NCBI GenBank assembly: GCA_964536985.1
Contig: CAZIBG010000001.1
Span: 49,017 to 113,016 of the forward strand
Length of the DNA stretch: 64,000 nt
From: an uncultured Candidatus Saccharibacteria bacterium
GTDB taxonomy: Bacteria; Patescibacteriota; Saccharimonadia; Saccharimonadales; AWTP1-31
Direction of reading: 5' to 3'
A program made the translations under genes and the position numbers. Shown here one piece after another: positions 1 to 64,000 of the stretch. The notes under the pieces are model-generated. The model ran no database searches. It saw only the letters and a program-made list of their open reading frames with translations, and was not told the origin of the DNA. Position 1 is the first letter of the stretch, and each line of letters opens with the position of its first letter.

Positions 1-1133
1 GGCTTGTTCTTAAGAAGTGGAGAGACTGCCATTTTAACTGGTGCAAGATCTGGATGAAGCTTAAGCACAGTACGTGATTCACCGTTTTCTAATTGCTCTA
101 TGGTGTAAGCGTCGCTAATCACCGCTAAGAACATTCGTCCCAATCCAACCGATGTTTCCACTACCCATGGAATATACTTTTCGTTAGTGATTGGATCTTG
201 GTAGCTCAAGTCCACGCCAGAGAATTTAGAGTGCTGGGTCAAGTCGTAATCGGTTCGATCATGAAAACCTTCCAGCTCGTCAAAACCAAGTGATGGGAAA
301 TTGTATTCAATGTCCCAAGCATCTGCCGCATAAAAGACGAGGTTATCATGCTGCTTCCAGCGGAGGTTCTCTTCTTTGATGCCAATATCCAGATACCATT
401 TCCAGCGGTTCTCTTTAGCTTGTTCGTAGGCAGGCTTATTCTCATTAGGTTTTACGAAAAATTGAGTATCGGCTTGCTCTAATTCTCGAGTTCGGAACAG
501 AAAGTTTCGTGGACTAATCTCATTTCTGAAGGCTTTGCCTATTTGGGCAATACCAAATGGTATTTTCATTGGGGTTGTATCTACGACATTTTTGAAGTTA
601 AGGTAAATACCTTGGCATGCTTCACCAGGAAGATAGACTGGGCGGTCACCCTCACCAGTAAAATCTCCAAGATTAGACTTTACCAATAAGTTAAAAGCTT
701 TGGATTCAGTAAAATCTTTGGCGCCACATTTGGGGCATTTGATCTTGCTACGATTATCGTCAAAGAGTTTGTTTATTTCCTCTTCAGTCATCTTTTCGTC
801 AGCCGTTACTCCTACTGCTTCGAGTTCTTTGTCTACACGAATTCGAGTATGGCAGACTTTGCACTCTGCTAAGGGGTCAGAAAATCCTGTTGCATGACCT
901 GATGCATCCCATACGGTTGGATGCTTAAAGATCGCCGAATCAAGACCTACAAAATCATCGCGGTCTCGTACATTTGCCTTCCACCAAGCTGCCTTAAGAT
1001 TATTGAGCAACTCGACTCCATAAGGGCCGTAATCAAATAGCCCGGCTTCTCCACCATAGATTGATGAACCTTGGTATACAAAACCCCGGCGCTTACATAA
1101 TGAAACAATGTCTTCTAGTTTTACGTCACTCAT
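1..1133 (-). CDS. glyQS: glycine--tRNA ligase, homodimeric class II type (N-terminal ~377 aa; C-terminus beyond window edge)
   Basis: Own translation of minus strand from ATG at 1131-1133: MSDVKLEDIVSLCKRRGFVYQGSSIYGGEAGLFDYGPYG...GKAFRNEISPRNFLFRTRELEQ...; open to position 1. Missing from ORF track because no stop lies in the window. Confidence 0.85.
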   Translation of the reverse strand, partial: MSDVKLEDIVSLCKRRGFVYQGSSIYGGEAGLFDYGPYGVELLNNLKAAWWKANVRDRDDFVGLDSAIFKHPTVWDASGHATGFSDPLAECKVCHTRIRVDKELEAVGVTADEKMTEEEINKLFDDNRSKIKCPKCGAKDFTESKAFNLLVKSNLGDFTGEGDRPVYLPGEACQGIYLNFKNVVDTTPMKIPFGIAQIGKAFRNEISPRNFLFRTRELEQADTQFFVKPNENKPAYEQAKENRWKWYLDIGIKEENLRWKQHDNLVFYAADAWDIEYNFPSLGFDELEGFHDRTDYDLTQHSKFSGVDLSYQDPITNEKYIPWVVETSVGLGRMFLAVISDAYTIEQLENGESRTVLKLHPDLAPVKMAVSPLLKNK

Positions 1134-1142
1134 ATTGTCGCA

Positions 1143-1151
1143 ATTATAACA
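1143..1151 (-). promoter_or_regulatory. extended -10 TGTTATAAT, 9 nt upstream of glyQS ATG
   Basis: Reverse complement of 1143-1151 reads TGTTATAAT; no Shine-Dalgarno sequence between it and the ATG. Confidence 0.4.
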
Positions 1152-1182
1152 GATGTGCCCCTGTTAAGGCTAGGTACTAACC

Positions 1183-1878
1183 TCAGGCCGCCGACTGACG
1201 CTGGGTAAGCATTGCTTTAGTTAGCTGCACTAACGAAGGCAGAAGTTCCGAGACGTCAGTTATTTGCATGAGCTGACGTGGACTACTGGCACGCTGGACG
1301 AGTCGTAGAAGTTTGACTGATCGTGCTTCGAATAAGCCGGCAGGATGTTGAGCAAATCCCATATCATCAAAACTAAAGGTAAACTTACTCCCACTCTGCA
1401 GTGCATTGCCTTCTTGATCTGTCTCTAAGTTCGGACTATACCCCGCGAGCCGAAGTAATTGCATATTGAGCCATAGCCTTAATAAATCCAGATCGAGACC
1501 AGGGTTATTTACAGATTCCAGGCAGATCTGGAGCAAATCAAAGTAGTCCGAACCTGGAGCATCTTCTGTTAGTTTGTGGACCGTCTTTAAAACATCATAC
1601 ATATACATTGTGCGGTCAACATTCTTAACAATCTCGCTGTAGTTTGTGATCAGTCGAGAGGATATTAAAGTCCCCAAGTCGCCCTTCCCTTGGATATAAG
1701 TAATGTCATTAACACTGAACAATTCGATACCGCCAGCTAGTCGACTTTTTATACGCCGGACACCTTTTGCAACAAGCCGGATCTTTCCTTGGTCCGAGGT
1801 AAGAATTGTGATAATTCGATCTGCCTCGCCAAAGTTAGTTCGAGTAAGGACAATACCCCTCGTTACAATTTGTTTCAT
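1183..1878 (-). CDS. recO: DNA repair protein RecO
   Basis: N-terminus MKQIVTRGIVLTRTNFGEADRIITILTSDQGKIRLVAKGVRR is typical of the RecO OB-fold; 231 aa; TGA stop. Confidence 0.85.
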   Translation of the reverse strand: MKQIVTRGIVLTRTNFGEADRIITILTSDQGKIRLVAKGVRRIKSRLAGGIELFSVNDITYIQGKGDLGTLISSRLITNYSEIVKNVDRTMYMYDVLKTVHKLTEDAPGSDYFDLLQICLESVNNPGLDLDLLRLWLNMQLLRLAGYSPNLETDQEGNALQSGSKFTFSFDDMGFAQHPAGLFEARSVKLLRLVQRASSPRQLMQITDVSELLPSLVQLTKAMLTQRQSAA

Positions 1879-2258
1879 ACACTGACCGTTGCATTTACTT
1901 TTTGCAACGCCGATACCATCGACTGCAGGCTAGATCCTGATTTCACAATATACTCAGTAATACCAATCTGCTCTTTCAACATTTTGACATCAATTCGATC
2001 TGCTCTTATTACCGTATGAATAACTATGGGAAGTCTTTGCCAATCTTGGTAAGATCTGATTTCGTACAGCAACTCTAGGCCATTGTGTCCTGCCATTTGA
2101 AGCTCAAGGATAACTACATCTATAGGATTATTGTCAAGTGCTTGCACGGCCGTCTCTGCCGTCTGACGCCACTGGACGACGTGCCCCTTATGGACAAGAA
2201 AGTCTCGATATGTCTCTCCGAGCAGAAGGTCTGGCTCTACGAGTAAAACTTTAGCCAT
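1875..2258 (-). CDS. CheY-like receiver domain protein, phospho-acceptor Asp replaced by Glu (pseudo-receiver)
   Basis: Receiver fold pattern VLLVEPD...DVVILELQMAGHNGLELL...IVIHTV...EYIVKS. The T and K positions are kept. The D57-equivalent is E and the DD pocket reads EPD. Overlaps recO by 4 nt. Confidence 0.7.
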   Translation of the reverse strand: MAKVLLVEPDLLLGETYRDFLVHKGHVVQWRQTAETAVQALDNNPIDVVILELQMAGHNGLELLYEIRSYQDWQRLPIVIHTVIRADRIDVKMLKEQIGITEYIVKSGSSLQSMVSALQKVNATVSV

Positions 2259-2261
2259 AGT

Positions 2262-2990
2262 TTAGACCAGTGACAGTTGTTGACTGGGAGTAAAGGTCGC
2301 AGCCAAGCCATTAAGTTTTTGGTAACGTGCTGAACGCAAACCACTAGTCATTGTGGATAGTAATGAATTGGCGATGTAGATTTCTGCTCCCGATGCAGAT
2401 GTTAATTGAGCTAGTGGTTGTGTTGCATTGCCATACAAATTCTTTGAATTATTGAATGATTTAGTATCAATACCTGCAACATCGCTAAACATCCCAGCCA
2501 CAATTCCGTACCTAGTCCGGTGGGCTGCCAGTGTTATGACCTGTCGTTTAGGCTTTTGCTGCTGATTCTGGGCGTCGATTAACACTGTGCCGATACTAAC
2601 AAGTGCAGCACGTAGTCCTGCGGGATGTGCCAAAACAGGTCCGTACTTACCGGCAATTGTCAGTTCGATATCGCATGAGTATTTACGCGCTTTCTTATCC
2701 AGTGCATGTGCCACGTCATCTAGTGCAGCCCCTAGCGAAATTGGACTCAGTACTAACTGATCCCCTTCGGCCTGTAGCTGTAAACTTAATAGATAGTTAT
2801 CAATCATGTTTTCGAGCGTGTCTGCTGCTATAGCAAGGTTCTGCAAAGGCTTAACATCTCCGCTCTCGTAGCTCAATTCTGCGCTCCGGGCAATCTGCAT
2901 TAGGGGTAATTTCATTGATTCTGCAAATGATTTAAAGAGTCTAAATTGATCGTCACTAGAATAAATTTTGTGCTCAATATTTGACTTCAC
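2262..2990 (-). CDS. histidine-kinase-like protein with degenerate H-box and ATP-binding boxes (pseudo-kinase)
   Basis: FAESMKLPLMQI aligns to the HisKA SHELRTPL box with H replaced by E. The N, G1 and G2 boxes are only vestigial (TVLIDAQ, SDVAGID, SGAEIYIANSL). No TM segments; GTG start. Confidence 0.5.
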   Translation of the reverse strand: MKSNIEHKIYSSDDQFRLFKSFAESMKLPLMQIARSAELSYESGDVKPLQNLAIAADTLENMIDNYLLSLQLQAEGDQLVLSPISLGAALDDVAHALDKKARKYSCDIELTIAGKYGPVLAHPAGLRAALVSIGTVLIDAQNQQQKPKRQVITLAAHRTRYGIVAGMFSDVAGIDTKSFNNSKNLYGNATQPLAQLTSASGAEIYIANSLLSTMTSGLRSARYQKLNGLAATFTPSQQLSLV

Positions 2991-3084
2991 TGCAACTAAT
3001 TACCCTCGCTATATCTTTGGTAATTATAGCATGCGTGAACAGCCACATTAGCATGCTGATGTGGAGATTACATAGTATGGGATG

Positions 3085-3795
3085 TTACGGTATAAATGTT
3101 AGCTCTGGAAGAATGATGGTGTTGAAATCACCAACGTATTGAGATGCTTCAGTCCATATTTTGAGTGTTTTATCACGTAATGGCAGGATGACCATAGCGC
3201 CCTGCTTCTTGTTTACAATTTCCCCGTCGAGCCTTAGACCGACAGCTGCTGGAACTTTTGGAACGGTTACCGGTACCGCCGTAACCTTGCCGTTTTTGAC
3301 AAGCGACTCGGTAGTTTTAGCAACGTCAGCATATGCAGTGTCTACCACTTGAACTCGAAGCGCCACGTTGTTTCCTGACACCAACCCAGGAACAAAGCCG
3401 GGATTAAATGACCCATCCAGTGGTGCACTACCTTTGGTGGATTCGTCCATATAAACGCTCCACGTTTTAGGGTAACTTACGGTTACACTTCCATATGGAG
3501 CTGGTCCGGTGTAAATACGCAGTGGCTGCTTTTCTTTCTCTACAAATTCAGCATCTTTCTTTGCCTTTGTGGCTTCTTCTGCAGTAGCAACGGCAGCAGC
3601 AATTTTTGGCTCAACGTTATTCTTATAGTCTTGCATCCCCATAAATGCCCAGATGCCAAAACCTGCAGCCCCAATGAACAGCACCAGCACGCCAATAAAA
3701 GACATAAACCATACATCCACCAGACCTGACTGGTCGTTCGAGAGATCAATTCGCTTCATACTGCTCATGGTACCATACCCCTCCCGCTCAAGCAT
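3085..3795 (-). CDS. membrane-anchored hypothetical protein
   Basis: Single N-terminal TM (WFMSFIGVLVLFIGAAGFGIWAF) followed by a soluble domain; no recognised motif. True start may be the internal MSSMKR. Confidence 0.4.
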   Translation of the reverse strand: MLEREGYGTMSSMKRIDLSNDQSGLVDVWFMSFIGVLVLFIGAAGFGIWAFMGMQDYKNNVEPKIAAAVATAEEATKAKKDAEFVEKEKQPLRIYTGPAPYGSVTVSYPKTWSVYMDESTKGSAPLDGSFNPGFVPGLVSGNNVALRVQVVDTAYADVAKTTESLVKNGKVTAVPVTVPKVPAAVGLRLDGEIVNKKQGAMVILPLRDKTLKIWTEASQYVGDFNTIILPELTFIP

Positions 3796-3798
3796 AGA

Positions 3799-3984
3799 CT
3801 AGCTGAGCTTGGTAATCTTATTTTGAGCGTCTTGCAAATACTTATGTAGCTCTTTAGCTAACTTCTTTGCCTGTTCGTACTTGCTTATTGCCTCGTCTAC
3901 GTCTAGGTCATCATTTTCGAACCACGATAAAAGCTCATCTAGATCTTGCCTGAGTTGTTTATACGATTTTTCATTTTTAACCAT
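3799..3984 (-). CDS. xseB: exodeoxyribonuclease VII small subunit
   Basis: 61-aa helical protein (LDELLSWFENDDLDVDEAISKYEQAKKL) directly downstream of xseA. Confidence 0.8.
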   Translation of the reverse strand: MVKNEKSYKQLRQDLDELLSWFENDDLDVDEAISKYEQAKKLAKELHKYLQDAQNKITKLS

Positions 3985-3991
3985 GTCAGTA

Positions 3992-5128
3992 TTATACCTT
4001 TTTAACTTTTATTACTGTTGCTTCGGCCGTGCCATCCGTAAAACGCAAGTCAATAGCGCTGCCAATGTTTAGGTCAGCGACACTCCGTACAGTGTTGCCC
4101 CCGGTTTTTACTGCAGCATATCCGCGTCTTAGAATTTGCCGTGGATCATAACTATTTAGCAACAAAATACTAGACTGCAACTGCGTTGATAAAGAATCAA
4201 GGTATTGGCGCATTCGTTGATCTACAAATTGCATCTGGTGGGTAACACGTTGTTGCCTGTCGTTTACCTGGTTTGTAATTGTCTGCAAAGCCCGCGCCAC
4301 TTCTTGATCGATACCCTGGTTAACGCTAGCCCTGTCGGGGACCAACAATTCTGCGGCATTGCTAGGTGTGCTGGCTCGTACATCAGCTGCCATTTCCGCT
4401 AAACAAGTATCTACCTCATGGCCAATGGCTACCATTGTCGGAGTACGACTGGCGGCAACAGCTCTAATGACTTGTTCGGCATTGAAGGCTTGTAGGTCGT
4501 CAGCACTTCCGCCGCCCCTGGTAACTACGATTACATCAAGTTCTTCGCTAAGATTTAGCCGTTCTATTGCAGTAACGATTTGTGCGGGTGCGGCCTCACC
4601 CTGCACCTGCACATCAACATGCACTATCTCAACCCCGCCCCATCTCTGGGCAAGTATTTTCATAAAGTCTGCATAGGCCGCTGATTCTCCTGATGCCACC
4701 AGCCCGATCCTGGAAGGCGGATATGGTAGTGTTCGTTTCCGCTCCGGGTCGAACAAGCCTTCGGCTTGAAGCTTGGCCTGAAGTAGTTGAAATGCTTTCT
4801 TTATCGAACCTTCGCCAACCGGCTGAATTTTCTGAGCAGTTACCGAAAAACCAAATTGCTGATGAAGTCGAGGCACACCCGTAACCTGGAGCTTCATACC
4901 ATCTTCAAGTGGACCAGGCAGTGCGTAAATAGTGCCAAAGAATCGTACGCTGGATTGCTCGTCTTTCAGATCAAAGTATACCCACTTACCCTTACTAACT
5001 TTGAAGTTACTTAGCTCGCCTACAATTGTTACCGATGGGTAAGCATAATCTAATGTCTGATTTAAAACAGTAACAAAGTCACTTACCGATAGGATCAGTT
5101 GCTCATTCATGTGCAGTTGTGCGCCCAC
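3992..5128 (-). CDS. xseA: exodeoxyribonuclease VII large subunit
   Basis: N-terminal OB fold (ILSVSDFVTVLNQTL..VTIVGELSNFK) and catalytic core (RIGLVASGESAAYADF, VIVVTRGGGS). Confidence 0.85.
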   Translation of the reverse strand: MGAQLHMNEQLILSVSDFVTVLNQTLDYAYPSVTIVGELSNFKVSKGKWVYFDLKDEQSSVRFFGTIYALPGPLEDGMKLQVTGVPRLHQQFGFSVTAQKIQPVGEGSIKKAFQLLQAKLQAEGLFDPERKRTLPYPPSRIGLVASGESAAYADFMKILAQRWGGVEIVHVDVQVQGEAAPAQIVTAIERLNLSEELDVIVVTRGGGSADDLQAFNAEQVIRAVAASRTPTMVAIGHEVDTCLAEMAADVRASTPSNAAELLVPDRASVNQGIDQEVARALQTITNQVNDRQQRVTHQMQFVDQRMRQYLDSLSTQLQSSILLLNSYDPRQILRRGYAAVKTGGNTVRSVADLNIGSAIDLRFTDGTAEATVIKVKKV

Positions 5129-6137
5129 GGTGATAGTAGAAGTAATAACCTGGAGCTAGCTGAATAATCATACTTACTACGCGGTACATAACAGTCACCG
5201 GGATACTGACGGCAGGTGAAATTCCACCAAGTGCCAGTACTGCAGTCATCAGAGCTTCGTATACCCCCACTCCGCTTGGTAGAACCGATAAGAATCCTGC
5301 AAGATTGGCAATTGCATAAGCCAGAATAATCGCCCCTGGATTAACAACATGTCCGAACGCCAAGTACACCGTGTATACCGTAAGTATCTCTGTTAAATTA
5401 GCGACCAAAGACCAAACTAGCGGCCATTTTAATGCAGTGTAGTTGTTCTTGATAATTTCGTAGTTCTGGTGAAGATCGGTAAAGGCATGTCTGGCGCGTT
5501 CGATGTTGATTGTTTCAGGGTGCTTCGGCCTTACTACGTGGATGAGCTTATTGATTGATTTGGTGACGAATCCAAAAAACGCATTAATGCGTTTTTCGCT
5601 GCCAATAATATAGGCAATTCCTACCGTACCAACAACAATGAGTGTGGAAATTGAGCCGCCCGCCAAAAGCACGAAACGATTAACATTTCCGCTAAAACTA
5701 AGTAAGAACAGCGCGATCAACAGTAATACGAGGAAAGCCACGTACACTAGTACGAATCTCATCAGTTGTACCAATGAAGCCTTTGCGCCACTTACCCCTT
5801 TTTGTTTGAGCCGGAGACTAAAATAAGAAAATCCCGACACGCCACCACTTGGAAATACATGATTTACAAAATTGAGCTCCAGGTTAACGCGGTATAGATA
5901 CTTGTAACTGATTTTACTTCCCAGAATCTGAAAAAGGTCTTTATTTTGCCGAGCATAAGCGTCGTAGTTAAGGACCTGCCAGATTGGTAGCAGCAACAAC
6001 CACCACCAACGGATATGGCCGATGGTCTTAAAGCTCTCAACTATCTGATTGCGAATAGCAAATATGAGTAAGGCGAAGCCTACAAATGTGGCGATATTAA
6101 GGATTATCTTCCATTTTGATTTTTCACTCTGGCTCAT
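5103..6137 (-). CDS. polytopic membrane protein, lysylphosphatidylglycerol-synthase-TM / flippase-like (UPF0104) family
   Basis: About 8 TM segments with the general pattern of the LPG_synthase_TM family; family assignment is from memory. Confidence 0.55.
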   Translation of the reverse strand: MSQSEKSKWKIILNIATFVGFALLIFAIRNQIVESFKTIGHIRWWWLLLLPIWQVLNYDAYARQNKDLFQILGSKISYKYLYRVNLELNFVNHVFPSGGVSGFSYFSLRLKQKGVSGAKASLVQLMRFVLVYVAFLVLLLIALFLLSFSGNVNRFVLLAGGSISTLIVVGTVGIAYIIGSEKRINAFFGFVTKSINKLIHVVRPKHPETINIERARHAFTDLHQNYEIIKNNYTALKWPLVWSLVANLTEILTVYTVYLAFGHVVNPGAIILAYAIANLAGFLSVLPSGVGVYEALMTAVLALGGISPAVSIPVTVMYRVVSMIIQLAPGYYFYYHRGRTTAHE

Positions 6138-6186
6138 AGAATAATGCTCATATACTCGGCATATTATACCCGACCGACGGTTAACT

Positions 6187-6195
6187 TGATATACT
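6187..6195 (+). promoter_or_regulatory. extended -10 TGATATACT, 7 nt upstream of ATG 6203 (leaderless-type)
   Basis: Sequence tgatatact followed by acccctt then ATG; no SD. Confidence 0.45.
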
Positions 6196-6202
6196 ACCCC
6201 TT

Positions 6203-7405
6203 ATGAGTCAATCCATTCCATCCGAGAAATCGCTATTTATACTTGGTCGCCAGCCGGCACTTGGCTTGGCGGAATTAGAAAGCTTATTCAGTGCCGAACA
6301 ACTTTTGCCGATTGGAACTATTGCCGCTCTACTTGATGCCCCTGCCGAGGCAGTACGGTTCAATAGATTGGGCGGCAGTATAAAACAAGCCATTCTTTTG
6401 GATGAACTCCCTACAACGGACTGGGATAAAATTACAAAGTACATCGCCAAAGCATTGCCAGGACACTTGGCTAGTGTTCCTGAAGGAAAAATTAAGTTTG
6501 GCATAAGTGCCTACGGACTTAAAGTAGATGCCGGTACCGTTAATCGCAGCAGTTTGTGGCTCAAGAAAACCATCAAAAACAGCGGTCGTTCAGTCCGTAT
6601 CGTACCCAACAACGAGCCTGCACTGAGCAGTGCTCAAGTCATTCATAATCAACTGACCTCTCCTGTTGGTATAGAGATTGTAGTAGTAAGTGATGGCCAG
6701 AAATCGTATATTGCTCAAACTGTTGCCGAGCAGAATATCGAAGCCTACGCAGCCCGAGACCAAGAACGCCCAAAGCGAGATACCAAAGTAGGCATGCTGC
6801 CGCCAAAGCTAGCTCAAACCATCATTAATCTTGCTAACCCTACATTTAAATCAACTGTAGTAGATCCGTTCTGCGGAACCGGCGTAGTGCTGCAAGAGGC
6901 AGCCTTGATGGGCTATGGCATATTTGGAAGCGACCTGGAACAACGTATGGTCGACTACTCTAAGGAGAACGTCCAGGAATGGCTACCAAAGAACTTTGCT
7001 ATTGAACTCGGTAATGCCGGCTTTGAAAAAGGCGACGCCACTGCAATGCAATGGGGCGACTACCCCTACGGCTTTGATTCTATTGCCTGCGAAACATATC
7101 TTGGACGTCCCTTCTCTGCCTTACCCGACGCTGCAATACTTCAGGATGTGATGCAAGATGTTAACTTAATTCATAAACGATTCTTGCAAAATGTTGTCCG
7201 ACAGACCGAACCAGGCTTCCGAATGTGCATAGCCGTTCCCGCCTGGAGCACACCGCAAGGATTCAAACACCTTAAAGTTCTTGATAACCTCGAGGATATG
7301 GGGTATAATCGTATTGAATTTGTTCACGCACGCATGGAGGATCTAATCTACCACCGCGAAGGCCAAATTGTCGGCCGTGAACTAGTAATATTAGTAAGAA
7401 ACTGA
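6203..7405 (+). CDS. class I SAM-dependent methyltransferase, Trm11/UPF0020-like putative RNA methylase
   Basis: SAM motif I VVDPFCGTGVVLQEAALMGY..GSDLE; the N-terminal half is THUMP-like in size. The catalytic (D/N)PPY box is degenerate (CETYLGRPF). Confidence 0.5.
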   Translation: MSQSIPSEKSLFILGRQPALGLAELESLFSAEQLLPIGTIAALLDAPAEAVRFNRLGGSIKQAILLDELPTTDWDKITKYIAKALPGHLASVPEGKIKFGISAYGLKVDAGTVNRSSLWLKKTIKNSGRSVRIVPNNEPALSSAQVIHNQLTSPVGIEIVVVSDGQKSYIAQTVAEQNIEAYAARDQERPKRDTKVGMLPPKLAQTIINLANPTFKSTVVDPFCGTGVVLQEAALMGYGIFGSDLEQRMVDYSKENVQEWLPKNFAIELGNAGFEKGDATAMQWGDYPYGFDSIACETYLGRPFSALPDAAILQDVMQDVNLIHKRFLQNVVRQTEPGFRMCIAVPAWSTPQGFKHLKVLDNLEDMGYNRIEFVHARMEDLIYHREGQIVGRELVILVRN

Positions 7406-7419
7406 GTTAAGGATATAAA

Positions 7420-7692
7420 ATGTCACATGTCAAAGCTGGCGGTACCAGTAAAAACAACCGAGATAGTCCCGGCCAACGATTAGGCGTTAAGCTCTTCGGT
7501 GGTGAAAAAGTCAAACTAGGACAAGTTATTGTCCGACAAGTTGGCCTCACAAAGCGATCAGGCGTTGGCACCATGCTAAGCCGTAACTTCACTATCCACG
7601 CCGCCAAAGATGGCGTCGTAGCTTACAAGTCACGAAAAGTTCGTCTCTTCAGCGGCAAATCAGTTCGCCGTACCGAAGTTACTGTCGAATAA
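7420..7692 (+). CDS. rpmA: 50S ribosomal protein L27
   Basis: MSHVKAGGTSKNNRDSPGQRLGVKLFGGE is the classic L27 N-terminus; SD AAGGA upstream. Confidence 0.9.
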   Translation: MSHVKAGGTSKNNRDSPGQRLGVKLFGGEKVKLGQVIVRQVGLTKRSGVGTMLSRNFTIHAAKDGVVAYKSRKVRLFSGKSVRRTEVTVE

Positions 7693-7693
7693 A

Positions 7694-9349
7694 CTACTTA
7701 CCGACCCAGCTCGCCGTCTCAGCAGATATTCTATTCATGCGACTTGTATCGCCTAGCTGTTCTAGTATTTGCTGGGTCATGCGGACAACGTACGTTCCGG
7801 CCTCGGCATCAAGTCTTCCCTGTCGCTGTCGTACTTGATCAAAGTCACCAATTGCTTGCTGTACAGTACCTAATGTTCTCAGCACGCTACTATCTCCGAG
7901 ATTCTTTCCGCTCTTTTTGGCACGGAAGGTAAGCTCCTCGATATTACGAACGATACCCTTCCATCCTGTAAATTTAATCTGGTCCTGAATGGCCTGAGCA
8001 GCTTCGCCTAATTGCTTTCTCTCTGTTAGTTTCATGGTATTAGCAAGGTCAGCAACCATCTTCTCGGCGTCTTCAGGTTCGATAGTACCATCAATTTTGC
8101 GAGTTAACTTTCGAACCATCATATCGGCGTCTTCGGTATCTAATCCAAGAGCACGTGTTGCACGATCGATCGTATCATCGTTAGCGATAGTTTGAAATTT
8201 TGACTTCAGCTGTTCTACAGCTTCAACGCCCATAGTACCTGTCTTAGATCGTATAAAGCCACCAATCTCATCCATATGACCATCATAAATACGATTTACT
8301 AAGCCTCTCCAGTTATCACTAAATCCAGCAATTTCTTGCTTAAGTTCATTAAGTGCCCTTGCCTGTTCCTGTAGGCCTATGCCTTCAAGGTTCTTTAAAC
8401 GTGGCTGAACTGTTTCAGTCCATAGCCGTTCGGCCAGCTTACTATGCTGCAATTCCTGCCAAGACACAACGACACTTCGAAGTTCGGATTTCAACTTGTA
8501 GTCAATTTCTGGGTCTCTAAGAGCATTCGACAAGGCCTCGCCAGATTCGAAGAACCCACTAATATCTAGTTTTCCGGGATCATCTTCTGTAGCTTCCACC
8601 ATGTCTTCGGCAACTTCTTCAGGCACTGGTTCGATAACAACTTCCGTTGGTACAACAAGTTCGGCAACTTCTTCTGCAACTTCCTGCAGTTCTGAGCTAT
8701 CCGAAATAACTTCGGCTGAAGGAATAGTTGCATCAAGGTCGACGGCAACAGTCAAATCATCATCAGTCTCAGTATCTGTCAGTTCCAACTTTCGTGAAAT
8801 GACCGATGTGCCGTTCTTTGAGTTCTTATCGGTAACTATCACATTACCTGTTTCTGCATCAACTCGAATACCAAAATGCTTACCTGAAAAGGCCTTGTCG
8901 GTCCCATCACTTGCAATATCCTCAAGTCCAGGAGTTAAGTTCTTAGCCTTAGCACCCATCACTTGCTCTTTTGTCGCGTCAGCAATTACCGCTCCACGTA
9001 GCAACCCTTCTTCGTTTCTCTGTACTTCAACTCCAGAAAAATCTCCGCTATGCATATCTTTCCCTTGAAGTTTAACCAATGCATATCTGTCCTCTGTTGC
9101 AGGATCGACACTACCCGGATCAAGATCTACTAAGCCCAACTGTTGGCTGTTTCCGGCTTCAACTATCAACATTAGATCACCACGGAGAGTATCCGTAAGC
9201 TCCATGCTTGTAATAAGTGGTCCAGCGGAAACATCAACGGTGTACTCACCGCCTAAGCGCTCCTTGGCTTCGTTGGTCCCGCCAATAGACTCTACGGTTG
9301 GCACGCCAAGCTGTTGATTTCGATTTAACTCATTGTTTGATGCTGTCAT
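7694..9349 (-). CDS. FHA-domain protein with acidic linker and long helical C-terminal region
   Basis: FHA signature FSGKHFGIRVDAETGNVIVTDKNSKNGTSV (SxxH ... NG[TS]); acidic PEEVAE-type linker; C-terminal ~300 aa with no recognised motif. Confidence 0.5.
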   Translation of the reverse strand: MTASNNELNRNQQLGVPTVESIGGTNEAKERLGGEYTVDVSAGPLITSMELTDTLRGDLMLIVEAGNSQQLGLVDLDPGSVDPATEDRYALVKLQGKDMHSGDFSGVEVQRNEEGLLRGAVIADATKEQVMGAKAKNLTPGLEDIASDGTDKAFSGKHFGIRVDAETGNVIVTDKNSKNGTSVISRKLELTDTETDDDLTVAVDLDATIPSAEVISDSSELQEVAEEVAELVVPTEVVIEPVPEEVAEDMVEATEDDPGKLDISGFFESGEALSNALRDPEIDYKLKSELRSVVVSWQELQHSKLAERLWTETVQPRLKNLEGIGLQEQARALNELKQEIAGFSDNWRGLVNRIYDGHMDEIGGFIRSKTGTMGVEAVEQLKSKFQTIANDDTIDRATRALGLDTEDADMMVRKLTRKIDGTIEPEDAEKMVADLANTMKLTERKQLGEAAQAIQDQIKFTGWKGIVRNIEELTFRAKKSGKNLGDSSVLRTLGTVQQAIGDFDQVRQRQGRLDAEAGTYVVRMTQQILEQLGDTSRMNRISAETASWVGK

Positions 9350-9394
9350 GTTTTTTTTGTTTTAATAACCTTATACATACACTAGCATGATGTA

Positions 9395-9429
9395 TACAAA
9401 AAAGCAATAGCGTTATGTGCTATTGCTTT
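9395..9429 (-). terminator. intrinsic terminator after the response regulator gene
   Basis: Minus strand reads AAAGCAATAGC-ACATAAC-GCTATTGCTTT followed by TTTG: an 11-bp stem plus U tract. Confidence 0.65.
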
Positions 9430-9452
9430 CTGCGTTTTGCTAAGTTGGAGTG

Positions 9453-9857
9453 TTAGCCAGCGAGGTGGTGCTTGATGCGTTCTACGACATCAGCTATAAC
9501 TACCTGGGATTTAACTAGGTAGTCGTCCGCTCCGAGTGATTTTGCTCGCTCTTTGTCGCTATCTTGGCTCAATGCTGTAAGCATGACTACCTTAACCTTA
9601 GCGGTCTCTGGAGTGTTGCGGAGGATGTCGAGGACATCAAAGCCGCTAACTTTTGGCATCATAACGTCCAATACAATAAGGTCTGGGCGATATTCGAGCG
9701 CTCCTGCAAGTGCGTCTTCGCCGTTTGGTACTCGTTTTACATCAAAGCCTTCTGCTTGAAGTCGGGTTTGGTAAACGCTTGCGAGAGCGTCGTCATCTTC
9801 TACAAGTAGGATCTTGTATTGTTTTGTCGGGCTTGCGGTAGTTGTTGCTTCTTCCAT
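9453..9857 (-). CDS. stand-alone response regulator receiver (canonical)
   Basis: KILLVEDDD...DLIVLDVMMPKVSGFDVL...VVMLTAL...DYLVKS; all phospho-acceptor and pocket residues present; no output domain. Confidence 0.8.
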   Translation of the reverse strand: MEEATTTASPTKQYKILLVEDDDALASVYQTRLQAEGFDVKRVPNGEDALAGALEYRPDLIVLDVMMPKVSGFDVLDILRNTPETAKVKVVMLTALSQDSDKERAKSLGADDYLVKSQVVIADVVERIKHHLAG

Positions 9858-9909
9858 ACTGCTAATGGTAGAGTATTTTGCCGTTTATGGCAACTTTGTC
9901 TAGGAGTTA

Positions 9910-11508
9910 TTACCCTGCAAGAGCTTTAATAAATCCGGTAAACATTGGATGTGGTACATTTGGTCGCGATAGGAATTCTGGATGGAACTGACTTGCTACA
10001 AAATATGGATGATCAACGCCTTCGATAATCTCTACTAGTTCGTTACTTGGTGACTTACCAACAGCTTTGATCCCCCATGTCTCATACTGACCGACGTAAG
10101 CATTATTTGCTTCGTAGCGGTGGCGGTGGCGCTCGGTAATCTTCTGAGTACCATAAAGCTTCGCAGCCTTACTTCCCTTTTGAAGTACGCAAGGATAATC
10201 TCCTAGTCGCATTGTCCCGCCGGTGTTCTCTTTGCCAGTCTGATCGACCATCGTATGGATAACGAGGTTGCTTGATTGAGGATTAAACTCTGCAGAGTTA
10301 GCGTCGCTAATGCCTGCGTTTCGAGCCGCAGCAATAACACCAACTTGCATACCCAGACACAACCCAAGGTAAGGCATTTTTGTAGTTAGGGCATGTTGGG
10401 CGGCGATAATCTTACCCTCTACGCCTCGCGACCCGAATCCGCCTGGAACAACTATGCCATCAAGACCTTTAAGGTGCTTCTTGATGTCTTTGTCATCCCC
10501 GAGCTTTTCTGCGTGAACCCATTTGATCGCGATACCAACGCCTTGAGCCCATGCTGCCGCTTTGAGTGCCTCAAAGACCGACATATAGGTGTCCTGATTG
10601 TCCATATACTTGGCGACGACTCCGACGGTGACAGTCTTCTTTGGAGTGGCAAGTATCGATTTAACCATTTTCTCCCACTCAGCTAGTTGCGGCTTTTTCG
10701 CCGGTAATTTAAGACGGTCGACGATATATTCGCCGATACCTTGATTCTCGAGTGTAAGTGGCACTTCATATACTGTTCGGGCATTAGGCAAAATAGCTAT
10801 TCCAGCTTCTGGCACACCACAAAAGGCACTCAATTTTGCTTTTGTTGATCCATTTGTTGGAACTTCACTACGTGCAACCAGTACATTCGGAATAATCCCT
10901 AAGCTTCTTAGATCACGTGTTGCATTCTGTGCAGGCTTGGTTTTAATTTCTTTACTTGTCGATAGATACGGAAGATATACCACATGGACATACAAGCAGT
11001 TCTCGTATCCAACGACTGCGCCAAGTTCTCGAATAGCCTCGAAGAATGCAGGACTTTCGTAGTCGCCCACGGTACCACCAATTTCAACAATATGAACATC
11101 GAACCCACGCGCAGCAGTTACAACCGCCTGCATAATGGCATTAGTAAAGTGTGGTATCACCTGAACAGTTTGACCGAGGAATTTACCGGCACGCTCATCG
11201 TCAATCAACCCTCTGAGGATCCTGCCACTCATAACCGAACTGGAGCGAGTAAGTTGAGTATTCAAGAATCGTTCGTAATGTCCTAAATCTAGATCTGTTT
11301 CAGCACCATCCTGAGTAACAAAACATTCTCCGTGTTCTGCTGGATTTAATGTCCCGGCGTCGACATTTAGATAGGGGTCTAGCTTCTGCATATTCACCCG
11401 AAGCCCGCGAGCTTTTAGAATATTCCCCATTGAGGCGCCGGTTATTCCCTTTCCTAAGCCAGAAATGACTCCGCCTGTAACAAATACATACTTAACAGGT
11501 TTTCCCAA
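9910..11508 (-). CDS. pyrG: CTP synthase
   Basis: KYVFVTGGVISGLGKG, the GATase motif LGLCLGMQ, and HRHRYE; TTG start preceded by GAGGGG. Confidence 0.95.
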   Translation of the reverse strand: MGKPVKYVFVTGGVISGLGKGITGASMGNILKARGLRVNMQKLDPYLNVDAGTLNPAEHGECFVTQDGAETDLDLGHYERFLNTQLTRSSSVMSGRILRGLIDDERAGKFLGQTVQVIPHFTNAIMQAVVTAARGFDVHIVEIGGTVGDYESPAFFEAIRELGAVVGYENCLYVHVVYLPYLSTSKEIKTKPAQNATRDLRSLGIIPNVLVARSEVPTNGSTKAKLSAFCGVPEAGIAILPNARTVYEVPLTLENQGIGEYIVDRLKLPAKKPQLAEWEKMVKSILATPKKTVTVGVVAKYMDNQDTYMSVFEALKAAAWAQGVGIAIKWVHAEKLGDDKDIKKHLKGLDGIVVPGGFGSRGVEGKIIAAQHALTTKMPYLGLCLGMQVGVIAAARNAGISDANSAEFNPQSSNLVIHTMVDQTGKENTGGTMRLGDYPCVLQKGSKAAKLYGTQKITERHRHRYEANNAYVGQYETWGIKAVGKSPSNELVEIIEGVDHPYFVASQFHPEFLSRPNVPHPMFTGFIKALAG

Positions 11509-11578
11509 AACATACCCCTCATTAATACTATTGATACTATCACGAGGGGCGACTAAAACTAAAGCGGGATACTAAGAA

Positions 11579-12799
11579 CTACAACGTTTTTAGTTTTGAT
11601 ACGGCAGCGTCAAGCTGGGGGTCTTTACCGGCCTTGTAATCATCTACCGTTCGTTCGACTTTCTGATCAGGTGTAATGCCTTCTTTATCGATATTCTTTC
11701 CTGCTGGGGTAAACCATCGTGCAATGGTTACCTTTAGTAAGGCGCCATCGCTTAACTGCTCTGGCTGCTGAACGCTGCCTTTTCCAAAGCTCTTCACCCC
11801 AAGCAATGTAGCGACTTTGTTATCGCGTAGCGCACCAGCGGTGATCTCACTAGCACTTGCACTACCCTCATCGACGAGCACTACGGTTGGCACACCTAGT
11901 AATGTGGCGGTACCTCTAGATTTGTAAGTCTTGATTACCGTTCCGTCGCGACGTTCTGTTAGGATAGTCTTGTCCTGGAGCCAAAGACTCGAGACATCGA
12001 CAGCAGACTCTAGATAGCCGCCAGGGTTGCCTCGCAAGTCTAAAACTACGCTCTTAACTCCTGAACTCTTAAAACCAGCTGCCGCCTTCTGTGTTAGCCC
12101 GGCGGTATCTTCCGAGAAGCGACTTATCTTTATGTAGCCGACATTCCCTTCCAGTGTTTTGCTTTCTACGCTTGGGATATTGATGGTATCGCGAGTAATC
12201 TTGAATGTTAGCTCTTCTTCACCTCGAATAATGGTGAGCGTAACTTGCGTAGCCTTGGGGCCTCGGATCTTGTTGCGTGCCTCTTCTACACTGAGGCCTA
12301 TGGCGCTTTTGCCATCAATCTTTGAAATGATGTCTTTGGGCATTAAGCCAGCTTTAGCGGCAGGCATGTTAGCAATTGGAGCCACGATAATAACAGCGTC
12401 CTTATCTTTACCCAATTCGGCGCCAATTCCCTCGAACGAACCACTGAGCTGTTCGTTGAATTCTTTGGCCTCTTTAGCCGACATAAACTCGGTATAAGGA
12501 TCGCCACTTGCAGCGACTAGACCTTTTTTGAGTCCATCCATAAGCTTATCTACCTCTAGATTGCCGTCATACTTAGCGCGAAGTTCATCGTATACCGACT
12601 CTACGCTGGTGTAGTCTAGATTTGCCGGAAGATTCTTCTGACTATCGAATTTGGTCGTAACAGGCGAGAAATTGCCTTTACCGGCCTGCACTCCCGCAAC
12701 AAAGATCAGGCCAGACAATAATACGGCTGCTGATACTTTTTGGAATGAAAGTCCCTTGTTCTGGCCATTAGAAAATAGTTCAATACGCTTTTTAGACAC
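11579..12799 (-). CDS. ctp: S41 family C-terminal processing peptidase
   Basis: PDZ region plus LDLRGNPGGYL and LVDEGSASASEI motifs; N-terminal TM anchor. Confidence 0.85.
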   Translation of the reverse strand: MSKKRIELFSNGQNKGLSFQKVSAAVLLSGLIFVAGVQAGKGNFSPVTTKFDSQKNLPANLDYTSVESVYDELRAKYDGNLEVDKLMDGLKKGLVAASGDPYTEFMSAKEAKEFNEQLSGSFEGIGAELGKDKDAVIIVAPIANMPAAKAGLMPKDIISKIDGKSAIGLSVEEARNKIRGPKATQVTLTIIRGEEELTFKITRDTINIPSVESKTLEGNVGYIKISRFSEDTAGLTQKAAAGFKSSGVKSVVLDLRGNPGGYLESAVDVSSLWLQDKTILTERRDGTVIKTYKSRGTATLLGVPTVVLVDEGSASASEITAGALRDNKVATLLGVKSFGKGSVQQPEQLSDGALLKVTIARWFTPAGKNIDKEGITPDQKVERTVDDYKAGKDPQLDAAVSKLKTL

Positions 12800-12845
12800 A
12801 CGCCCTCCAGGCTTTTACTTGTAGATCTATTGTACCTTATGCTTA

Positions 12846-14090
12846 TTAGAAGTGGATGAACTTCATGCCAAGACTTGTGTATTTTGATACGCTCATCTCA
12901 TACATACGATATGCACCATCACCGCCAAGATTGTAATCGCTAACAACAATTGAACCGTCACTATTTACCGACTCAATGAATCTAACGTGGCCATAAGTAC
13001 CAGTAGTTATGCCAACTACTACTCCCCCGCTTGGATTGCCATTAACTTCGGCAGATGTACGATCATCCCAGTACTTGGCGTGACCTAGGCCGGAAAGTCC
13101 AGCGGGTGTATAGCCCTTAACTTGTGCTACACGGAATGCAGCCCAGCTAGTACAGTTACGGTAGCCGTAGGCCCACTCATCATATAAGTTTCGTGGACTG
13201 CTAGCACTTGGGTATCCCCAATCATACTCACGACATGGAGGATCGGCCGATCCGGGCCACAAACAAACGGCATTACCATACTTATAGCCGCCGCCACCTG
13301 CCACTCCCTTTGGGATTGAGCCTCCGAGGGCCCGCATGTTCTCTTCTACTTGCTTGCGGTTTAACTCTGATACGCGTGCACTATTATCCTTAATCTGAGC
13401 AGTCAGGGCGTTCTGCTGGTCCTGGTTGAGTGACAGAAGTCTATTCTGCTCTGATTTTTGCGAAGCGACCTGGTCTTTAGCCTTTTCCTGATCTTTCAAA
13501 AATCTTTCGACTTCTTCTTTTTGGCCACGTAACTGGAATTTGAGTTCAGTTATCTTCTCTAGTGTTGTCTTGATCTTATCTTGGACGGAGTTACGATACT
13601 GCTGTTTATCTACGAATTCGCTTAAATCCTTGCTAGAGGCCAACATTTCGAGTGTAGATATCTTACCTTCTAGGTATGATGCTTTTATGTTCTCGCCTAA
13701 AACATTCTTTTGTCGTGCCAGCTCTGCCTCAGCCTCATTGATTTGACCCTGGATAACTTCGATCCTAGTCTGGCTTTCGGCGATTTGTGATTCAAGGAGT
13801 GATATCTGCGCCTGAAGCTCAGCCACCGCTTCGCTAATAGAAGAAGCCTCTACTCCAAGAATATTCTTGGCTTTTTCTTGATCCTTAATTGCTTTTTCGA
13901 GCTGCTGTTTTTCTTGTATCTCTGTTTGGGTAAGTGCCCTGACTAAAGGCATGCCAATAAGAGTAGCGCCAAACACTAAACTAAACAGAAGGAAGGCAAT
14001 TCGCTTGCTGCCCGGTAACGTCTTAGTTTTTAGTGTTTTTATTTTTAGCATTTGTATATTCATAATATCATACCCCGCTAGTGCTTGCAA
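12846..14090 (-). CDS. PcsB-like cell-wall hydrolase: N-terminal coiled coil plus C-terminal CHAP domain
   Basis: Signal/TM segment, about 230 aa of heptad-rich coiled coil, then CHAP Cys (YRNCTSWAAF) and His (YGHVRFIESV). Immediately downstream of ftsEX. Confidence 0.7.
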   Translation of the reverse strand: MQALAGYDIMNIQMLKIKTLKTKTLPGSKRIAFLLFSLVFGATLIGMPLVRALTQTEIQEKQQLEKAIKDQEKAKNILGVEASSISEAVAELQAQISLLESQIAESQTRIEVIQGQINEAEAELARQKNVLGENIKASYLEGKISTLEMLASSKDLSEFVDKQQYRNSVQDKIKTTLEKITELKFQLRGQKEEVERFLKDQEKAKDQVASQKSEQNRLLSLNQDQQNALTAQIKDNSARVSELNRKQVEENMRALGGSIPKGVAGGGGYKYGNAVCLWPGSADPPCREYDWGYPSASSPRNLYDEWAYGYRNCTSWAAFRVAQVKGYTPAGLSGLGHAKYWDDRTSAEVNGNPSGGVVVGITTGTYGHVRFIESVNSDGSIVVSDYNLGGDGAYRMYEMSVSKYTSLGMKFIHF

Positions 14091-14108
14091 TAAGTAGGTT
14101 TTATTGCT

Positions 14109-15059
14109 TTATTTGCTAGTTTTAAACTTTAAGTACCGTCGAGTTGCAATCAGTGACGACACCGCACCAATTAGCATTCCGACCCCAAGCTGAAGACCTA
14201 AAAACATCCAGAACCGGTCGGTAAAGTACTTATTTGAAAAACTAATATCAAGCAGACCCAGGCTACTTGCCTCGAATGTACTGGCCGAGATACTAAATAG
14301 ACTTCGAATAATTAGCAATGACACTATTCCCGATACCACTCCATACATAACACTCTCTACAATAAAGGGACCCCTAATAAAGTTAGTACTTGCACCAAGT
14401 AGCCGCATAATTGTTAGTTCGTCACGCCGATTAAATATAGCCATTTGTATAGTGTTAAAGATAATCAGCATTGAAATAATAGCAAACGTTATGACACCCA
14501 CCACACCGACCCTTCGGAAGAGACTGGTGGCGCTAGCAATCTTATCTATGGCTTTTTTCCTGTCTCCCGAATACGATGTCTTGTCGGATTGAAGTGCCTT
14601 TATGTCTTCTTTCTCAAGAAACACCTTTATTGACTCGATCTTGTTTGGATCACGCGGTTTGATCTGTAAACTTGCAGGTAATGGATTATCTGTTTGGGTT
14701 ACGGCCTGAAGTAGATCTGGATTATCGGCGTTCTGTTTTTTATATAATTCGAGGGCTTCTTCTTTAGTAACAAATCCAACTGATTTAACGTTTTCCAGAT
14801 TCTTGATTTTATCAACGAGCTGATCGCGTTGCTTAGCTGTGACCGTATCCTTAAGATATACCGAAATATCTATACGGTCGGTTATCGACTGGACGGTGTT
14901 GGAAAAGGTTGCATTAGCAATAATAGAAAAAAGGATGATAGTGAGAGTTATGACCATAACAGCAATTGCTGCCATACCCAGCCAAGCGTTACGTACAAAG
15001 TTGAGCGCCCCTGTTTTAAAGATCCGCTGCCCCATTATTATGCTGCGACGTGCGTTCAC
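14109..15059 (-). CDS. ftsX: cell division permease FtsX
   Basis: 4-TM FtsX topology with a large extracytoplasmic loop; overlaps ftsE by 4 nt. Confidence 0.85.
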   Translation of the reverse strand: MNARRSIIMGQRIFKTGALNFVRNAWLGMAAIAVMVITLTIILFSIIANATFSNTVQSITDRIDISVYLKDTVTAKQRDQLVDKIKNLENVKSVGFVTKEEALELYKKQNADNPDLLQAVTQTDNPLPASLQIKPRDPNKIESIKVFLEKEDIKALQSDKTSYSGDRKKAIDKIASATSLFRRVGVVGVITFAIISMLIIFNTIQMAIFNRRDELTIMRLLGASTNFIRGPFIVESVMYGVVSGIVSLLIIRSLFSISASTFEASSLGLLDISFSNKYFTDRFWMFLGLQLGVGMLIGAVSSLIATRRYLKFKTSK

Positions 15060-15736
15060 TGACGATACTCCGCATTTGCACGGTCACTGACGATACCACC
15101 GTCTTGTATGGTGATGACCCGGCGTTTGAGTTTGTTTACAATCTCTTGATTATGGGTAGTCAGAATAACTGTAGTTCCGAAACGATTAATTTTCTCTAGG
15201 ACCCGAATAACATCCCAGGCGTGTTTAGGGTCGAGGTTACCTGTTGGCTCATCGGCAATAAGAATTCGTGGTTGACGGACAATGGCTCGAGCTATTGCTA
15301 CGCGTTGGCGTTCACCACCGGATAGTTCACGTGGCATACGCTTTTCCTTGCCTTTTAGGCCAACGATGTCCAATACCCGTGGAACGGTGTGGTTTATTTC
15401 TTTGTTACCCATTCCAACAATTTCTAAGGCAAAGGCTACGTTCTCGAATACTGTCTTGTTGGGCAGTAGCTTGAAATCCTGAAAGACAACCCCGATTTTT
15501 CGGCGCAACAATGGGATCTCACGGTCTTTAAGGGTCTCATAGTCAATGCCGCCTACTATTATCTTTCCACTGGTCGGTTTTTCTTCTCTGGTAAGCAGTT
15601 TTAGAAGTGTTGATTTACCAGCGCCACTCGGGCCGACGATAATAACGAACTCTTTTGGTTCAACGTGTAAACTGATCCGCTCTAACGCTGGACCATTATG
15701 ACTATACTTTTTTGTTACCCTATCGAGAAGAATCAT
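15056..15736 (-). CDS. ftsE: cell division ATP-binding protein FtsE
   Basis: Walker A GPSGAGKST, signature LSGGERQR, Walker B ILIADEPT. Confidence 0.9.
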   Translation of the reverse strand: MILLDRVTKKYSHNGPALERISLHVEPKEFVIIVGPSGAGKSTLLKLLTREEKPTSGKIIVGGIDYETLKDREIPLLRRKIGVVFQDFKLLPNKTVFENVAFALEIVGMGNKEINHTVPRVLDIVGLKGKEKRMPRELSGGERQRVAIARAIVRQPRILIADEPTGNLDPKHAWDVIRVLEKINRFGTTVILTTHNQEIVNKLKRRVITIQDGGIVSDRANAEYRQ

Positions 15737-15744
15737 GTTTACTC

Positions 15745-15753
15745 ATTATAGCA
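15745..15753 (-). promoter_or_regulatory. extended -10 TGCTATAAT, 8 nt upstream of ftsE ATG
   Basis: Reverse complement reads TGCTATAAT then gagtaaac then ATG; no SD. Confidence 0.45.
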
Positions 15754-15808
15754 AATAGCTAACGCTTTGACAGTAAACGGTTCAATAATGTACAAATATG
15801 TATTTTTA

Positions 15809-15817
15809 TGCTATAAT
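15809..15817 (+). promoter_or_regulatory. extended -10 TGCTATAAT, 7 nt upstream of ATG 15825
   Basis: tgctataat then tagcttt then ATG. It lies inside the ORF-track N-terminal extension, which I therefore reject. Confidence 0.45.
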
Positions 15818-15824
15818 TAGCTTT

Positions 15825-16667
15825 ATGTTACACCGTGATTTTGGATCTGAGATTGAGTATAACCAGGGTAATCCTGCCCTCACTGAAGTGGCAGGCATTG
15901 AGCTACCACTAGTTGGGTCTCTCGCTATCCGATTACAGGGCGGCTTTGTAACCCGCTGTGTCTTAACGAGTCCATCCTTGGGCGAAGCTATACCAGTACT
16001 TTATGCTGATGATGACCTGACGGACCCGAAACTAACTGCCACACATATCATGTCACCGGTTGGACCCGACAATGACGGTTTTGGCGGCAACCACGGTTTC
16101 CCTCGATTCGCCAACTACCATGCTTTTGCAAAATGGGTCGATAAAGACTCCGGAGCAGTTACCCTGCCCCTGCAAGCCAAACGCTCCGATATGGGGCTTG
16201 GATTAAGCAAGAAGTTTAGCCTGGTAGCAAATAAACTGGTAAGCACTACTGTTCTGCGCAATAACGGTGAAGATCCTGAAGAAACTAGTCTTGGAGAGCA
16301 CAACTACTTTACGCTAAAAGATGCGAATCCTACTGGCATGACGGTTAACGGGAAGAGTCTAGATGTCATCCTGGGTGCCGGAGCGACCGATAAGATAATG
16401 AGTGGCAATGCACAGTACTGGCCATCGTTTCCAGGGATTGCTCGTATAGCCTTTCCTGCTGGCTATGGAGTTGATTTGAGCGCCGTAGCATTACGTAACG
16501 GCGCAGCCTCTGAAGATAACGTAGGAATGCTTTTCTGGCATAAAGCAGGCAGTCCATCTATTTGTTTTGAACCAACGGTAGGATTCGATATGCCGGACAG
16601 AAACAAGGGCGCCGTTATCCCCGGCTACTCAGCACTTGGACTCAAGACCGAGATCGAACTGCTCTAG
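15825..16667 (+). CDS. aldose 1-epimerase / hexose-phosphate mutarotase-like protein
   Basis: GNHGFPRF and ICFEPTVGF resemble the HGF(A)R and C(I/V)EP boxes of the aldose-epimerase fold. Start moved to ATG 15825 (MLHRDFG). Confidence 0.45.
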   Translation: MLHRDFGSEIEYNQGNPALTEVAGIELPLVGSLAIRLQGGFVTRCVLTSPSLGEAIPVLYADDDLTDPKLTATHIMSPVGPDNDGFGGNHGFPRFANYHAFAKWVDKDSGAVTLPLQAKRSDMGLGLSKKFSLVANKLVSTTVLRNNGEDPEETSLGEHNYFTLKDANPTGMTVNGKSLDVILGAGATDKIMSGNAQYWPSFPGIARIAFPAGYGVDLSAVALRNGAASEDNVGMLFWHKAGSPSICFEPTVGFDMPDRNKGAVIPGYSALGLKTEIELL

Positions 16668-17746
16668 CTGATTGTATGTTCTAGATAGGCGTTGATGAGT
16701 GGCTCTAGATTGCCATCCAGCACGGCATCGGGGTCGCTTGTTTCATATCGAGATCGCAAGTCTTTTACCTGCTTATACGGATGGAGCACGTAGCTTCGAA
16801 TCTGATTACCCCACTCTGCCGACTGATTAGGTCCTTTAAGATCACTGAGGTGCTCTTTGTGCTGTTCTAACTGCAGAGCTGCTAATCGTGACCTCAAGAT
16901 AGTCATGGCAGTTTCTTTATTCTGTAGTTGTGAGCGCTCATTCTGGATAGCTACTACTACGCCACTTGGAATATGGGTTATGCGTACCGCTGAATCGGTT
17001 GTGTTAACGCTCTGGCCACCATGCCCACCGGCACGGTAGACATCAATCTTTAGCTCTGCTGGATCGATCTGAAGTTCGTCTGGTCGATCAATCTTAGGCA
17101 TCACCTCCACTTTAGCAAAACTAGTCTGGCGAAGATTATCAGAGTTAAAAGGACTCAATCTGACCAGGCGGTGAACGCCTACCTCTGATGCTAAACGACC
17201 ATATGCAAATGGACCACTTATCTCTATAGTTGCGCGCTTGAGTCCAGCTTCCTCGCCTGCAGATTCTTCAATCAAACTAACGCTCAGGTTCTGCTGCTCG
17301 GCCCATCGGGTGTACATACGGAGAAGCATTGCAGTCCAGTCTTGAGCATCCGTTCCGCCAGCACCGGCCGAAAGAGTTAGAACAGCATCATGGTCATCAT
17401 ACTTGCCATTAAATCGGAGATCTTTCTTGAGCTTTTCGAAGGCTGATTCTACAGCATGTAATTGTTTAACGAGGTCCTCCTTGATTGAAACGTCGTTCAT
17501 TCCGATAAGTTCCTGCAGTTCCGATAGCTCCGTTCCGAGCGACTGCCATGGTTCTGTTCGAGCTTTTAGCGCGGACTGTTGCTTCATAGCCGCTTGGGCA
17601 GTTAAATTGTCACTCCAAAAGTCAGCAGCTTTTGTTTTGCCTTCAATGATATCCAATTCATCGATTAAATCATCTAGTTTAAGCTTCTTAATTGCCTTTT
17701 GGTATTGCTCTTTAAGGCTTGCTAATTGCTTAGCGATGTCGTCCAT
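16664..17746 (-). CDS. prfB: peptide chain release factor 2 (uninterrupted, no +1 frameshift site)
   Basis: SPF tripeptide (VRLSPFNS) and GGQ (GGHGGQSVN); single continuous 360-aa frame. Confidence 0.9.
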   Translation of the reverse strand: MDDIAKQLASLKEQYQKAIKKLKLDDLIDELDIIEGKTKAADFWSDNLTAQAAMKQQSALKARTEPWQSLGTELSELQELIGMNDVSIKEDLVKQLHAVESAFEKLKKDLRFNGKYDDHDAVLTLSAGAGGTDAQDWTAMLLRMYTRWAEQQNLSVSLIEESAGEEAGLKRATIEISGPFAYGRLASEVGVHRLVRLSPFNSDNLRQTSFAKVEVMPKIDRPDELQIDPAELKIDVYRAGGHGGQSVNTTDSAVRITHIPSGVVVAIQNERSQLQNKETAMTILRSRLAALQLEQHKEHLSDLKGPNQSAEWGNQIRSYVLHPYKQVKDLRSRYETSDPDAVLDGNLEPLINAYLEHTIS

Positions 17747-17755
17747 ACAGCTATA

Positions 17756-19048
17756 TTAACTACGTTCCCAGAGGGGTGCAACTTGCTTGTGAAGATCATC
17801 GAGAAATGTATCGGCTGCGTTTCCAAGCACACCAAGTCCCCAGACTTTATCGGCAAACATCACGCGGCTAACATCAATAATCCCTTCACGGGTAATGGCG
17901 TCAATGCGTTCAGGTATTTTGTAGTAGTCTTCGATAACATCATCGAAGAAGTATCGGAAGCTATATCCACTGGCAGTTCCGCCAACGGTCTGGCCGCTGC
18001 GCTGATATCTTCCAAGGGCGTATTGTTTAGCGGATTCGATATCTTCAGCAGAAATTTGGCCGTCGAAAACCTCATGAAGTTCTTTGGTGATAATTCCAAA
18101 CAATGCCGTGGCATTTGCAGGCATAACTTGGGCACCGAACCACCAGTTTGCACTACTCTTTGTCTGCCCCATTCCAGAACTCATATTGTAAACCAAGCCA
18201 CGTTCACGTGCCGTACCGAAGATTCGAGAATACAATGTCTCGGTAAGCATGGTATTGATAAGGCTCAAGTTATCGGATTCTGGGTCGCTTAGACGGTGCT
18301 TGGCGAATGTGTCGAGGTAAAAATATAGATTATCAACGCTATCGTTATGTAGATACAAGGGAGTGCCGATACTCTTTGGTTGTTCTTGAGGCAAAGCGGT
18401 TCTACCCTTGCCCTTAGGAAGCTCGATTGAACCGAAGAGCTGTTCCACGGCTTTTCGCCTTGTTGCATTTAGATTTCCAGCAATAACAAAGCGCATATTA
18501 CTGCTAGTATGAGTCGTCTGGTAGTGGCTAGTTACATCATCAATTGTGACGTTATCCATCAAGCGCACTCGTTCTTGATCCGTTAAGACAAAGAACCCGT
18601 ATTTCTCGCGTAGCGCTAAACTAAGATGCCGGAAGTGGTTGTTCGATCGAGCGGTAAGTTCTTCTCGGACATTGCCGAATTCTGCGTCGAACTCTTCTGT
18701 CAAGAATAGTGGTTTCGTTATTGATGTCAGGAGAAGTCCAAGTACTCGATCCCACTCAAAGTCGGCACATTCTGCTTCGTATATAACATCATAGCTACCA
18801 GTCGAAGCATTAAAGTATGCTCCGTTCTTCTCGAATTCGGCTTGGAAAGCACGCGCCTTGGGAACCAACTGGTTTGCACCAAGCATCATATGCTCCATTA
18901 GGTGAGCTGTTTCCCACTTCTTCTTTTCTACCAAGTAGTCTCCGGCTCGGAAGTTAACCTCATAGCTCATTACACTAGCATCTGGCACATGAATTAATAA
19001 GCCTTCGGCTCCATTTGCAAGTTTTACCTGATGGACGGTGTGTTTCAA
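17756..19048 (-). CDS. M16 family zinc peptidase (insulinase-like)
   Basis: Inverted zinc motif HLMEHMMLG (HxxEH) near the N-terminus. Confidence 0.8.
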   Translation of the reverse strand: MKHTVHQVKLANGAEGLLIHVPDASVMSYEVNFRAGDYLVEKKKWETAHLMEHMMLGANQLVPKARAFQAEFEKNGAYFNASTGSYDVIYEAECADFEWDRVLGLLLTSITKPLFLTEEFDAEFGNVREELTARSNNHFRHLSLALREKYGFFVLTDQERVRLMDNVTIDDVTSHYQTTHTSSNMRFVIAGNLNATRRKAVEQLFGSIELPKGKGRTALPQEQPKSIGTPLYLHNDSVDNLYFYLDTFAKHRLSDPESDNLSLINTMLTETLYSRIFGTARERGLVYNMSSGMGQTKSSANWWFGAQVMPANATALFGIITKELHEVFDGQISAEDIESAKQYALGRYQRSGQTVGGTASGYSFRYFFDDVIEDYYKIPERIDAITREGIIDVSRVMFADKVWGLGVLGNAADTFLDDLHKQVAPLWERS

Positions 19049-19049
19049 A

Positions 19050-21647
19050 TTACTTTTTGCCTTTTTTGCGTCGTTTTCGCTCAGCCTTACGAGCTTTCTT
19101 GCGCTGATCGGTTGATGTAACTTTTTTGGATCCGCCCTTTTGTTGGCCGGCGGCTACAAAGTCCTCTTCGTTAAATTCGTCGACCTGAATAATCTTGTCG
19201 GCGTTATCCACTGACTGCCGTGCTGCCAAGGTGAGTTGTGTTTCGACGGGCTTGTCTGACTCGTCACTAGGTTCGGCATTAAAAACGGCACGCATAACAT
19301 CGTGGCGAAGATCATTCTGCATTTCTTCGAACATATGTTGTCCCTGGCGACGATACTCCACTAGCGGGTCTCGCTGTCCAACACTAATCCAGTGAATACC
19401 TTCACGCAAGTGATCCATATTCTCTAGGTGCTGCATCCATAAGTTGTCGAGCAGCTGGAGATAGATGTCTCGCTCAACCTTGCGCATTACTTCTGTAGTG
19501 AACATCTCTTCTCGCTCTTTATACAACTGATTAGCTTGCTCTAATAGCGCAGCTTCGAACTTTTCTGCAGGTGCGTCAAAGAGTTCGTCTAAAACTTTCT
19601 CACTGAAAGGAAATACTTCACGGAGTAATGTTTCGTAATGCTCGGTCGTCGCCAAATCTGATTTTGCTAAGACTTTAACTTCTTCCTCTATAAATAACTT
19701 GATACGCTTACTGATATCCGGCTGATTAAGGATTTCTCGGCGCATGGTGTAGGTAGCTCGTCGATGGCGGTTCATGACGTCATCGTACTGTACAACGTTC
19801 TTACGTTGATCAAAGTTATGACCTTCGACCTTCTCCTGGGCACCCTCAAGGCTCTTACTAATAATCCGGTTTTCGATTGGGGTGTTGTCGTCTACTTTCA
19901 ATCGCTCCATAACACTAGCGATTCTTTCGCCACCGAATATGCGCATCAGATCATCTTCGGTACTAACAAAGAATTGAGTCACACCAGGATCACCCTGACG
20001 TCCAGAACGTCCTCGAAGTTGATTATCGATACGTCGTGACTCGTGTCGCTCGGAACCGAGCACGAATAGTCCACCGAGCTTTTTAGTCTCATCATCCAAC
20101 ACGATGTCCGTACCACGACCGGCAATGTTAGTAGCCAGTGTTACGCCACCACTTTGTCCAGCCTTAGCGACGATAGCAGCTTCTTTCTCGTTATTCTTGG
20201 CGTTAAGAATCTGGTGAGGCACACCCTCTTTTTTAAGAAGTCGAGACAGTTCTTCGTTCTTTTCAATCGATACGGTACCGATGAGGACTGGTTGGCCTTT
20301 TTGATGAAGCATCTTAACTTCTTTAGCTATGGCCTTAAATTTGCCAGACTCGGTCTTGTAGATGCGGTCAGGGCGATCTTCTCGAGCTAACGGCATATTG
20401 GACGGGATCTGAAGTACATCCAATTTATAGATCTGGTGGAATTCTTCACTTTCGGTCTCGGCTGTACCTGTCATACCGGACAACTTTTCGTACAGACGGA
20501 AGTAGTTCTGGAAACTGATTGTCGCCAGCGTCATAGACTCTTCCTGTACTTCCACACCTTCTTTTGCTTCGATAGCCTGGTGAAGTCCTTCGTTATAGCG
20601 ACGTCCCTTGAGTAATCGCCCGGTGAACTCATCAACAATAACCACTTCGCCGTCACTGCTGACAACATAGTCTTTGTCACGTTTGAATAATGCTTGCGCT
20701 TTAAGCGCTTGATCTAAGTGGTAGATATTACGGATATTATCGCTAGCGTATAGCCGATCAATGCCTAGCAACTTCTCTACAAATTCAACACCTTCGTCAG
20801 TAAGCACGGCTGCTTTTCGTTTTTCGTCGATTTCGAAGTGCTTTTCTGCAACAAGCTGTCGAGCTACTTTTGCGAACTGTGAGTATGCCGATCCGCTCGT
20901 AGCAGCGGGCGCAGAAATAATCAGCGGCGTACGAGCTTCGTCAATGAGGATGGAGTCTACTTCGTCAACGATTGCAAAGTGCAAATCACGTTGTCGCAAC
21001 TGATCAAGCTCCCGAACCATGTTGTCGCGGAGGTAATCAAAACCGAATTCGTTATTTGTGCCATAGGTTACATCAGCTGCGTAAGCATCCTGTCTGGTGC
21101 ACGGACGAAGGTTTCGGAAGCGCTTATCTTCGTGATCTTTATTTATAAATTCGGGATCATAAATGTATGACTCATCGGCGATGATAACACCAGTAGAAAG
21201 GCCTAGGAAGTGAAAGACTTGTCCATTCCAACCTGCATCACGCTGAGCAAGATAGTCGTTAACCGTAACAACGTGGACACCCTTTCCTGTCAGGCCATTA
21301 AGGTAAACAGGTGCAGTCGCAGTAAGTGTTTTACCTTCTCCCGTTTTCATTTCGGTAACGTTACCTTCGTGAAGAGCCATTCCACCAATCAACTGAACAT
21401 CGAAGTGTCGTTGTCCAAGTGTTCGAGTTGCTGCTTCACGCACCACCGCAAAGGCATCGGGAAGAATCTTATCAAGCGACTCTTTTTGGAGTCGTTGCTT
21501 TAGAATTGCAGTCTGTTCCTGCAGTTTCTTATCTGACAACTTCTTATATTTATCTCCAAGTGCATTGATGTCTTTGACACGCTTTGCCATCCGTTTAACG
21601 GTTTTTGCCTGGGGATCACCCAATATCTTCTTAAACACCTTCTTCAT
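19050..21647 (-). CDS. secA: preprotein translocase ATPase SecA
   Basis: MKTGEGKTLTA Walker A, DEVDSILIDEARTPLIIS, and a basic C-terminal tail. Confidence 0.95.
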   Translation of the reverse strand: MKKVFKKILGDPQAKTVKRMAKRVKDINALGDKYKKLSDKKLQEQTAILKQRLQKESLDKILPDAFAVVREAATRTLGQRHFDVQLIGGMALHEGNVTEMKTGEGKTLTATAPVYLNGLTGKGVHVVTVNDYLAQRDAGWNGQVFHFLGLSTGVIIADESYIYDPEFINKDHEDKRFRNLRPCTRQDAYAADVTYGTNNEFGFDYLRDNMVRELDQLRQRDLHFAIVDEVDSILIDEARTPLIISAPAATSGSAYSQFAKVARQLVAEKHFEIDEKRKAAVLTDEGVEFVEKLLGIDRLYASDNIRNIYHLDQALKAQALFKRDKDYVVSSDGEVVIVDEFTGRLLKGRRYNEGLHQAIEAKEGVEVQEESMTLATISFQNYFRLYEKLSGMTGTAETESEEFHQIYKLDVLQIPSNMPLAREDRPDRIYKTESGKFKAIAKEVKMLHQKGQPVLIGTVSIEKNEELSRLLKKEGVPHQILNAKNNEKEAAIVAKAGQSGGVTLATNIAGRGTDIVLDDETKKLGGLFVLGSERHESRRIDNQLRGRSGRQGDPGVTQFFVSTEDDLMRIFGGERIASVMERLKVDDNTPIENRIISKSLEGAQEKVEGHNFDQRKNVVQYDDVMNRHRRATYTMRREILNQPDISKRIKLFIEEEVKVLAKSDLATTEHYETLLREVFPFSEKVLDELFDAPAEKFEAALLEQANQLYKEREEMFTTEVMRKVERDIYLQLLDNLWMQHLENMDHLREGIHWISVGQRDPLVEYRRQGQHMFEEMQNDLRHDVMRAVFNAEPSDESDKPVETQLTLAARQSVDNADKIIQVDEFNEEDFVAAGQQKGGSKKVTSTDQRKKARKAERKRRKKGKK

Positions 21648-21741
21648 GTGCTAATGGTCCTCCGGTCTAGTCTCGGTCATTTGTTGAATATCACCATTTA
21701 TTGTAGCGCAACTACAGATAAAAGGCATGGTAATTTTTACG

Positions 21742-22113
21742 TTACTGCATTCGGGCAGATGAACGTTTGAACTTTGACAGAATACGCTGGTGAAGCCGGC
21801 CTGTACCATGGGTCTGTTTGTATTTTTTAATCTGGTTTTTAAGCTTCTCTTCTACTACGTCAATTGCAGCAAACATATTGACTGTCGTTTCTTTGACCGT
21901 GATGGTTTCTTGAGGCAGGTGTAGTATGACCTCACAGGTACATTCCACTCGAGCTTTGATTTTTTGCTCTTTCAGTTTGACCTCAACATGTGCTGACTCT
22001 TTTGAATGAGCAGGCATGTATTGATCAAGTTTTCCGATTTTACGAGTAATATACTTTCGAAGATCGTCTGTAACTTCGGTATGAACGCCATTAACCTCTA
22101 GTTTCTTGATCAT
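21742..22113 (-). CDS. hpf: ribosome hibernation promoting factor (short HPF/RaiA)
   Basis: VTDDLRKYITRKIGKLDQY...AAIDVVEEKLKNQIKKYK is the pattern of the sigma-54 modulation/S30EA family. Confidence 0.8.
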   Translation of the reverse strand: MIKKLEVNGVHTEVTDDLRKYITRKIGKLDQYMPAHSKESAHVEVKLKEQKIKARVECTCEVILHLPQETITVKETTVNMFAAIDVVEEKLKNQIKKYKQTHGTGRLHQRILSKFKRSSARMQ

Positions 22114-22116
22114 GCA

Positions 22117-23403
22117 TCATCCTTTCATGTAACTTTTAAGAACATCGGGGATACGGTTTGTCCCGTCGGCATTTTGATAGTTTTCAAGTACCGCCTTAAT
22201 GATCCGTCCCAATGCAAATGCAGTGGCATCATTGGTGTGCACGAGTTCAACGCTTGCATCAGCCCGACGGATTCGAGTTTTGAGTCGGCGCGCCTGATAG
22301 TCGGTCATGTAATCTGCAGTATGAGTTTCTCGATATGCTCCCTGCGCCGGCATCCATACATTGATATCAACTCCTGTGGCATTAGGTCGGCCTATGTCTG
22401 CCGTGCACTTGCGGATCAACTGATATGGTAGCTCTAGTGCCGCTACTAAGTATTCCTGGATTGCAACCAGAAGTTTGTGTTCATCAAGGCCCGTTTCTGG
22501 CGTGCTAAAAACTTCCATTTCCAGTTTATCGAACTGATGCATGCGAAATAGCCCCTCAGTGTCCTTGCCATATGTTCCGGCTTCCCTTCGAAAACTCGTG
22601 GAGTATCCAAGGTAGCGTATTGGTAGACTTTTTTCATCGATTATCTCGTTCATGTACATGGTGCAGAGACTGTGTTCTGCGCTAGCATTCATCCAAAGTT
22701 CGTCGTCAGCCAGCTTATACGTCACCTCTTCGGCATCAAGACGAGCCGAGGCTTCGTAAGGCACTGTGGCAACCATGGCAGGTGGGATGACCGGGGTAAA
22801 CGCTTTTGGTACTACATTAAGATTATTTTCTTTAATAAGTTTGGCAAGCAATGTTTCATCGCTTAGCGTGTCTAGAACAAATTGGATGATTGCAAATTGC
22901 AATCGAACAACATCACCCTTTATATACGCAAACCGAGCACCTGCCACTTTAGCAGCACGCTCCTTATCAATTGTGTCATTTTTGAGTCCAAGCTCTCCAT
23001 CGTTGAGTGGTTTAAAGTCAAACTCAGGAATCTTTCCGACAGTCTTAACAACGACATTCTCATCCTCAGAGGCCCCGACCGGTACATCATCAAGTGGCAT
23101 ATTAGGAATTGCCTTGAGCATCTGAACTACATCTAGTTCAAGTGGAGCTAGCTTGTGCTCAAGCAATGTGACTCTTTCCTTGAGATCCTTGCCTCTCTCT
23201 ATTTGCTCGTCTGTCGGCTTGCCAGCGCTCAAACTTGAACTATGAGCATTTCGCTCTGCGCGTGCATCTTCTAGCTCCACTAAAACATTTCGACGGTCTT
23301 CGTCTACTTTCAATAGCTCGCTAATGTCAATGACATAGCCTTTTTGGGCGGACTTTTCTTGGACTAGTTCGGGATTATCTCGGATAAATTGGATGTCTAA
23401 CAT
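22117..23403 (-). CDS. serS: serine--tRNA ligase
   Basis: N-terminal coiled-coil arm (MLDIQFIRDNPELV) and class II core (FRREAGTYGKDTEGLFRMHQFDKLE). Confidence 0.95.
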   Translation of the reverse strand: MLDIQFIRDNPELVQEKSAQKGYVIDISELLKVDEDRRNVLVELEDARAERNAHSSSLSAGKPTDEQIERGKDLKERVTLLEHKLAPLELDVVQMLKAIPNMPLDDVPVGASEDENVVVKTVGKIPEFDFKPLNDGELGLKNDTIDKERAAKVAGARFAYIKGDVVRLQFAIIQFVLDTLSDETLLAKLIKENNLNVVPKAFTPVIPPAMVATVPYEASARLDAEEVTYKLADDELWMNASAEHSLCTMYMNEIIDEKSLPIRYLGYSTSFRREAGTYGKDTEGLFRMHQFDKLEMEVFSTPETGLDEHKLLVAIQEYLVAALELPYQLIRKCTADIGRPNATGVDINVWMPAQGAYRETHTADYMTDYQARRLKTRIRRADASVELVHTNDATAFALGRIIKAVLENYQNADGTNRIPDVLKSYMKG

Positions 23404-23426
23404 ACAGTTAGTATACCGTAAGTCCG

Positions 23427-24215
23427 TTACAATTTCTTCTTAGAGATGTGCTGCAAAGTTAACTCTGTTCGACGGCGAGCATAGGTACAGTAATCACAGT
23501 CGCCGCCCATGGCTGCCTGTCCAACAGCTGGCATGTCACCTTCTATGCATTCTTTCATGGCCAACAACGTCTTCTCGACCCATGCATCGTTACCGTGATG
23601 AGGAAAAACATTTGTTCGAAATTCCACCACATCATTAAAGCCGTCTTTACTAGCATCACCATTGGCATATACAAAATAGCCGGTGTCGCTGACTTTATGA
23701 CCATTGGCTCGAAGCAACCATTGGTATGTTTCCATCTGGCGTCGATAGCTATCTTGCCAACCTCCAACAGGACCAAGACTGGTGATTTCCTTGTCTTTTG
23801 CGGTAGCTTTGTAGTCTACAACGATCAATTCCCCGTCATCATTTACCCAGACATCATCAACCGCCCCAAAGACATGAAGATTAGTGGGCTGATGCACGGT
23901 AAAGACGCCAACAAAATTCTCTCGCCAGGTGTCCATGTCTGGATGAACAAAAGGTTTAGCCGCTATGTTGAATTTTATCTGCAAAGGATGCTGCGTACCT
24001 GCGGCACGATGAACATCAAATTCTTTTTTGAACAACTCGTCGATTGCTTTATTGATGTTGAATGGTGGAGTGTTTGGGCGAGTAATTTTATGGCGAACGT
24101 CTAGCCAGAAGCAACGCGGACATTGCGTAAACAATTCTATCTTACTTCGGCTAACCTTAAACGGGGCTGTTTGCCCAGGCGAATACGGCTGACTTCGTTC
24201 CCTCCAATAATTCAT
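23427..24215 (-). CDS. PD-(D/E)XK nuclease, Cas4/RecB-like with Cys cluster
   Basis: D..ELIVVDYK (D-ExK core) plus Cys pairs CPRCFW and CDYCTY, consistent with an Fe-S cluster. Confidence 0.6.
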   Translation of the reverse strand: MNYWRERSQPYSPGQTAPFKVSRSKIELFTQCPRCFWLDVRHKITRPNTPPFNINKAIDELFKKEFDVHRAAGTQHPLQIKFNIAAKPFVHPDMDTWRENFVGVFTVHQPTNLHVFGAVDDVWVNDDGELIVVDYKATAKDKEITSLGPVGGWQDSYRRQMETYQWLLRANGHKVSDTGYFVYANGDASKDGFNDVVEFRTNVFPHHGNDAWVEKTLLAMKECIEGDMPAVGQAAMGGDCDYCTYARRRTELTLQHISKKKL

Positions 24216-24233
24216 CTGCTTATTGTAACAGCT

Positions 24234-25106
24234 CTAGTTGGTGAAGCTTCGGATAATAGCTCGGTATAGTCGCGGGTGTTTGCGTTCCAAATATTCTAAA
24301 ACCAATACTACTGAGAATGGTATGGCAAATGATATGACGACCCCCAAAAGTCGTATCCAGTCGGTTATACCATGTAGCTCTACAAATTCCGATCCTGGCT
24401 CTGTTGCCAGCATCCAAGAAAATGAAATGAATAGGCCAATAAAGATACAAATTATCCAAGCAAGTCGAACCATATGGCCGCCGATCTTTGCAGTTTGCTC
24501 AGGGATTATATCCATCATCCGAGAATCAATAACTTCCTGATGTCCTTTATCCTTCCATGACTTTAACCTGTGATCAATCTCGGCAAGTAGTACCTGTGCT
24601 GCGTCGAGTATTGCCTGTTCTGCTTTTGGCTTCTTAAATACTCTTTTTTGACTGATTAGCCTAAGATGCTGTCCTCTTATCTCTACATCGTAGTGCCTAG
24701 ATGAATCAATGAGTGTTTGCATTACATCGGGTGAGATAATACTAAGTGCCAACTGCTTTGAGCCGTCAGCTGCATACAACTGGAAATACTTATCAAAGTT
24801 TCCTTCTAAAGAAACTTTATATTTTTTGGGGAAATAGAACCGCGGCCCAGACATTCTTGAGTCTGCATGACTATCGAGGTATATATGTGGAAGGTGCTTA
24901 TCAAGTGTAATATCGATACCTCGAAACTTGATCATCCGACCGGTTTTAACCACTACCTCCGATTCAATGTCATCGCCAAACTTGTAGTCATAGACTTTCT
25001 TACCGATATATAGCCTGCCGCTCTTTACGCGAGTCTGCATGAACCACCACAAACAGTAAAGTGCACCGAGTGTTAATAGGGTATTGATAATGTTCTGTGA
25101 GTTCAA
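24234..25106 (-). CDS. hypothetical membrane protein
   Basis: One N-terminal and about 3 C-terminal TM segments flanking a soluble middle; no recognised motif. Confidence 0.4.
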   Translation of the reverse strand: MNSQNIINTLLTLGALYCLWWFMQTRVKSGRLYIGKKVYDYKFGDDIESEVVVKTGRMIKFRGIDITLDKHLPHIYLDSHADSRMSGPRFYFPKKYKVSLEGNFDKYFQLYAADGSKQLALSIISPDVMQTLIDSSRHYDVEIRGQHLRLISQKRVFKKPKAEQAILDAAQVLLAEIDHRLKSWKDKGHQEVIDSRMMDIIPEQTAKIGGHMVRLAWIICIFIGLFISFSWMLATEPGSEFVELHGITDWIRLLGVVISFAIPFSVVLVLEYLERKHPRLYRAIIRSFTN

Positions 25107-25786
25107 GACATAACCTTCATGACCGAAGCGATGCTTGCCGTCTCGGCCCTTAGCGTAAAGTCATGAAGAGCTAAATGTTTTATGTCGTGTTGGATAAATA
25201 GTTGTTTCTCGGCATCACTCCAGCCGCCCTCTGGTCCAATCAGCAAGCCGATCTTTTGATCTGATGCCAATGCCGACTCACTACCTTGTTCACAGATGTA
25301 GAGCGTTATATCTTGGCCATATTGTTCTATCGCCTTCGACACATGCATAGCATCGCGCACCTTTGGGATATCACTTCGTTCACATTGTTCAGATGCCTCG
25401 ATCACAATCTTTTGGGCTCTTTCTAAATTAAAGCCGGTTTTTTCTGAACGGTCAGCAATCAGTGGAATAAAGTGGCTGACCCCAAGTTCTGTGCACTTTT
25501 GCAGAACCCAGTCGTTCTTATCTTTCTTGAGCAGAGACCAAAATAAATAGATGTTCTTGGTAGGTAGTTTCCTTGTATATTCAGTAATCAGCTCCAGGTG
25601 AGCTTCCCCTGGGTTCATCTCTGTGATCTTATATAGGCGATCCTGTGTTTTACCGTCGAACAAGACCAGCTCCTGCCCCGCCCTAAACCGCAGCACCTTT
25701 GTCCACTGATGCAGTGTCTGCTCATCCTTAAACCAAAAATCACGATCAAGATTGATATCGGGCGTATAAAATCGATGGATCTTCAT
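25103..25786 (-). CDS. rsmE: 16S rRNA (uracil1498-N3)-methyltransferase
   Basis: MKIHRFY start and LLIGPEGGWSDAE motif of the RsmE family. Confidence 0.85.
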   Translation of the reverse strand: MKIHRFYTPDINLDRDFWFKDEQTLHQWTKVLRFRAGQELVLFDGKTQDRLYKITEMNPGEAHLELITEYTRKLPTKNIYLFWSLLKKDKNDWVLQKCTELGVSHFIPLIADRSEKTGFNLERAQKIVIEASEQCERSDIPKVRDAMHVSKAIEQYGQDITLYICEQGSESALASDQKIGLLIGPEGGWSDAEKQLFIQHDIKHLALHDFTLRAETASIASVMKVMS

Positions 25787-26424
25787 TAACTATCCGATAC
25801 GCTATGCGACTCTGCCCAATAGTAGCTAAAAATACCGCCGAATATAAGGATGGTACAGAACCACGAGATTAACTGCTGGGCCATTGTGTCGCTACCGTCA
25901 ACAAACTGAAACAGTGCAAATATCGTGTGGACGAGCAGCACTATGAAACACAATCCTTGCGTAGTCTGCACCAGGTGAACTCTTGCGGCCACCCGCTTCA
26001 CGTCAGGATCCTTTGCTTCTACACGACGGATTCGAGCAAACAAGATCAAGAATAGTGGAAGTGTTACCATCAAGGCCGTTAACGGAAACTTAACCACGTC
26101 AGCATCGGTAGTGAATAGAAAGGCGTTAAATATCCAGAAAGTGGCAAATGCTGCCACCCAAAGATTCAAAAACATGATGTTGTATTCAAATACTTTGGCT
26201 TTCAAACCCTGCTCTCTGCTATCCAAAAGATCAGAAGAGTTGCGAGTCTGCGTACTTTTTGACTTACCGTTAGTTGGCGGTTTTGGAACCTCCAAGTCAC
26301 CAAGAGCTTCATTTATGTCGCTATCCGGCCAACCTTGGGCACTCAGTTTTTGTAGAATATCCTCATCGGATAGTTTTGCGCCTCTTGCCTTCTGAACAAA
26401 TGAATCTAAATCTGAGTTTGCCAT
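25786..26424 (-). CDS. hypothetical membrane protein (soluble N-terminal helix-rich head plus 4 TM)
   Basis: Hydropathy only; 1-nt overlap with rsmE. Confidence 0.4.
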   Translation of the reverse strand: MANSDLDSFVQKARGAKLSDEDILQKLSAQGWPDSDINEALGDLEVPKPPTNGKSKSTQTRNSSDLLDSREQGLKAKVFEYNIMFLNLWVAAFATFWIFNAFLFTTDADVVKFPLTALMVTLPLFLILFARIRRVEAKDPDVKRVAARVHLVQTTQGLCFIVLLVHTIFALFQFVDGSDTMAQQLISWFCTILIFGGIFSYYWAESHSVSDS

Positions 26425-26445
26425 TATGAGCTCCTTATCTCTTTA

Positions 26446-27720
26446 CTATAACGCATTCTTCTTTAGTTTAAGCACTACAAGTGATTCAATATGTGGCGTC
26501 CGTGGGAAAAAGTTATAGCCCTCAATCAACGATATATCATAAACTTCAGCCAGGTGCGCGACATCCCTTGCCTGAGTAGATGGATTGCACGAAAGATAAC
26601 AGATTAGAACCGGTTTTTTATCTAATATGTGGTCGACCACACTATGGTGCAGTCCGCTGCGAGGAGGATCAACGATTAGGCAGGTATCGGATTGTATGTA
26701 GCTTAAAGCCTCTTCCGAGCTGGCGTGAACCACCTCTATGCTGCGTCCCTCGGTGTTATGCTTTGCCATGGCGATATTTGCCGGGTCCAACTCTATCAAG
26801 GCTTTGGTGCCTGATATTGGTATACCAATGGAACCGACACCGGCATACATATCGATAATGTTTTTACTACCCGCCACCTGCTTGTCGATCTGCTTTAAGG
26901 CCATTTCAAAGACGGGTATATTTACCTGGAAGAACCCTGATACATCATATTGCATTGATGTGCCAAGTAACTCATCACTAAGTCTGGTATCACCAATAGC
27001 ATAGATCAACTTGGTAGGTACCGAGGCTGGGCTCTTAGGATTTGAGTGATACACCTTCATGCCTTGTACGCCTTCTGGAATATCAATCTTTGGGAAAGAT
27101 TTTGGCTTTACATACAACGCTACTGTAACGCTCCCCTGTTGGTCACATCGCAAAACAAGTGATTTTAAGTCACTCGCGCGAACACCTATTTTGTTCAATT
27201 CGGCAAGAATATTGCCTGCAGCCGTATTGATGGCTGGAAGCGCCAAAGCACTTCCTGTAACAATCTGTTTTTGATGAGTTCCTCGGTTATAAAATGCAAA
27301 GTGTAAGCCGTCGTCGTCTCCATAGAAGGAAAATTCAATCTTATTTCGGTAGGCAAAGGGCTTATCGTCGGATCGCATAGTAATATCGCCGACCGTAACA
27401 CCTTCCCGCCTAAATGCATCGGCAAGAATTTGCGTTTTATACATGTTCTCGGCTTGAAGTTCGATAATTTGCCACGGCGATGTCGCCAGGTATATGCTTT
27501 CTTCCGGCTCGATACGATACTTGGAGGCAATTATAATATCCTCTGCTACAGCCTCGGCAAAGTCTTTCTTGCTGCGGGTTATACGAGCCTTCACTTTCTC
27601 ACCAGGCAATGAGTTCCAGACAAAAACCTTGCGTCCATCATCCAATACGCCGAGTCCTTGTCCGCCATGAACAAGCTTATCAATTACAGCCTCTTCGTAA
27701 ACAATTTTTTTCTTTGTCAT
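26446..27720 (-). CDS. TRAM-domain RNA (uracil-5-)-methyltransferase, RlmD/RlmCD/TrmA family
   Basis: N-terminal TRAM (HGGQGLGVLDDGRKVFVWNSLPGEKV); DMYAGVGSIG SAM motif; YLSCNPSTQARD catalytic Cys box. No Fe-S cysteines. Confidence 0.8.
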   Translation of the reverse strand: MTKKKIVYEEAVIDKLVHGGQGLGVLDDGRKVFVWNSLPGEKVKARITRSKKDFAEAVAEDIIIASKYRIEPEESIYLATSPWQIIELQAENMYKTQILADAFRREGVTVGDITMRSDDKPFAYRNKIEFSFYGDDDGLHFAFYNRGTHQKQIVTGSALALPAINTAAGNILAELNKIGVRASDLKSLVLRCDQQGSVTVALYVKPKSFPKIDIPEGVQGMKVYHSNPKSPASVPTKLIYAIGDTRLSDELLGTSMQYDVSGFFQVNIPVFEMALKQIDKQVAGSKNIIDMYAGVGSIGIPISGTKALIELDPANIAMAKHNTEGRSIEVVHASSEEALSYIQSDTCLIVDPPRSGLHHSVVDHILDKKPVLICYLSCNPSTQARDVAHLAEVYDISLIEGYNFFPRTPHIESLVVLKLKKNAL

Positions 27721-27729
27721 TAAGATCGA

Positions 27730-28539
27730 TTACGGACGCAGAGCACCAAAGAACACTTGCCACGCCAATGCCGACTTGGCGACTAAGCTTAGAATCATAT
27801 ATACGCGCTCACCGTAAAGGTAGTCCGCCCACTTACCCTTCTTGGTGTATTGCAGATACATGTTGAGTGCAAAACTGTTAAAGAATACGAAGATGCTGGC
27901 ATAGATAAAGTAAACGAATGTCGGAACGCCTTCTACTCCGTAGACTTCTGCTCCAATAAAGTAAGCCGCCAAAACAATCCACGGAACAATGCCTGCGATA
28001 CAGCCGATCCAATATGGAAGCCAGTTAATTTTCTTGGCACCTGAGTTTTGAAGCTCCATCACCAGTCCTGTCAGGTTCATCACCAGAGTAAGAGCAAAGA
28101 TCATGAGTAAGCTTGAGAAGTCATAGACTCCGCTCAGAAGTGCTATTGCGATCATCATGGTGCTGGCGCTAAATCCATACTCAATCCATCGAAGCTTATT
28201 TATTCCCTTCTTCAGGTTAGACTCATATGTTTTTCGGTATCTAGTTGCAATAATAACGTGGGCCAATGCCGACATGAACAGGAACGCGGCCACTAAATAG
28301 GCGATATTAACACTAAATAAGGTGTGTTGAGCAGATGCCAATACAGGCTTGCCTGCTACCTTAGAGGCAATACTGTCGATCGTCAGGAATGACGTAGTTA
28401 TTGGCCAAGTAATACCCTTGGCAAGCACCAATATTATGACGCCTTGTACGAAGTGCAAAACAGCCAGGTTGCGATTCCATTTATGCAGATTCTCGATCTT
28501 GATATTTTGTTTTCTATTGAAGAATTGTAGTAATTTCAT
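27730..28539 (-). CDS. heliorhodopsin (7-TM retinal protein, HeR family)
   Basis: 7 TM. Blocks LRWIEYGFSASTMMIA, YWIGCIAGIVPWIVLAAYFI and FFNSFALNMYLQYTKKGKWADYLYGERVYMILSLVAKSALAWQVFFGAL match the remembered HeR-48C12 sequence almost residue for residue. This includes the TM3 Glu and the TM7 Schiff-base Lys (SLVAKS). Confidence 0.85.
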   Translation of the reverse strand: MKLLQFFNRKQNIKIENLHKWNRNLAVLHFVQGVIILVLAKGITWPITTSFLTIDSIASKVAGKPVLASAQHTLFSVNIAYLVAAFLFMSALAHVIIATRYRKTYESNLKKGINKLRWIEYGFSASTMMIAIALLSGVYDFSSLLMIFALTLVMNLTGLVMELQNSGAKKINWLPYWIGCIAGIVPWIVLAAYFIGAEVYGVEGVPTFVYFIYASIFVFFNSFALNMYLQYTKKGKWADYLYGERVYMILSLVAKSALAWQVFFGALRP

Positions 28540-28546
28540 ACTTGTT

Positions 28547-28555
28547 AGTGTAGCA
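28547..28555 (-). promoter_or_regulatory. extended -10 TGCTACACT, 7 nt upstream of the heliorhodopsin ATG
   Basis: Reverse complement reads TGCTACACT then aacaagt then ATG; no SD. Confidence 0.4.
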
Positions 28556-28584
28556 CATCAAGCCCCTGTTGGTCGCTGTTGAGG

Positions 28585-28593
28585 TGGTATACT
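28585..28593 (+). promoter_or_regulatory. extended -10 TGGTATACT, 10 nt upstream of the sortase ATG
   Basis: tggtatact then acttatagta then ATG; no SD. Confidence 0.4.
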
Positions 28594-28603
28594 ACTTATA
28601 GTA

Positions 28604-29269
28604 ATGAAGTCTTCAATAAAAATTCCAAAACGACATATTTTACAGAATAAAAACATTTCTCGGCCGAAACGTTCCAAAAAATCTAAGGCTTTAATTGGCA
28701 TCCTGCTAACGATCAGTCTCGTCAGTATTGTTTTGCTCAGCCTACCCTATATTCCGCGCATCACGTTTTTAATTAAGAAACCAAAGATCAATCCTGCTGC
28801 TTATCAGGAAGCCGCAAAGTCGACAAAAGCAGGCACTCCGGTCAAGGTGGACCCACAGAAACCAGGAAACAGATTAGTACTCCCTGATATTGGAGTGGAC
28901 ACCCAAGTAATTGAAGGTAAGAATCTTAATGTTATCGGCAAGAACCAAGGCGTCTGGAGAGAGTCCCGAACTATCACGCCAGAAATAGACGGTAACTTAG
29001 TTATTGCTGGGCATCGCTTCTTATATACCGCCACTAACGGTGGCTGGTTTTATAATCTTCCTGAGCTGAAGGTTGGACAGACTATTTATGTACGATGGAA
29101 TGATAAGGTCTATCCGTATGAGGTTTACCGCACACGATCCGTTCTTCCAACGCAGGTTGATATACGTGATGCCGAACCGGGTGTTCCGCGAAAACTAACT
29201 ATGTACACCTGCTACCCATTAGGCAGTACTTCTAAACGATTCGTTATAGAAGCAAAACAGATCAATTAA
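28604..29269 (+). CDS. sortase family transpeptidase
   Basis: N-terminal TM anchor; catalytic His (VIAGHRF), Cys (LTMYTCYP, the TLxTC box) and Arg (KRFVIEA). Confidence 0.8.
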   Translation: MKSSIKIPKRHILQNKNISRPKRSKKSKALIGILLTISLVSIVLLSLPYIPRITFLIKKPKINPAAYQEAAKSTKAGTPVKVDPQKPGNRLVLPDIGVDTQVIEGKNLNVIGKNQGVWRESRTITPEIDGNLVIAGHRFLYTATNGGWFYNLPELKVGQTIYVRWNDKVYPYEVYRTRSVLPTQVDIRDAEPGVPRKLTMYTCYPLGSTSKRFVIEAKQIN

Positions 29270-29794
29270 CTACTTTATGCGGCTAGTAAATTTTGCCCTG
29301 AGCTTAACGAGTTTTGGATTGATAATAACTTGGCAATAGCCCTGTTCGGGGTGTTTCTGAAAGTAGTTCTGATGTTCATCTTCAGCGTCAAAGAAATCAC
29401 CAAGCTTAGCAACTTCTGTTACTACCGGATCATCCCAAAGTTTTGAGACTTTAGTAATTGATTCTTTAATAACAGCCTTCTGTTTGTCGTCGGTATAGAG
29501 AATTATTGACCGATACTCTGTACCTTTATCATATCCCTGGTAGTTTAGAGTCGTTGGGTTGTGCATTGCCCAGAAAATATCCAATACATCATCTAGGGAT
29601 ATGACGCTTGGATCAAAAATAACTTTCACTACCTCAGCATGACCCGTGTCGCCTTCTGCAACTGAGTAGTATGTGGGATTGGTGGTGTGACCTCCAGCAT
29701 ACCCAGAAACAACGTCTTTAACCCCTTGAATAAGCCGGTAGCCGGCGTCCAAACACCAAAAGCAACCACCGCCAAGAACGATCGTTTCTGTCAT
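29270..29794 (-). CDS. msrA: peptide-methionine (S)-S-oxide reductase
   Basis: GGGCFWC active-site motif and GHAEVVKV. Confidence 0.9.
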   Translation of the reverse strand: MTETIVLGGGCFWCLDAGYRLIQGVKDVVSGYAGGHTTNPTYYSVAEGDTGHAEVVKVIFDPSVISLDDVLDIFWAMHNPTTLNYQGYDKGTEYRSIILYTDDKQKAVIKESITKVSKLWDDPVVTEVAKLGDFFDAEDEHQNYFQKHPEQGYCQVIINPKLVKLRAKFTSRIK

Positions 29795-29796
29795 GG

Positions 29797-30099
29797 CTAT
29801 TCCGATACAGTTACGTCTTTCCAGAAAGCAATGTAATCGGTAAAGTCTTTTTTAACCTGATCAATTGCCGTTGGCAATGGATTTGGATAGCTCCAGGCAT
29901 TATCCTCACTACTAGCACCGTCTTTACCAACATTAAAATACTGACAGACACCCTTCCATGGGCAGGTGTACGGGGTTGGACTCTTGGTTAGGTACTCTTG
30001 TTTGACGCTGGCTGGCGGGAAATACCAATTCCCCTCTATATACACAAGATCCTTACGATCGGCTTCGGCAATGACCTCGTCGTTCCATACTGCTTTCAT
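29797..30099 (-). CDS. DUF427 domain protein
   Basis: 100 aa with the pattern IEGNWYFP...CPWKG.CQYF typical of DUF427 (from memory). Confidence 0.65.
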   Translation of the reverse strand: MKAVWNDEVIAEADRKDLVYIEGNWYFPPASVKQEYLTKSPTPYTCPWKGVCQYFNVGKDGASSEDNAWSYPNPLPTAIDQVKKDFTDYIAFWKDVTVSE

Positions 30100-30108
30100 A
30101 CCTTCTCC

Positions 30109-31485
30109 TTAATCTGTTCTTAGTGCTTCGATTGGATCCATTTTGGCTGCTTTACGAGCCGGTAAATATCCAGCGAGCATGGCAACAACGATCAGTCCAA
30201 TGATTAATGATGCGATCTGACCTGGCTCGAAGATAAGTAGACTATTGCCTGCTCCCAGATCAAGTTTCTTGGTTACCCAAGGGTTAAGCGGAATACCCAC
30301 CAATAAGGCCAAGAGAGCCCCAATTGCACCGCCAAGGAAGCCAATCCAACCAGCCTCGAGCATGAATAGTCTTCGTAGATCACGCTTTCTCATGCCTAGT
30401 GCTTTCATTAGGCCAATTTCTCGAATACGCTCTAAAACGCTAATGTACTGCGTGTTAACGATGCCAAATACAGAAGCAATAACCGTAATCAGTCCAAATA
30501 CTCCGACCAAAGCCTGCAGGATATTTACAATTTGAGTAATGGATTGCTGAATCTCTTTACTGCTCATGGTGTAATAGTCCTTACTCTTGAGGTCGGCTTG
30601 AGCAGCGCTAATATTAGCGGCATTTGATCCATCTTTAACCCTGACATTCACGTAGGTGTACTTACCAGCGTTCGAGGTACCATCGGTGGTATAGCTATAA
30701 ATACTCTTAGCATCTAGCTCGGAAACGTAAGTCGGAAGTGCACCAAAGTTGATGCTCGTTGCCGCCTTCTTGGTAACTGCGACAATGGTAAATGTTCTTG
30801 TCTCGGTTGCGGGTTTTAAGTCTTGCAAATCTACTCCATCACGAATAGCCTGTAAAACGGCGTCGCCCGATGTATCAGCAAATGGTTTCTGAATAGCAAT
30901 TTCAACTTTTTGGCCAATGGCAGATTTAACATTCTTGAAGCCTAGTGCTTTTACATAACCATCGGGTATGGTGATTTGGCCTTTCTGTAAGTCACCCTTA
31001 GCCGGGATCTTTCCGCCAGAAATCTCAGGCTTTTGAGCAGGGTTATATGCCTGAGAGCTTAGTGTGTACTTCTTTTGACCCTCACGGGTAATATAGCGGA
31101 GATTGAGCTGGTAATTTGCTCTGACACTTTCTACATACGGGAGCTTCTGAAGCTGCTCAATGTCCTTATCGGTTACCTGCTTTATTTGTAGACTTGAACC
31201 ATCTCCTCCGACAGTAAGTGATGACACCGACTCATCATATTCTTTAGGCTCAGTTATTGGGGCTCCCGTATTAGAGACTTCTTTATCACGACCAACAATC
31301 AATTCTGATGGATCAAAGTTGCTGGCAACAAGCCTGTCGGTGTACTGTCGAATTCCATTTCCTGCGGCCAGTGTAATTGTTAGCGTAAAGCCGCCAACTG
31401 CAATTGCTAGAGAGGTTAAAATGGTTCGGAGCTTAGCGCTTGTAAGGCTGCGGCCACTTCGTCGAATTGTATCTTGTATGCGCAT
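30109..31485 (-). CDS. ABC transporter permease, FtsX/MacB-like with large periplasmic-type domain
   Basis: TM1, a ~270-aa extracytoplasmic domain, then 3 C-terminal TMs; 1-nt overlap with the ATPase gene. Confidence 0.8.
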   Translation of the reverse strand: MRIQDTIRRSGRSLTSAKLRTILTSLAIAVGGFTLTITLAAGNGIRQYTDRLVASNFDPSELIVGRDKEVSNTGAPITEPKEYDESVSSLTVGGDGSSLQIKQVTDKDIEQLQKLPYVESVRANYQLNLRYITREGQKKYTLSSQAYNPAQKPEISGGKIPAKGDLQKGQITIPDGYVKALGFKNVKSAIGQKVEIAIQKPFADTSGDAVLQAIRDGVDLQDLKPATETRTFTIVAVTKKAATSINFGALPTYVSELDAKSIYSYTTDGTSNAGKYTYVNVRVKDGSNAANISAAQADLKSKDYYTMSSKEIQQSITQIVNILQALVGVFGLITVIASVFGIVNTQYISVLERIREIGLMKALGMRKRDLRRLFMLEAGWIGFLGGAIGALLALLVGIPLNPWVTKKLDLGAGNSLLIFEPGQIASLIIGLIVVAMLAGYLPARKAAKMDPIEALRTD

Positions 31486-32186
31486 TATTTCTTTTTCCTC
31501 ACTACCTGCTTAGGCTTTTGAATTGACTCAATGACGCCATCCTTGAGGCGAACTTGTATCTGGCAACGTGAAGCCAGATCATCATCATGAGTGACGATTA
31601 TGATTGTACTTCCAATAGTCTTATTTATATCAAACAGTAGGTCGATAATTTTTTCACCTGTTGCGCTATCCAAGTTTCCTGTAGGCTCATCAGCAAAAAT
31701 CAGCTTGGGTTTATTAACAATCGCCCTGGCAATCGCTAGACGCTGTTTTTGACCACCGGAAAGATTCCGTGCCTTGACGTTGATTTTTTCGCTCAGATCA
31801 ACAGCCTCCAGCGCTTCAATCACTCGTTTCTTGCGGTCCCGTCGCCCTACTTCTGCAATTTCAAGTGGCAACATAACGTTCTGGTAACATGTCTGACTAC
31901 CCTCTACAAAAAACGCCTGGAAAATAAAGCTCATCGATTCTGCTCTAAAGTGATCCATCTGTTTGGTCTTCATCTGACCCAGCTCAACGTTTCCAACGGA
32001 AACATGTCCGTCGCTTGGCCTATCGAGCCCACTCATAATGTGCATGAGCGTGGATTTACCTGATCCACTTTTACCAATAATGGCAACTGTAGATCCCTCT
32101 TTAATACTTAGATTTATATCCTTGAGCGCAGTAAATGCACTATCCTTCTTGCCGTATGTCTTGGTGACGTTTTTAACCTCTATCAT
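31485..32186 (-). CDS. ABC transporter ATP-binding protein (MacB/LolD-like)
   Basis: GKSGSGKST, LSGGQKQRLAIARA, LIFADEPTGNLD. Confidence 0.9.
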   Translation of the reverse strand: MIEVKNVTKTYGKKDSAFTALKDINLSIKEGSTVAIIGKSGSGKSTLMHIMSGLDRPSDGHVSVGNVELGQMKTKQMDHFRAESMSFIFQAFFVEGSQTCYQNVMLPLEIAEVGRRDRKKRVIEALEAVDLSEKINVKARNLSGGQKQRLAIARAIVNKPKLIFADEPTGNLDSATGEKIIDLLFDINKTIGSTIIIVTHDDDLASRCQIQVRLKDGVIESIQKPKQVVRKKK

Positions 32187-32216
32187 GATCTTAGTATAGC
32201 GGGCTGCTACACGTGA

Positions 32217-34193
32217 TTATTTCCAGAGTTGCATACCAGCGGTTAGCTGATCAGCCAATGAGTGACCTGCAATAAAGCTAACACCATAGAACGTAGTATC
32301 TTTAAGTGGTTGCGTCTGAAGCTTCTCGATAATCTCTTGATCGTCGGTAGTATCTTGCATCTCTTTAATGAACACGTGGTGGATCAAATCTGCGGTATTC
32401 ACCTTATCATGTAACTTATGAAGCTCTTTCTCGCTAGCCCGCATCACTATAATTGGGTACTGGCTATTGCGAGGAATGGAACCGTCCTCTGCGGTAAATA
32501 CATCCCCACTCGTTAGCTGCTCTTTTGGTAGTTCATTGCCAATAATCGCATCCATATGTGCTACAGCATTAGCCACTTGCCATGGCTCAAGCTCCTTATT
32601 AACAACCGTTACGATGCGCTTTGAAAAGTCTTGTGGGCGACCGTCAGTTACTTTCTTAGCAGCCTTTGGCGGTTCGGGGACTTTGAAAACTTCTGGGTAG
32701 ATACCCTTCGTTACCTCATCCACTTCCGATCGAAGTTGGGGGAAAGGTACGCCTTCGCGAGCGGTCACGCCCTCGAATATCCAGAAAACGCGCTCGGCGT
32801 ATCCCCAGCCACAAGCTGGCGGCATGCCGTATTCGAGCATCTCGACGTAATCTATATCGAGCATCATAGCCTCGTCATCGCCTGCATCACGCATGTTTTG
32901 TTGCTCAAGGAATCGATTGAGTTGATCGATCGGGTCATTCAATTCGCTAAAACCGTTACCAAGCTCACTACCAGCAATAATCGGCTGAAATCGTTGCACG
33001 GTATTGGCGTCATCGGGGTTAGTCTTGGCTAGCGGGCTAATGAAAAGCGGTGTATTTATAAGCCAAACAGGACCAGCAACGTCCTTACGGATATTCTTCC
33101 AAAGCTTATCAATTCCCCTGGCCTTATTCTCGGTTTGCTCAACTTCAAGCTTATTGTCTTCTAGAGCCTTTTTAACTTCATCCAGAGTACATTCGTAGAC
33201 ATCAATACCGTAACGTTTTTTGATCGTCTCGGCGTAGTCCCACTGTTCCCATTTACCAGAAAGATCGATATCGAACTTGCCTAGCTTAAACTGCAGCTTA
33301 CCGAATGCTTCTTTAATAACATAGCGATACATGTCTTCCATGAAGGACATGCCTTTTCGCCAATCCCAGTAAGCGGCGTACCATTCCATAGCGATGTGCT
33401 CTGGCAGGTGTTCATCGCTATAGTTTTCGTTTCGGAACCGAGGACCTAGATCATAAACCTTAGAGTAGCCGGCACCTATTAATCGCTTTAATGGCAGCTC
33501 GTGGCTGATCCTCAAGTAAAAGTCCTGATCCAAGGCATCCATGTGAGTTACGAATGGGTTGGCATCGGCACCGCCGGTGGTGTGCTCTAGGACTGGAACG
33601 TTGATCTCGATGAATCCCTCTTTGTTTAAGAAGTCGCGAGTTGCTTGCCAGAATTTACTTCGTCGCACAAACCGATCATAGACCTCTGTATTAACATTCA
33701 TGTCTACATATCGTCGTCGTAGCCGTTCTTCCTTGTTGGTAAAGCCATCTTGGGCCGTAGGCATCGGACGAAGGCTCTTAGTAAGCAGGCGGAGCTTATG
33801 AACGGTAACCGAACGTTCACCCGTCTTAGTTGTGGCTGCAACTCCTGAAACCTCAATAAAGTCGCCTGAATCAAGGAGGTTTAGGTGCTCAAATCCAAGC
33901 TCACTATTGGCATAATCTGGCTTTTGGACCTGCTCTTCGCTCAAGAAAAGTTGAATCGTGTCTTGCACATCCCGAATTACCACAAAGGCGATCTTGCCAA
34001 ATTTACGAATGTTGGTAATACGGCCTGCAATAGTTACGGATGAGCCAGATTTCTCAAGTTCTTCGTAACCAGCAAGAACAGTCGCTACTGACTGCTCGCG
34101 GTGCGAAGATGCGGGATAGGGATTAACGCCCAGAGCACGTAGTTCTTCCAGTTTTCTAAGCCGCTCATCGCGGAGTTCTTTTAGTGTCGCCAT
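32217..34193 (-). CDS. lysS: lysine--tRNA ligase (class II) fused to a C-terminal ~130-aa DUF2000/Pth2-like domain
   Basis: OB anticodon-binding domain plus class II core (FIEINVPVLE.., RNENYSDEHLPEHIAMEWY, MPPACGWGYAERV). The core ends near PFPQLRSE, followed by a linker and an extra domain. Likely start is MATLKEL at 34193. Confidence 0.9.
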   Translation of the reverse strand: MATLKELRDERLRKLEELRALGVNPYPASSHREQSVATVLAGYEELEKSGSSVTIAGRITNIRKFGKIAFVVIRDVQDTIQLFLSEEQVQKPDYANSELGFEHLNLLDSGDFIEVSGVAATTKTGERSVTVHKLRLLTKSLRPMPTAQDGFTNKEERLRRRYVDMNVNTEVYDRFVRRSKFWQATRDFLNKEGFIEINVPVLEHTTGGADANPFVTHMDALDQDFYLRISHELPLKRLIGAGYSKVYDLGPRFRNENYSDEHLPEHIAMEWYAAYWDWRKGMSFMEDMYRYVIKEAFGKLQFKLGKFDIDLSGKWEQWDYAETIKKRYGIDVYECTLDEVKKALEDNKLEVEQTENKARGIDKLWKNIRKDVAGPVWLINTPLFISPLAKTNPDDANTVQRFQPIIAGSELGNGFSELNDPIDQLNRFLEQQNMRDAGDDEAMMLDIDYVEMLEYGMPPACGWGYAERVFWIFEGVTAREGVPFPQLRSEVDEVTKGIYPEVFKVPEPPKAAKKVTDGRPQDFSKRIVTVVNKELEPWQVANAVAHMDAIIGNELPKEQLTSGDVFTAEDGSIPRNSQYPIIVMRASEKELHKLHDKVNTADLIHHVFIKEMQDTTDDQEIIEKLQTQPLKDTTFYGVSFIAGHSLADQLTAGMQLWK

Positions 34194-34238
34194 TGGCCTT
34201 AAGTATACCTGACTGAGCACCTAAGCACCAGAGGTGAA

Positions 34239-34571
34239 CTAGTACAGGCTGCCGCCGATTGGCACATCTTTATCGGGAACAACTAACATGCAACCACCGT
34301 TTCCGTCCGGGATACCTAAAGTCAGCACTTCGCTCATGAAGGGGCCGATTTGTCGTGGCTCAAAGTTAACAACCGCCATCACCAGCTTCCCTTGAAGCTC
34401 TTGCTTGGTGTAGTTCGCCGGAAGTTGAGCGCTCGATTTCTTTACGCCAACTTCCGGTCCAAAATCTATCGTCAATTTGAAAGCAGGTTTTCGAGCTTCA
34501 GGAAAGTCCTGCACGTCAATAATTTTGCCAACACGAATATCGACGTCTTCAAACTGTTGATAGGAGATCAT
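34239..34571 (-). CDS. tRNA-binding domain protein (CsaA/EMAP-like)
   Basis: DIRVGKIIDVQDFPEARKPAFKLTIDFG...VVNFEPRQIGPFMSEVL is the typical tRNA_bind OB fold. Confidence 0.8.
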   Translation of the reverse strand: MISYQQFEDVDIRVGKIIDVQDFPEARKPAFKLTIDFGPEVGVKKSSAQLPANYTKQELQGKLVMAVVNFEPRQIGPFMSEVLTLGIPDGNGGCMLVVPDKDVPIGGSLY

Positions 34572-35033
34572 TTAGAAAATATCAGCGATTTTGTAGGTAG
34601 ATGTTTCGGCAGGAGTTACAATTTCAACCTCTTCGCCAAGCTTCTTGCCAAGGAGTGCCTTACCAATTGGTGACTCATCTGAGATCTTACCGTTCATTGG
34701 GTCAGCCTCGACAGTACCGACAACATGGAATTCTTTGGTCTTACCATCGGTGCTCTTTAACTTAACACCGGAACCAAGCTGTACTTTACTATCACCCTTA
34801 GGCTTCTTGATCAGCTCAACATTCTGAAGAATGTTTTCAATCTCAGAAATACGAACTTCTGTTCGCTCCTGCTCCTGGCGTGCTGAGCTATACTCAGCGT
34901 TTTCGGCAAGGTCCCCGAATTCACGGGCCGTCTTAATTCGCTCGGCAATTGGTCCACGCTCAGCAATTAACCCAGCCAGCTCTTGTTCTAGTTCTGCTAC
35001 ACCCTCTTTTGTGAGTAAGAATTGTTTCTTCAT
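34572..35033 (-). CDS. greA: transcription elongation factor GreA
   Basis: LTKEGVAELEQEL...AREFGDLAENAEYSSARQEQ coiled-coil plus a C-terminal FKBP-like domain. Confidence 0.9.
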   Translation of the reverse strand: MKKQFLLTKEGVAELEQELAGLIAERGPIAERIKTAREFGDLAENAEYSSARQEQERTEVRISEIENILQNVELIKKPKGDSKVQLGSGVKLKSTDGKTKEFHVVGTVEADPMNGKISDESPIGKALLGKKLGEEVEIVTPAETSTYKIADIF

Positions 35034-35094
35034 ACTTTTCCCCTATCGTCTCTTGAATTGTCTTTGCTGTGCGTTTTGAATACTGTGGCCTAGT

Positions 35095-36351
35095 TTACTT
35101 GTTTGATGCCAATAATGCTAGTAAATCTTCTACATTGACCATTTTTGTAGTGTCTTCTGTGCGCTTCTTGAGCTCGTGCTCACCACCCGCAACCGTCTTT
35201 GCACTCACTACAACTCGATATGGAATCCCCATCAAATCGGCATCACCAAATTTCTCACCGGCACGTGCATCTCGATCGTCATAGAGCACTTCCACTCCTG
35301 AGTCGGTAAGTTTTTTGTACAGATCGTCGGCAGCTTCCACTACAGCTACGTCGTCGCCAAGTCGAGCAATATAGACCTTGGCAGGCGCAATATTCTCCGG
35401 CCAAACAAGCCCCTTGTCGTCGCTCATCAATTCTGCAATAACACCCATTACTCGGGTAATACCAATTCCGTACGACCCCAAAAATACCGGTTGCTTCTTG
35501 TCGTTCTCGTCGGCGAAGGTTACATCCATTTGTTCAGCTTTTTCGGTACCAAAATTGAATATATTACCAACTTCGGCACTTCGAACTTGCTCTAGCTCTT
35601 CTCGCTTAATACCAAGATTCTCGAGACTTTCGTCGTCTAGAACCTCTTCGTTAATGGCGATATTCTTGCCTTTATGCAAGTAAATCGTATCCTCACCGGC
35701 TTCACAAACTGTCTGGAACTCGTGGCTGAACTTAGTAAATGCTCCGCCACTGGCAAACGTCACGTAGGTAATGTCGCCAATACCAAATCGATCAAATATG
35801 CGGTTATAGGCTTCGATGGTCGCCTGGTAGAACACTTCATGCTGTTCGGCGTCGGTGGACAGTGAATACATATCCTTCATGACAAATTCACGTCCACGCA
35901 TGATTCCACTCTTCGAGCGGAGCTCATTACGTAGCTTAGTCTGGAACTGATAGGCATAGATTGGTAGATCTTTGTAGCTACTGACGAACTGTCGCATCAT
36001 TTCTAGAATGGCCTCTTCATGTGACCATGCCAGTCCAAGCTCAGTATCGTCTTTGAGTTTAGTCTTAAACCAAACGTCAACGACGTCATCATCCCAGCGA
36101 GTCGTTGCGTCCCAGGTTTCTTTGGGCTGAAGATTAGTCATGATCAGCTCTTGCCCGCCTATGGCGTTCATCTCTTCACGTACAATCTGTTTGATATTCT
36201 CTACAACTCGTAGTCCTAGAGGTGTGTAAGCATACACGCCAGCCATAACCTTATAGATGAAACCGGCCTGGATAAGCAGTTGGGCATTCTTGGCCATCTC
36301 ATCTGCAGGAGTGTTTTTGGTTGTTTTAGTAAATAATTGGGTCATTCTCAT
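35095..36351 (-). CDS. proS: proline--tRNA ligase, bacterial-type but lacking the INS editing domain
   Basis: MRMTQLFTKTTKNTPADE..., motif 2 RGREFVMKDMYS, motif 3 GSYGIGITRVMG. Only about 25 aa lie where the ~180-aa INS domain sits in E. coli ProRS. SD GAGGA 7 nt upstream. Confidence 0.9.
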   Translation of the reverse strand: MRMTQLFTKTTKNTPADEMAKNAQLLIQAGFIYKVMAGVYAYTPLGLRVVENIKQIVREEMNAIGGQELIMTNLQPKETWDATTRWDDDVVDVWFKTKLKDDTELGLAWSHEEAILEMMRQFVSSYKDLPIYAYQFQTKLRNELRSKSGIMRGREFVMKDMYSLSTDAEQHEVFYQATIEAYNRIFDRFGIGDITYVTFASGGAFTKFSHEFQTVCEAGEDTIYLHKGKNIAINEEVLDDESLENLGIKREELEQVRSAEVGNIFNFGTEKAEQMDVTFADENDKKQPVFLGSYGIGITRVMGVIAELMSDDKGLVWPENIAPAKVYIARLGDDVAVVEAADDLYKKLTDSGVEVLYDDRDARAGEKFGDADLMGIPYRVVVSAKTVAGGEHELKKRTEDTTKMVNVEDLLALLASNK

Positions 36352-36370
36352 AGCTTTTTCCTCTTTACGT

Positions 36371-36844
36371 TTATTTTACCTTACTTATCCCTATTCTCGC
36401 GATATCAAATCCATCGATACCTAACAACGCCTCCTGAAAGTCTGGAGTACGTTTTCGCCATCCAATGTTTCTGTAATGCTCACGCTTCCTTTCGCTACCG
36501 ACACAGTCCAATGCATCTCTTCCTGCTCGTTGTGCTAGTCTGCCTGCAAGTACAGCTACTCGATCTGCTCGGTGAACGGAGTCGTCCTGTATGTCACCGA
36601 TTAATCGGGCAGCGTATCCGTTATATGCATTAATCCAATGCATCCCCAGTCTTAAATCCTTAGCCGTCAGTCCCCGATCCATAACTGCTTCGATTAACCC
36701 AAGACCCTGGATCTTAAGACCCCGATCAAAGCCATCCTTTGTATCCAAAAGTTGTTCTGCTGTTGCATGCCAACCTTGTTCAATGTGTATAGCCACATCC
36801 TGTAATTTTCTTTGAATTTCCATAGTTTCTTTCATATCAGTCAC
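36371..36844 (-). CDS. hypothetical protein (157 aa), first ORF after the candidate attenuator
   Basis: Open frame with balanced composition and no recognised motif. GTG start abuts the terminator U tract; alternative ATG at 36835. Confidence 0.35.
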   Translation of the reverse strand: MTDMKETMEIQRKLQDVAIHIEQGWHATAEQLLDTKDGFDRGLKIQGLGLIEAVMDRGLTAKDLRLGMHWINAYNGYAARLIGDIQDDSVHRADRVAVLAGRLAQRAGRDALDCVGSERKREHYRNIGWRKRTPDFQEALLGIDGFDIARIGISKVK

Positions 36845-36849
36845 AAGAT

Positions 36850-36871
36850 AAAAAAATCGGCCCAGAGGCCG
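36850..36871 (-). terminator. intrinsic terminator CGGCC-UCUG-GGCCG followed by AUUUUUUU
   Basis: Minus strand reads gagCGGCCtctgGGCCGattttttt: a 5-bp all-GC stem, tetraloop and 7 U. Confidence 0.55.
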
Positions 36872-36936
36872 CTCTTGTGCTGATTTGTGGTTATTTATGG
36901 TAAATCTAGCTAAGCCCCTGGTGACATACCGGGGCT
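36850..36936 (-). promoter_or_regulatory. candidate leader-peptide transcription attenuator (segments 1:2, 2:3, 3:4)
   Basis: Segment 1 AGCCCCGG (36929-36936), segment 2 CCAGGGGCU (36913-36921), segment 3 GGCCUCUGG (36862-36870), segment 4 GGCCG plus U7. The 1:2, 2:3 and 3:4 pairings are mutually exclusive. Confidence 0.45.
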
Positions 36937-36974
36937 GGGGGTGTTATAAAGCTAAAGTGATTTAACATAATCAT
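36906..36974 (-). CDS. candidate 22-codon leader peptide MIMLNHFSFITPPAPVCHQGLS
   Basis: ATG preceded by GGTAGAG at 8 nt. Codons CCC CCA GCC CCG overlap segment 1. The UAG stop begins 5 nt after segment 2. Too short for the ORF track. Confidence 0.4.
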   Translation of the reverse strand: MIMLNHFSFITPPAPVCHQGLS

Positions 36975-36998
36975 AATATATACTCTACCATGTTTTCG

Positions 36999-37826
36999 TT
37001 ATTTGCCAACAGTAAAAACAAAAAGTACTAAGAATGCAATAAAATTCTTGATGGCATGCAAGAATATCGGAGACCAAAGCCTCCCCGTCTTGTCTCGCAA
37101 GTAGATGAGAAAAAGAGATAGTGTGAAGGTATCGATGGCAGCAACCCATAATAATGGAGCATTACTGCCGAACTGCAAGTGCGCCGCTGCAAACATGCAG
37201 CTAGTAATAATAATTGCCACGTATCGAGGCAGCTTACTTTTTAGTCCCGTGTATAGAAAACCGCGCACCAGTATTTCTTCTACTACTGGCGGCAGAATTA
37301 CCAAACTAGCAAACACTAACGGTAACTGCCACTGTGCAACATTCTTGAAGCCGATTTCTTGCTCTTGATCGAGATCAAGTCCTGGGAACCATGATTTAAC
37401 CGTATACAACAATACTAGGTAGGCGATGAAGTATAGAACATAGGCCATACTGGCATATCCAAAATCGCTCAGCTTTGGCCATCCCTTGAGACCAATGGCT
37501 TTAAGGTTAGATTGTCTTAACCTTAAGAATCTTACCAAAGCGGCCACACTAATAGACTCAATCAGCAGTATGATCAAGAACTGCCCAACGGCGTTATCTT
37601 GTAGCCATGTGCTGACTCGAGCTTCATCCCAACCTAGACTGTAGAGCACACTATAAATAATTAAGCCGCCCAACAACTGTCCTACGAAGTAAATACAAAC
37701 GGTAACAGCAATTGACTCTAGTGGCGTCCAGCCGATGCCAGTCTTCTTTTCTTGCTTGCCGATAAAATACCGTGTCAAACCATACAATCCCAGAAGGTAT
37801 ACCGGTGTTGCCCAACTAATATTCAT
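36999..37826 (-). CDS. CPBP family intramembrane glutamic endopeptidase (CAAX protease-like)
   Basis: EEILVRGFLY and FAAAH motifs; polytopic. Confidence 0.8.
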   Translation of the reverse strand: MNISWATPVYLLGLYGLTRYFIGKQEKKTGIGWTPLESIAVTVCIYFVGQLLGGLIIYSVLYSLGWDEARVSTWLQDNAVGQFLIILLIESISVAALVRFLRLRQSNLKAIGLKGWPKLSDFGYASMAYVLYFIAYLVLLYTVKSWFPGLDLDQEQEIGFKNVAQWQLPLVFASLVILPPVVEEILVRGFLYTGLKSKLPRYVAIIITSCMFAAAHLQFGSNAPLLWVAAIDTFTLSLFLIYLRDKTGRLWSPIFLHAIKNFIAFLVLFVFTVGK

Positions 37827-37841
37827 ACAACTCCCTTCTGG

Positions 37842-38969
37842 TTAAAAGAAACGACGCACATCCACGACGGTAATCACTACAAACAGCAGCATTAATAACG
37901 CAAAGCCTGTTCCATGGATCTGCTCTTCCTTATCCTGGCTCAGTGGTTTTCGAAGCACCTTCCTGTAAAGGAGAGTTACAAAAAGTCGCCCACCATCAAG
38001 TGCCGGAATCGGCAAGACGTTCATGATTGCCAGCGTCAATGAGATGATAGCGATTATCATTAACATATATTGGTAGCCTAAACCGCTGCCATCTTTGAGC
38101 AGCACAAATATCCCAACTGGGCCTGATACTTGCTGGCTGGCAGCTTTGCCCTGCCCCCTAATGACGTTCCATAACGCATTGCCTAAGCCTTTAAATGTTT
38201 CGACGGTTAGCTGTTTGATTAATCCGACTGCGACGATCGGTGATGACCATGTTGACCGTTGAACGGTAAGCTCATTCAGTACAACGCCTAAATATCCTTT
38301 GGGTTGATCGGTCTTCTTGCTTGCATTCACCTCTTCCCGACTACGAAGCACTGTACTTATTGATTGCTCTTTACCGTCTCTAGTGATATTCAGTTCGATT
38401 TTTTTACCACTAAATTGCTCAGTACCGTTTTGGAGCGCTGGTATACTGTCGATCTGTACGGTTTTGCTGCCATCACTAATGCTCACTAAGCGATCCCGTA
38501 GTTCTAGCTTTGCCTTATCTGCAGGAGATCCAGGTTCGATATAGCCGGCAAGCACCTGACTGTTCACCACCTTGGTATCACTCTTTACAGTAAACTGGTT
38601 CTCGATAATCTTTGGCATCCCAACAAGAGCAAGCACTGTCAATAAGGCAAAGGCCGTCAAAAGGTTCATAACCACACCGGCTAACATCACCTGAATTTTT
38701 GTCGTTAAAGATGCAGCACCAAAACTGCCTTTGGCTGTCGCAGAATCATGCTCGCCTTTAAGTTTCACGAAACCACCAAGTGGTAGCCAGTTCAGTGTAA
38801 ATAGCATGCCGCTCTTTAATTTCTTAGACCAGGCTCGAGGGGGGAATCCAATTCCAAACTCCTCGACTTCGACACCGCCTCGTCGAGCAGCCAACAGATG
38901 GCCGAACTCATGAACAACAACCAGACCTACAAAGAGTATCAGCCCCACCACAAGTAAGAATATCGACAT
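37842..38969 (-). CDS. rseP: site-2 protease, M50 family (RseP)
   Basis: HEFGHLLAA zinc motif, PDZ insert, NVLPIPALDGG. Confidence 0.85.
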   Translation of the reverse strand: MSIFLLVVGLILFVGLVVVHEFGHLLAARRGGVEVEEFGIGFPPRAWSKKLKSGMLFTLNWLPLGGFVKLKGEHDSATAKGSFGAASLTTKIQVMLAGVVMNLLTAFALLTVLALVGMPKIIENQFTVKSDTKVVNSQVLAGYIEPGSPADKAKLELRDRLVSISDGSKTVQIDSIPALQNGTEQFSGKKIELNITRDGKEQSISTVLRSREEVNASKKTDQPKGYLGVVLNELTVQRSTWSSPIVAVGLIKQLTVETFKGLGNALWNVIRGQGKAASQQVSGPVGIFVLLKDGSGLGYQYMLMIIAIISLTLAIMNVLPIPALDGGRLFVTLLYRKVLRKPLSQDKEEQIHGTGFALLMLLFVVITVVDVRRFF

Positions 38970-39667
38970 TATTTACCTATTCTCCGGTGTCGACTTGCAT
39001 ATTCATCGAGTGCCGCCTGCAAGTCTTGCTCGGTAAATGCCGGCCAGTGCATCGGGGCAAAGTATAGTTCACTATAGCTCATGCGCCACAGCATAAAATT
39101 ACTAATCCTTTGCTCACCAGAAGTACGAATAATTAGATCGACTGGTGGCACCTCCGGATGGTATAAATGCGCCTCAATATCAGCCGGCGTGACGCGTGTA
39201 ACTGCAGGGTTTTCGGCCAATATTGCATTAACAGCACTGGCAATTTCGAGCTGGCCGCCATAATTCATGCATAGCAATAATGTTCCACCGGTATTATCTT
39301 TGGTTAATTCTTCAGCATCACGCATAGCCTTTATGACCTTAGCCTCCAAGCGTTCGTCTTCTCCCATAAAACATACTCGTATATTTTGCTTGTCGAGCTC
39401 TTTCACCTCATTTGTTGCCACCCAAATGAGCAGTTTCATTAAATAGTCGACTTCTTCAACAGATCGCTTCCAGTTTTCTGTAGAAAAAACATAGGCTGAA
39501 ATAAACTTCACACCCTGATCGAACCCATATTTAGCAATGTTCTTTAGGTTCTCATAACCCTTTTTGTGACCATCTAGGGTTGGGAGATTACGGTCAGTCG
39601 CCCACCGACGATTTCCATCAAGTATGAGGCCAAGGTGTGTGGGTACTTGTGCAGTAATTTCAGACAT
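38969..39667 (-). CDS. uppS: undecaprenyl diphosphate synthase
   Basis: HLGLILDGNRRWA, FSTENWKRS, RTSGEQRISNFMLW. Confidence 0.9.
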   Translation of the reverse strand: MSEITAQVPTHLGLILDGNRRWATDRNLPTLDGHKKGYENLKNIAKYGFDQGVKFISAYVFSTENWKRSVEEVDYLMKLLIWVATNEVKELDKQNIRVCFMGEDERLEAKVIKAMRDAEELTKDNTGGTLLLCMNYGGQLEIASAVNAILAENPAVTRVTPADIEAHLYHPEVPPVDLIIRTSGEQRISNFMLWRMSYSELYFAPMHWPAFTEQDLQAALDEYASRHRRIGK

Positions 39668-39698
39668 AAAATCTATTATAACGTACTAACCGCCGTGG

Positions 39699-40262
39699 TT
39701 AGACGGTCATTATCTCTTGTTCTTTTGCTCGTGCAACGACCTCTGCCTGGCCTTTAGCTTTGTTGATTGCGTCTTCAACCTGTGAAGAGTAACGCTTTGC
39801 ATCATCTTCGCTAATGTCCTTATCTTTCTTTGCTGCATCAAAAGAATCTAGTGCATCATGTCGAATGCCCCTCATTCGGACCATGCATTCTTCTAACTTG
39901 GAGCCTACTTGCTTGCTGATTTCCCGGCGTCGATCTTCCGTGAGAGCCGGAATAGGGATTCTGACAACTCGTCCATCATCCGAAGGATTGAGTCCAAGAC
40001 TTTGATTATCTCGGATAGCACTGACAATTGCTTGCAGTGTACTAGGGTCAAATGGGCTGATTTGAATCAACTGTGCTTCTGGGGCAGTAACACTGGCAAC
40101 CTGATTTAGTGGTGTCGGAGATCCGTAGGCCTCTACCATGACACCGTCTAGCATTGCCGCACTGGCACGACCGGTACGTAGTTTCTTCAAATCATCTTCG
40201 AAATGTTTAACGGCATCATTCAACTTTGATATAGCTTGGTCAACAACTTGGGTGGGGCTCAC
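39699..40262 (-). CDS. frr: ribosome recycling factor
   Basis: LKKLRTGRASAAMLDGVMVEAYGSPTPLNQVA...VVRIPIPALTEDRRRE. Start reassigned to GTG at 40260-40262, which has AAGGAG 7 nt upstream. Confidence 0.9.
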   Translation of the reverse strand: MSPTQVVDQAISKLNDAVKHFEDDLKKLRTGRASAAMLDGVMVEAYGSPTPLNQVASVTAPEAQLIQISPFDPSTLQAIVSAIRDNQSLGLNPSDDGRVVRIPIPALTEDRRREISKQVGSKLEECMVRMRGIRHDALDSFDAAKKDKDISEDDAKRYSSQVEDAINKAKGQAEVVARAKEQEIMTV

Positions 40263-40328
40263 TCGATTACTCCTTATTTGGTACCTATAGTATACCATTC
40301 ATAACTCTTACTTTAACGCCCTAGATTT

Positions 40329-40357
40329 TTGACAATAATGTAATATAGTGTTAATAT
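40329..40357 (+). promoter_or_regulatory. sigma-70-type promoter TTGACA-17-TAATAT
   Basis: ttgaca (40329-40334), 17-nt spacer, taatat (40352-40357). Predicts a ~135-nt leader before ATG 40499. Confidence 0.55.
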
Positions 40358-40498
40358 ATTACTTAGTAACCAGTCAGCAAGGACACATATCCCTTATTTG
40401 GTCGCTTGAGATATGTCGAGCTAATAGCGAACCCACGGCTGTTCCTCTTCCGAGAACACTGAGACAGGTACTAATCACTAATTTAATAAGGACCCGCT

Positions 40499-41224
40499 AT
40501 GTCCATAGCTATTGAGCGCCTGTCTGCTCCTGAGTTCTATCCCGAAGAATCTCGCCTACCGATTGAAGCTCCAGCTGAAGTACTGTCGATACCGTCAAAA
40601 TGGGAAGTCACTCGTCTTTTTGGCATGCTCATGATTGCACAATACTTTGAAGAGCGAGGCACATTTGATGGCACAATGCGTGTCATTGGAGCCGACGAGT
40701 ATGGCAATGCAATTGAAAGTCCAAATTACAAGATAGACACCATGGGGATTACCGAGCAGCAAAAGGAAGTCCACAATCAGATGCGTAGGGATGGGACATT
40801 TATTAAGGGCGTGCATGACAAGCGCACCAAGATTGGCCGGTTTTTAGCAGCCTTCCGTATTGATGAAATTCCGACAGCCATCATCTACCCACTCGCCGGG
40901 GTCCACAAATTCTATGGGAATACTCGCGCCCTTTTAGCCTCTGAGCTTGAATCGCCACAATTCTATACCGCTCTTGAACGAAGAGGCGCAACAAAAGAAC
41001 AGTTCCTGCGAAATATTCGGGTCGGCGTTGTAAACGTCACACAGGCATTTGGGGTTACAGAACTTACCACACAAGATGATTTTGAGACTCTCGTTATGTC
41101 AGTAATGCTCGACAAGAATGACCCGAACTACCCTTCAAAAACTCAAATGAATATCGGCACCGCTAAGGATATATTTTCTAAAATCGGACAAGAAATCCGT
41201 AAAGTCGCGCGTCGTGGTAAATAA
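40499..41224 (+). CDS. hypothetical protein (241 aa), opposite-strand insert between frr and tsf
   Basis: SD AAGGA 8 nt upstream. No TM, no P-loop, no motif I recognise. Confidence 0.4.
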   Translation: MSIAIERLSAPEFYPEESRLPIEAPAEVLSIPSKWEVTRLFGMLMIAQYFEERGTFDGTMRVIGADEYGNAIESPNYKIDTMGITEQQKEVHNQMRRDGTFIKGVHDKRTKIGRFLAAFRIDEIPTAIIYPLAGVHKFYGNTRALLASELESPQFYTALERRGATKEQFLRNIRVGVVNVTQAFGVTELTTQDDFETLVMSVMLDKNDPNYPSKTQMNIGTAKDIFSKIGQEIRKVARRGK

Positions 41225-41251
41225 AAACTCCCCGGTTTCCCGAGGAGTTTT
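41224..41251. terminator. bidirectional hairpin terminator between the hypothetical gene and tsf
   Basis: AAAACTCC-ccggtttcccga-GGAGTTTT: A tract and T tract flank the stem, between convergent genes. Confidence 0.55.
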
Positions 41252-41270
41252 AGCGCAACGATTCTTGTTA

Positions 41271-41867
41271 TTAAGAAATTTCGCCCAAAACAAGTCGTTC
41301 GAATCGTCGAACGACCACGTTTTCGCCAAGACGTGCGTTAGCCTCCTTAACCAAGCCGCCAACTGTTAAGTCGGGGTTCTTAATGAATGGCTGGTCAAGT
41401 AGACATAGTTCAGAGAAGTACTTCTTAAGCATGCCTTCAACGATGTTATCGAGCATGTTTTCGGGCTTACCTTCAGCCTTAGCTTTTTCGGTAAACTCGG
41501 CTTTTTTAGTGTCACGGTCTGCTGCGGGGATATCGTCCGCACTTACGTACATTGGTGCCGCTGCAGCGATGTGCATAGCAACATCCTTAACGAGGTCGCT
41601 AAAGCCTTCTGTCCGTGCAACAAAGTCTGTCTCGCAGTTAACTTCTACTAGTACGCCGATACGACCGTCATGGTTGTAAGTGCCAATTGTTCCGGCACGA
41701 GCTTCACGCTCTCCGCGCTTTTCAGCCTTAGTTAGGCCTTTTTTACGCATAGCTTCGAGTGCCTTATCAAAATCACCGTCAGCTTCTTCAAGTGCCTTCT
41801 TGGCATCGGTAAGACCAACGCCTGTTAGACTCTTAAGTCGCTTGATGTCGTCGATAGATACTTTCAC
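41271..41867 (-). CDS. tsf: elongation factor Ts (short form)
   Basis: IKRLKSLTGVGLTDAKKALEEADGDFDKALEAMRKKG (UBA-like N-terminus) and VEVNCETDFVART. Confidence 0.9.
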   Translation of the reverse strand: MKVSIDDIKRLKSLTGVGLTDAKKALEEADGDFDKALEAMRKKGLTKAEKRGEREARAGTIGTYNHDGRIGVLVEVNCETDFVARTEGFSDLVKDVAMHIAAAAPMYVSADDIPAADRDTKKAEFTEKAKAEGKPENMLDNIVEGMLKKYFSELCLLDQPFIKNPDLTVGGLVKEANARLGENVVVRRFERLVLGEIS

Positions 41868-42592
41868 TATTTGTCCCCTTCTTTATCAACTTTTGCCGAT
41901 TTTTGCTTTGCTTTTCCTTCTTCAATAGCCTGTTTAATGTAATCCATGATTAACTGGACAGTCTTAATGGCGTCGTCGTTTGCAGGAATTACGAAGTCGA
42001 TGCCCGTAGGGTCAACATTTGTGTCGGCAATAGCAATAGTCTTGATTCCAAGCTTTTTAGCTTCCTTAATAGCGTTTTGTTCGTTGATTACATCAACGAC
42101 AAATACCGCACCAAAGTTCTCATCAAGATCTTTAATACCGCCGAAAATGAAGTTCAGGTCATCGATTTCCTCTTGGAAACGTTGTACTTCAAGTTTGTTG
42201 TATTTAGCTTCAAGCGCACCTGCAGCCATTCGAACTTCAAGATCCTTGACGTGCTTGATTCGCTCGCCCATAGTCTTTTTGTTTGTCAGCATTCCGCCGA
42301 GCCATCGCTCAACGACATACGGCATGCCAGTTTCGAGGGCAGTTGCCTTAACGATGTCCTTGGATTGCCGTTTAGTGCCAACGAGCAAGATCTGCTTGTT
42401 GCTAGCAACGGTTTTAGTAATAAAGGCTAGCGCCTCATCCAAAGCCTCTGCGGTCTTGGTTAAGTCGATAATATGAACACCTTCACGCTTGCTGTGAATG
42501 TAAGGTGCCATTTTAGGGTGCCATCGGCTGGTCTTGTGACCAAAATGTGCTCCGGCGGCTAATAATGCTTTAACGTCGACTTCAACAGCCAT
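41867..42592 (-). CDS. rpsB: 30S ribosomal protein S2
   Basis: MAVEVDVKALLAAGAHFGHKTSRWHPKM. Start moved to the second ATG (42590-42592), with AAAGGA 9 nt upstream. Confidence 0.9.
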   Translation of the reverse strand: MAVEVDVKALLAAGAHFGHKTSRWHPKMAPYIHSKREGVHIIDLTKTAEALDEALAFITKTVASNKQILLVGTKRQSKDIVKATALETGMPYVVERWLGGMLTNKKTMGERIKHVKDLEVRMAAGALEAKYNKLEVQRFQEEIDDLNFIFGGIKDLDENFGAVFVVDVINEQNAIKEAKKLGIKTIAIADTNVDPTGIDFVIPANDDAIKTVQLIMDYIKQAIEEGKAKQKSAKVDKEGDK

Positions 42593-42694
42593 ATTGTTAA
42601 ATCCTTTCACTTCGGTGATGACTTACCCGGATTGTCCTACACGGAGCAACCAAGGAGGATTAGTATCTTCACCTGCTTAATTGATAGTAAACAT

Positions 42695-42723
42695 ATTCTA
42701 ACAGATTGAGTAGATCTGTTCAA
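42695..42723 (-). promoter_or_regulatory. rpsB promoter TTGAAC-17-TAGAAT
   Basis: Reverse complement of 42718-42723 is TTGAAC and of 42695-42700 is TAGAAT. The spacer ends in CTCAATCTGT. Confidence 0.55.
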
Positions 42724-42733
42724 GTATAAGTGT

Positions 42734-42762
42734 TTGACTATCTCACCCCTGATGTGTATAAT
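42734..42762 (+). promoter_or_regulatory. L31 promoter TTGACT-17-TATAAT
   Basis: ttgact (42734-42739), 17 nt, tataat (42757-42762); ATG 12 nt downstream with no SD. Confidence 0.6.
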
Positions 42763-42774
42763 TCGACTCTGATT

Positions 42775-43128
42775 ATGAAAAAAGATTTACACCCAACTAA
42801 CTACCGACTCGTGGTCTTCAAGGACCTCAACAACAACGAAATGTTTTTGACTCAGTCAACTGTTGCGACAGAAGAAACTGTTAAGTTTACTGATGGCAAA
42901 GAATATCCACTAGTAACAGTACACATCAGCAGCGCATCACATCCCTTCTTTACTGGTCAGGAAAAGATGATCGACATCGAAGGTCGTGTTGATCGCTTCA
43001 AGGCAAAACAAGAAGCAGCCGCTAAGCGCAAAGAAGCAGCTATCGCCAAAGCCAACAAAGTACGCGTTCGCAAGAATGCCGACGAAGTCTCTACTCAAAA
43101 AGTAGGCGCTCCTTCAACCAACCAATAG
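42775..43128 (+). CDS. rpmE2: 50S ribosomal protein L31, type B (no CxxC), with Lys/Ala-rich C-terminal tail
   Basis: MKKDLHPTNYRLVVFKD...HPFFTGQEKMIDIEGRVDRF. The ORF-track start at 42730 lies upstream of the promoter -10 and is rejected. Confidence 0.85.
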   Translation: MKKDLHPTNYRLVVFKDLNNNEMFLTQSTVATEETVKFTDGKEYPLVTVHISSASHPFFTGQEKMIDIEGRVDRFKAKQEAAAKRKEAAIAKANKVRVRKNADEVSTQKVGAPSTNQ

Positions 43129-43144
43129 CTATCGGTTACTAAAA

Positions 43145-43180
43145 ACAGTCAGAATGTTACGTTCTGGCTGTTTTCTTTTA
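43145..43180 (+). terminator. intrinsic terminator after rpmE2
   Basis: ACAGTCAGAA-tgttacg-TTCTGGCTGT (10 bp, one G-U) followed by TTTCTTTTAT. Confidence 0.7.
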
Positions 43181-43194
43181 TACTGAAAGGAACT

Positions 43195-44253
43195 ATGAAC
43201 AAAGAACAAGCCCTCCGCCAAGAACTTACCGACCTACAAGCCGAGTTACAAGACCCGAGTATTTTTAGTTCGCCCCGCTATCCCAAGCTTGCCAAACGTC
43301 AAAACGAACTCGAGAAGACGCTTGCCCTCTTCGACAATCTCGAAAAGCTAAAGGGTCAGGAAGCTGAGGCGACCACCATGAGCCAAGACAGTGACCCAGA
43401 AATGTCCGCTATGGCCAAGGAGGAGTTACAATCTGTTTCCGCACAACGGGATAAGGTAGAGGCCGAACTTACTGAGCTATTAACCCCCAAAGACCCCAAT
43501 GATGAGCGCGATGCTATTGTTGAAATTCGTGGCGCGGCAGGTGGCGACGAGGCCAGTTTATTTGCCGGAGATCTTTACCGCATGTATATCCGTTGGTGCG
43601 AGGCCAAGAACTTTAAAGTAGAGCTCATAGACGAAAGTCCCAGTGAAGTTGGCGGATTTAAAGAAGTTATCTTTGCAGTACGTGGTGTCGATGTCTATAA
43701 GGCACTCAAGTTCGAGGCCGGTGTGCACCGGGTACAACGAGTCCCAAGCACCGAAAGCCAAGGACGAATTCACACCAGCACCGTAACTGTTTCCGTTCTG
43801 CCAGAAGCCGAAGAAACTGATGTCGAAATCAACCCTGCTGATTTGCGAATAGACACCTACCGCAGTAGCGGCCACGGTGGACAGAGTGTAAATACCACCG
43901 ACTCCGCCGTCCGAATAACACACATCCCTTCTGGCCTGGTTGTTACCTGTCAGGACGAAAAGTCACAGATAAAGAATAAAGATAAAGCCATGGGCGTTCT
44001 TCGATCTCGTCTGCTACAGATCAAGATTGATGAGGAACAGAAACAGCTTAGCGAGTCACGTAAGAATCTCATCGGCTCTGGTGACCGCAGCGAGAAGATA
44101 CGTACCTACAACTTCCCTCAGGATCGTATCACCGACCACCGCATTGGCTACAGTCGCAGTAACATACCCGTAGCGTTAAGTGGTGATATTGACGATCTGA
44201 TCGAAGCACTTCAAACATATGAACAACAATTGATTAGTAATGAAAATAGCTAA
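43195..44253 (+). CDS. prfA: peptide chain release factor 1
   Basis: PST tripeptide ([12 protein letters not shown]) and GGQ (SGHGGQSVN). Confidence 0.95.
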
Positions 44254-45049
44254 TTGGCTGAAGTCTAGCCAAGAAAAATTAGAAGCCGCGAGCGTAAGCA
44301 CCCCTCGACTTGATGTCCAGCTGATAGCGTGCAATATACTGGGGCAAACGAGGGCATGGCTACTTGCTCATCCAGATTTCATCATTGAGCCAGCGGTCCA
44401 GGCCAGCCTGGACAATATGCTACAGAGGCGCCTACTTCATGAGCCACTTGCATACATATTCGGGCAAAAAGAGTTCTATGGGCGATCATTTACTGTAAAC
44501 AAGCATGTCCTTGTACCACGCCCCGATTCAGAGGACGTGATTGAACTAGCTCTTGGGATCCCCGATAAAGCAATGCGGATCTTAGATATTGGGACGGGCT
44601 CAGGAATTCTGGCCATCACTATTGCACTAGAACGACCAGAATGGGCCGTTACGGCCAGTGATATTAGCAGCGATGCACTCTTAGTGGCCAAGGCCAATAG
44701 TACTGATCTTGGAGTCAATTCGCAGGTTGAATTTATTCAACAAGATTTACTCACAGAGGACATTGCCCCTTATAACTTGGTAATTGCCAATTTGCCTTAT
44801 GTGCCTGATACGATGGCAACGAATAGCGATCTAGCAGCTGAGCCATCAATTGCGCTGTTCTCTGGACACGACGGACTTGACCACTACCGACGGTTGTTTG
44901 AACAGCTCGGCACAAGAACACCGGCAATACCTAATGTCATTACCGAATCGCTGGTGTCACAGCATTCAGAAATGACTAGGCTGGCATCTGACGCCGGGTA
45001 CACCCTCAACGACAGTAAACACCTTGCTCAACACTTTACGCTTGGCTAG
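44240..45049 (+). CDS. prmC: release factor glutamine N5-methyltransferase
   Basis: ILDIGTGSG and IANLPYV (NPPY-type box); overlaps prfA by 14 nt. Confidence 0.85.
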
Positions 45050-46209
45050 ATTTCAGGTGTGGCTTCTAGTGTTGCGGTAAGCTCGACGGTCTTGCCGCTA
45101 CGGAGTACCTGCAACTTAACCTTGTCCCCAACACTGCTTCGTCCAAGAATTGATGTTAGGCTATTACTCTCATCAATAGACGTACCGTTGATTTTAACAA
45201 TAATATCTTTTTCTTGAAGACCGGCTTTAGAAGCTGGACTATTCTCCAGAACAGCTGATTGACTCTGAGATGGAGCTAGGTAGGCTCCGCGCTTAACTTC
45301 AAGATTGTATTGATATGCATAATCATCGGTGAGCGATACATAGCGGACGCCAAGGTATGGCCGAAGTAGCTTGCCATCTTTTAGCACACTTTTTATCAGG
45401 CCCTGGATATCGTTAATAGGTATAGTGAAACCAATGTTTTCGGCATTACCTGCCACTGCGGTATTTATCCCAATAACTTCACTGCTCGTGTTAACAAGTG
45501 GTCCACCTGAGTTTCCTTTATTAATTGCGGTGTCAGTCTGGAATAAGTTTTGTAACGTTTCACTAGACGTTCCCGAGCCGTCACCAGCCTCAATGCTGCG
45601 ACCGTACCCAGAGATAATGCCACTGGTTACTGTATTCTGGAACTGACCCAAGGCATTACCAATCGCCACAACCTTGTCTCCTACTTGAACCTTGCTTGAG
45701 TCCGCCAGTTTAGCAGCGACCAGCTTCTTCCCTTTTTTGTCAGCGACCTTCAAGAACGCCACATCCAGGGTGTCGTTATCGTTAGTCCTCCCAATGACAT
45801 CGGTGTCCAAAGTAGTGCCGTCTGATAATGTTACCGATACTTTCTCGGTGCCTAGTGGAACTACATGCCTATTGGTAATAATCGTACCTTCTTCACTGAT
45901 AATGACGCCGGTTCCGGCACTTTGGGTCTGTTGTTGAGAAGGCCCAAAAAAACTCTGCGTATTAGTGATGCCTGTAACATTGACTGAAACCACGCTAGGA
46001 CTAACATCTTTGGCTATCTTATTAATAAGCTGACTTTCGCTAGCAATATACTGCTGCTGTGACTTGGTCGAAGTATCAACACCGTTTTCATCGCTGCGCG
46101 AACCTGCCCAGCCGCCAACAAATCCCACACTCAGGCACATCACTAACAGTAATGCCTTTTCAGCAAAGCTCTTACTCATCCTTCTTACCGGTTTAGTTCC
46201 TTGATCCAT
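45046..46209 (-). CDS. htrA: HtrA/DegP family serine protease with one PDZ domain
   Basis: TNRHVV (His), GNSGGPLV (Ser), C-terminal PDZ; N-terminal TM. Confidence 0.85.
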   Translation of the reverse strand: MDQGTKPVRRMSKSFAEKALLLVMCLSVGFVGGWAGSRSDENGVDTSTKSQQQYIASESQLINKIAKDVSPSVVSVNVTGITNTQSFFGPSQQQTQSAGTGVIISEEGTIITNRHVVPLGTEKVSVTLSDGTTLDTDVIGRTNDNDTLDVAFLKVADKKGKKLVAAKLADSSKVQVGDKVVAIGNALGQFQNTVTSGIISGYGRSIEAGDGSGTSSETLQNLFQTDTAINKGNSGGPLVNTSSEVIGINTAVAGNAENIGFTIPINDIQGLIKSVLKDGKLLRPYLGVRYVSLTDDYAYQYNLEVKRGAYLAPSQSQSAVLENSPASKAGLQEKDIIVKINGTSIDESNSLTSILGRSSVGDKVKLQVLRSGKTVELTATLEATPEI

Positions 46210-46217
46210 AACACCCC

Positions 46218-46976
46218 CTATCGTATTGCTTTATCGCCCCACTCCGAAAATGTCAGCACTATTATAGTTACCGCAAATATAACAAACACAATCTGCCTCC
46301 GAAGAACAACCGAAGATCGGTCAGATTTCTCCAGGTAGTAAATACCGCCCAAACCAAAGCCAATTACAGATAACAGCAGCGCCGGCTGAGCAACCGGGCC
46401 ATAGAAGAGTAGCCAATGTGCCAATATCCACGTCAATGCACTAGCAAAATATGCCCACACCGCAGATAGGTATCGGCTGTACGATTCTTCGAAGCTTGCA
46501 AAGAAGTGCCTTGCTGCCATGTATGTTATTACCCATGCACTGATAAGCAGCACATACAATGAGGCGCTACCCCAAGAGATAAACAGCGCACATAGTCCCG
46601 CAGTCTGGGCAATAAGTGCCTGCAGCGACACGCCAAGCGCTCCTGATTGTGGCTTGAGGTACAGTAACCAGAATCCGTAAATGGCAGCCCACATAAGCTG
46701 GAGAGCACCATTGGATGAGTGAATCATAAATATTAGTACCGATAAGCCAACGATAATATCAACTGCGTTAGCCCTAATATTAGCCGGCCAGTGACGTGGC
46801 TTAACTGCAAACATACGCCACTTACTCAATACAATTAGTGCAATTCCGATTGGAAGCTGAGAGAATCTTAAACGCACCAGCACCAACAATAACACCGGTA
46901 GTAAGCACATCAATGCAATGTGGATGAAATGTGAAAAGCCAGCCTTAGGCTTAATTTTTGCAGGTATTTGTCTCAT
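46218..46976 (-). CDS. hypothetical polytopic membrane protein
   Basis: About 7 hydrophobic segments. TGATATAAT (46988-46996, reverse complement) lies 11 nt upstream of the ATG. Confidence 0.4.
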   Translation of the reverse strand: MRQIPAKIKPKAGFSHFIHIALMCLLPVLLLVLVRLRFSQLPIGIALIVLSKWRMFAVKPRHWPANIRANAVDIIVGLSVLIFMIHSSNGALQLMWAAIYGFWLLYLKPQSGALGVSLQALIAQTAGLCALFISWGSASLYVLLISAWVITYMAARHFFASFEESYSRYLSAVWAYFASALTWILAHWLLFYGPVAQPALLLSVIGFGLGGIYYLEKSDRSSVVLRRQIVFVIFAVTIIVLTFSEWGDKAIR

Positions 46977-47064
46977 GTCTTAGATTAATTATATCAAACC
47001 TGCTGAAATTATGCTGAACTGATAGTGCTTATGTATGTCACGTGCACAATAAGCTCGATTAACG

Positions 47065-47070
47065 TATAGT
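47065..47070 (+). promoter_or_regulatory. -10 box TATAGT, 8 nt upstream of lepB ATG
   Basis: tatagt then tataagtc then ATG; no SD. Confidence 0.35.
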
Positions 47071-47078
47071 TATAAGTC

Positions 47079-47777
47079 ATGGATAATACACCTCAAGAAG
47101 AACCAAAACCGATCGGACCTGTAATTGTTGACGCCACAGAAGCGACTGTCGTTGACAACGTAGTCGATCAAGATCAACAACAAACTGAGCAACGAACCAA
47201 AAAAGAAGGCATCAAAAGCATCATATCTACCATCGCCATTCTTATTATTGCCCCGCTTATCGCATTATGCCTGACAGCTTTTGTTTTTCAGTCCTACGAA
47301 GTTGATGGACCAAGTATGGAATCAACGCTGCAAAACCACGATCGACTGATTGTATATAAACTGCCCCGTACCATCGCAAAAATCACTCGAAACCAGTATC
47401 AACCAAAGCGGGGTGAAATAGTTATATTCACACGTAAAGATGGATTAGAATTTGGCAACTCCAAGCCACGTCAGCTCGTGAAGCGCGTCATAGCCGTCGC
47501 CGGTGAGCGAGTGGTAGTAAAAGACGGAATCGTAACTGTATATAATAAAGAAAAACCTGAGGGCTTCAGTCCTGATCAAATAGCAGAATACGGTAAAGTA
47601 ATTGGCCAAACAGACGGAATCGTCGATCTTGTGGTCCCCGAAGGAACTGTATTTGTGTGCGGAGATAACCGGCCAGAGTCACTTGACTCCCGTGCCTTTG
47701 GGCCGGTTAACCTTGATGATCTCGTCGGCAGATTGTCGCTCAGAGTATACCCTTTTAACAAGGGTCAAAGCTTCTAG
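47079..47777 (+). CDS. lepB: signal peptidase I
   Basis: GPSMESTL (Ser box), KRVIAVAGERV (Lys box), GDNRPESLDSR. Confidence 0.85.
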   Translation: MDNTPQEEPKPIGPVIVDATEATVVDNVVDQDQQQTEQRTKKEGIKSIISTIAILIIAPLIALCLTAFVFQSYEVDGPSMESTLQNHDRLIVYKLPRTIAKITRNQYQPKRGEIVIFTRKDGLEFGNSKPRQLVKRVIAVAGERVVVKDGIVTVYNKEKPEGFSPDQIAEYGKVIGQTDGIVDLVVPEGTVFVCGDNRPESLDSRAFGPVNLDDLVGRLSLRVYPFNKGQSF

Positions 47778-47779
47778 AA

Positions 47780-48649
47780 CTACGACTTGATCGACGCCAA
47801 TAGTGCAGTTATTCGTTCAAACTCAGCGTCATCCTTAAACCCAATCTCGAGTTTTCCGCCCTTCGCCATCCGACGAATGGTAACAGCCGTATCCAAAACT
47901 TTTGATAGCTTTACTGTCTGAGGAGAAGTACTTGCCACTTTCTTCTTTGCAGTTACTACCGTGTTAGCACCTTGTTTTTGGGCAGTTACGTATCGTTCGG
48001 CCTGTCGAACCGACCAACCATTGTTCATGATCAAGTTTAGTAGCTGAACCTGCGCCTTCTCTTCCTTGATAGCCAGTATCGTACGCGCGTGCCCTTCGGT
48101 AATTTGCTTATCGCGAAGTGCTTGTTTAACAACTTCCGGCAACTGCATAAGTCGACCGGTATTCTGGACTGTGGTTGGCGCCTTGCCCAAACGTTTACCG
48201 ATTTCTTTGTAATCTAGACTGAACTGGTCATGTAGGTATTCGATAGAGGCGGCCTGTTCAAGCGGTGATAAATTGACGCGCTGTACGTTTTCTACCAAGG
48301 CCAGTTCTAGACGTTGGAGTTGCTTGGTCGTCCGGATAACTGCCGGTACTTTTTTAAGTCCGGCCTTCTTTGCCGCACGCCAGCGACGCTCGCCGGCGAT
48401 AATATAATATGACTTGCCGTTGGGAGTAATTACTAGCGGCTGCAAAATTCCGTGTTGCTTAATGGAGTTCGATAACCCTTCTAGCTCTTTCTCATCAAAA
48501 AACAAACGGGGCTGCTCTGGATTAGCCTGCAATAAATCAACTTCAACCGACGTGATTGCTTCGCCCTCAACTTTTGTCTGTAAAATAGCAGAGTCAAAAT
48601 TCTGCGGTATAAGTGAGTCAAAGCCTCTTCCAAGTTTATTTGTCGACAT
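47780..48649 (-). CDS. parB: chromosome partitioning protein ParB
   Basis: IIAGERRWRAAKKAG box, HTH region and C-terminal dimerisation part. Confidence 0.85.
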   Translation of the reverse strand: MSTNKLGRGFDSLIPQNFDSAILQTKVEGEAITSVEVDLLQANPEQPRLFFDEKELEGLSNSIKQHGILQPLVITPNGKSYYIIAGERRWRAAKKAGLKKVPAVIRTTKQLQRLELALVENVQRVNLSPLEQAASIEYLHDQFSLDYKEIGKRLGKAPTTVQNTGRLMQLPEVVKQALRDKQITEGHARTILAIKEEKAQVQLLNLIMNNGWSVRQAERYVTAQKQGANTVVTAKKKVASTSPQTVKLSKVLDTAVTIRRMAKGGKLEIGFKDDAEFERITALLASIKS

Positions 48650-49397
48650 GTGTAACCACCTCTTTAGCTAAGTTTTTATACGCTCGTGCACCCTTGGACC
48701 ACTTATCGTGTTCAAGGATAGATCTACCAAAACTTGGAGCTTCGGCAAGACGGACGTTTCGCGGAATAATAGTATGCATTAACTTGTCGCCCAAATGTTT
48801 TTTGAGCTCCTGAACAACTTGCTCAGATAACGCTGTGCGGCTGTCATACATAGTCACAACCACACCCAACAATTGCAGATCTTTATTAAGTCCAGAACGT
48901 ACTCGTTGAATAATTTCGAGTAATTGACTGAGTCCTTCCAGCGCATAATATTCAGCCTGAACCGGAACCAAAACAAAGTCGGCTGCAGTTAGTGCGTTAA
49001 TGCTTAGTAAGCCAAGTGATGGCGGACAGTCAATTAATACTAAATCGTAGTCGAGCATTTGTAATGCTTTTTTCAACCTATACTCACGTTCCGTTTCCGC
49101 CGCCAAATCAACTTCCGCTGCAGCAAGCTGCGCATTGGCCGGCAAAATAGAAACATTGGTGATCGCCGTTTCTTTAATGGTTGCTTCGGGCGAGTCGGCA
49201 CTAAATAAAATATCGTACGTCGTGCTTTCAAGATTATGCTTATCAACACCAATGCCACTGGTAGCATTTCCTTGCGGATCCAGATCCACAATTAAAACGC
49301 TCTTCCCCTGTTTGGCCAGGTAAGCAGCAAGGTTAATGGTTGAGGTGGTCTTTCCCACACCACCTTTTTGGTTCAACACCGCAATAACTCTTTTCAT
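48636..49397 (-). CDS. parA: chromosome partitioning ATPase ParA/Soj
   Basis: Deviant Walker A NQKGGVGKTT; overlaps parB by 14 nt; SD GGTAGGAG. Confidence 0.9.
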   Translation of the reverse strand: MKRVIAVLNQKGGVGKTTSTINLAAYLAKQGKSVLIVDLDPQGNATSGIGVDKHNLESTTYDILFSADSPEATIKETAITNVSILPANAQLAAAEVDLAAETEREYRLKKALQMLDYDLVLIDCPPSLGLLSINALTAADFVLVPVQAEYYALEGLSQLLEIIQRVRSGLNKDLQLLGVVVTMYDSRTALSEQVVQELKKHLGDKLMHTIIPRNVRLAEAPSFGRSILEHDKWSKGARAYKNLAKEVVTHVDK

Positions 49398-49593
49398 CTC
49401 CTACCATTTAACCATAAGCCCGTGCCTTTCGCCACTGGTAAAGACGGTGATTCGCGTATTGTGCGACGCACTATTAGCCCTGCGCCGACGCATACTAAGT
49501 CGGTTTTTAAAATCACCCCAAAGAACATCAGGCGATACCGTGTTAATGACTAGCCCTATAATGCTAGTTCAATAGTGCTTATGCTTTAAATAC

Positions 49594-49617
49594 AAAAAGA
49601 GCCCTCTGTGGGGCTCT
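49594..49617 (-). terminator. intrinsic terminator after rplU
   Basis: Minus strand reads AGAGCCC-cacaga-GGGCTCT followed by TTTTGTATTT. Confidence 0.65.
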
Positions 49618-49636
49618 CTCTGTTATTCGAATTAAC

Positions 49637-49945
49637 CTAGGCTATCTTAGTAATAGTAATCTGGGCGCTTCGTTGTCGGTGACCACGTACCTTGCGGACA
49701 CGCTTCTTCGCTTTGTAGCGAATTGATAGGACCTTATCTCCAACGACTTGTTCTTCTGCGACAGTAGCAGTAACTTTGGCTCCAGATACTTCTGGAGTGC
49801 CAACCTTGATGTCTTTGTCATTAATGACCATCAGAGGTACAAAAGTTACAGACTTTTCGTCACCAAGAAGTTCAACGTTAAGGACTTGTCCTTCTTCGAC
49901 TAGATATTGCTTACCGCCGGTAGCGATGACTGCTTTTTTGCTCAT
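49637..49945 (-). CDS. rplU: 50S ribosomal protein L21
   Basis: AVIATGGKQYLVEEGQVLNVE...YKAKKRVRKVRGHRQ. Confidence 0.9.
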   Translation of the reverse strand: MSKKAVIATGGKQYLVEEGQVLNVELLGDEKSVTFVPLMVINDKDIKVGTPEVSGAKVTATVAEEQVVGDKVLSIRYKAKKRVRKVRGHRQRSAQITITKIA

Positions 49946-49976
49946 GTTATCTTTCTTAGAAAAGTTATACCAATAG

Positions 49977-50005
49977 ATCTTAACAGATTGAGAGCACCGT
50001 GTAAA
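49977..50005 (-). promoter_or_regulatory. rplU promoter TTTACA-17-TAAGAT
   Basis: Reverse complement of 50000-50005 is TTTACA and of 49977-49982 is TAAGAT. The spacer ends in CTCAATCTGT, as in the rpsB promoter. Confidence 0.45.
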
Positions 50006-50011
50006 GGGTGT

Positions 50012-53002
50012 TTAAGCCTTCTCAAGGCTAACGCACAACTCATGTCCCTCGACTTTGACCACCTCACTATAGGCATATTCCTTGGTACCGGTAGTAAGCG
50101 AAGTAGCTAACGTCTCGGCCGTAATGTCGTCCTTGAACGCTTCTACGGCCTCAAGAATAGCTTCCACGGATGACCCTAGATCAAGATTGATGCGATCATC
50201 AACATCAAGTCCTGCCTGCTTACGGGCATTCTGTACCTGACGCACGATCTCGCGCATCAACCCCTCTTGTTTCAATTCCGGAGTCAACTCCAGGTCCAAC
50301 TCGACTTTTATGTCGAGCGGGTTATAGCCAGTTTTGCCCTTTTCGATAACCTCACTAAAACTATCACTCGCCTCAACTTTGTATTTCGGAACAAACTCCA
50401 CACTCTTAACATTGAGTTCTTCAGCAATTATATCCGTAAGGTTATCCTGGTCAGACAAGCCAAAGACCTTCACACTCGAAAGAGGCTGACGAACTTTAAC
50501 CCCTGCCTCAGCACGCTTACTTAAGCCCTGATTTATAGCTTCGCGCACTTTAGCCATACTAGCCAGCGCCAACTCGTTGATATGACCGACTTTTGGCCAA
50601 TCGAGCAAGTGAACGGAATCGCCGCCTGTAAGCTTTTGGTGGAGCTCTTCGGCAAGGAATGGCGTAAATGGTGCCAGGATCATCGAAAGTTGCGTCAGCA
50701 CGTAGTGAAGCGTGCGATAGGCATCATCCTTATCCTGATTGTCTCCGCTCTTCCAGAAACGACGTCGGCTTCGGCGAACATACCAGTTGCTGGCGTCATC
50801 TATGAACGGCAATATCGGCTTCATAGCATTTGGTAAATCGTAACCATCCATATGCTTTTCAACCTCGGCGGTCAACTCATGAACACGACTTACAATCCAG
50901 GTGTCGAGTGGATTCCTGCAGAGTTCAGTTGGATCCTCATGTCTTTCATCCCACTCCCAACCATCTACTTCGGCATACATCGTAAAGAAATCGTACATAT
51001 TCCAGATCATAGACAGCTTACGAGCAACGTCACCAACTTCTTTGTCTTGAAGGGTAAAGTCTTCTCCGTTCAGTAGTGGGCTTGAGGCAAGTAAATATCG
51101 GAGGCTATCTGCAGAGAACTTATCCATCAGCTCGTTTGGATCAGTATAGTTACCGTAACTCTTGCTCATCTTACGTCCATCGCTACCAGCAACATTTCCT
51201 GTAACGATAACGTTCTTAAAGGAATTCTTTCCAAAGAGTGCGACGCTCATTGAGTGCATATAGTAGAACCAAGCACGGACTTGGCCGATGTATTCGACGA
51301 TGAAATCGCCAGGGAAATTAGCTTCGAACTTCTCTTTATTCTCGAATGGATAATGGAACTGTGCAAACGGCATACTGCCCGCTTCGAACCAACTATCCAT
51401 AACCTTGTCTATTCGCTGATACGTAACTCCGTCGATCTCGAAAGTGATGTCATCAACCCACGGTCGATGATAATCATTAAGCTCTTTGCCGGATAATTCC
51501 TTGAGCTCAGCATAGCTACCTACAACTTTGACGTGTTCAATACCGTCTTTGTCCGTTCCCTTCCAGACAGGCATTGCAGTTGCCCAGAAACGATCACGGG
51601 AAATGTTCCAATCAGGCGCTTGCTCTACAGTTTTGGCAAATCGACCCTTCTTAACATGGCTCGGGAACCACTCGATATTACCGTTCTCCTCAAGCATTGT
51701 TTCGCGTTGCGAAGCGATATCCATGAACCAGCTTGGGTGCGCCCGATACATAAGCCGAGTACCACAACGATGGCAGTGAGGATAACTGTGTCGGTAATAT
51801 TCGATCTTCCAAACAATTCCCCGCTCTTTCAGCTCTTTAGCGATTGGCTTATTAACTTCCCAGACGTTCTGCCCTAACCAGTCACCCTCGGTGTAGTCAC
51901 CGTTTGCGTCTAGGACATGGACAACAGGGATCTTCTTTTCCTGGGCCAATGCAAAATCTTCTTCGCCGTATGCTGGTGCCAGATGCACAATGCCCGTACC
52001 GCTTTCCGTAGTCACATAGTCAGCATCCCATATCTGATGAGCATTTTCACCGCGATCCTCAAAAAGTGGCACGTATGTTAGGCCTACTAAGTGCCTACCC
52101 TCAAGTGCACCCATTACTTCGGTTTTAAGCGGTTGATGTTTTTCGTCTGTAAATACTTTTGGCACTAGATCCTCTGCCACTACAAAGATCTGATCATCAC
52201 ACTTTACTACGAGATAAAGTAATTCATTGTTTACTGCTACTGCAGTGTTTGCAGGTAATGTCCATGGAGTGGTAGTCCAGGCAAGTAGATTCAAAGTTGA
52301 TTCGGCTGGGATCTTAAGTCCAGATCGCTCTTCAAGCTCTTTTTGTGACTCTTCATTTAGAGCAAAATTAACGTAAACACTTGGGTCGGTAACATCCTGA
52401 TAGGCGCCAGCATCCATGGTAACTTCTGCCTTACTAAGAGGAGTGGCGTCGAGCGTACAATACATAAGTACCTTTTCGCCTTCGTAGATTTTGCCTTTTT
52501 CATATAATTCTTTGAACGCCCACCAGACAGACTCCATGTAATCTTTGTCCATGGTTTTGTAGGCACCCTTAAAGTCCACCCAGCGACCGATACGATCTAC
52601 AGTATCTTCCCATTCACTACTGGTCTGAACCATGTTCTCTCGGCAAGCCACGATATACTTCTCTATTCCATATTCTAAAACCTCTTCGCGGCTATGGATT
52701 CCGAGCTTCTTCTCAGTAAATCGTTCGGCTGGCAGTCCGTGACAATCCCAACCCCAGACTCGTTCAACTCGCTTGCCTTTCATAGTCTGATAACGCGGCA
52801 CCACATCCTTAATGATTGAGCTCAGCAAAGTTCCGTGATGGGGAGAGCCACTAATGAATGGAGGGCCGTCGTAGAAAACATAGGCATTGCTTTTAGGTCG
52901 GTTCTCGACCGACTTCTCAAATGTCTTGTTCTTCTTCCATTGTTCGACGAGATCCTTCTCGTACTCTAGTGCTCGCCGCCGCGTTCCTGCTTTAAACTTC
53001 AT
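50012..53002 (-). CDS. ileS: isoleucine--tRNA ligase (long, type-2-like)
   Basis: HIGH-type box PHHGTLL, KMSKS, CP1 editing insert; 996 aa with no C-terminal Zn-finger cysteines. Confidence 0.95.
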   Translation of the reverse strand: MKFKAGTRRRALEYEKDLVEQWKKNKTFEKSVENRPKSNAYVFYDGPPFISGSPHHGTLLSSIIKDVVPRYQTMKGKRVERVWGWDCHGLPAERFTEKKLGIHSREEVLEYGIEKYIVACRENMVQTSSEWEDTVDRIGRWVDFKGAYKTMDKDYMESVWWAFKELYEKGKIYEGEKVLMYCTLDATPLSKAEVTMDAGAYQDVTDPSVYVNFALNEESQKELEERSGLKIPAESTLNLLAWTTTPWTLPANTAVAVNNELLYLVVKCDDQIFVVAEDLVPKVFTDEKHQPLKTEVMGALEGRHLVGLTYVPLFEDRGENAHQIWDADYVTTESGTGIVHLAPAYGEEDFALAQEKKIPVVHVLDANGDYTEGDWLGQNVWEVNKPIAKELKERGIVWKIEYYRHSYPHCHRCGTRLMYRAHPSWFMDIASQRETMLEENGNIEWFPSHVKKGRFAKTVEQAPDWNISRDRFWATAMPVWKGTDKDGIEHVKVVGSYAELKELSGKELNDYHRPWVDDITFEIDGVTYQRIDKVMDSWFEAGSMPFAQFHYPFENKEKFEANFPGDFIVEYIGQVRAWFYYMHSMSVALFGKNSFKNVIVTGNVAGSDGRKMSKSYGNYTDPNELMDKFSADSLRYLLASSPLLNGEDFTLQDKEVGDVARKLSMIWNMYDFFTMYAEVDGWEWDERHEDPTELCRNPLDTWIVSRVHELTAEVEKHMDGYDLPNAMKPILPFIDDASNWYVRRSRRRFWKSGDNQDKDDAYRTLHYVLTQLSMILAPFTPFLAEELHQKLTGGDSVHLLDWPKVGHINELALASMAKVREAINQGLSKRAEAGVKVRQPLSSVKVFGLSDQDNLTDIIAEELNVKSVEFVPKYKVEASDSFSEVIEKGKTGYNPLDIKVELDLELTPELKQEGLMREIVRQVQNARKQAGLDVDDRINLDLGSSVEAILEAVEAFKDDITAETLATSLTTGTKEYAYSEVVKVEGHELCVSLEKA

Positions 53003-53543
53003 GTTGTACTCCTGGCTTTACCATCTCTATTTCCATTAGCCCACCGCCAAAATCATGTTCAGTTCCTGGTTGCAGCTCAAAACCCAACTTCTCGTAAAAA
53101 TGTATTGCTCGCCCATTATTTACTGCCACGCCCAATAACGTATCACGGCCTGGATCAAGCCAGCCTTGTAGATCTTCGCCCAGTGCTGTTGCCACGCCGG
53201 ACCCCTGGAAGGATTTATCTAGGTAGAAGGCATGGAGCCGCTGCTCTTCCTGAGTCTTTGAGCCCGCCACAAACCCAACAGCCTTACCACTGCCGTCACG
53301 TGCGACCATGTAGTACCTATGTTCTGGGTCTTCAAGTGCAGCGGCGATATGTGACTTGTACCGCTCAATACCCTCCGGCGATTCTTTCGCTGCGGCATGT
53401 TCCTCCACCCATTCATCAGTGATACCCGGCTGTATACCAGGATACGTATCTCTCCAGCTTTGAGCGTGCATATGCGCCAAGTCTTCAGCGTCCTCTAGTT
53501 TTGGTCCGTCGATTGTCCATTGTTGTGGTGGCATTTCAGTCAT
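52992..53543 (-). CDS. GNAT family N-acetyltransferase
   Basis: Acetyl-CoA box FQGSGVATALGEDL; SD AAGGAG; 3' end overlaps the ileS start by 11 nt. Confidence 0.8.
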   Translation of the reverse strand: MTEMPPQQWTIDGPKLEDAEDLAHMHAQSWRDTYPGIQPGITDEWVEEHAAAKESPEGIERYKSHIAAALEDPEHRYYMVARDGSGKAVGFVAGSKTQEEQRLHAFYLDKSFQGSGVATALGEDLQGWLDPGRDTLLGVAVNNGRAIHFYEKLGFELQPGTEHDFGGGLMEIEMVKPGVQHEV

Positions 53544-53766
53544 CTTTTCTCCTTACGTTTTCTATAAAATAGAAAAATCCCTTTTTAGACACTGGAATCC
53601 GCGTGAGCGGACGGTACCATCCAGTTTCTAAAAAGGAATTCTTTTTAGCTCTTATTTATCGCTATTACGGGCTGCCCGGTCGGTTCTACTTGGAATTTCT
53701 CCCGTTCTATCGACTGCCTTCGTGGTTGATAGCCACTCATCTACTTAACGCAGAATGCATTTGTAA
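53544..53766 (-). promoter_or_regulatory. T-box riboswitch leader (tRNA-sensing), probable Ile specificity
   Basis: Minus strand has GAUGAG; hairpin GUGG[CUAUCAA]CCAC (53722-53736); a Stem-III-like hairpin (53628-53648); and discriminator ACUGGA[UGGUACC]GUCCGC-UCAC-GCGGAU-UCCAGU (53591-53625), followed by a U-rich tract and the SD. Confidence 0.75.
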
Positions 53767-53771
53767 TTTTT

Positions 53772-53800
53772 ACTATACCCCAATTAACACCTTATCTCAA
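53772..53800 (-). promoter_or_regulatory. promoter of the T-box leader, TTGAGA-17-TATAGT
   Basis: Reverse complement of 53795-53800 is TTGAGA and of 53772-53777 is TATAGT; exact 17-nt spacer. Confidence 0.55.
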
Positions 53801-53808
53801 GCGTAATA

Positions 53809-54075
53809 CTAATGGTCTTGTGTGTAGTAGGAGATCTCATTCATAAGTGGGAGTACCGGACCCTGCCACAAACGTAGCATCTGTCCGGCATTGTCGAGCG
53901 CCAGGATTGCCGGATATTGGGTGATGTCGTACATGGTGGCCGTTGCTGCACCATCCCTGGATTCCAGGCTGATCAGCTCTATTCTGTGGCCCGTTTGCAT
54001 CGAGAAATCACGAGCAAATCCTTCCACATTTGTGGCATGGTCCGACTTGGGATGGTAAAGGATAACCGCTTTCAT
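53809..54075 (-). CDS. small hypothetical protein, possibly thioredoxin-like fold without CxxC
   Basis: 88 aa with an alternating beta/alpha pattern (KAVILYHP...YPAILALDNAGQMLRLWQG). Weak, pattern-level only. Confidence 0.3.
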   Translation of the reverse strand: MKAVILYHPKSDHATNVEGFARDFSMQTGHRIELISLESRDGAATATMYDITQYPAILALDNAGQMLRLWQGPVLPLMNEISYYTQDH

Positions 54076-54107
54076 TTCCTACAGTTTAGCATACGTAATC
54101 GCATCTG

Positions 54108-54863
54108 TTAGGCTACAAGAGCACTGATATTTTCTGCTTCGCGCTTAAGCACTTCGTCCACTTGCATATATCCGCCATCCACATTCATTGTTATCCCCGA
54201 CACAAAGCTAGCCGCAGACGAAAGAAGAAAACTAACGACACTAGCAATCTCTGCCGGTTCTGCATTTCTGCCCAAAGGAGTCTTTGCTACTGCTTCAGCA
54301 GTTACCCCGCTCGCCTCAGTGCCCATGGCCGTGTTAACCCAACCTGGGGCGACGGCATTTACTCGGATATTTCTATGCCCCAGTTGGACGGCCAAACTTT
54401 TTACAAAGCTATCAAGGGCTGCTTTACTAGCCGCATAAGTTGTACTGGCGTAGCCGCCAGTTTGGGCATCGGTACTGGTAACTACCACCACTGCACCACC
54501 GTCATTAATCATGCTAGAAAGTCTGCCAATTAAGTACATTGGCACCAGGGCGTTCACCCTAAAAGCCCACTCCAACTTACTCGCATCAACAGTACTCATA
54601 TCTTCTTCTTGAAATATACCGGCATTTTGAACAATGGCATCAAACCGATTACCTGAAAGGTCAGTCAGTAGGTTATCCACCTGCTTATAGTCGCCAAGAT
54701 CGCACTCATGGATCTGATAGCCCTTAGACTGGGCAAGATCCTCTGCGGCGCAACAATTCGGGCTATGTAATCCGTAGATCTCATAGCCCTGTTCATGGAG
54801 ATTCTCGGCAATAGCACGGCCGATACCCCTACATATTCCCGTTACCAATGCTTTCTTTTGCAT
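54108..54863 (-). CDS. short-chain dehydrogenase/reductase (SDR)
   Basis: TGICRGIGRAIA cofactor motif, NAG, catalytic YAASKAAL. Confidence 0.85.
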   Translation of the reverse strand: MQKKALVTGICRGIGRAIAENLHEQGYEIYGLHSPNCCAAEDLAQSKGYQIHECDLGDYKQVDNLLTDLSGNRFDAIVQNAGIFQEEDMSTVDASKLEWAFRVNALVPMYLIGRLSSMINDGGAVVVVTSTDAQTGGYASTTYAASKAALDSFVKSLAVQLGHRNIRVNAVAPGWVNTAMGTEASGVTAEAVAKTPLGRNAEPAEIASVVSFLLSSAASFVSGITMNVDGGYMQVDEVLKREAENISALVA

Positions 54864-54926
54864 GTACCCATTTTATTTTATTACTGTTTTATTGTAAAAT
54901 ATGTGTCCAAAAATACGGACAACTAC

Positions 54927-54935
54927 TGATATACT
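54927..54935 (+). promoter_or_regulatory. extended -10 TGATATACT, 6 nt upstream of ATG 54942
   Basis: tgatatact then tatgtt then ATG. Preceded by inverted repeat TGTCC-N8-GGACA (54904-54921). Confidence 0.45.
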
Positions 54936-54941
54936 TATGTT

Positions 54942-55733
54942 ATGACTACCGAAGAACTTACGCTCACTTCCTATCTAATCAACGTTGGATTATCTAAGAA
55001 TGCCGCGAAGTCATACGTTATCCTTTATAAGCTAGGTCCTGCCTCGGCATTACAGCTGTGTCGTAAAACGGGGCTAAGCAGAACTCAGACATATCGTTGT
55101 CTGGAAGAGTTAGAAATTCAAGCACTTGTAAGCTCCGAGCAACTTTCGTACGGAACCATCTACACTGCTCTTCCGCTCTCCGAAATCGAAGGCCTGTTAT
55201 CTTCCAGAGAAGCGGAAACCGCCAAACTCAAGAACAACCTCGGCTCGATGGTAGCATTAGCCCAAAGCTACATTGGTGCTGGAAAGTCGGATGAGGTAAA
55301 GGTTAGACATTACTACGGCATTGCAGGTATTAAACAGGTGAACTGGAATCTTACTCGTGCCGAGAAAGAATACTTTGTGCTTGAGATGTCACACGTAACA
55401 GATCACTTTGATCAAACTTTTGGCAAGCGCTACCGAGAACGAATGCTAGAGCGCGGGATCATCTCTCATGATCTAACCAACTCAACGGCAGTGACCTATG
55501 AGGAACTCGCTCCAGCAGATTTAACAAAAGTCCACTATCGACATATAGACCCTAAAATCCTGGCCATCAACTACGAAATGTACATCTATAACGATGTCGT
55601 TACCCTTATCGATTACGATATCGACGCTAGCTGGGCGATAGAAATACACCACGCTGGGCTCAACACCATGATGCGCCAGATATATACTGCCCTGTGGTCA
55701 CTGGGCAAGCCGATCAAGATATCTGATCGGTAG
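54942..55733 (+). CDS. TrmB-like winged-helix transcriptional regulator (paralog 1)
   Basis: N-terminal wHTH (LSKNAAKSYVILYKLGPASALQLCRKTGLSRTQTYRCLEELE) plus a ~150-aa C-terminal domain shared with the next two genes. Confidence 0.7.
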   Translation: MTTEELTLTSYLINVGLSKNAAKSYVILYKLGPASALQLCRKTGLSRTQTYRCLEELEIQALVSSEQLSYGTIYTALPLSEIEGLLSSREAETAKLKNNLGSMVALAQSYIGAGKSDEVKVRHYYGIAGIKQVNWNLTRAEKEYFVLEMSHVTDHFDQTFGKRYRERMLERGIISHDLTNSTAVTYEELAPADLTKVHYRHIDPKILAINYEMYIYNDVVTLIDYDIDASWAIEIHHAGLNTMMRQIYTALWSLGKPIKISDR

Positions 55734-56514
55734 TGATTTGTTGGGCCTGGTTCCAGAGCAGATCGAAGACCTGCACCTGCTGATCTGCCATATTCTGATT
55801 GTAGATCTCAACGCCCAATATGTCGCCGGCTTCGTAGTTAAACAACGCCACGCAGTTGTTGTATATTGTCATCTCAAAGGCGATCTTGAATACCTCCGGT
55901 GAGATGTACCGTATGTTGAAGTATTTCTTATCCCATACCGATTTGGCTTCTTCACCTCGTTGGGGGTTGTTGGTAAGGTCATAACTAGTGATCTTATTAT
56001 CAATTTGTCGATCATAAAACTTATTATCAAAGTGTTGGCCTAGGTGCCCCGTTAATCGGCTAAGTTCGAAGGTCCGGTACTCGCCCTTTGCCTTCCCTAC
56101 ATTCCAGTTCATCTGCTTTAAACCGTCGACTCCATGGTATTCAATTATCTTTGAGCTTGTGGGGGCATTTAGCTGCATCCCTTTTAGGGCATTAGTAACA
56201 GATCCGAGGCTAGTTCGTAATTGTTCTGCTTTACTCTCGTGTTCGCTTACCAAGAATTCCAACACTTCAGGACGTTGGGCCTCGTATGTCTGGCCGTAAT
56301 GTCGCTCCCGAATTGTTATCAATTGCTTAGCGGCCAGCTTCTCCAGTACGGGATACAGTTTGGTGCGTCCTGTCTTGAGGCCTCTACTAATTGCCAGTAC
56401 AGACTGTCCCCCATTTTGTAGCAGAAATATGTAGATCTGTGCTTCTAATCCATCAAGCCCGAGATGCTTAAGATACCCGATCACCTTTTTCTGGACTTCA
56501 ATACTCTGCTTCAT
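55714..56514 (-). CDS. TrmB-like winged-helix transcriptional regulator (paralog 2)
   Basis: LDGLEAQIYIFLLQNGGQSVLAISRGLKTGRTKLYPVLEKLA. The C-terminal domain aligns with paralog 1 (GLKQMNWN.., DLTNN, IYNNCVAL). 3' ends overlap by 20 nt. Confidence 0.7.
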   Translation of the reverse strand: MKQSIEVQKKVIGYLKHLGLDGLEAQIYIFLLQNGGQSVLAISRGLKTGRTKLYPVLEKLAAKQLITIRERHYGQTYEAQRPEVLEFLVSEHESKAEQLRTSLGSVTNALKGMQLNAPTSSKIIEYHGVDGLKQMNWNVGKAKGEYRTFELSRLTGHLGQHFDNKFYDRQIDNKITSYDLTNNPQRGEEAKSVWDKKYFNIRYISPEVFKIAFEMTIYNNCVALFNYEAGDILGVEIYNQNMADQQVQVFDLLWNQAQQITTDQIS

Positions 56515-56539
56515 GCCGTTAGTATATATCTTGAATGTC

Positions 56540-56553
56540 TGTCTGGCCAGACA
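56540..56553. promoter_or_regulatory. perfect 14-bp palindrome TGTCTGGCCAGACA (candidate operator)
   Basis: Self-complementary; sits in the 79-bp divergent region between paralog 2 and the SRPBCC-fusion gene, 5 bp upstream of the latter's -35. Confidence 0.45.
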
Positions 56554-56558
56554 ACATT

Positions 56559-56587
56559 TTTACATAAGCGTCTCCGTTTCGTATACT
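56559..56587 (+). promoter_or_regulatory. promoter TTTACA-17-TATACT, 6 nt upstream of ATG 56594
   Basis: tttaca (56559-56564), 17 nt, tatact (56582-56587), ttcccc, then ATG; no SD. Confidence 0.5.
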
Positions 56588-56593
56588 TTCCCC

Positions 56594-57433
56594 ATGACAA
56601 ATCCCACCATACACAAGTCAAACAGTATTAAAGATATTATCGAGATAACTAAACGATCCACACAGACAAACGATGTTGTTAGAATAAGTGAGCTAAGTTC
56701 CCTGGGAGATATCATCCCAATTAAAACTGCTGAGTCATTCCGCCGCGAATGGCTCCGCAATGAAGTATCCATCAGACAGCTCACGAACAAGCGAAGCTTT
56801 GAACAATGGACAGAGGTAAACGGATTTGTCGATGCCTGCATGGATGTTAAGTATGTTCCTGGCGATATTCTACCTATACATACCGAGGTGCTGGTCTTTG
56901 ATGATGTGGTTGCCTTCTACCGCGTTGAGCCCGAAGTATCAGTAGTAATTATTGAGGACACAGCTGTTGCCCAGCAGCAAAAAGCCTACTTTGATAGCTT
57001 CTGGTGTATTGCTAACACCTTGTCTCTGCGAGCCGATGGAAGCACAACATATGCCGTAACAATAAAACGCTCTCCCAAAGATGTTTTCGCATTCATATCC
57101 GATCTGAGCAATTGGCCACTTTTTAGCGACTTTGCTGCAGATTTTGAACGAGTAACTGACGAAGAATATATTGCCCACTCCTCACAGGGGGATATTAGAG
57201 TATTAGCCAAGTTCGATACCGAGCGAATGTTGCTTGATACCGAGTGCATACTACCTGACGGTACTTCAGATTTTATCCCCTACCGTGTAGTGCCAAATAA
57301 AGATGGAGCAGAGTTGATGATGACCAACTTTAAACCGCGCAATGCAACGAAAGCCGAATACGAAGAACAATTGGAGTGGATGAACATTGAACTCAAGCGG
57401 GCTAAAGAACTGCTTGAAAAGAAGGCAAAATAA
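56594..57433 (+). CDS. HTH-less TrmB-C-terminal-like domain fused to SRPBCC (START/polyketide-cyclase-like) ligand-binding domain
   Basis: The N-terminal half aligns to the C-terminal domain of the two TrmB-like paralogs (ELS..F..W/YL....I..LTN; VLVFDDVVAFY; FDSFW). The C-terminal half (VTIKRSPKDVFAFISDLSNWPLF...) is SRPBCC-like. Start moved to 56594. Confidence 0.55.
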   Translation: MTNPTIHKSNSIKDIIEITKRSTQTNDVVRISELSSLGDIIPIKTAESFRREWLRNEVSIRQLTNKRSFEQWTEVNGFVDACMDVKYVPGDILPIHTEVLVFDDVVAFYRVEPEVSVVIIEDTAVAQQQKAYFDSFWCIANTLSLRADGSTTYAVTIKRSPKDVFAFISDLSNWPLFSDFAADFERVTDEEYIAHSSQGDIRVLAKFDTERMLLDTECILPDGTSDFIPYRVVPNKDGAELMMTNFKPRNATKAEYEEQLEWMNIELKRAKELLEKKAK

Positions 57434-57461
57434 AAGAACCAGGGCTAAACCTGGTTCTTTT
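57432..57461. terminator. bidirectional terminator between the SRPBCC-fusion gene and nrdJ
   Basis: AAAAGAACCAGG-gctaaa-CCTGGTTCTTTT: perfect 12-bp stem between convergent genes. Confidence 0.75.
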
Positions 57462-57476
57462 ACGTACTGCAACTGG

Positions 57477-60233
57477 CTAGCTACAGCCGGTGGTCGAACC
57501 ACAAGCCGTACAGACATAGCAGCTACCTGCTCGCTGAGTCTGATTGCCGCAGCTGTAACAGAGTGGCGCTGTGTCGTCGGAAGTCTTCTTTGAAGAAGGC
57601 TTTTCGACTGACGGTGCGTTGTCCTGTACCTGTGCTGCAGCCTGGACTGGCTCGCTCTTCACGATCTCGGCCAAGGCAGGCTGATCGAGTAAGCTAGTCT
57701 GCTCATCTGGCATGTCATCTAGGTCTGCAAGGCCAAGCTCAAGACGATCGTCAAAGCTCAGATAGTCCAAGGCTAGTCGGCGAATGATGTAGTCAGTGAT
57801 TGAACTTGCTGTTCGGATCTCTGCATCATCAGTTATGCCAGCTGGCGCGAAGCTTGTGCCGCGCAACGTCTTTACGTAACTCTTTAGAGGCACCCCGTAC
57901 TGCAAGCCATGACTAACACTAATGGCGAAGGAATCCATCAAACCAGATAGAGTTGAGCCCTGCTTAGAGACGTTGATGAATAGTTCGCCAGGAGTTCCAT
58001 CTTCGTATTCACTGACCGTGAAGAATCCACTAAGGTCGGAGATGTGGAACTTGTAGGTGCTACTCTTGCGTCGCTTTGGAAGCATTCGGCGAACAGTGCC
58101 CTTTACAATAATTTTATCTTCGATGGACTTAGCTGGCGCGTCTTCGCTACCCTCTTTTTTAGCCATGCTGAGTGGCTGGCCAACCTTACAGTTGTCGCGG
58201 TACACGGCAACGGCTTTGAGGCCCATTTCCCAAGCGTCCATGTGGAGCTGTTCGATATCTTCGACACTTGCCTCTTCTGGCATGTTGACAGTCTTGCTGA
58301 TTGCGCCAGATAGGAATGGCTGGACAGCTGACATCATCTTAACGTGGCCAAGGTAGTGAATGGAGTTGTCGCCCATAGAACATGCGAATACTGCTTTGTG
58401 CTCGTCCTTTAGATGAGGAGCGCCAATAATTGTCTTCTCGACATCGATGTAAGCTACGATTTCGTCGGCTTGTTTCTTAGTGTAACCAAGAGCGTCGAGT
58501 GCACGAGGCACTGTCTGGTTAACAATATGCATTGTTCCACCACCGACAAGCTTCTTGACCTTAACAAGGCCGAGATCTGGCTCAATTCCCGTAGTGTCAC
58601 AGTCCATCATTAATCCTATGGTTCCAGTTGGAGCCAAAACGCTGGCTTGTGCGTTACGTACGCCGTACAACTGTCCAAACTCTACTGCCTCGTCCCACGC
58701 TGTTGCAGCGGCGCTGAGTAGGTCTTCGGCGACCATGCTGGCGTCGATGTGCGACACAGCTTCGCGGTGCATCTTTAGAACCTTGATCATGCCTTCTTGG
58801 TCTTTATGGTAGCCAGCAAATGGTCCAACTCGACGAGCAAGCTTAGCGCTGGTAGCGTAGCTATGGCCTGTTAGGATGGCGGTAATTGCGGCTGCAATTG
58901 CTCGGCCTTCTTCGGAATCGTATGGAAGACCCATAGCCATCAGAAGCGCACCAAGGTTAGCATAGCCAATTCCAAGTTCGCGGTAAGCCTTAGCGTTCTT
59001 GGTGATGTTTTCTGTTGGGTATTCCGAGTAGCCTACGAGGATTTCCTGGGCGGTGAAGATTAGCTCAACAGTGTGACGGAAGGCTTCGATGTCAAAGCTG
59101 TGATCGTCATTGAGATAGCGAAGCAAGTTGATACTGGCAAGGTTACAGGCCGAGTTATCAAGGTGCATGTATTCGCTACATGGATTACTACCATTGATGC
59201 GTCCAGCGTTTGGCGAGGTGTGCCACTTATTGATAGTAGTGTCGAACTGCATACCAGGATCAGCACATTCCCAAGCTGCTTCAGCAATCTGTCGGAACAG
59301 TTCACGAGCCTTGATAGTCTTGACAGTCTTACCGCTTGTGACTGCTTTAAGATCCCAGTCACCGTCTTCTTTAACGGCCTGCATAAATTCATCCGTTACA
59401 CGGACTGAGTTGTTAGCGTTCTGGTACTGAACAGAGAAGATATCTTTGCCGTCGAGGCTCATATCAAATCCAGCAGCTTGCAAGACATGCGCTTTGCGCT
59501 CTTCGATTGCCTTAGCCCAGATGAACTCTTCGACATCCGGGTGATCAGCATTTAAGATAACCATCTTAGCGGCACGACGGGTTTTACCGCCACTCTTAAT
59601 CGCACCAGCTGAGGAGTCAGCACCGCGCATAAAACTCATTGGACCAGAAGCTGTTCCTGCACTCTTGCCAAGCGGTTCAACTGATGAGCGGATATTGCTA
59701 AGGTTAATTCCTGAGCCGGATCCACCCTTGAAGATCATTCCCTCTTCTTTATACCAGTTAAGGATGGCTGGCATAGTGTCGTCTACGGCCAAGATGAAAC
59801 AAGCACTGGCTTGCTGGGATCGTTCTGGCGCACCAATGTTAAACCAAACTGGTGAGTTAAAAGCAGCACGCTGTGTTGCGAGAACGTACTTAAGTTCTTC
59901 CTTGTAGTCTTCTGCTTCGGCATCGCTCTCGAAGTAACCTTCTTGCAAGCCATGACGAGTAACAGTGTCGACAACGCGGTTAATCAGGTCGCGCAGTGAG
60001 GTTTCGCGCTCTGAGGTTCCGGGTGTACCAGTGAAGTATTTCTGGGCAACAATGTTAATTGCATTTAACGACCAGCCTACTGGAAACTCGACGTCTTTTT
60101 GTTCAAAGACAGGCTTTCCAGTCCCTGGATTCGTGATAATTGAATCTGTTTTTATCCACTCTAGAGCGTCATAGCCCTTTGTGCCCGGCTGCGTAAACAG
60201 GCGACGCTGCCCCAGGATTGTTGTTTGTCCCAT
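57477..60233 (-). CDS. nrdJ: class II (adenosylcobalamin-dependent) ribonucleotide reductase NrdJ with C-terminal Cys-rich tail
   Basis: NAINIVAQKYF, NPCSEYMHLDNSACNLASINL, and C-terminal CYSCGNQTQRAGSCYVCTACGSTTGC. Start placed at ATG 60231-60233 with GAGGGG upstream. Confidence 0.9.
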   Translation of the reverse strand: MGQTTILGQRRLFTQPGTKGYDALEWIKTDSIITNPGTGKPVFEQKDVEFPVGWSLNAINIVAQKYFTGTPGTSERETSLRDLINRVVDTVTRHGLQEGYFESDAEAEDYKEELKYVLATQRAAFNSPVWFNIGAPERSQQASACFILAVDDTMPAILNWYKEEGMIFKGGSGSGINLSNIRSSVEPLGKSAGTASGPMSFMRGADSSAGAIKSGGKTRRAAKMVILNADHPDVEEFIWAKAIEERKAHVLQAAGFDMSLDGKDIFSVQYQNANNSVRVTDEFMQAVKEDGDWDLKAVTSGKTVKTIKARELFRQIAEAAWECADPGMQFDTTINKWHTSPNAGRINGSNPCSEYMHLDNSACNLASINLLRYLNDDHSFDIEAFRHTVELIFTAQEILVGYSEYPTENITKNAKAYRELGIGYANLGALLMAMGLPYDSEEGRAIAAAITAILTGHSYATSAKLARRVGPFAGYHKDQEGMIKVLKMHREAVSHIDASMVAEDLLSAAATAWDEAVEFGQLYGVRNAQASVLAPTGTIGLMMDCDTTGIEPDLGLVKVKKLVGGGTMHIVNQTVPRALDALGYTKKQADEIVAYIDVEKTIIGAPHLKDEHKAVFACSMGDNSIHYLGHVKMMSAVQPFLSGAISKTVNMPEEASVEDIEQLHMDAWEMGLKAVAVYRDNCKVGQPLSMAKKEGSEDAPAKSIEDKIIVKGTVRRMLPKRRKSSTYKFHISDLSGFFTVSEYEDGTPGELFINVSKQGSTLSGLMDSFAISVSHGLQYGVPLKSYVKTLRGTSFAPAGITDDAEIRTASSITDYIIRRLALDYLSFDDRLELGLADLDDMPDEQTSLLDQPALAEIVKSEPVQAAAQVQDNAPSVEKPSSKKTSDDTAPLCYSCGNQTQRAGSCYVCTACGSTTGCS

Positions 60234-60414
60234 ACTACCCCTCACTTATATTGTTTATTGATAATTTTTGTTAGAGTGTGCAGTCACGCGTCTCTCGCAG
60301 TTACGTGACTTGCTGCGCTCCCCTCCAGCACCCTCATGCTTGAAGTAGGATTTCATTGTCCCACTAATGAGTGCCGTAGGCGAGCCGTCAAATTTACAAT
60401 CTTGCTCGCAAAAT

Positions 60415-60885
60415 CTATTTGACGGAGCTGGTTCGTTGGTCCCGAATCTGTGACAATTCTTTTTCAAATCCAGCTATATCGGTGAAGCGTCGATAGACAC
60501 TTGCAAAGCGTACGTAGGCTACATCGTCAAGTTGAGCCAAGCGGTCCATGACCATTTGCCCCAATTTAGATGTTGGCACTTCGCCGTCGCCACAATCATA
60601 GAGTTCTTGCTCTACCTGAGAAACCAACCTATCAAGGTCAAGATTAGTTACCGCAGTCTTTTCACATGCCCGGTATAAACCAGATAGCAATTTCTCGCGG
60701 TTAAACATTTCTCGAACTCCGTTGTTTTTGATAACCACTAGTTGTGGTCGTTCAAGACGTTCGTAGGTGGTGAATCGGTATTCGCAGGATAAGCAGGCCC
60801 GTCGTCGCCGTATGGCTTCGCCGTCTGCTACATCTCGAGATTCTATAACTTTGGTATCTGCCTTTTGGCATTGGCTACACTTCAT
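60415..60885 (-). CDS. nrdR: transcriptional repressor NrdR
   Basis: Zinc ribbon MKCSQCQ...CLSCEYRFTTYE plus an ATP-cone. Confidence 0.9.
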   Translation of the reverse strand: MKCSQCQKADTKVIESRDVADGEAIRRRRACLSCEYRFTTYERLERPQLVVIKNNGVREMFNREKLLSGLYRACEKTAVTNLDLDRLVSQVEQELYDCGDGEVPTSKLGQMVMDRLAQLDDVAYVRFASVYRRFTDIAGFEKELSQIRDQRTSSVK

Positions 60886-60930
60886 TTCACCTCTTTCTGT
60901 TCCCTCTAAAGTACTATATCGCCACTCATA

Positions 60931-60946
60931 TCACTATATATAGCGT
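60931..60946. promoter_or_regulatory. NrdR-box-like palindrome TCACTATATATAGCGT
   Basis: 13/14 match of the core CACTATATATAGCG to the remembered NrdR-box core CACTATATATAGTG; 46-61 bp upstream of the nrdR ATG. Confidence 0.4.
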
Positions 60947-61026
60947 ATATGCTTATAAGCATAACCCCATGTGTAGTGTTTTTCAAGTTTACACATGCTG
61001 TATTATTTAATACAGAATGATCCACT

Positions 61027-62310
61027 CTACCCCTTATTTTCGTCCTGTGAGTCTGATTCTTTGTTGCGACGATTCTTTAAACGTCGTAAGAACGAAGGCT
61101 TTTCAAGTTCGTCTTGTTCTTGTTCCATGTCACTTGCCGACGGTTGATCATGTTGCTGTTCTTCCTGCTGATCGATAGACCAGATATTGGGGATGTTTGG
61201 TTCTGAGTGAAATGACGATTCTTCCCGCTCTTTATCGACACCAAGATCCATATTTATATTTGGTACATCTTCGATCTCTTGTTTCTGTTCTTCCTGCTGA
61301 TCAATGGGGTCTAATGAGGTAGTCACTAATGGCTGAGGGGACTGCTTAGTGAAGTAAGTTGCATCAAATCCAGTGGCCACGACAGTAATAATTATCTCGT
61401 CTTCAAGATCGGGATTAATGGTCGCCCCAAAGATAATGTTGGCGTCTGGGTCGGCGGCTGCGGTGATAGTTTCGGCTGCCGTATTGATTTCGTGCATCGA
61501 AATGTCGTTTCCACCAATAACATTGAATAGTACGCCCCGTGCGCCATCGATTGAAACCTCGAGTAATGGGGATTCGATGGCCTGCTGAGCTGCTTGAATG
61601 GCACGGTTTTCACCGCGTGCCCGTCCAATGCCCATCAGAGCAGAACCGGCGTTGCTCATCACCGTCTTGACGTCGGCGAAGTCGAGGTTAATAAGGCCAT
61701 GTACGGTAATAAGATCAGAAATACCCTGAACGCCTTGTCTTAGGACATCATCAGCAACTTTAAATGCTTCCATGAGAGGAGTTTGTCGATCAATAGTCTG
61801 AAGTAGTCGATCGTTCGGAATAATAATAAGCGTATCAACTGCATCACGGAGATTATTAATAGCGATCTCGGCATTACGTCGTCGCTTCTCGCCTTCAAAG
61901 GCAAATGGCTTAGTTGCAAAGCCCACCACCAAAATGCCTTGCTCTCGGGCGGCTTGTGCGACAACATGGCCGGCTCCACTACCCGTTCCACCGCCAGCAC
62001 CGATAGTCACAAATACCATGTCGGCACCTTCGATAGCCTTTTTAATATCCTCTAGTGATTCTTTGGCGGCACTCTCGCCAACGCTAGGATTAGCGCCGGC
62101 TCCCAGACCACGGGTTGTATCTTTGCCGATGTGGATTTTGGTTGTTGCTTTGGAGTAGTGGAGCGCCTGTGAGTCGGTGTTAACAACAATAAACTCTACA
62201 CCGTCAACACCTGCGTCAATCATGCGATTGACAGCTGCGCCACCTGCTCCGCCTACGCCAACAACTTTTATGCGTGCGAACGTTTCTATAGCTGGTGCAA
62301 CTTGTGGCAT
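61027..62310 (-). CDS. ftsZ: cell division GTPase FtsZ
   Basis: [28 protein letters not shown]. Long acidic C-terminal linker with duplicated IDQQEEQ, and a C-terminal PSFLRRLK peptide. Confidence 0.95.
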
Positions 62311-62447
62311 TCTTTACCCCTCTGGACTCATTCTTTAATGATTAAAAGTATACTGCATTACTTTGTTGGTATCAATGAACAAACCTGTTTTACAAGCCCG
62401 GCTCCAAGCTTTTGGCCTGACATAACTTATGTGCGCAGAACAGTAAA

Positions 62448-63677
62448 TTAGGACTTGAAACGTCTGATAAACCCATCAATAATGCCCGTGACATTGGATT
62501 TACCGGTATTGTCTTGATTAGACGGAAGCGGACCAAGCAACATATCGAGTAGCATTAATCCCACTACGCTCGCGTAGCTTGGGTCCTGAACGGTATCCAT
62601 AAGCCCAGCCAGAGGCTGTAATTTCCCAACTCTTGCCGCAAGTTCCAATCGCTCCTTCGCGTATTCCGCAAGCCCAGGTAGACCCGCAGTCCCACCTACT
62701 AGCACAACACCACCTGGCAGCTTCCGGGACTTCTGGATCTTCTTCAGCTCCTTATCGACATACTCGAATAGTTCTTCGACGCGTGCCTCAATTATCATCA
62801 AGATATCATCGGCATCAAACTCATGGCGAGTTTTATTAATAACAATAGAGAGAGGTCCAGTCTTGGCATACTTACCAAGACCGCCGTGCTGCAACTTAAC
62901 GGCCTCGGCGATATCTAGATCAGTTTTGAGCCCAATAGCCAGGTCGTTTGTAATATGAATTCCACCGATCGGAATAATAGCGACATGCTGGACTTCGCCT
63001 TCCTCCAATACAACCAAGTTTGTTGTACCCGCACCAATATCAAGAAGTACTGTGCCTGATTCTTTTTGCTGTGCTGTCAGTACTGCTTCTGCAGCAGCAA
63101 GACTAGATACCGTGTGATGATTAGGCACAAGATTTGCTTTCTCTAATGCTAGATCCAGATTCCTTAGCGTAGGCGTGGATGCAGTAACAATATGAGTGTC
63201 TACTTCAAGTCGAACGCCTTGCATGCCGACAGGATCCTTGATGCTGCCCTGTCCATCGAGTCGATAGTTCTTAGCAAATACTTGAATAATCTCCCTGTTT
63301 GGCGGGAGTTTTACAATAGTTGCAGCCTCTTCAACACGGATACGATCTTCGTCAGTAATTTCTCTGTTGCCGGCGCTTATAGCAATAACACCTCGAGAAT
63401 CCATACCAAGCACCTGTGGGCCATTTACATTAACCGTTGCTTCAGAGATACGAACACCTGAAACTCTTTCAGCTTCGGTTACTGCCTGGGTAATTGATTC
63501 TACTACGTCGTCGACTCGGACCACAACACCTTTACGCATACCCTTATTTGGGGCGCTTCCGTGGCCAATTACAGATACAATGTTCGATTCTTCGGAGTCC
63601 ATAATACCGATTACGCACCGTACAGTGCTGGTACCAATGTCTAGCCCGAAATAGTGCTGGGCTGGTTGTTCACGCAT
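62448..63677 (-). CDS. ftsA: cell division protein FtsA
   Basis: Actin-fold motifs GLDIGTSTVRCVIG and LDIGAGTTNLVV. Confidence 0.9.
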   Translation of the reverse strand: MREQPAQHYFGLDIGTSTVRCVIGIMDSEESNIVSVIGHGSAPNKGMRKGVVVRVDDVVESITQAVTEAERVSGVRISEATVNVNGPQVLGMDSRGVIAISAGNREITDEDRIRVEEAATIVKLPPNREIIQVFAKNYRLDGQGSIKDPVGMQGVRLEVDTHIVTASTPTLRNLDLALEKANLVPNHHTVSSLAAAEAVLTAQQKESGTVLLDIGAGTTNLVVLEEGEVQHVAIIPIGGIHITNDLAIGLKTDLDIAEAVKLQHGGLGKYAKTGPLSIVINKTRHEFDADDILMIIEARVEELFEYVDKELKKIQKSRKLPGGVVLVGGTAGLPGLAEYAKERLELAARVGKLQPLAGLMDTVQDPSYASVVGLMLLDMLLGPLPSNQDNTGKSNVTGIIDGFIRRFKS

Positions 63678-63683
63678 GCAAGC

Positions 63684-63712
63684 AGTATACCGCTTGTCCT
63701 TCGTACCTACAA
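63684..63712 (-). promoter_or_regulatory. ftsA promoter TTGTAG-17-TATACT, 6 nt upstream of ATG
   Basis: Reverse complement of 63707-63712 is TTGTAG and of 63684-63689 is TATACT, then gcttgc, then ATG; no SD. Confidence 0.45.
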
Positions 63713-63724
63713 TACTCTTGTGTT

Positions 63725-64000
63725 CTAGAGCTGGGTAAGTATTTCGTATCCGTGTTCAGTTACTAAAATTGTGTGTTCAAAGTGGGCTGCAAGTGAACCG
63801 TCATAGGTCTTGACTGTCCATCCATCCTCATCAAGATACACCCGGTCGGTACCTAGTGTCGCCATAGGCTCAATGGCAATTGTCATGCCTGGTTTTAACA
63901 ATGGACCGCTGCCTTTGCGACCATAGTTGGGAATATTGGGCTCCTCATGCATTTCATGACCTACACCATGCCCTACAAGGTCCTTAACAATTCCGTATCC
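63725..64000 (-). CDS. map: type I methionine aminopeptidase (C-terminal ~91 aa; N-terminus beyond window end)
   Basis: The frame stays open upstream of the track's Met: [26 protein letters not shown]...[16 protein letters not shown] (metal-binding H and E residues). Confidence 0.85.

Follow-up and report, generated by a model that had tools for sequence, protein, structure and literature searches.

Results

A T-box-like leader lies upstream of the GNAT-ileS operon

The window analysed here is a 64-kb stretch of DNA (64,000 nucleotides) from an uncultured Candidatus Saccharibacteria bacterium, and all the features described below are located on its minus strand. Positions 53800–53540 contain, in the order of transcription, a promoter-like site, a structured leader of about 200 nt, a Shine-Dalgarno (SD) sequence and an ATG. 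The putative promoter, TTGAGA-17-TATAGT (53800–53772), lies directly 5' of the leader and was found by a consensus scan with 10 of 12 matches. TATAAT-like boxes were also observed just 5' of the homologous leaders described below. The leader from Stem I to the U-tract of the predicted terminator covers 53764–53563, as defined by an Rfam match and by the homologs collected with nhmmer and a covariance model (CM). Downstream of it, the SD AAGGAG (53554–53549) and the ATG (53543–53541) start a GNAT acetyltransferase ORF (53543–52992, 183 aa, Pfam Acetyltransf_1), which is the first ORF after the leader. It overlaps by 11 nt with ileS (53002–50012, 996 aa, Pfam tRNA-synt_1 and Anticodon_1), which encodes isoleucyl-tRNA synthetase. 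According to the ORF list and the Pfam domains, the two genes constitute the operon that the leader is predicted to regulate (GNAT-ileS, 53543–50012). The N-terminus of the IleRS shows at most 80% identity to proteins of Candidatus Saccharibacteria MAGs.

When Rfam was searched at the gathering score, no match was found anywhere in the 64-kb window. In E-value mode, RF00230 matched 53764–53590 with 35.6 bits (E 3.8e-6), and the match ran end to end with most of Stem I absent. The gathering score of RF00230 is 93, and none of the 20 homologous loci tested reached this threshold. The low score is mainly caused by the truncated Stem I, in which 89 model positions are reduced to 35 nt. Being below the gathering threshold, these leaders would be missed by threshold-based annotation. 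A CM of the leader 3' domain (R1) detected one T-box copy in the 64-kb window. tRNA genes were searched for the anticodon and the discriminator base of tRNA-Ile, and none was found in the window or in 60 scanned loci.

The leader contains the sensing elements of an Ile-specific T-box

The specifier hairpin GUGG-CUAUCAA-CCAC (53736–53722) has a 7-nt loop that presents AUC (53730–53728) followed by A (53727). AUC is an isoleucine codon, it is located 5' of ileS, and a purine follows it as in known specifiers. A 4-bp stem closing a 7-nt NNAUCNN loop was present in 72 of 77 homologs, and this stem covaries. Stem II (53714–53679), which carries the S-turn-like motifs GAA...AGUAGAA, and the Stem IIA/B region (53678–53660), a putative pseudoknot, both align with the Rfam T-box model. 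In the Stem II region, the homologs conserve the motifs GGAAGAA and AGUAGAAC.

The discriminator of T-boxes includes Stem III flanked by the 5'-RRRxG...AA-3' purine string (Li et al. 2019, reviewed in PMC7583486). Stem III and the purine string are essential if the 3' end of tRNA is to bind, and the antiterminator alone, without Stem III, barely binds tRNA (PMC7583486). Stem III of the leader (53648–53628) is an 8-bp hairpin formed by CUAAAAAG (53648–53641), the loop AAUUC (53640–53636) and CUUUUUAG (53635–53628), and it would be the element specific to the ON state. The purine string AAGAG (53653–53649) precedes it, so that the window reads AAGAG-Stem III-AA (53653–53626), the same order as in the published discriminator. 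Alignment positions A9, G10 and G12 of the string are at least 90% conserved, and the linker after Stem III is AAA, AAG or AAT in 74 of the 77 leaders.

The antiterminator (53625–53591) follows, with the same A1, bulge and A2 in both of the conformers described below. Helix A1 has 6 bp (53625–53620 with 53596–53591). The T-box bulge UGGUACC (53619–53613) is placed between A1 and A2, with its UGGN directly 3' of A1, and TGGTACC is kept in 69 of the 77 leaders. Helix A2 (53612–53607 with 53602–53597) has the loop UCAC and is closed by the wobble pair G53612–U53597. Across 76 distinct sequences, the paired fraction was 100% for A1 and 93–94% for A2, and covariation was observed in both helices. 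At the A2-closing position, G-U was the commonest pair (35 of the 76 sequences), and the others were UA, AU or GC. These sequence features indicate that the element is an Ile-specific T-box (specifier AUC) located 5' of the GNAT-ileS operon, for which a response to tRNA is predicted.

Stem III shares its 3' strand with a long enclosing helix

A sequence-only reading of this DNA had claimed that the 8-mer CUUUUUAG has two perfect partners, one upstream and one downstream, and all of these coordinates and pairings are exact in the sequence. The upstream partner is the 5' strand of Stem III, and a second copy of CUAAAAAG is found downstream of the antiterminator at 53588–53581. These 8-mer copies were also picked up by a repeat search, along with the 8-bp Stem III and an inverted repeat of 24 nt with 88% complementarity. 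With the downstream copy, the pairing extends to 15 contiguous bp between GAAUUCCUUUUUAGA (53641–53627) and UCUAAAAAGGGAUUU (53589–53575). The 5' strand of this lower stem begins with the last nucleotide of the Stem III 5' strand, runs through the loop and the 3' strand of that hairpin, and ends with the first A of the linker.

The 15-bp helix includes two G-U pairs (G53641–U53575 and U53637–G53579), and an A53626–G53590 mismatch separates it from A1. It is AU-rich, with few G-C pairs beside the U-tract UUUUUCUAUUUUAUA (53577–53563). The U-tract abuts the lower stem directly, and UUCUAUUUUAUA (53574–53563) follows the last pair. The helix, its two wobble pairs, the single mismatch and the adjoining U-tract were thus borne out as previously proposed. 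Consistently, the unconstrained minimum free energy (MFE) fold of 53770–53540 contains the long helix together with A1 and A2 (-64.1 kcal/mol, z -3.8), and none of 200 shuffled sequences folded as well. Stem III and the lower stem cannot form at the same time, because both use the Stem III 3' strand.

Both helices are conserved and covary in homologous leaders

Homologs were collected by nhmmer with the leader and by the CM of the leader 3' domain, and the best 80 Saccharibacteria ileS loci were analysed. A homologous leader, one per locus, was found 5' of ileS in 77 of these 80 loci. In at least two of the three leaderless loci (L022 and L041), hardly any sequence is available upstream. The leader is immediately followed by ileS in 50 of the 77 homologs, and in the other 27 a small ORF comes first. 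Recurrence in related genomes, which had been suggested as a check, was examined in 77 leaders, and the arrangement was found in this set.

The lower stem was evaluated on a MAFFT alignment to which no structure was fitted. Compensatory changes were observed in 13 of its 15 pairs, and 87% of the cells were paired. When the partner strand was slid by 1–3 columns, only 34–55% of the cells were paired, and none of 500 column shuffles matched the observed values. RNAalifold independently predicted the enclosing helix together with A1 and A2. The median duplex energy of the lower-stem strands was -15.6 kcal/mol when each was paired with its own partner versus -8.5 kcal/mol with tails from foreign genomes, and the own partner was better in 76 of 77 leaders. 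At least 8 enclosing base pairs could be formed in all 77 leaders. The innermost pair A53627–U53589 was conserved in only 24 of 75 sequences, so the conserved helix is about 14 bp long and begins beyond a small internal loop. Much of the lower-stem covariation is due to the difference between the two main subgroups of leaders, which use GAAUCUCUUUUUAG with CUAAAAAGGGAUU and AAUCACUUCUUUUGG with CUAAAAGAAGUGAUU, respectively.

MAFFT misaligned the Stem III 5' strand between the subgroups, and a CM-fitted alignment was hence used for Stem III. On this alignment, changes on both sides were found in 8 of 8 pairs and 98% of the cells were paired. Since the alignment was fitted to the Stem III structure, this count carries less weight than the lower-stem count. 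The per-sequence shuffle tests of Stem III were modest (median z -1.9; within the best 5% in 41 of 77 leaders), which can be attributed to its A/U-rich strands. In per-sequence folds, Stem III and the lower stem overlapped by a median of 8 nt, and by at least 6 nt in 67 of the 77 leaders. The Stem III hairpin is absent in three to five divergent homologs (L064, L035, L038 and others), which keep a short enclosing helix; the competition by Stem III is therefore not universal in the family.

With 77 homologous leaders sharing the arrangement and showing compensatory changes, it is far beyond chance. The proposed exchange of the Stem III strand thus holds as far as the pairing is concerned: both helices are conserved, both covary, and they exclude each other. 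The part that tRNA and termination would play in this exchange is considered in the Discussion.

The canonical terminator is not competitive

The terminator of canonical T-boxes takes its 5' strand from the 3' strands of A1 and A2, and the antiterminator is destroyed in the OFF state (PMC7583486). For the leaders, a canonical-type fold was calculated with the pairing restricted to the antiterminator 3' half plus the tail, and it was compared with the antiterminator. The median energy was -3.8 kcal/mol for the canonical-type fold and -13.2 kcal/mol for the antiterminator, and the former was more stable in 0 of 77 leaders. The same script was applied to control T-boxes. A pattern scan of IMG/VR returned 71 loci, 13 of them with a T-run, and the only five that were confirmed by Rfam were used. 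In all five controls, canonical terminators of -16 to -25 kcal/mol were opposed to antiterminators of -6 to -9 kcal/mol, with 7–12 canonical pairs and no enclosing pairs. The Saccharibacteria leaders therefore lack the defining trait of a class I platform, in which the A1/A2 3' strands form the 5' strand of the terminator.

The sequence-only reading had also stated that no canonical downstream complement exists before the SD. This was right in that no competitive complement was found in any of the 77 leaders, but it went too far for the window, where GGAUUCC (53600–53594) can pair weakly with GGGAUUU (53580–53574) in 7 bp including 3 G-U pairs (-3.9 kcal/mol). If this pairing were the real terminator, the leader would be an ordinary T-box and the long helix would be incidental. 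The pairing is present in the window and in the GGGAUUUUU subgroup, and L064, L035 and L038 have a respectable canonical-type hairpin of 10 bp. However, its -3.9 kcal/mol in the window has to be set against -15.8 kcal/mol for A1 plus A2. It never beats the antiterminator in the 77 leaders, it is absent from the AAGUGAUUUUU subgroup and so is not conserved across subgroups, and it leaves the strong covariation of the long helix unaccounted for. We rejected GGAUUCC/GGGAUUU as the terminator on these grounds, and an ordinary T-box at this locus seems to us highly improbable.

The long helix ends at a U-tract and leaves the SD outside

The long hairpin of the window (-34.4 kcal/mol) is followed by UUUUUCUAUUUU, which is the geometry of an intrinsic terminator. 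In the homologs, the gap between the last paired base and a run of at least 4 T is 0 nt in 71 of 77 leaders and 1 nt in 5 more, and the first 10 nt after the stem contain at least 6 T. A separate SD and start codon, at a median of 27 nt past the start of the T-run, were found in 73 of the 77 loci. In equilibrium ensembles of the full-length leaders, the mean unpaired probability of the SD was 0.59. Systematic SD sequestration was sought in the ensembles and the geometry of the 77 leaders and was not found. The alternative helix thus does not sequester the SD or the start codon, as the one of a class II platform does. The exception is L067, whose ATG is located 5 nt inside the U-run and which has no SD-like sequence other than the purine-rich 3' strand. 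A U-run that abuts the stem, together with an SD and AUG further downstream, indicates the geometry of an intrinsic terminator rather than of an SD sequestrator.

These data bear on the possibility that the element is a translational or dual T-box. Under that reading, the purine-rich 3' strand (AAAAAGGGA in the window, AAGAGGUGA in relatives) would be an SD or an SD mimic, the pyrimidine-rich strand of Stem III would serve as an anti-SD-like sequestrator, and the U-run would be merely an AU-rich spacer. The ultrashort Stem I with Stem II and Stem IIA/B is an architecture typical of the translational ileS T-boxes of actinobacteria, the 3' strand is indeed SD-like, and L067 has no other SD for its ATG. 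In addition, many relatives have a 5' strand (GAUCACCUUU or AAUCACUUCUUUU) that resembles the 16S 3' end. In contrast, the window and 73 of the 77 relatives have the SD and the start codon outside the helix, and the SD cores have a mean unpaired probability of 0.59. Moreover, the composition of a spacer alone gives no explanation for a U-run that, in 76 of 77 leaders, starts within 0–1 nt of the stem. We therefore regard translational or dual control as quite improbable. A conserved SD-sequestering helix, which had been named as the finding that would speak for a translational T-box, did not appear.

The earlier proposal of an intrinsic terminator whose apical part is the discriminator itself agrees with these observations, since the lower stem covaries and the U-run follows it within 0–1 nt in 76 of 77 leaders; the terminator remains a predicted one. 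When 60 kb were scanned for generic terminators, the hits were not enriched relative to shuffled sequences, and the scan was uninformative on how far this genome uses terminators. It did show a few sites with the classical A-tract/stem/U-tract order, for example at 43142–43174 and 57463–57430.

Energetics and folding order favor the long helix

The energies of the two conformers were compared, as had been suggested. In the window, the putative OFF conformer (lower stem, A1 and A2) has -34.4 kcal/mol, and the putative ON conformer (Stem III, A1 and A2) has -22.0 kcal/mol. Stem III contributes -6.2 kcal/mol and A1 plus A2 contribute -15.8 kcal/mol. The family median of the OFF-ON difference was -14.2 kcal/mol. 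When the transcript was extended stepwise, Stem III was an element of the MFE structure until the 3' end reached 53583, and the structure flipped to the lower stem at 53582. The barrier of direct refolding was 1.8 kcal/mol in the window and 3.5 kcal/mol as the family median. Such a low barrier suggests that branch migration would be easy and that the default outcome would be OFF.

Discussion

We consider it probable that this leader is an Ile T-box with a rewired expression platform, which attenuates the transcription of GNAT-ileS by a terminator that contests Stem III and not A1/A2. During transcription, Stem III would form first, and then A1, the bulge and A2. The next 15 nt (53589–53575) can pair with the loop and the 3' strand of Stem III and with the first A of the linker. 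When tRNA is charged or absent, Stem III would not be held, and these 15 nt would displace its 5' strand by branch migration. A1 would then be extended downwards to give one hairpin made of the lower stem, A1 and A2 and ending at the U-tract, where RNA polymerase would terminate. When uncharged tRNA-Ile is present, its anticodon would pair with the AUC specifier and its 3'-ACCA end with the UGGU of the bulge. The RRRxG...AA purine string would dock on the duplex between the tRNA and the bulge, and Stem III would be kept closed and stacked until the polymerase has cleared the U-tract. Stem III would thus be the functional anti-terminator, and A1 would never be sheared.

In every part open to computational tests, the earlier strand-exchange hypothesis was supported by the comparative and thermodynamic data. 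The dependence on tRNA, the block of invasion by docking and the termination itself are steps that we infer from the arrangement of the helices. Points that weigh against this reading are the AU-rich lower stem with its few G-C pairs, the fitted alignment and modest shuffle statistics of Stem III, the ultrashort Stem I, the divergent homologs that form no Stem III hairpin, and L067. For the docking step, published data provide a precedent. With a charged-tRNA mimic, the linker of the M. tuberculosis ileS T-box undocks and Stem III leaves the antisequestrator (PMC12647780). Together with the need of Stem III for tRNA binding (PMC7583486), this makes it plausible that docking could protect Stem III.

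Another reading of the same helices is that the nested hairpin forms with or without tRNA, as a closing helix under A1, and that regulation works otherwise. In one variant, the tRNA bound to the bulge would kink or delay the long hairpin so that the terminator fails. In the other, the hairpin would be a constitutive attenuator or stabiliser, and Stem III would serve only for early co-transcriptional capture of tRNA. Both conformers keep A1, the bulge and A2 intact, and in principle the bulge of the long hairpin could therefore also pair with the tRNA 3' end; the known tRNA-bound structures have a helix (Stem III) stacked beside A1; and the enclosing helix persists in the divergent homologs without Stem III. 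However, when the lower stem forms, Stem III is lost and the RRRxG...AA string, which tRNA 3'-end binding is reported to need, is released. At least 67 of 77 leaders have a conserved, covarying Stem III and flanking motif that overlap the terminator strand exactly, which is typical of competing structures. Furthermore, there would be no ON state if a hairpin abutted the U-run with and without tRNA. For these reasons we think it rather unlikely that the long hairpin is a mere closing helix, and contest of Stem III by the terminator is the reading that we follow below.

The leader shares many features with the class I T-boxes (B. subtilis glyQS and tyrS; RF00230). Like them, it is the leader of a synthetase gene with a specifier codon, it has a 7-nt bulge with UGGN at the 5' edge between A1 and A2, a G-U wobble at the base of A2, and a Stem III within RRRxG...AA, and its presumed OFF state is a more stable hairpin followed by a U-tract. 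Unlike in class I, the 5' strand of the terminator is the loop and the 3' strand of Stem III, and A1/A2 are retained at the terminator tip. Another difference is the ultrashort Stem I without a distal platform, and the Rfam score falls far below the gathering score.

In its sensing domain, the leader resembles the translational ileS T-boxes of actinobacteria (M. tuberculosis, M. smegmatis and Nocardia farcinica; class II in TBDB). Both precede ileS with an AUC specifier, and both have a short Stem I without the elbow-binding platform and Stem III with the discriminator; S-turn motifs in Stem II and a Stem IIA/B region are predicted for the present leader as well. The actinobacterial T-boxes switch between the antisequestrator and an SD-sequestering helix, for which a large rearrangement of the antisequestrator is needed. 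In contrast, the alternative helix found here stops at a U-tract, does not cover the SD and does not unfold A1/A2. In the published view, transcriptional T-boxes generally need a long Stem I with elbow contact. The ultrashort Stem I of the present leader runs against this view.

A further comparison can be drawn with metabolite riboswitches. In some of these, the terminator invades a ligand-stabilised aptamer helix by strand displacement. As in such riboswitches, a helix of the sensor shares a strand with the terminator, and fast branch migration would be the default. The differences are that the ligand would be a tRNA, that the contested Stem III is a peripheral latch and not a closing helix, and that the rest of the sensor joins the terminator hairpin.

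In current T-box models, the switch lies in A1, which the stacked tRNA 3' end stabilises against the shearing terminator, and in the canonical model the aminoacyl group helps to shear A1. The literature searched for a terminator that contests Stem III describes the canonical arrangement only. Full-text searches for T-boxes of Saccharibacteria, Patescibacteria, TM7 or CPR returned no paper, which does not absolutely exclude a prior description. As far as the searchable literature goes, the earlier suggestion of an undescribed variant therefore stands. We put at about even the chance that Saccharibacteria have a T-box platform of a third kind, which could be called a nested terminator or a "Stem III switch". 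In such a platform A1/A2 would be constitutive, and the readout of aminoacylation would reach RNA polymerase only through the docked Stem III and purine string, which would protect Stem III from invasion.

If this is true, a transcriptional T-box could work with an ultrashort Stem I and with no contact to the tRNA elbow, and the requirement of a long Stem I for transcriptional T-boxes would be called into question. The Candidate Phyla Radiation would also gain its first described T-box lineage, and tRNA-sensing riboswitches would be extended to these ultra-small, host-dependent bacteria. A lineage in which A1/A2 is never contested would isolate the contribution of Stem III and the purine latch, which was recognised only in 2019, and this contribution could be tested by mutation. 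The compact design of about 200 nt may also be useful for engineering tRNA-responsive terminators.

The family itself contains a few leaders of mixed type. L064, L035 and L038 combine a short enclosing helix with a canonical-type terminator of 10 bp and form no Stem III hairpin, and they may represent a transition between the canonical and the nested wirings.

Reduced Stem I and variation of the T-box bulge

The T-box leader upstream of the GNAT-ileS operon has a reduced Stem I, which together with a neighbouring hairpin occupies 53722-53752 on the minus strand. Stem I is cut down to one hairpin, GUGG-CUAUCAA-CCAC, and the AUC specifier is held in its 7-nt apical loop. In the window, this hairpin is flanked on its two sides by UGA...GA. 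Its stem covaries among the homologs (GCGG/CCGC, GCGA/UCGC, AUGG/CCAU and others), and the specifier loop is conserved in 72 of the 77 homologs. The second hairpin, UUCUGC-GUUAA-GUAGA, is located immediately 5' of the specifier hairpin and is variable. The arrangement may correspond to the 'ultrashort' Stem I of actinobacteria, or it may be a separate type with three helices.

The bulge departs from UGGUACC in a few homologous leaders, either at the fourth base, which pairs with the discriminator base of the tRNA (UGGCACC in L046 and L078, UGGAACC in L021 and L026), or in the ACC part (UGGUAAC in L039, L043 and L068, UGGUAUC in L030). No tRNA gene was found by ARAGORN in the entire 64 kb.

Detection by the Rfam T-box model

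When 53590-53764 was scored against the Rfam T-box model, it reached 35.6 bits versus a gathering score of 93, and no Rfam match at the gathering score was obtained across the window (1-64000). The related loci listed for this scoring were L001-L020, L035, L045, L064 and L075, and the gathering score was attained by 0 of 20 homologous loci. These scores indicate that this T-box lineage would be overlooked by annotation based on the Rfam threshold.

Divergent leaders

Three related leaders, L064 (2808-2899), L035 (2885-2983) and L038 (2875-2972), have no Stem III hairpin, and the distance from the purine string to A1 is spanned by UCCC-like nucleotides only. Each of them contains both an enclosing helix of 6-9 bp and a canonical-type terminator of 10 bp, which is formed with the 3' strands of A2 and A1. 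These leaders may be intermediates that link the canonical and the nested wiring.

L067 (2341-2445) is another exceptional leader. The ATG of its downstream ORF begins 5 nt inside the U-run (GAGGTGTTTTTATG), and its sole SD-like sequence is the lower-stem 3' strand, in the helix that encloses A1/A2. Judged from this arrangement, the lower stem of L067 could serve as an SD sequestrator. The lower-stem 5' strand of many relatives (GATCACCTTT, AATCACTTCTTTT) is similar to the 16S rRNA 3' end.

In the window, a perfect 8-bp hairpin, UUUUCUAU-UUU-AUAGAAAA (53558-53576, minus strand), overlaps the terminator U-tract; none was seen in the homologs.

Operon context

The ORF between the T-box and ileS encodes a GNAT acetyltransferase (52992-53543, minus strand) and shares 11 nt with the beginning of ileS. 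Among the relatives, a small ORF of some kind lies between leader and ileS in 27 of 77, and ileS directly follows the leader in the other 50. The window also contains a convergent pair of paralogous ORFs, 54942-55733 (plus strand) and 55714-56514 (minus strand), whose 3' ends have 20 nt in common. Each of the two ORFs contains a TrmB-family winged-helix domain.
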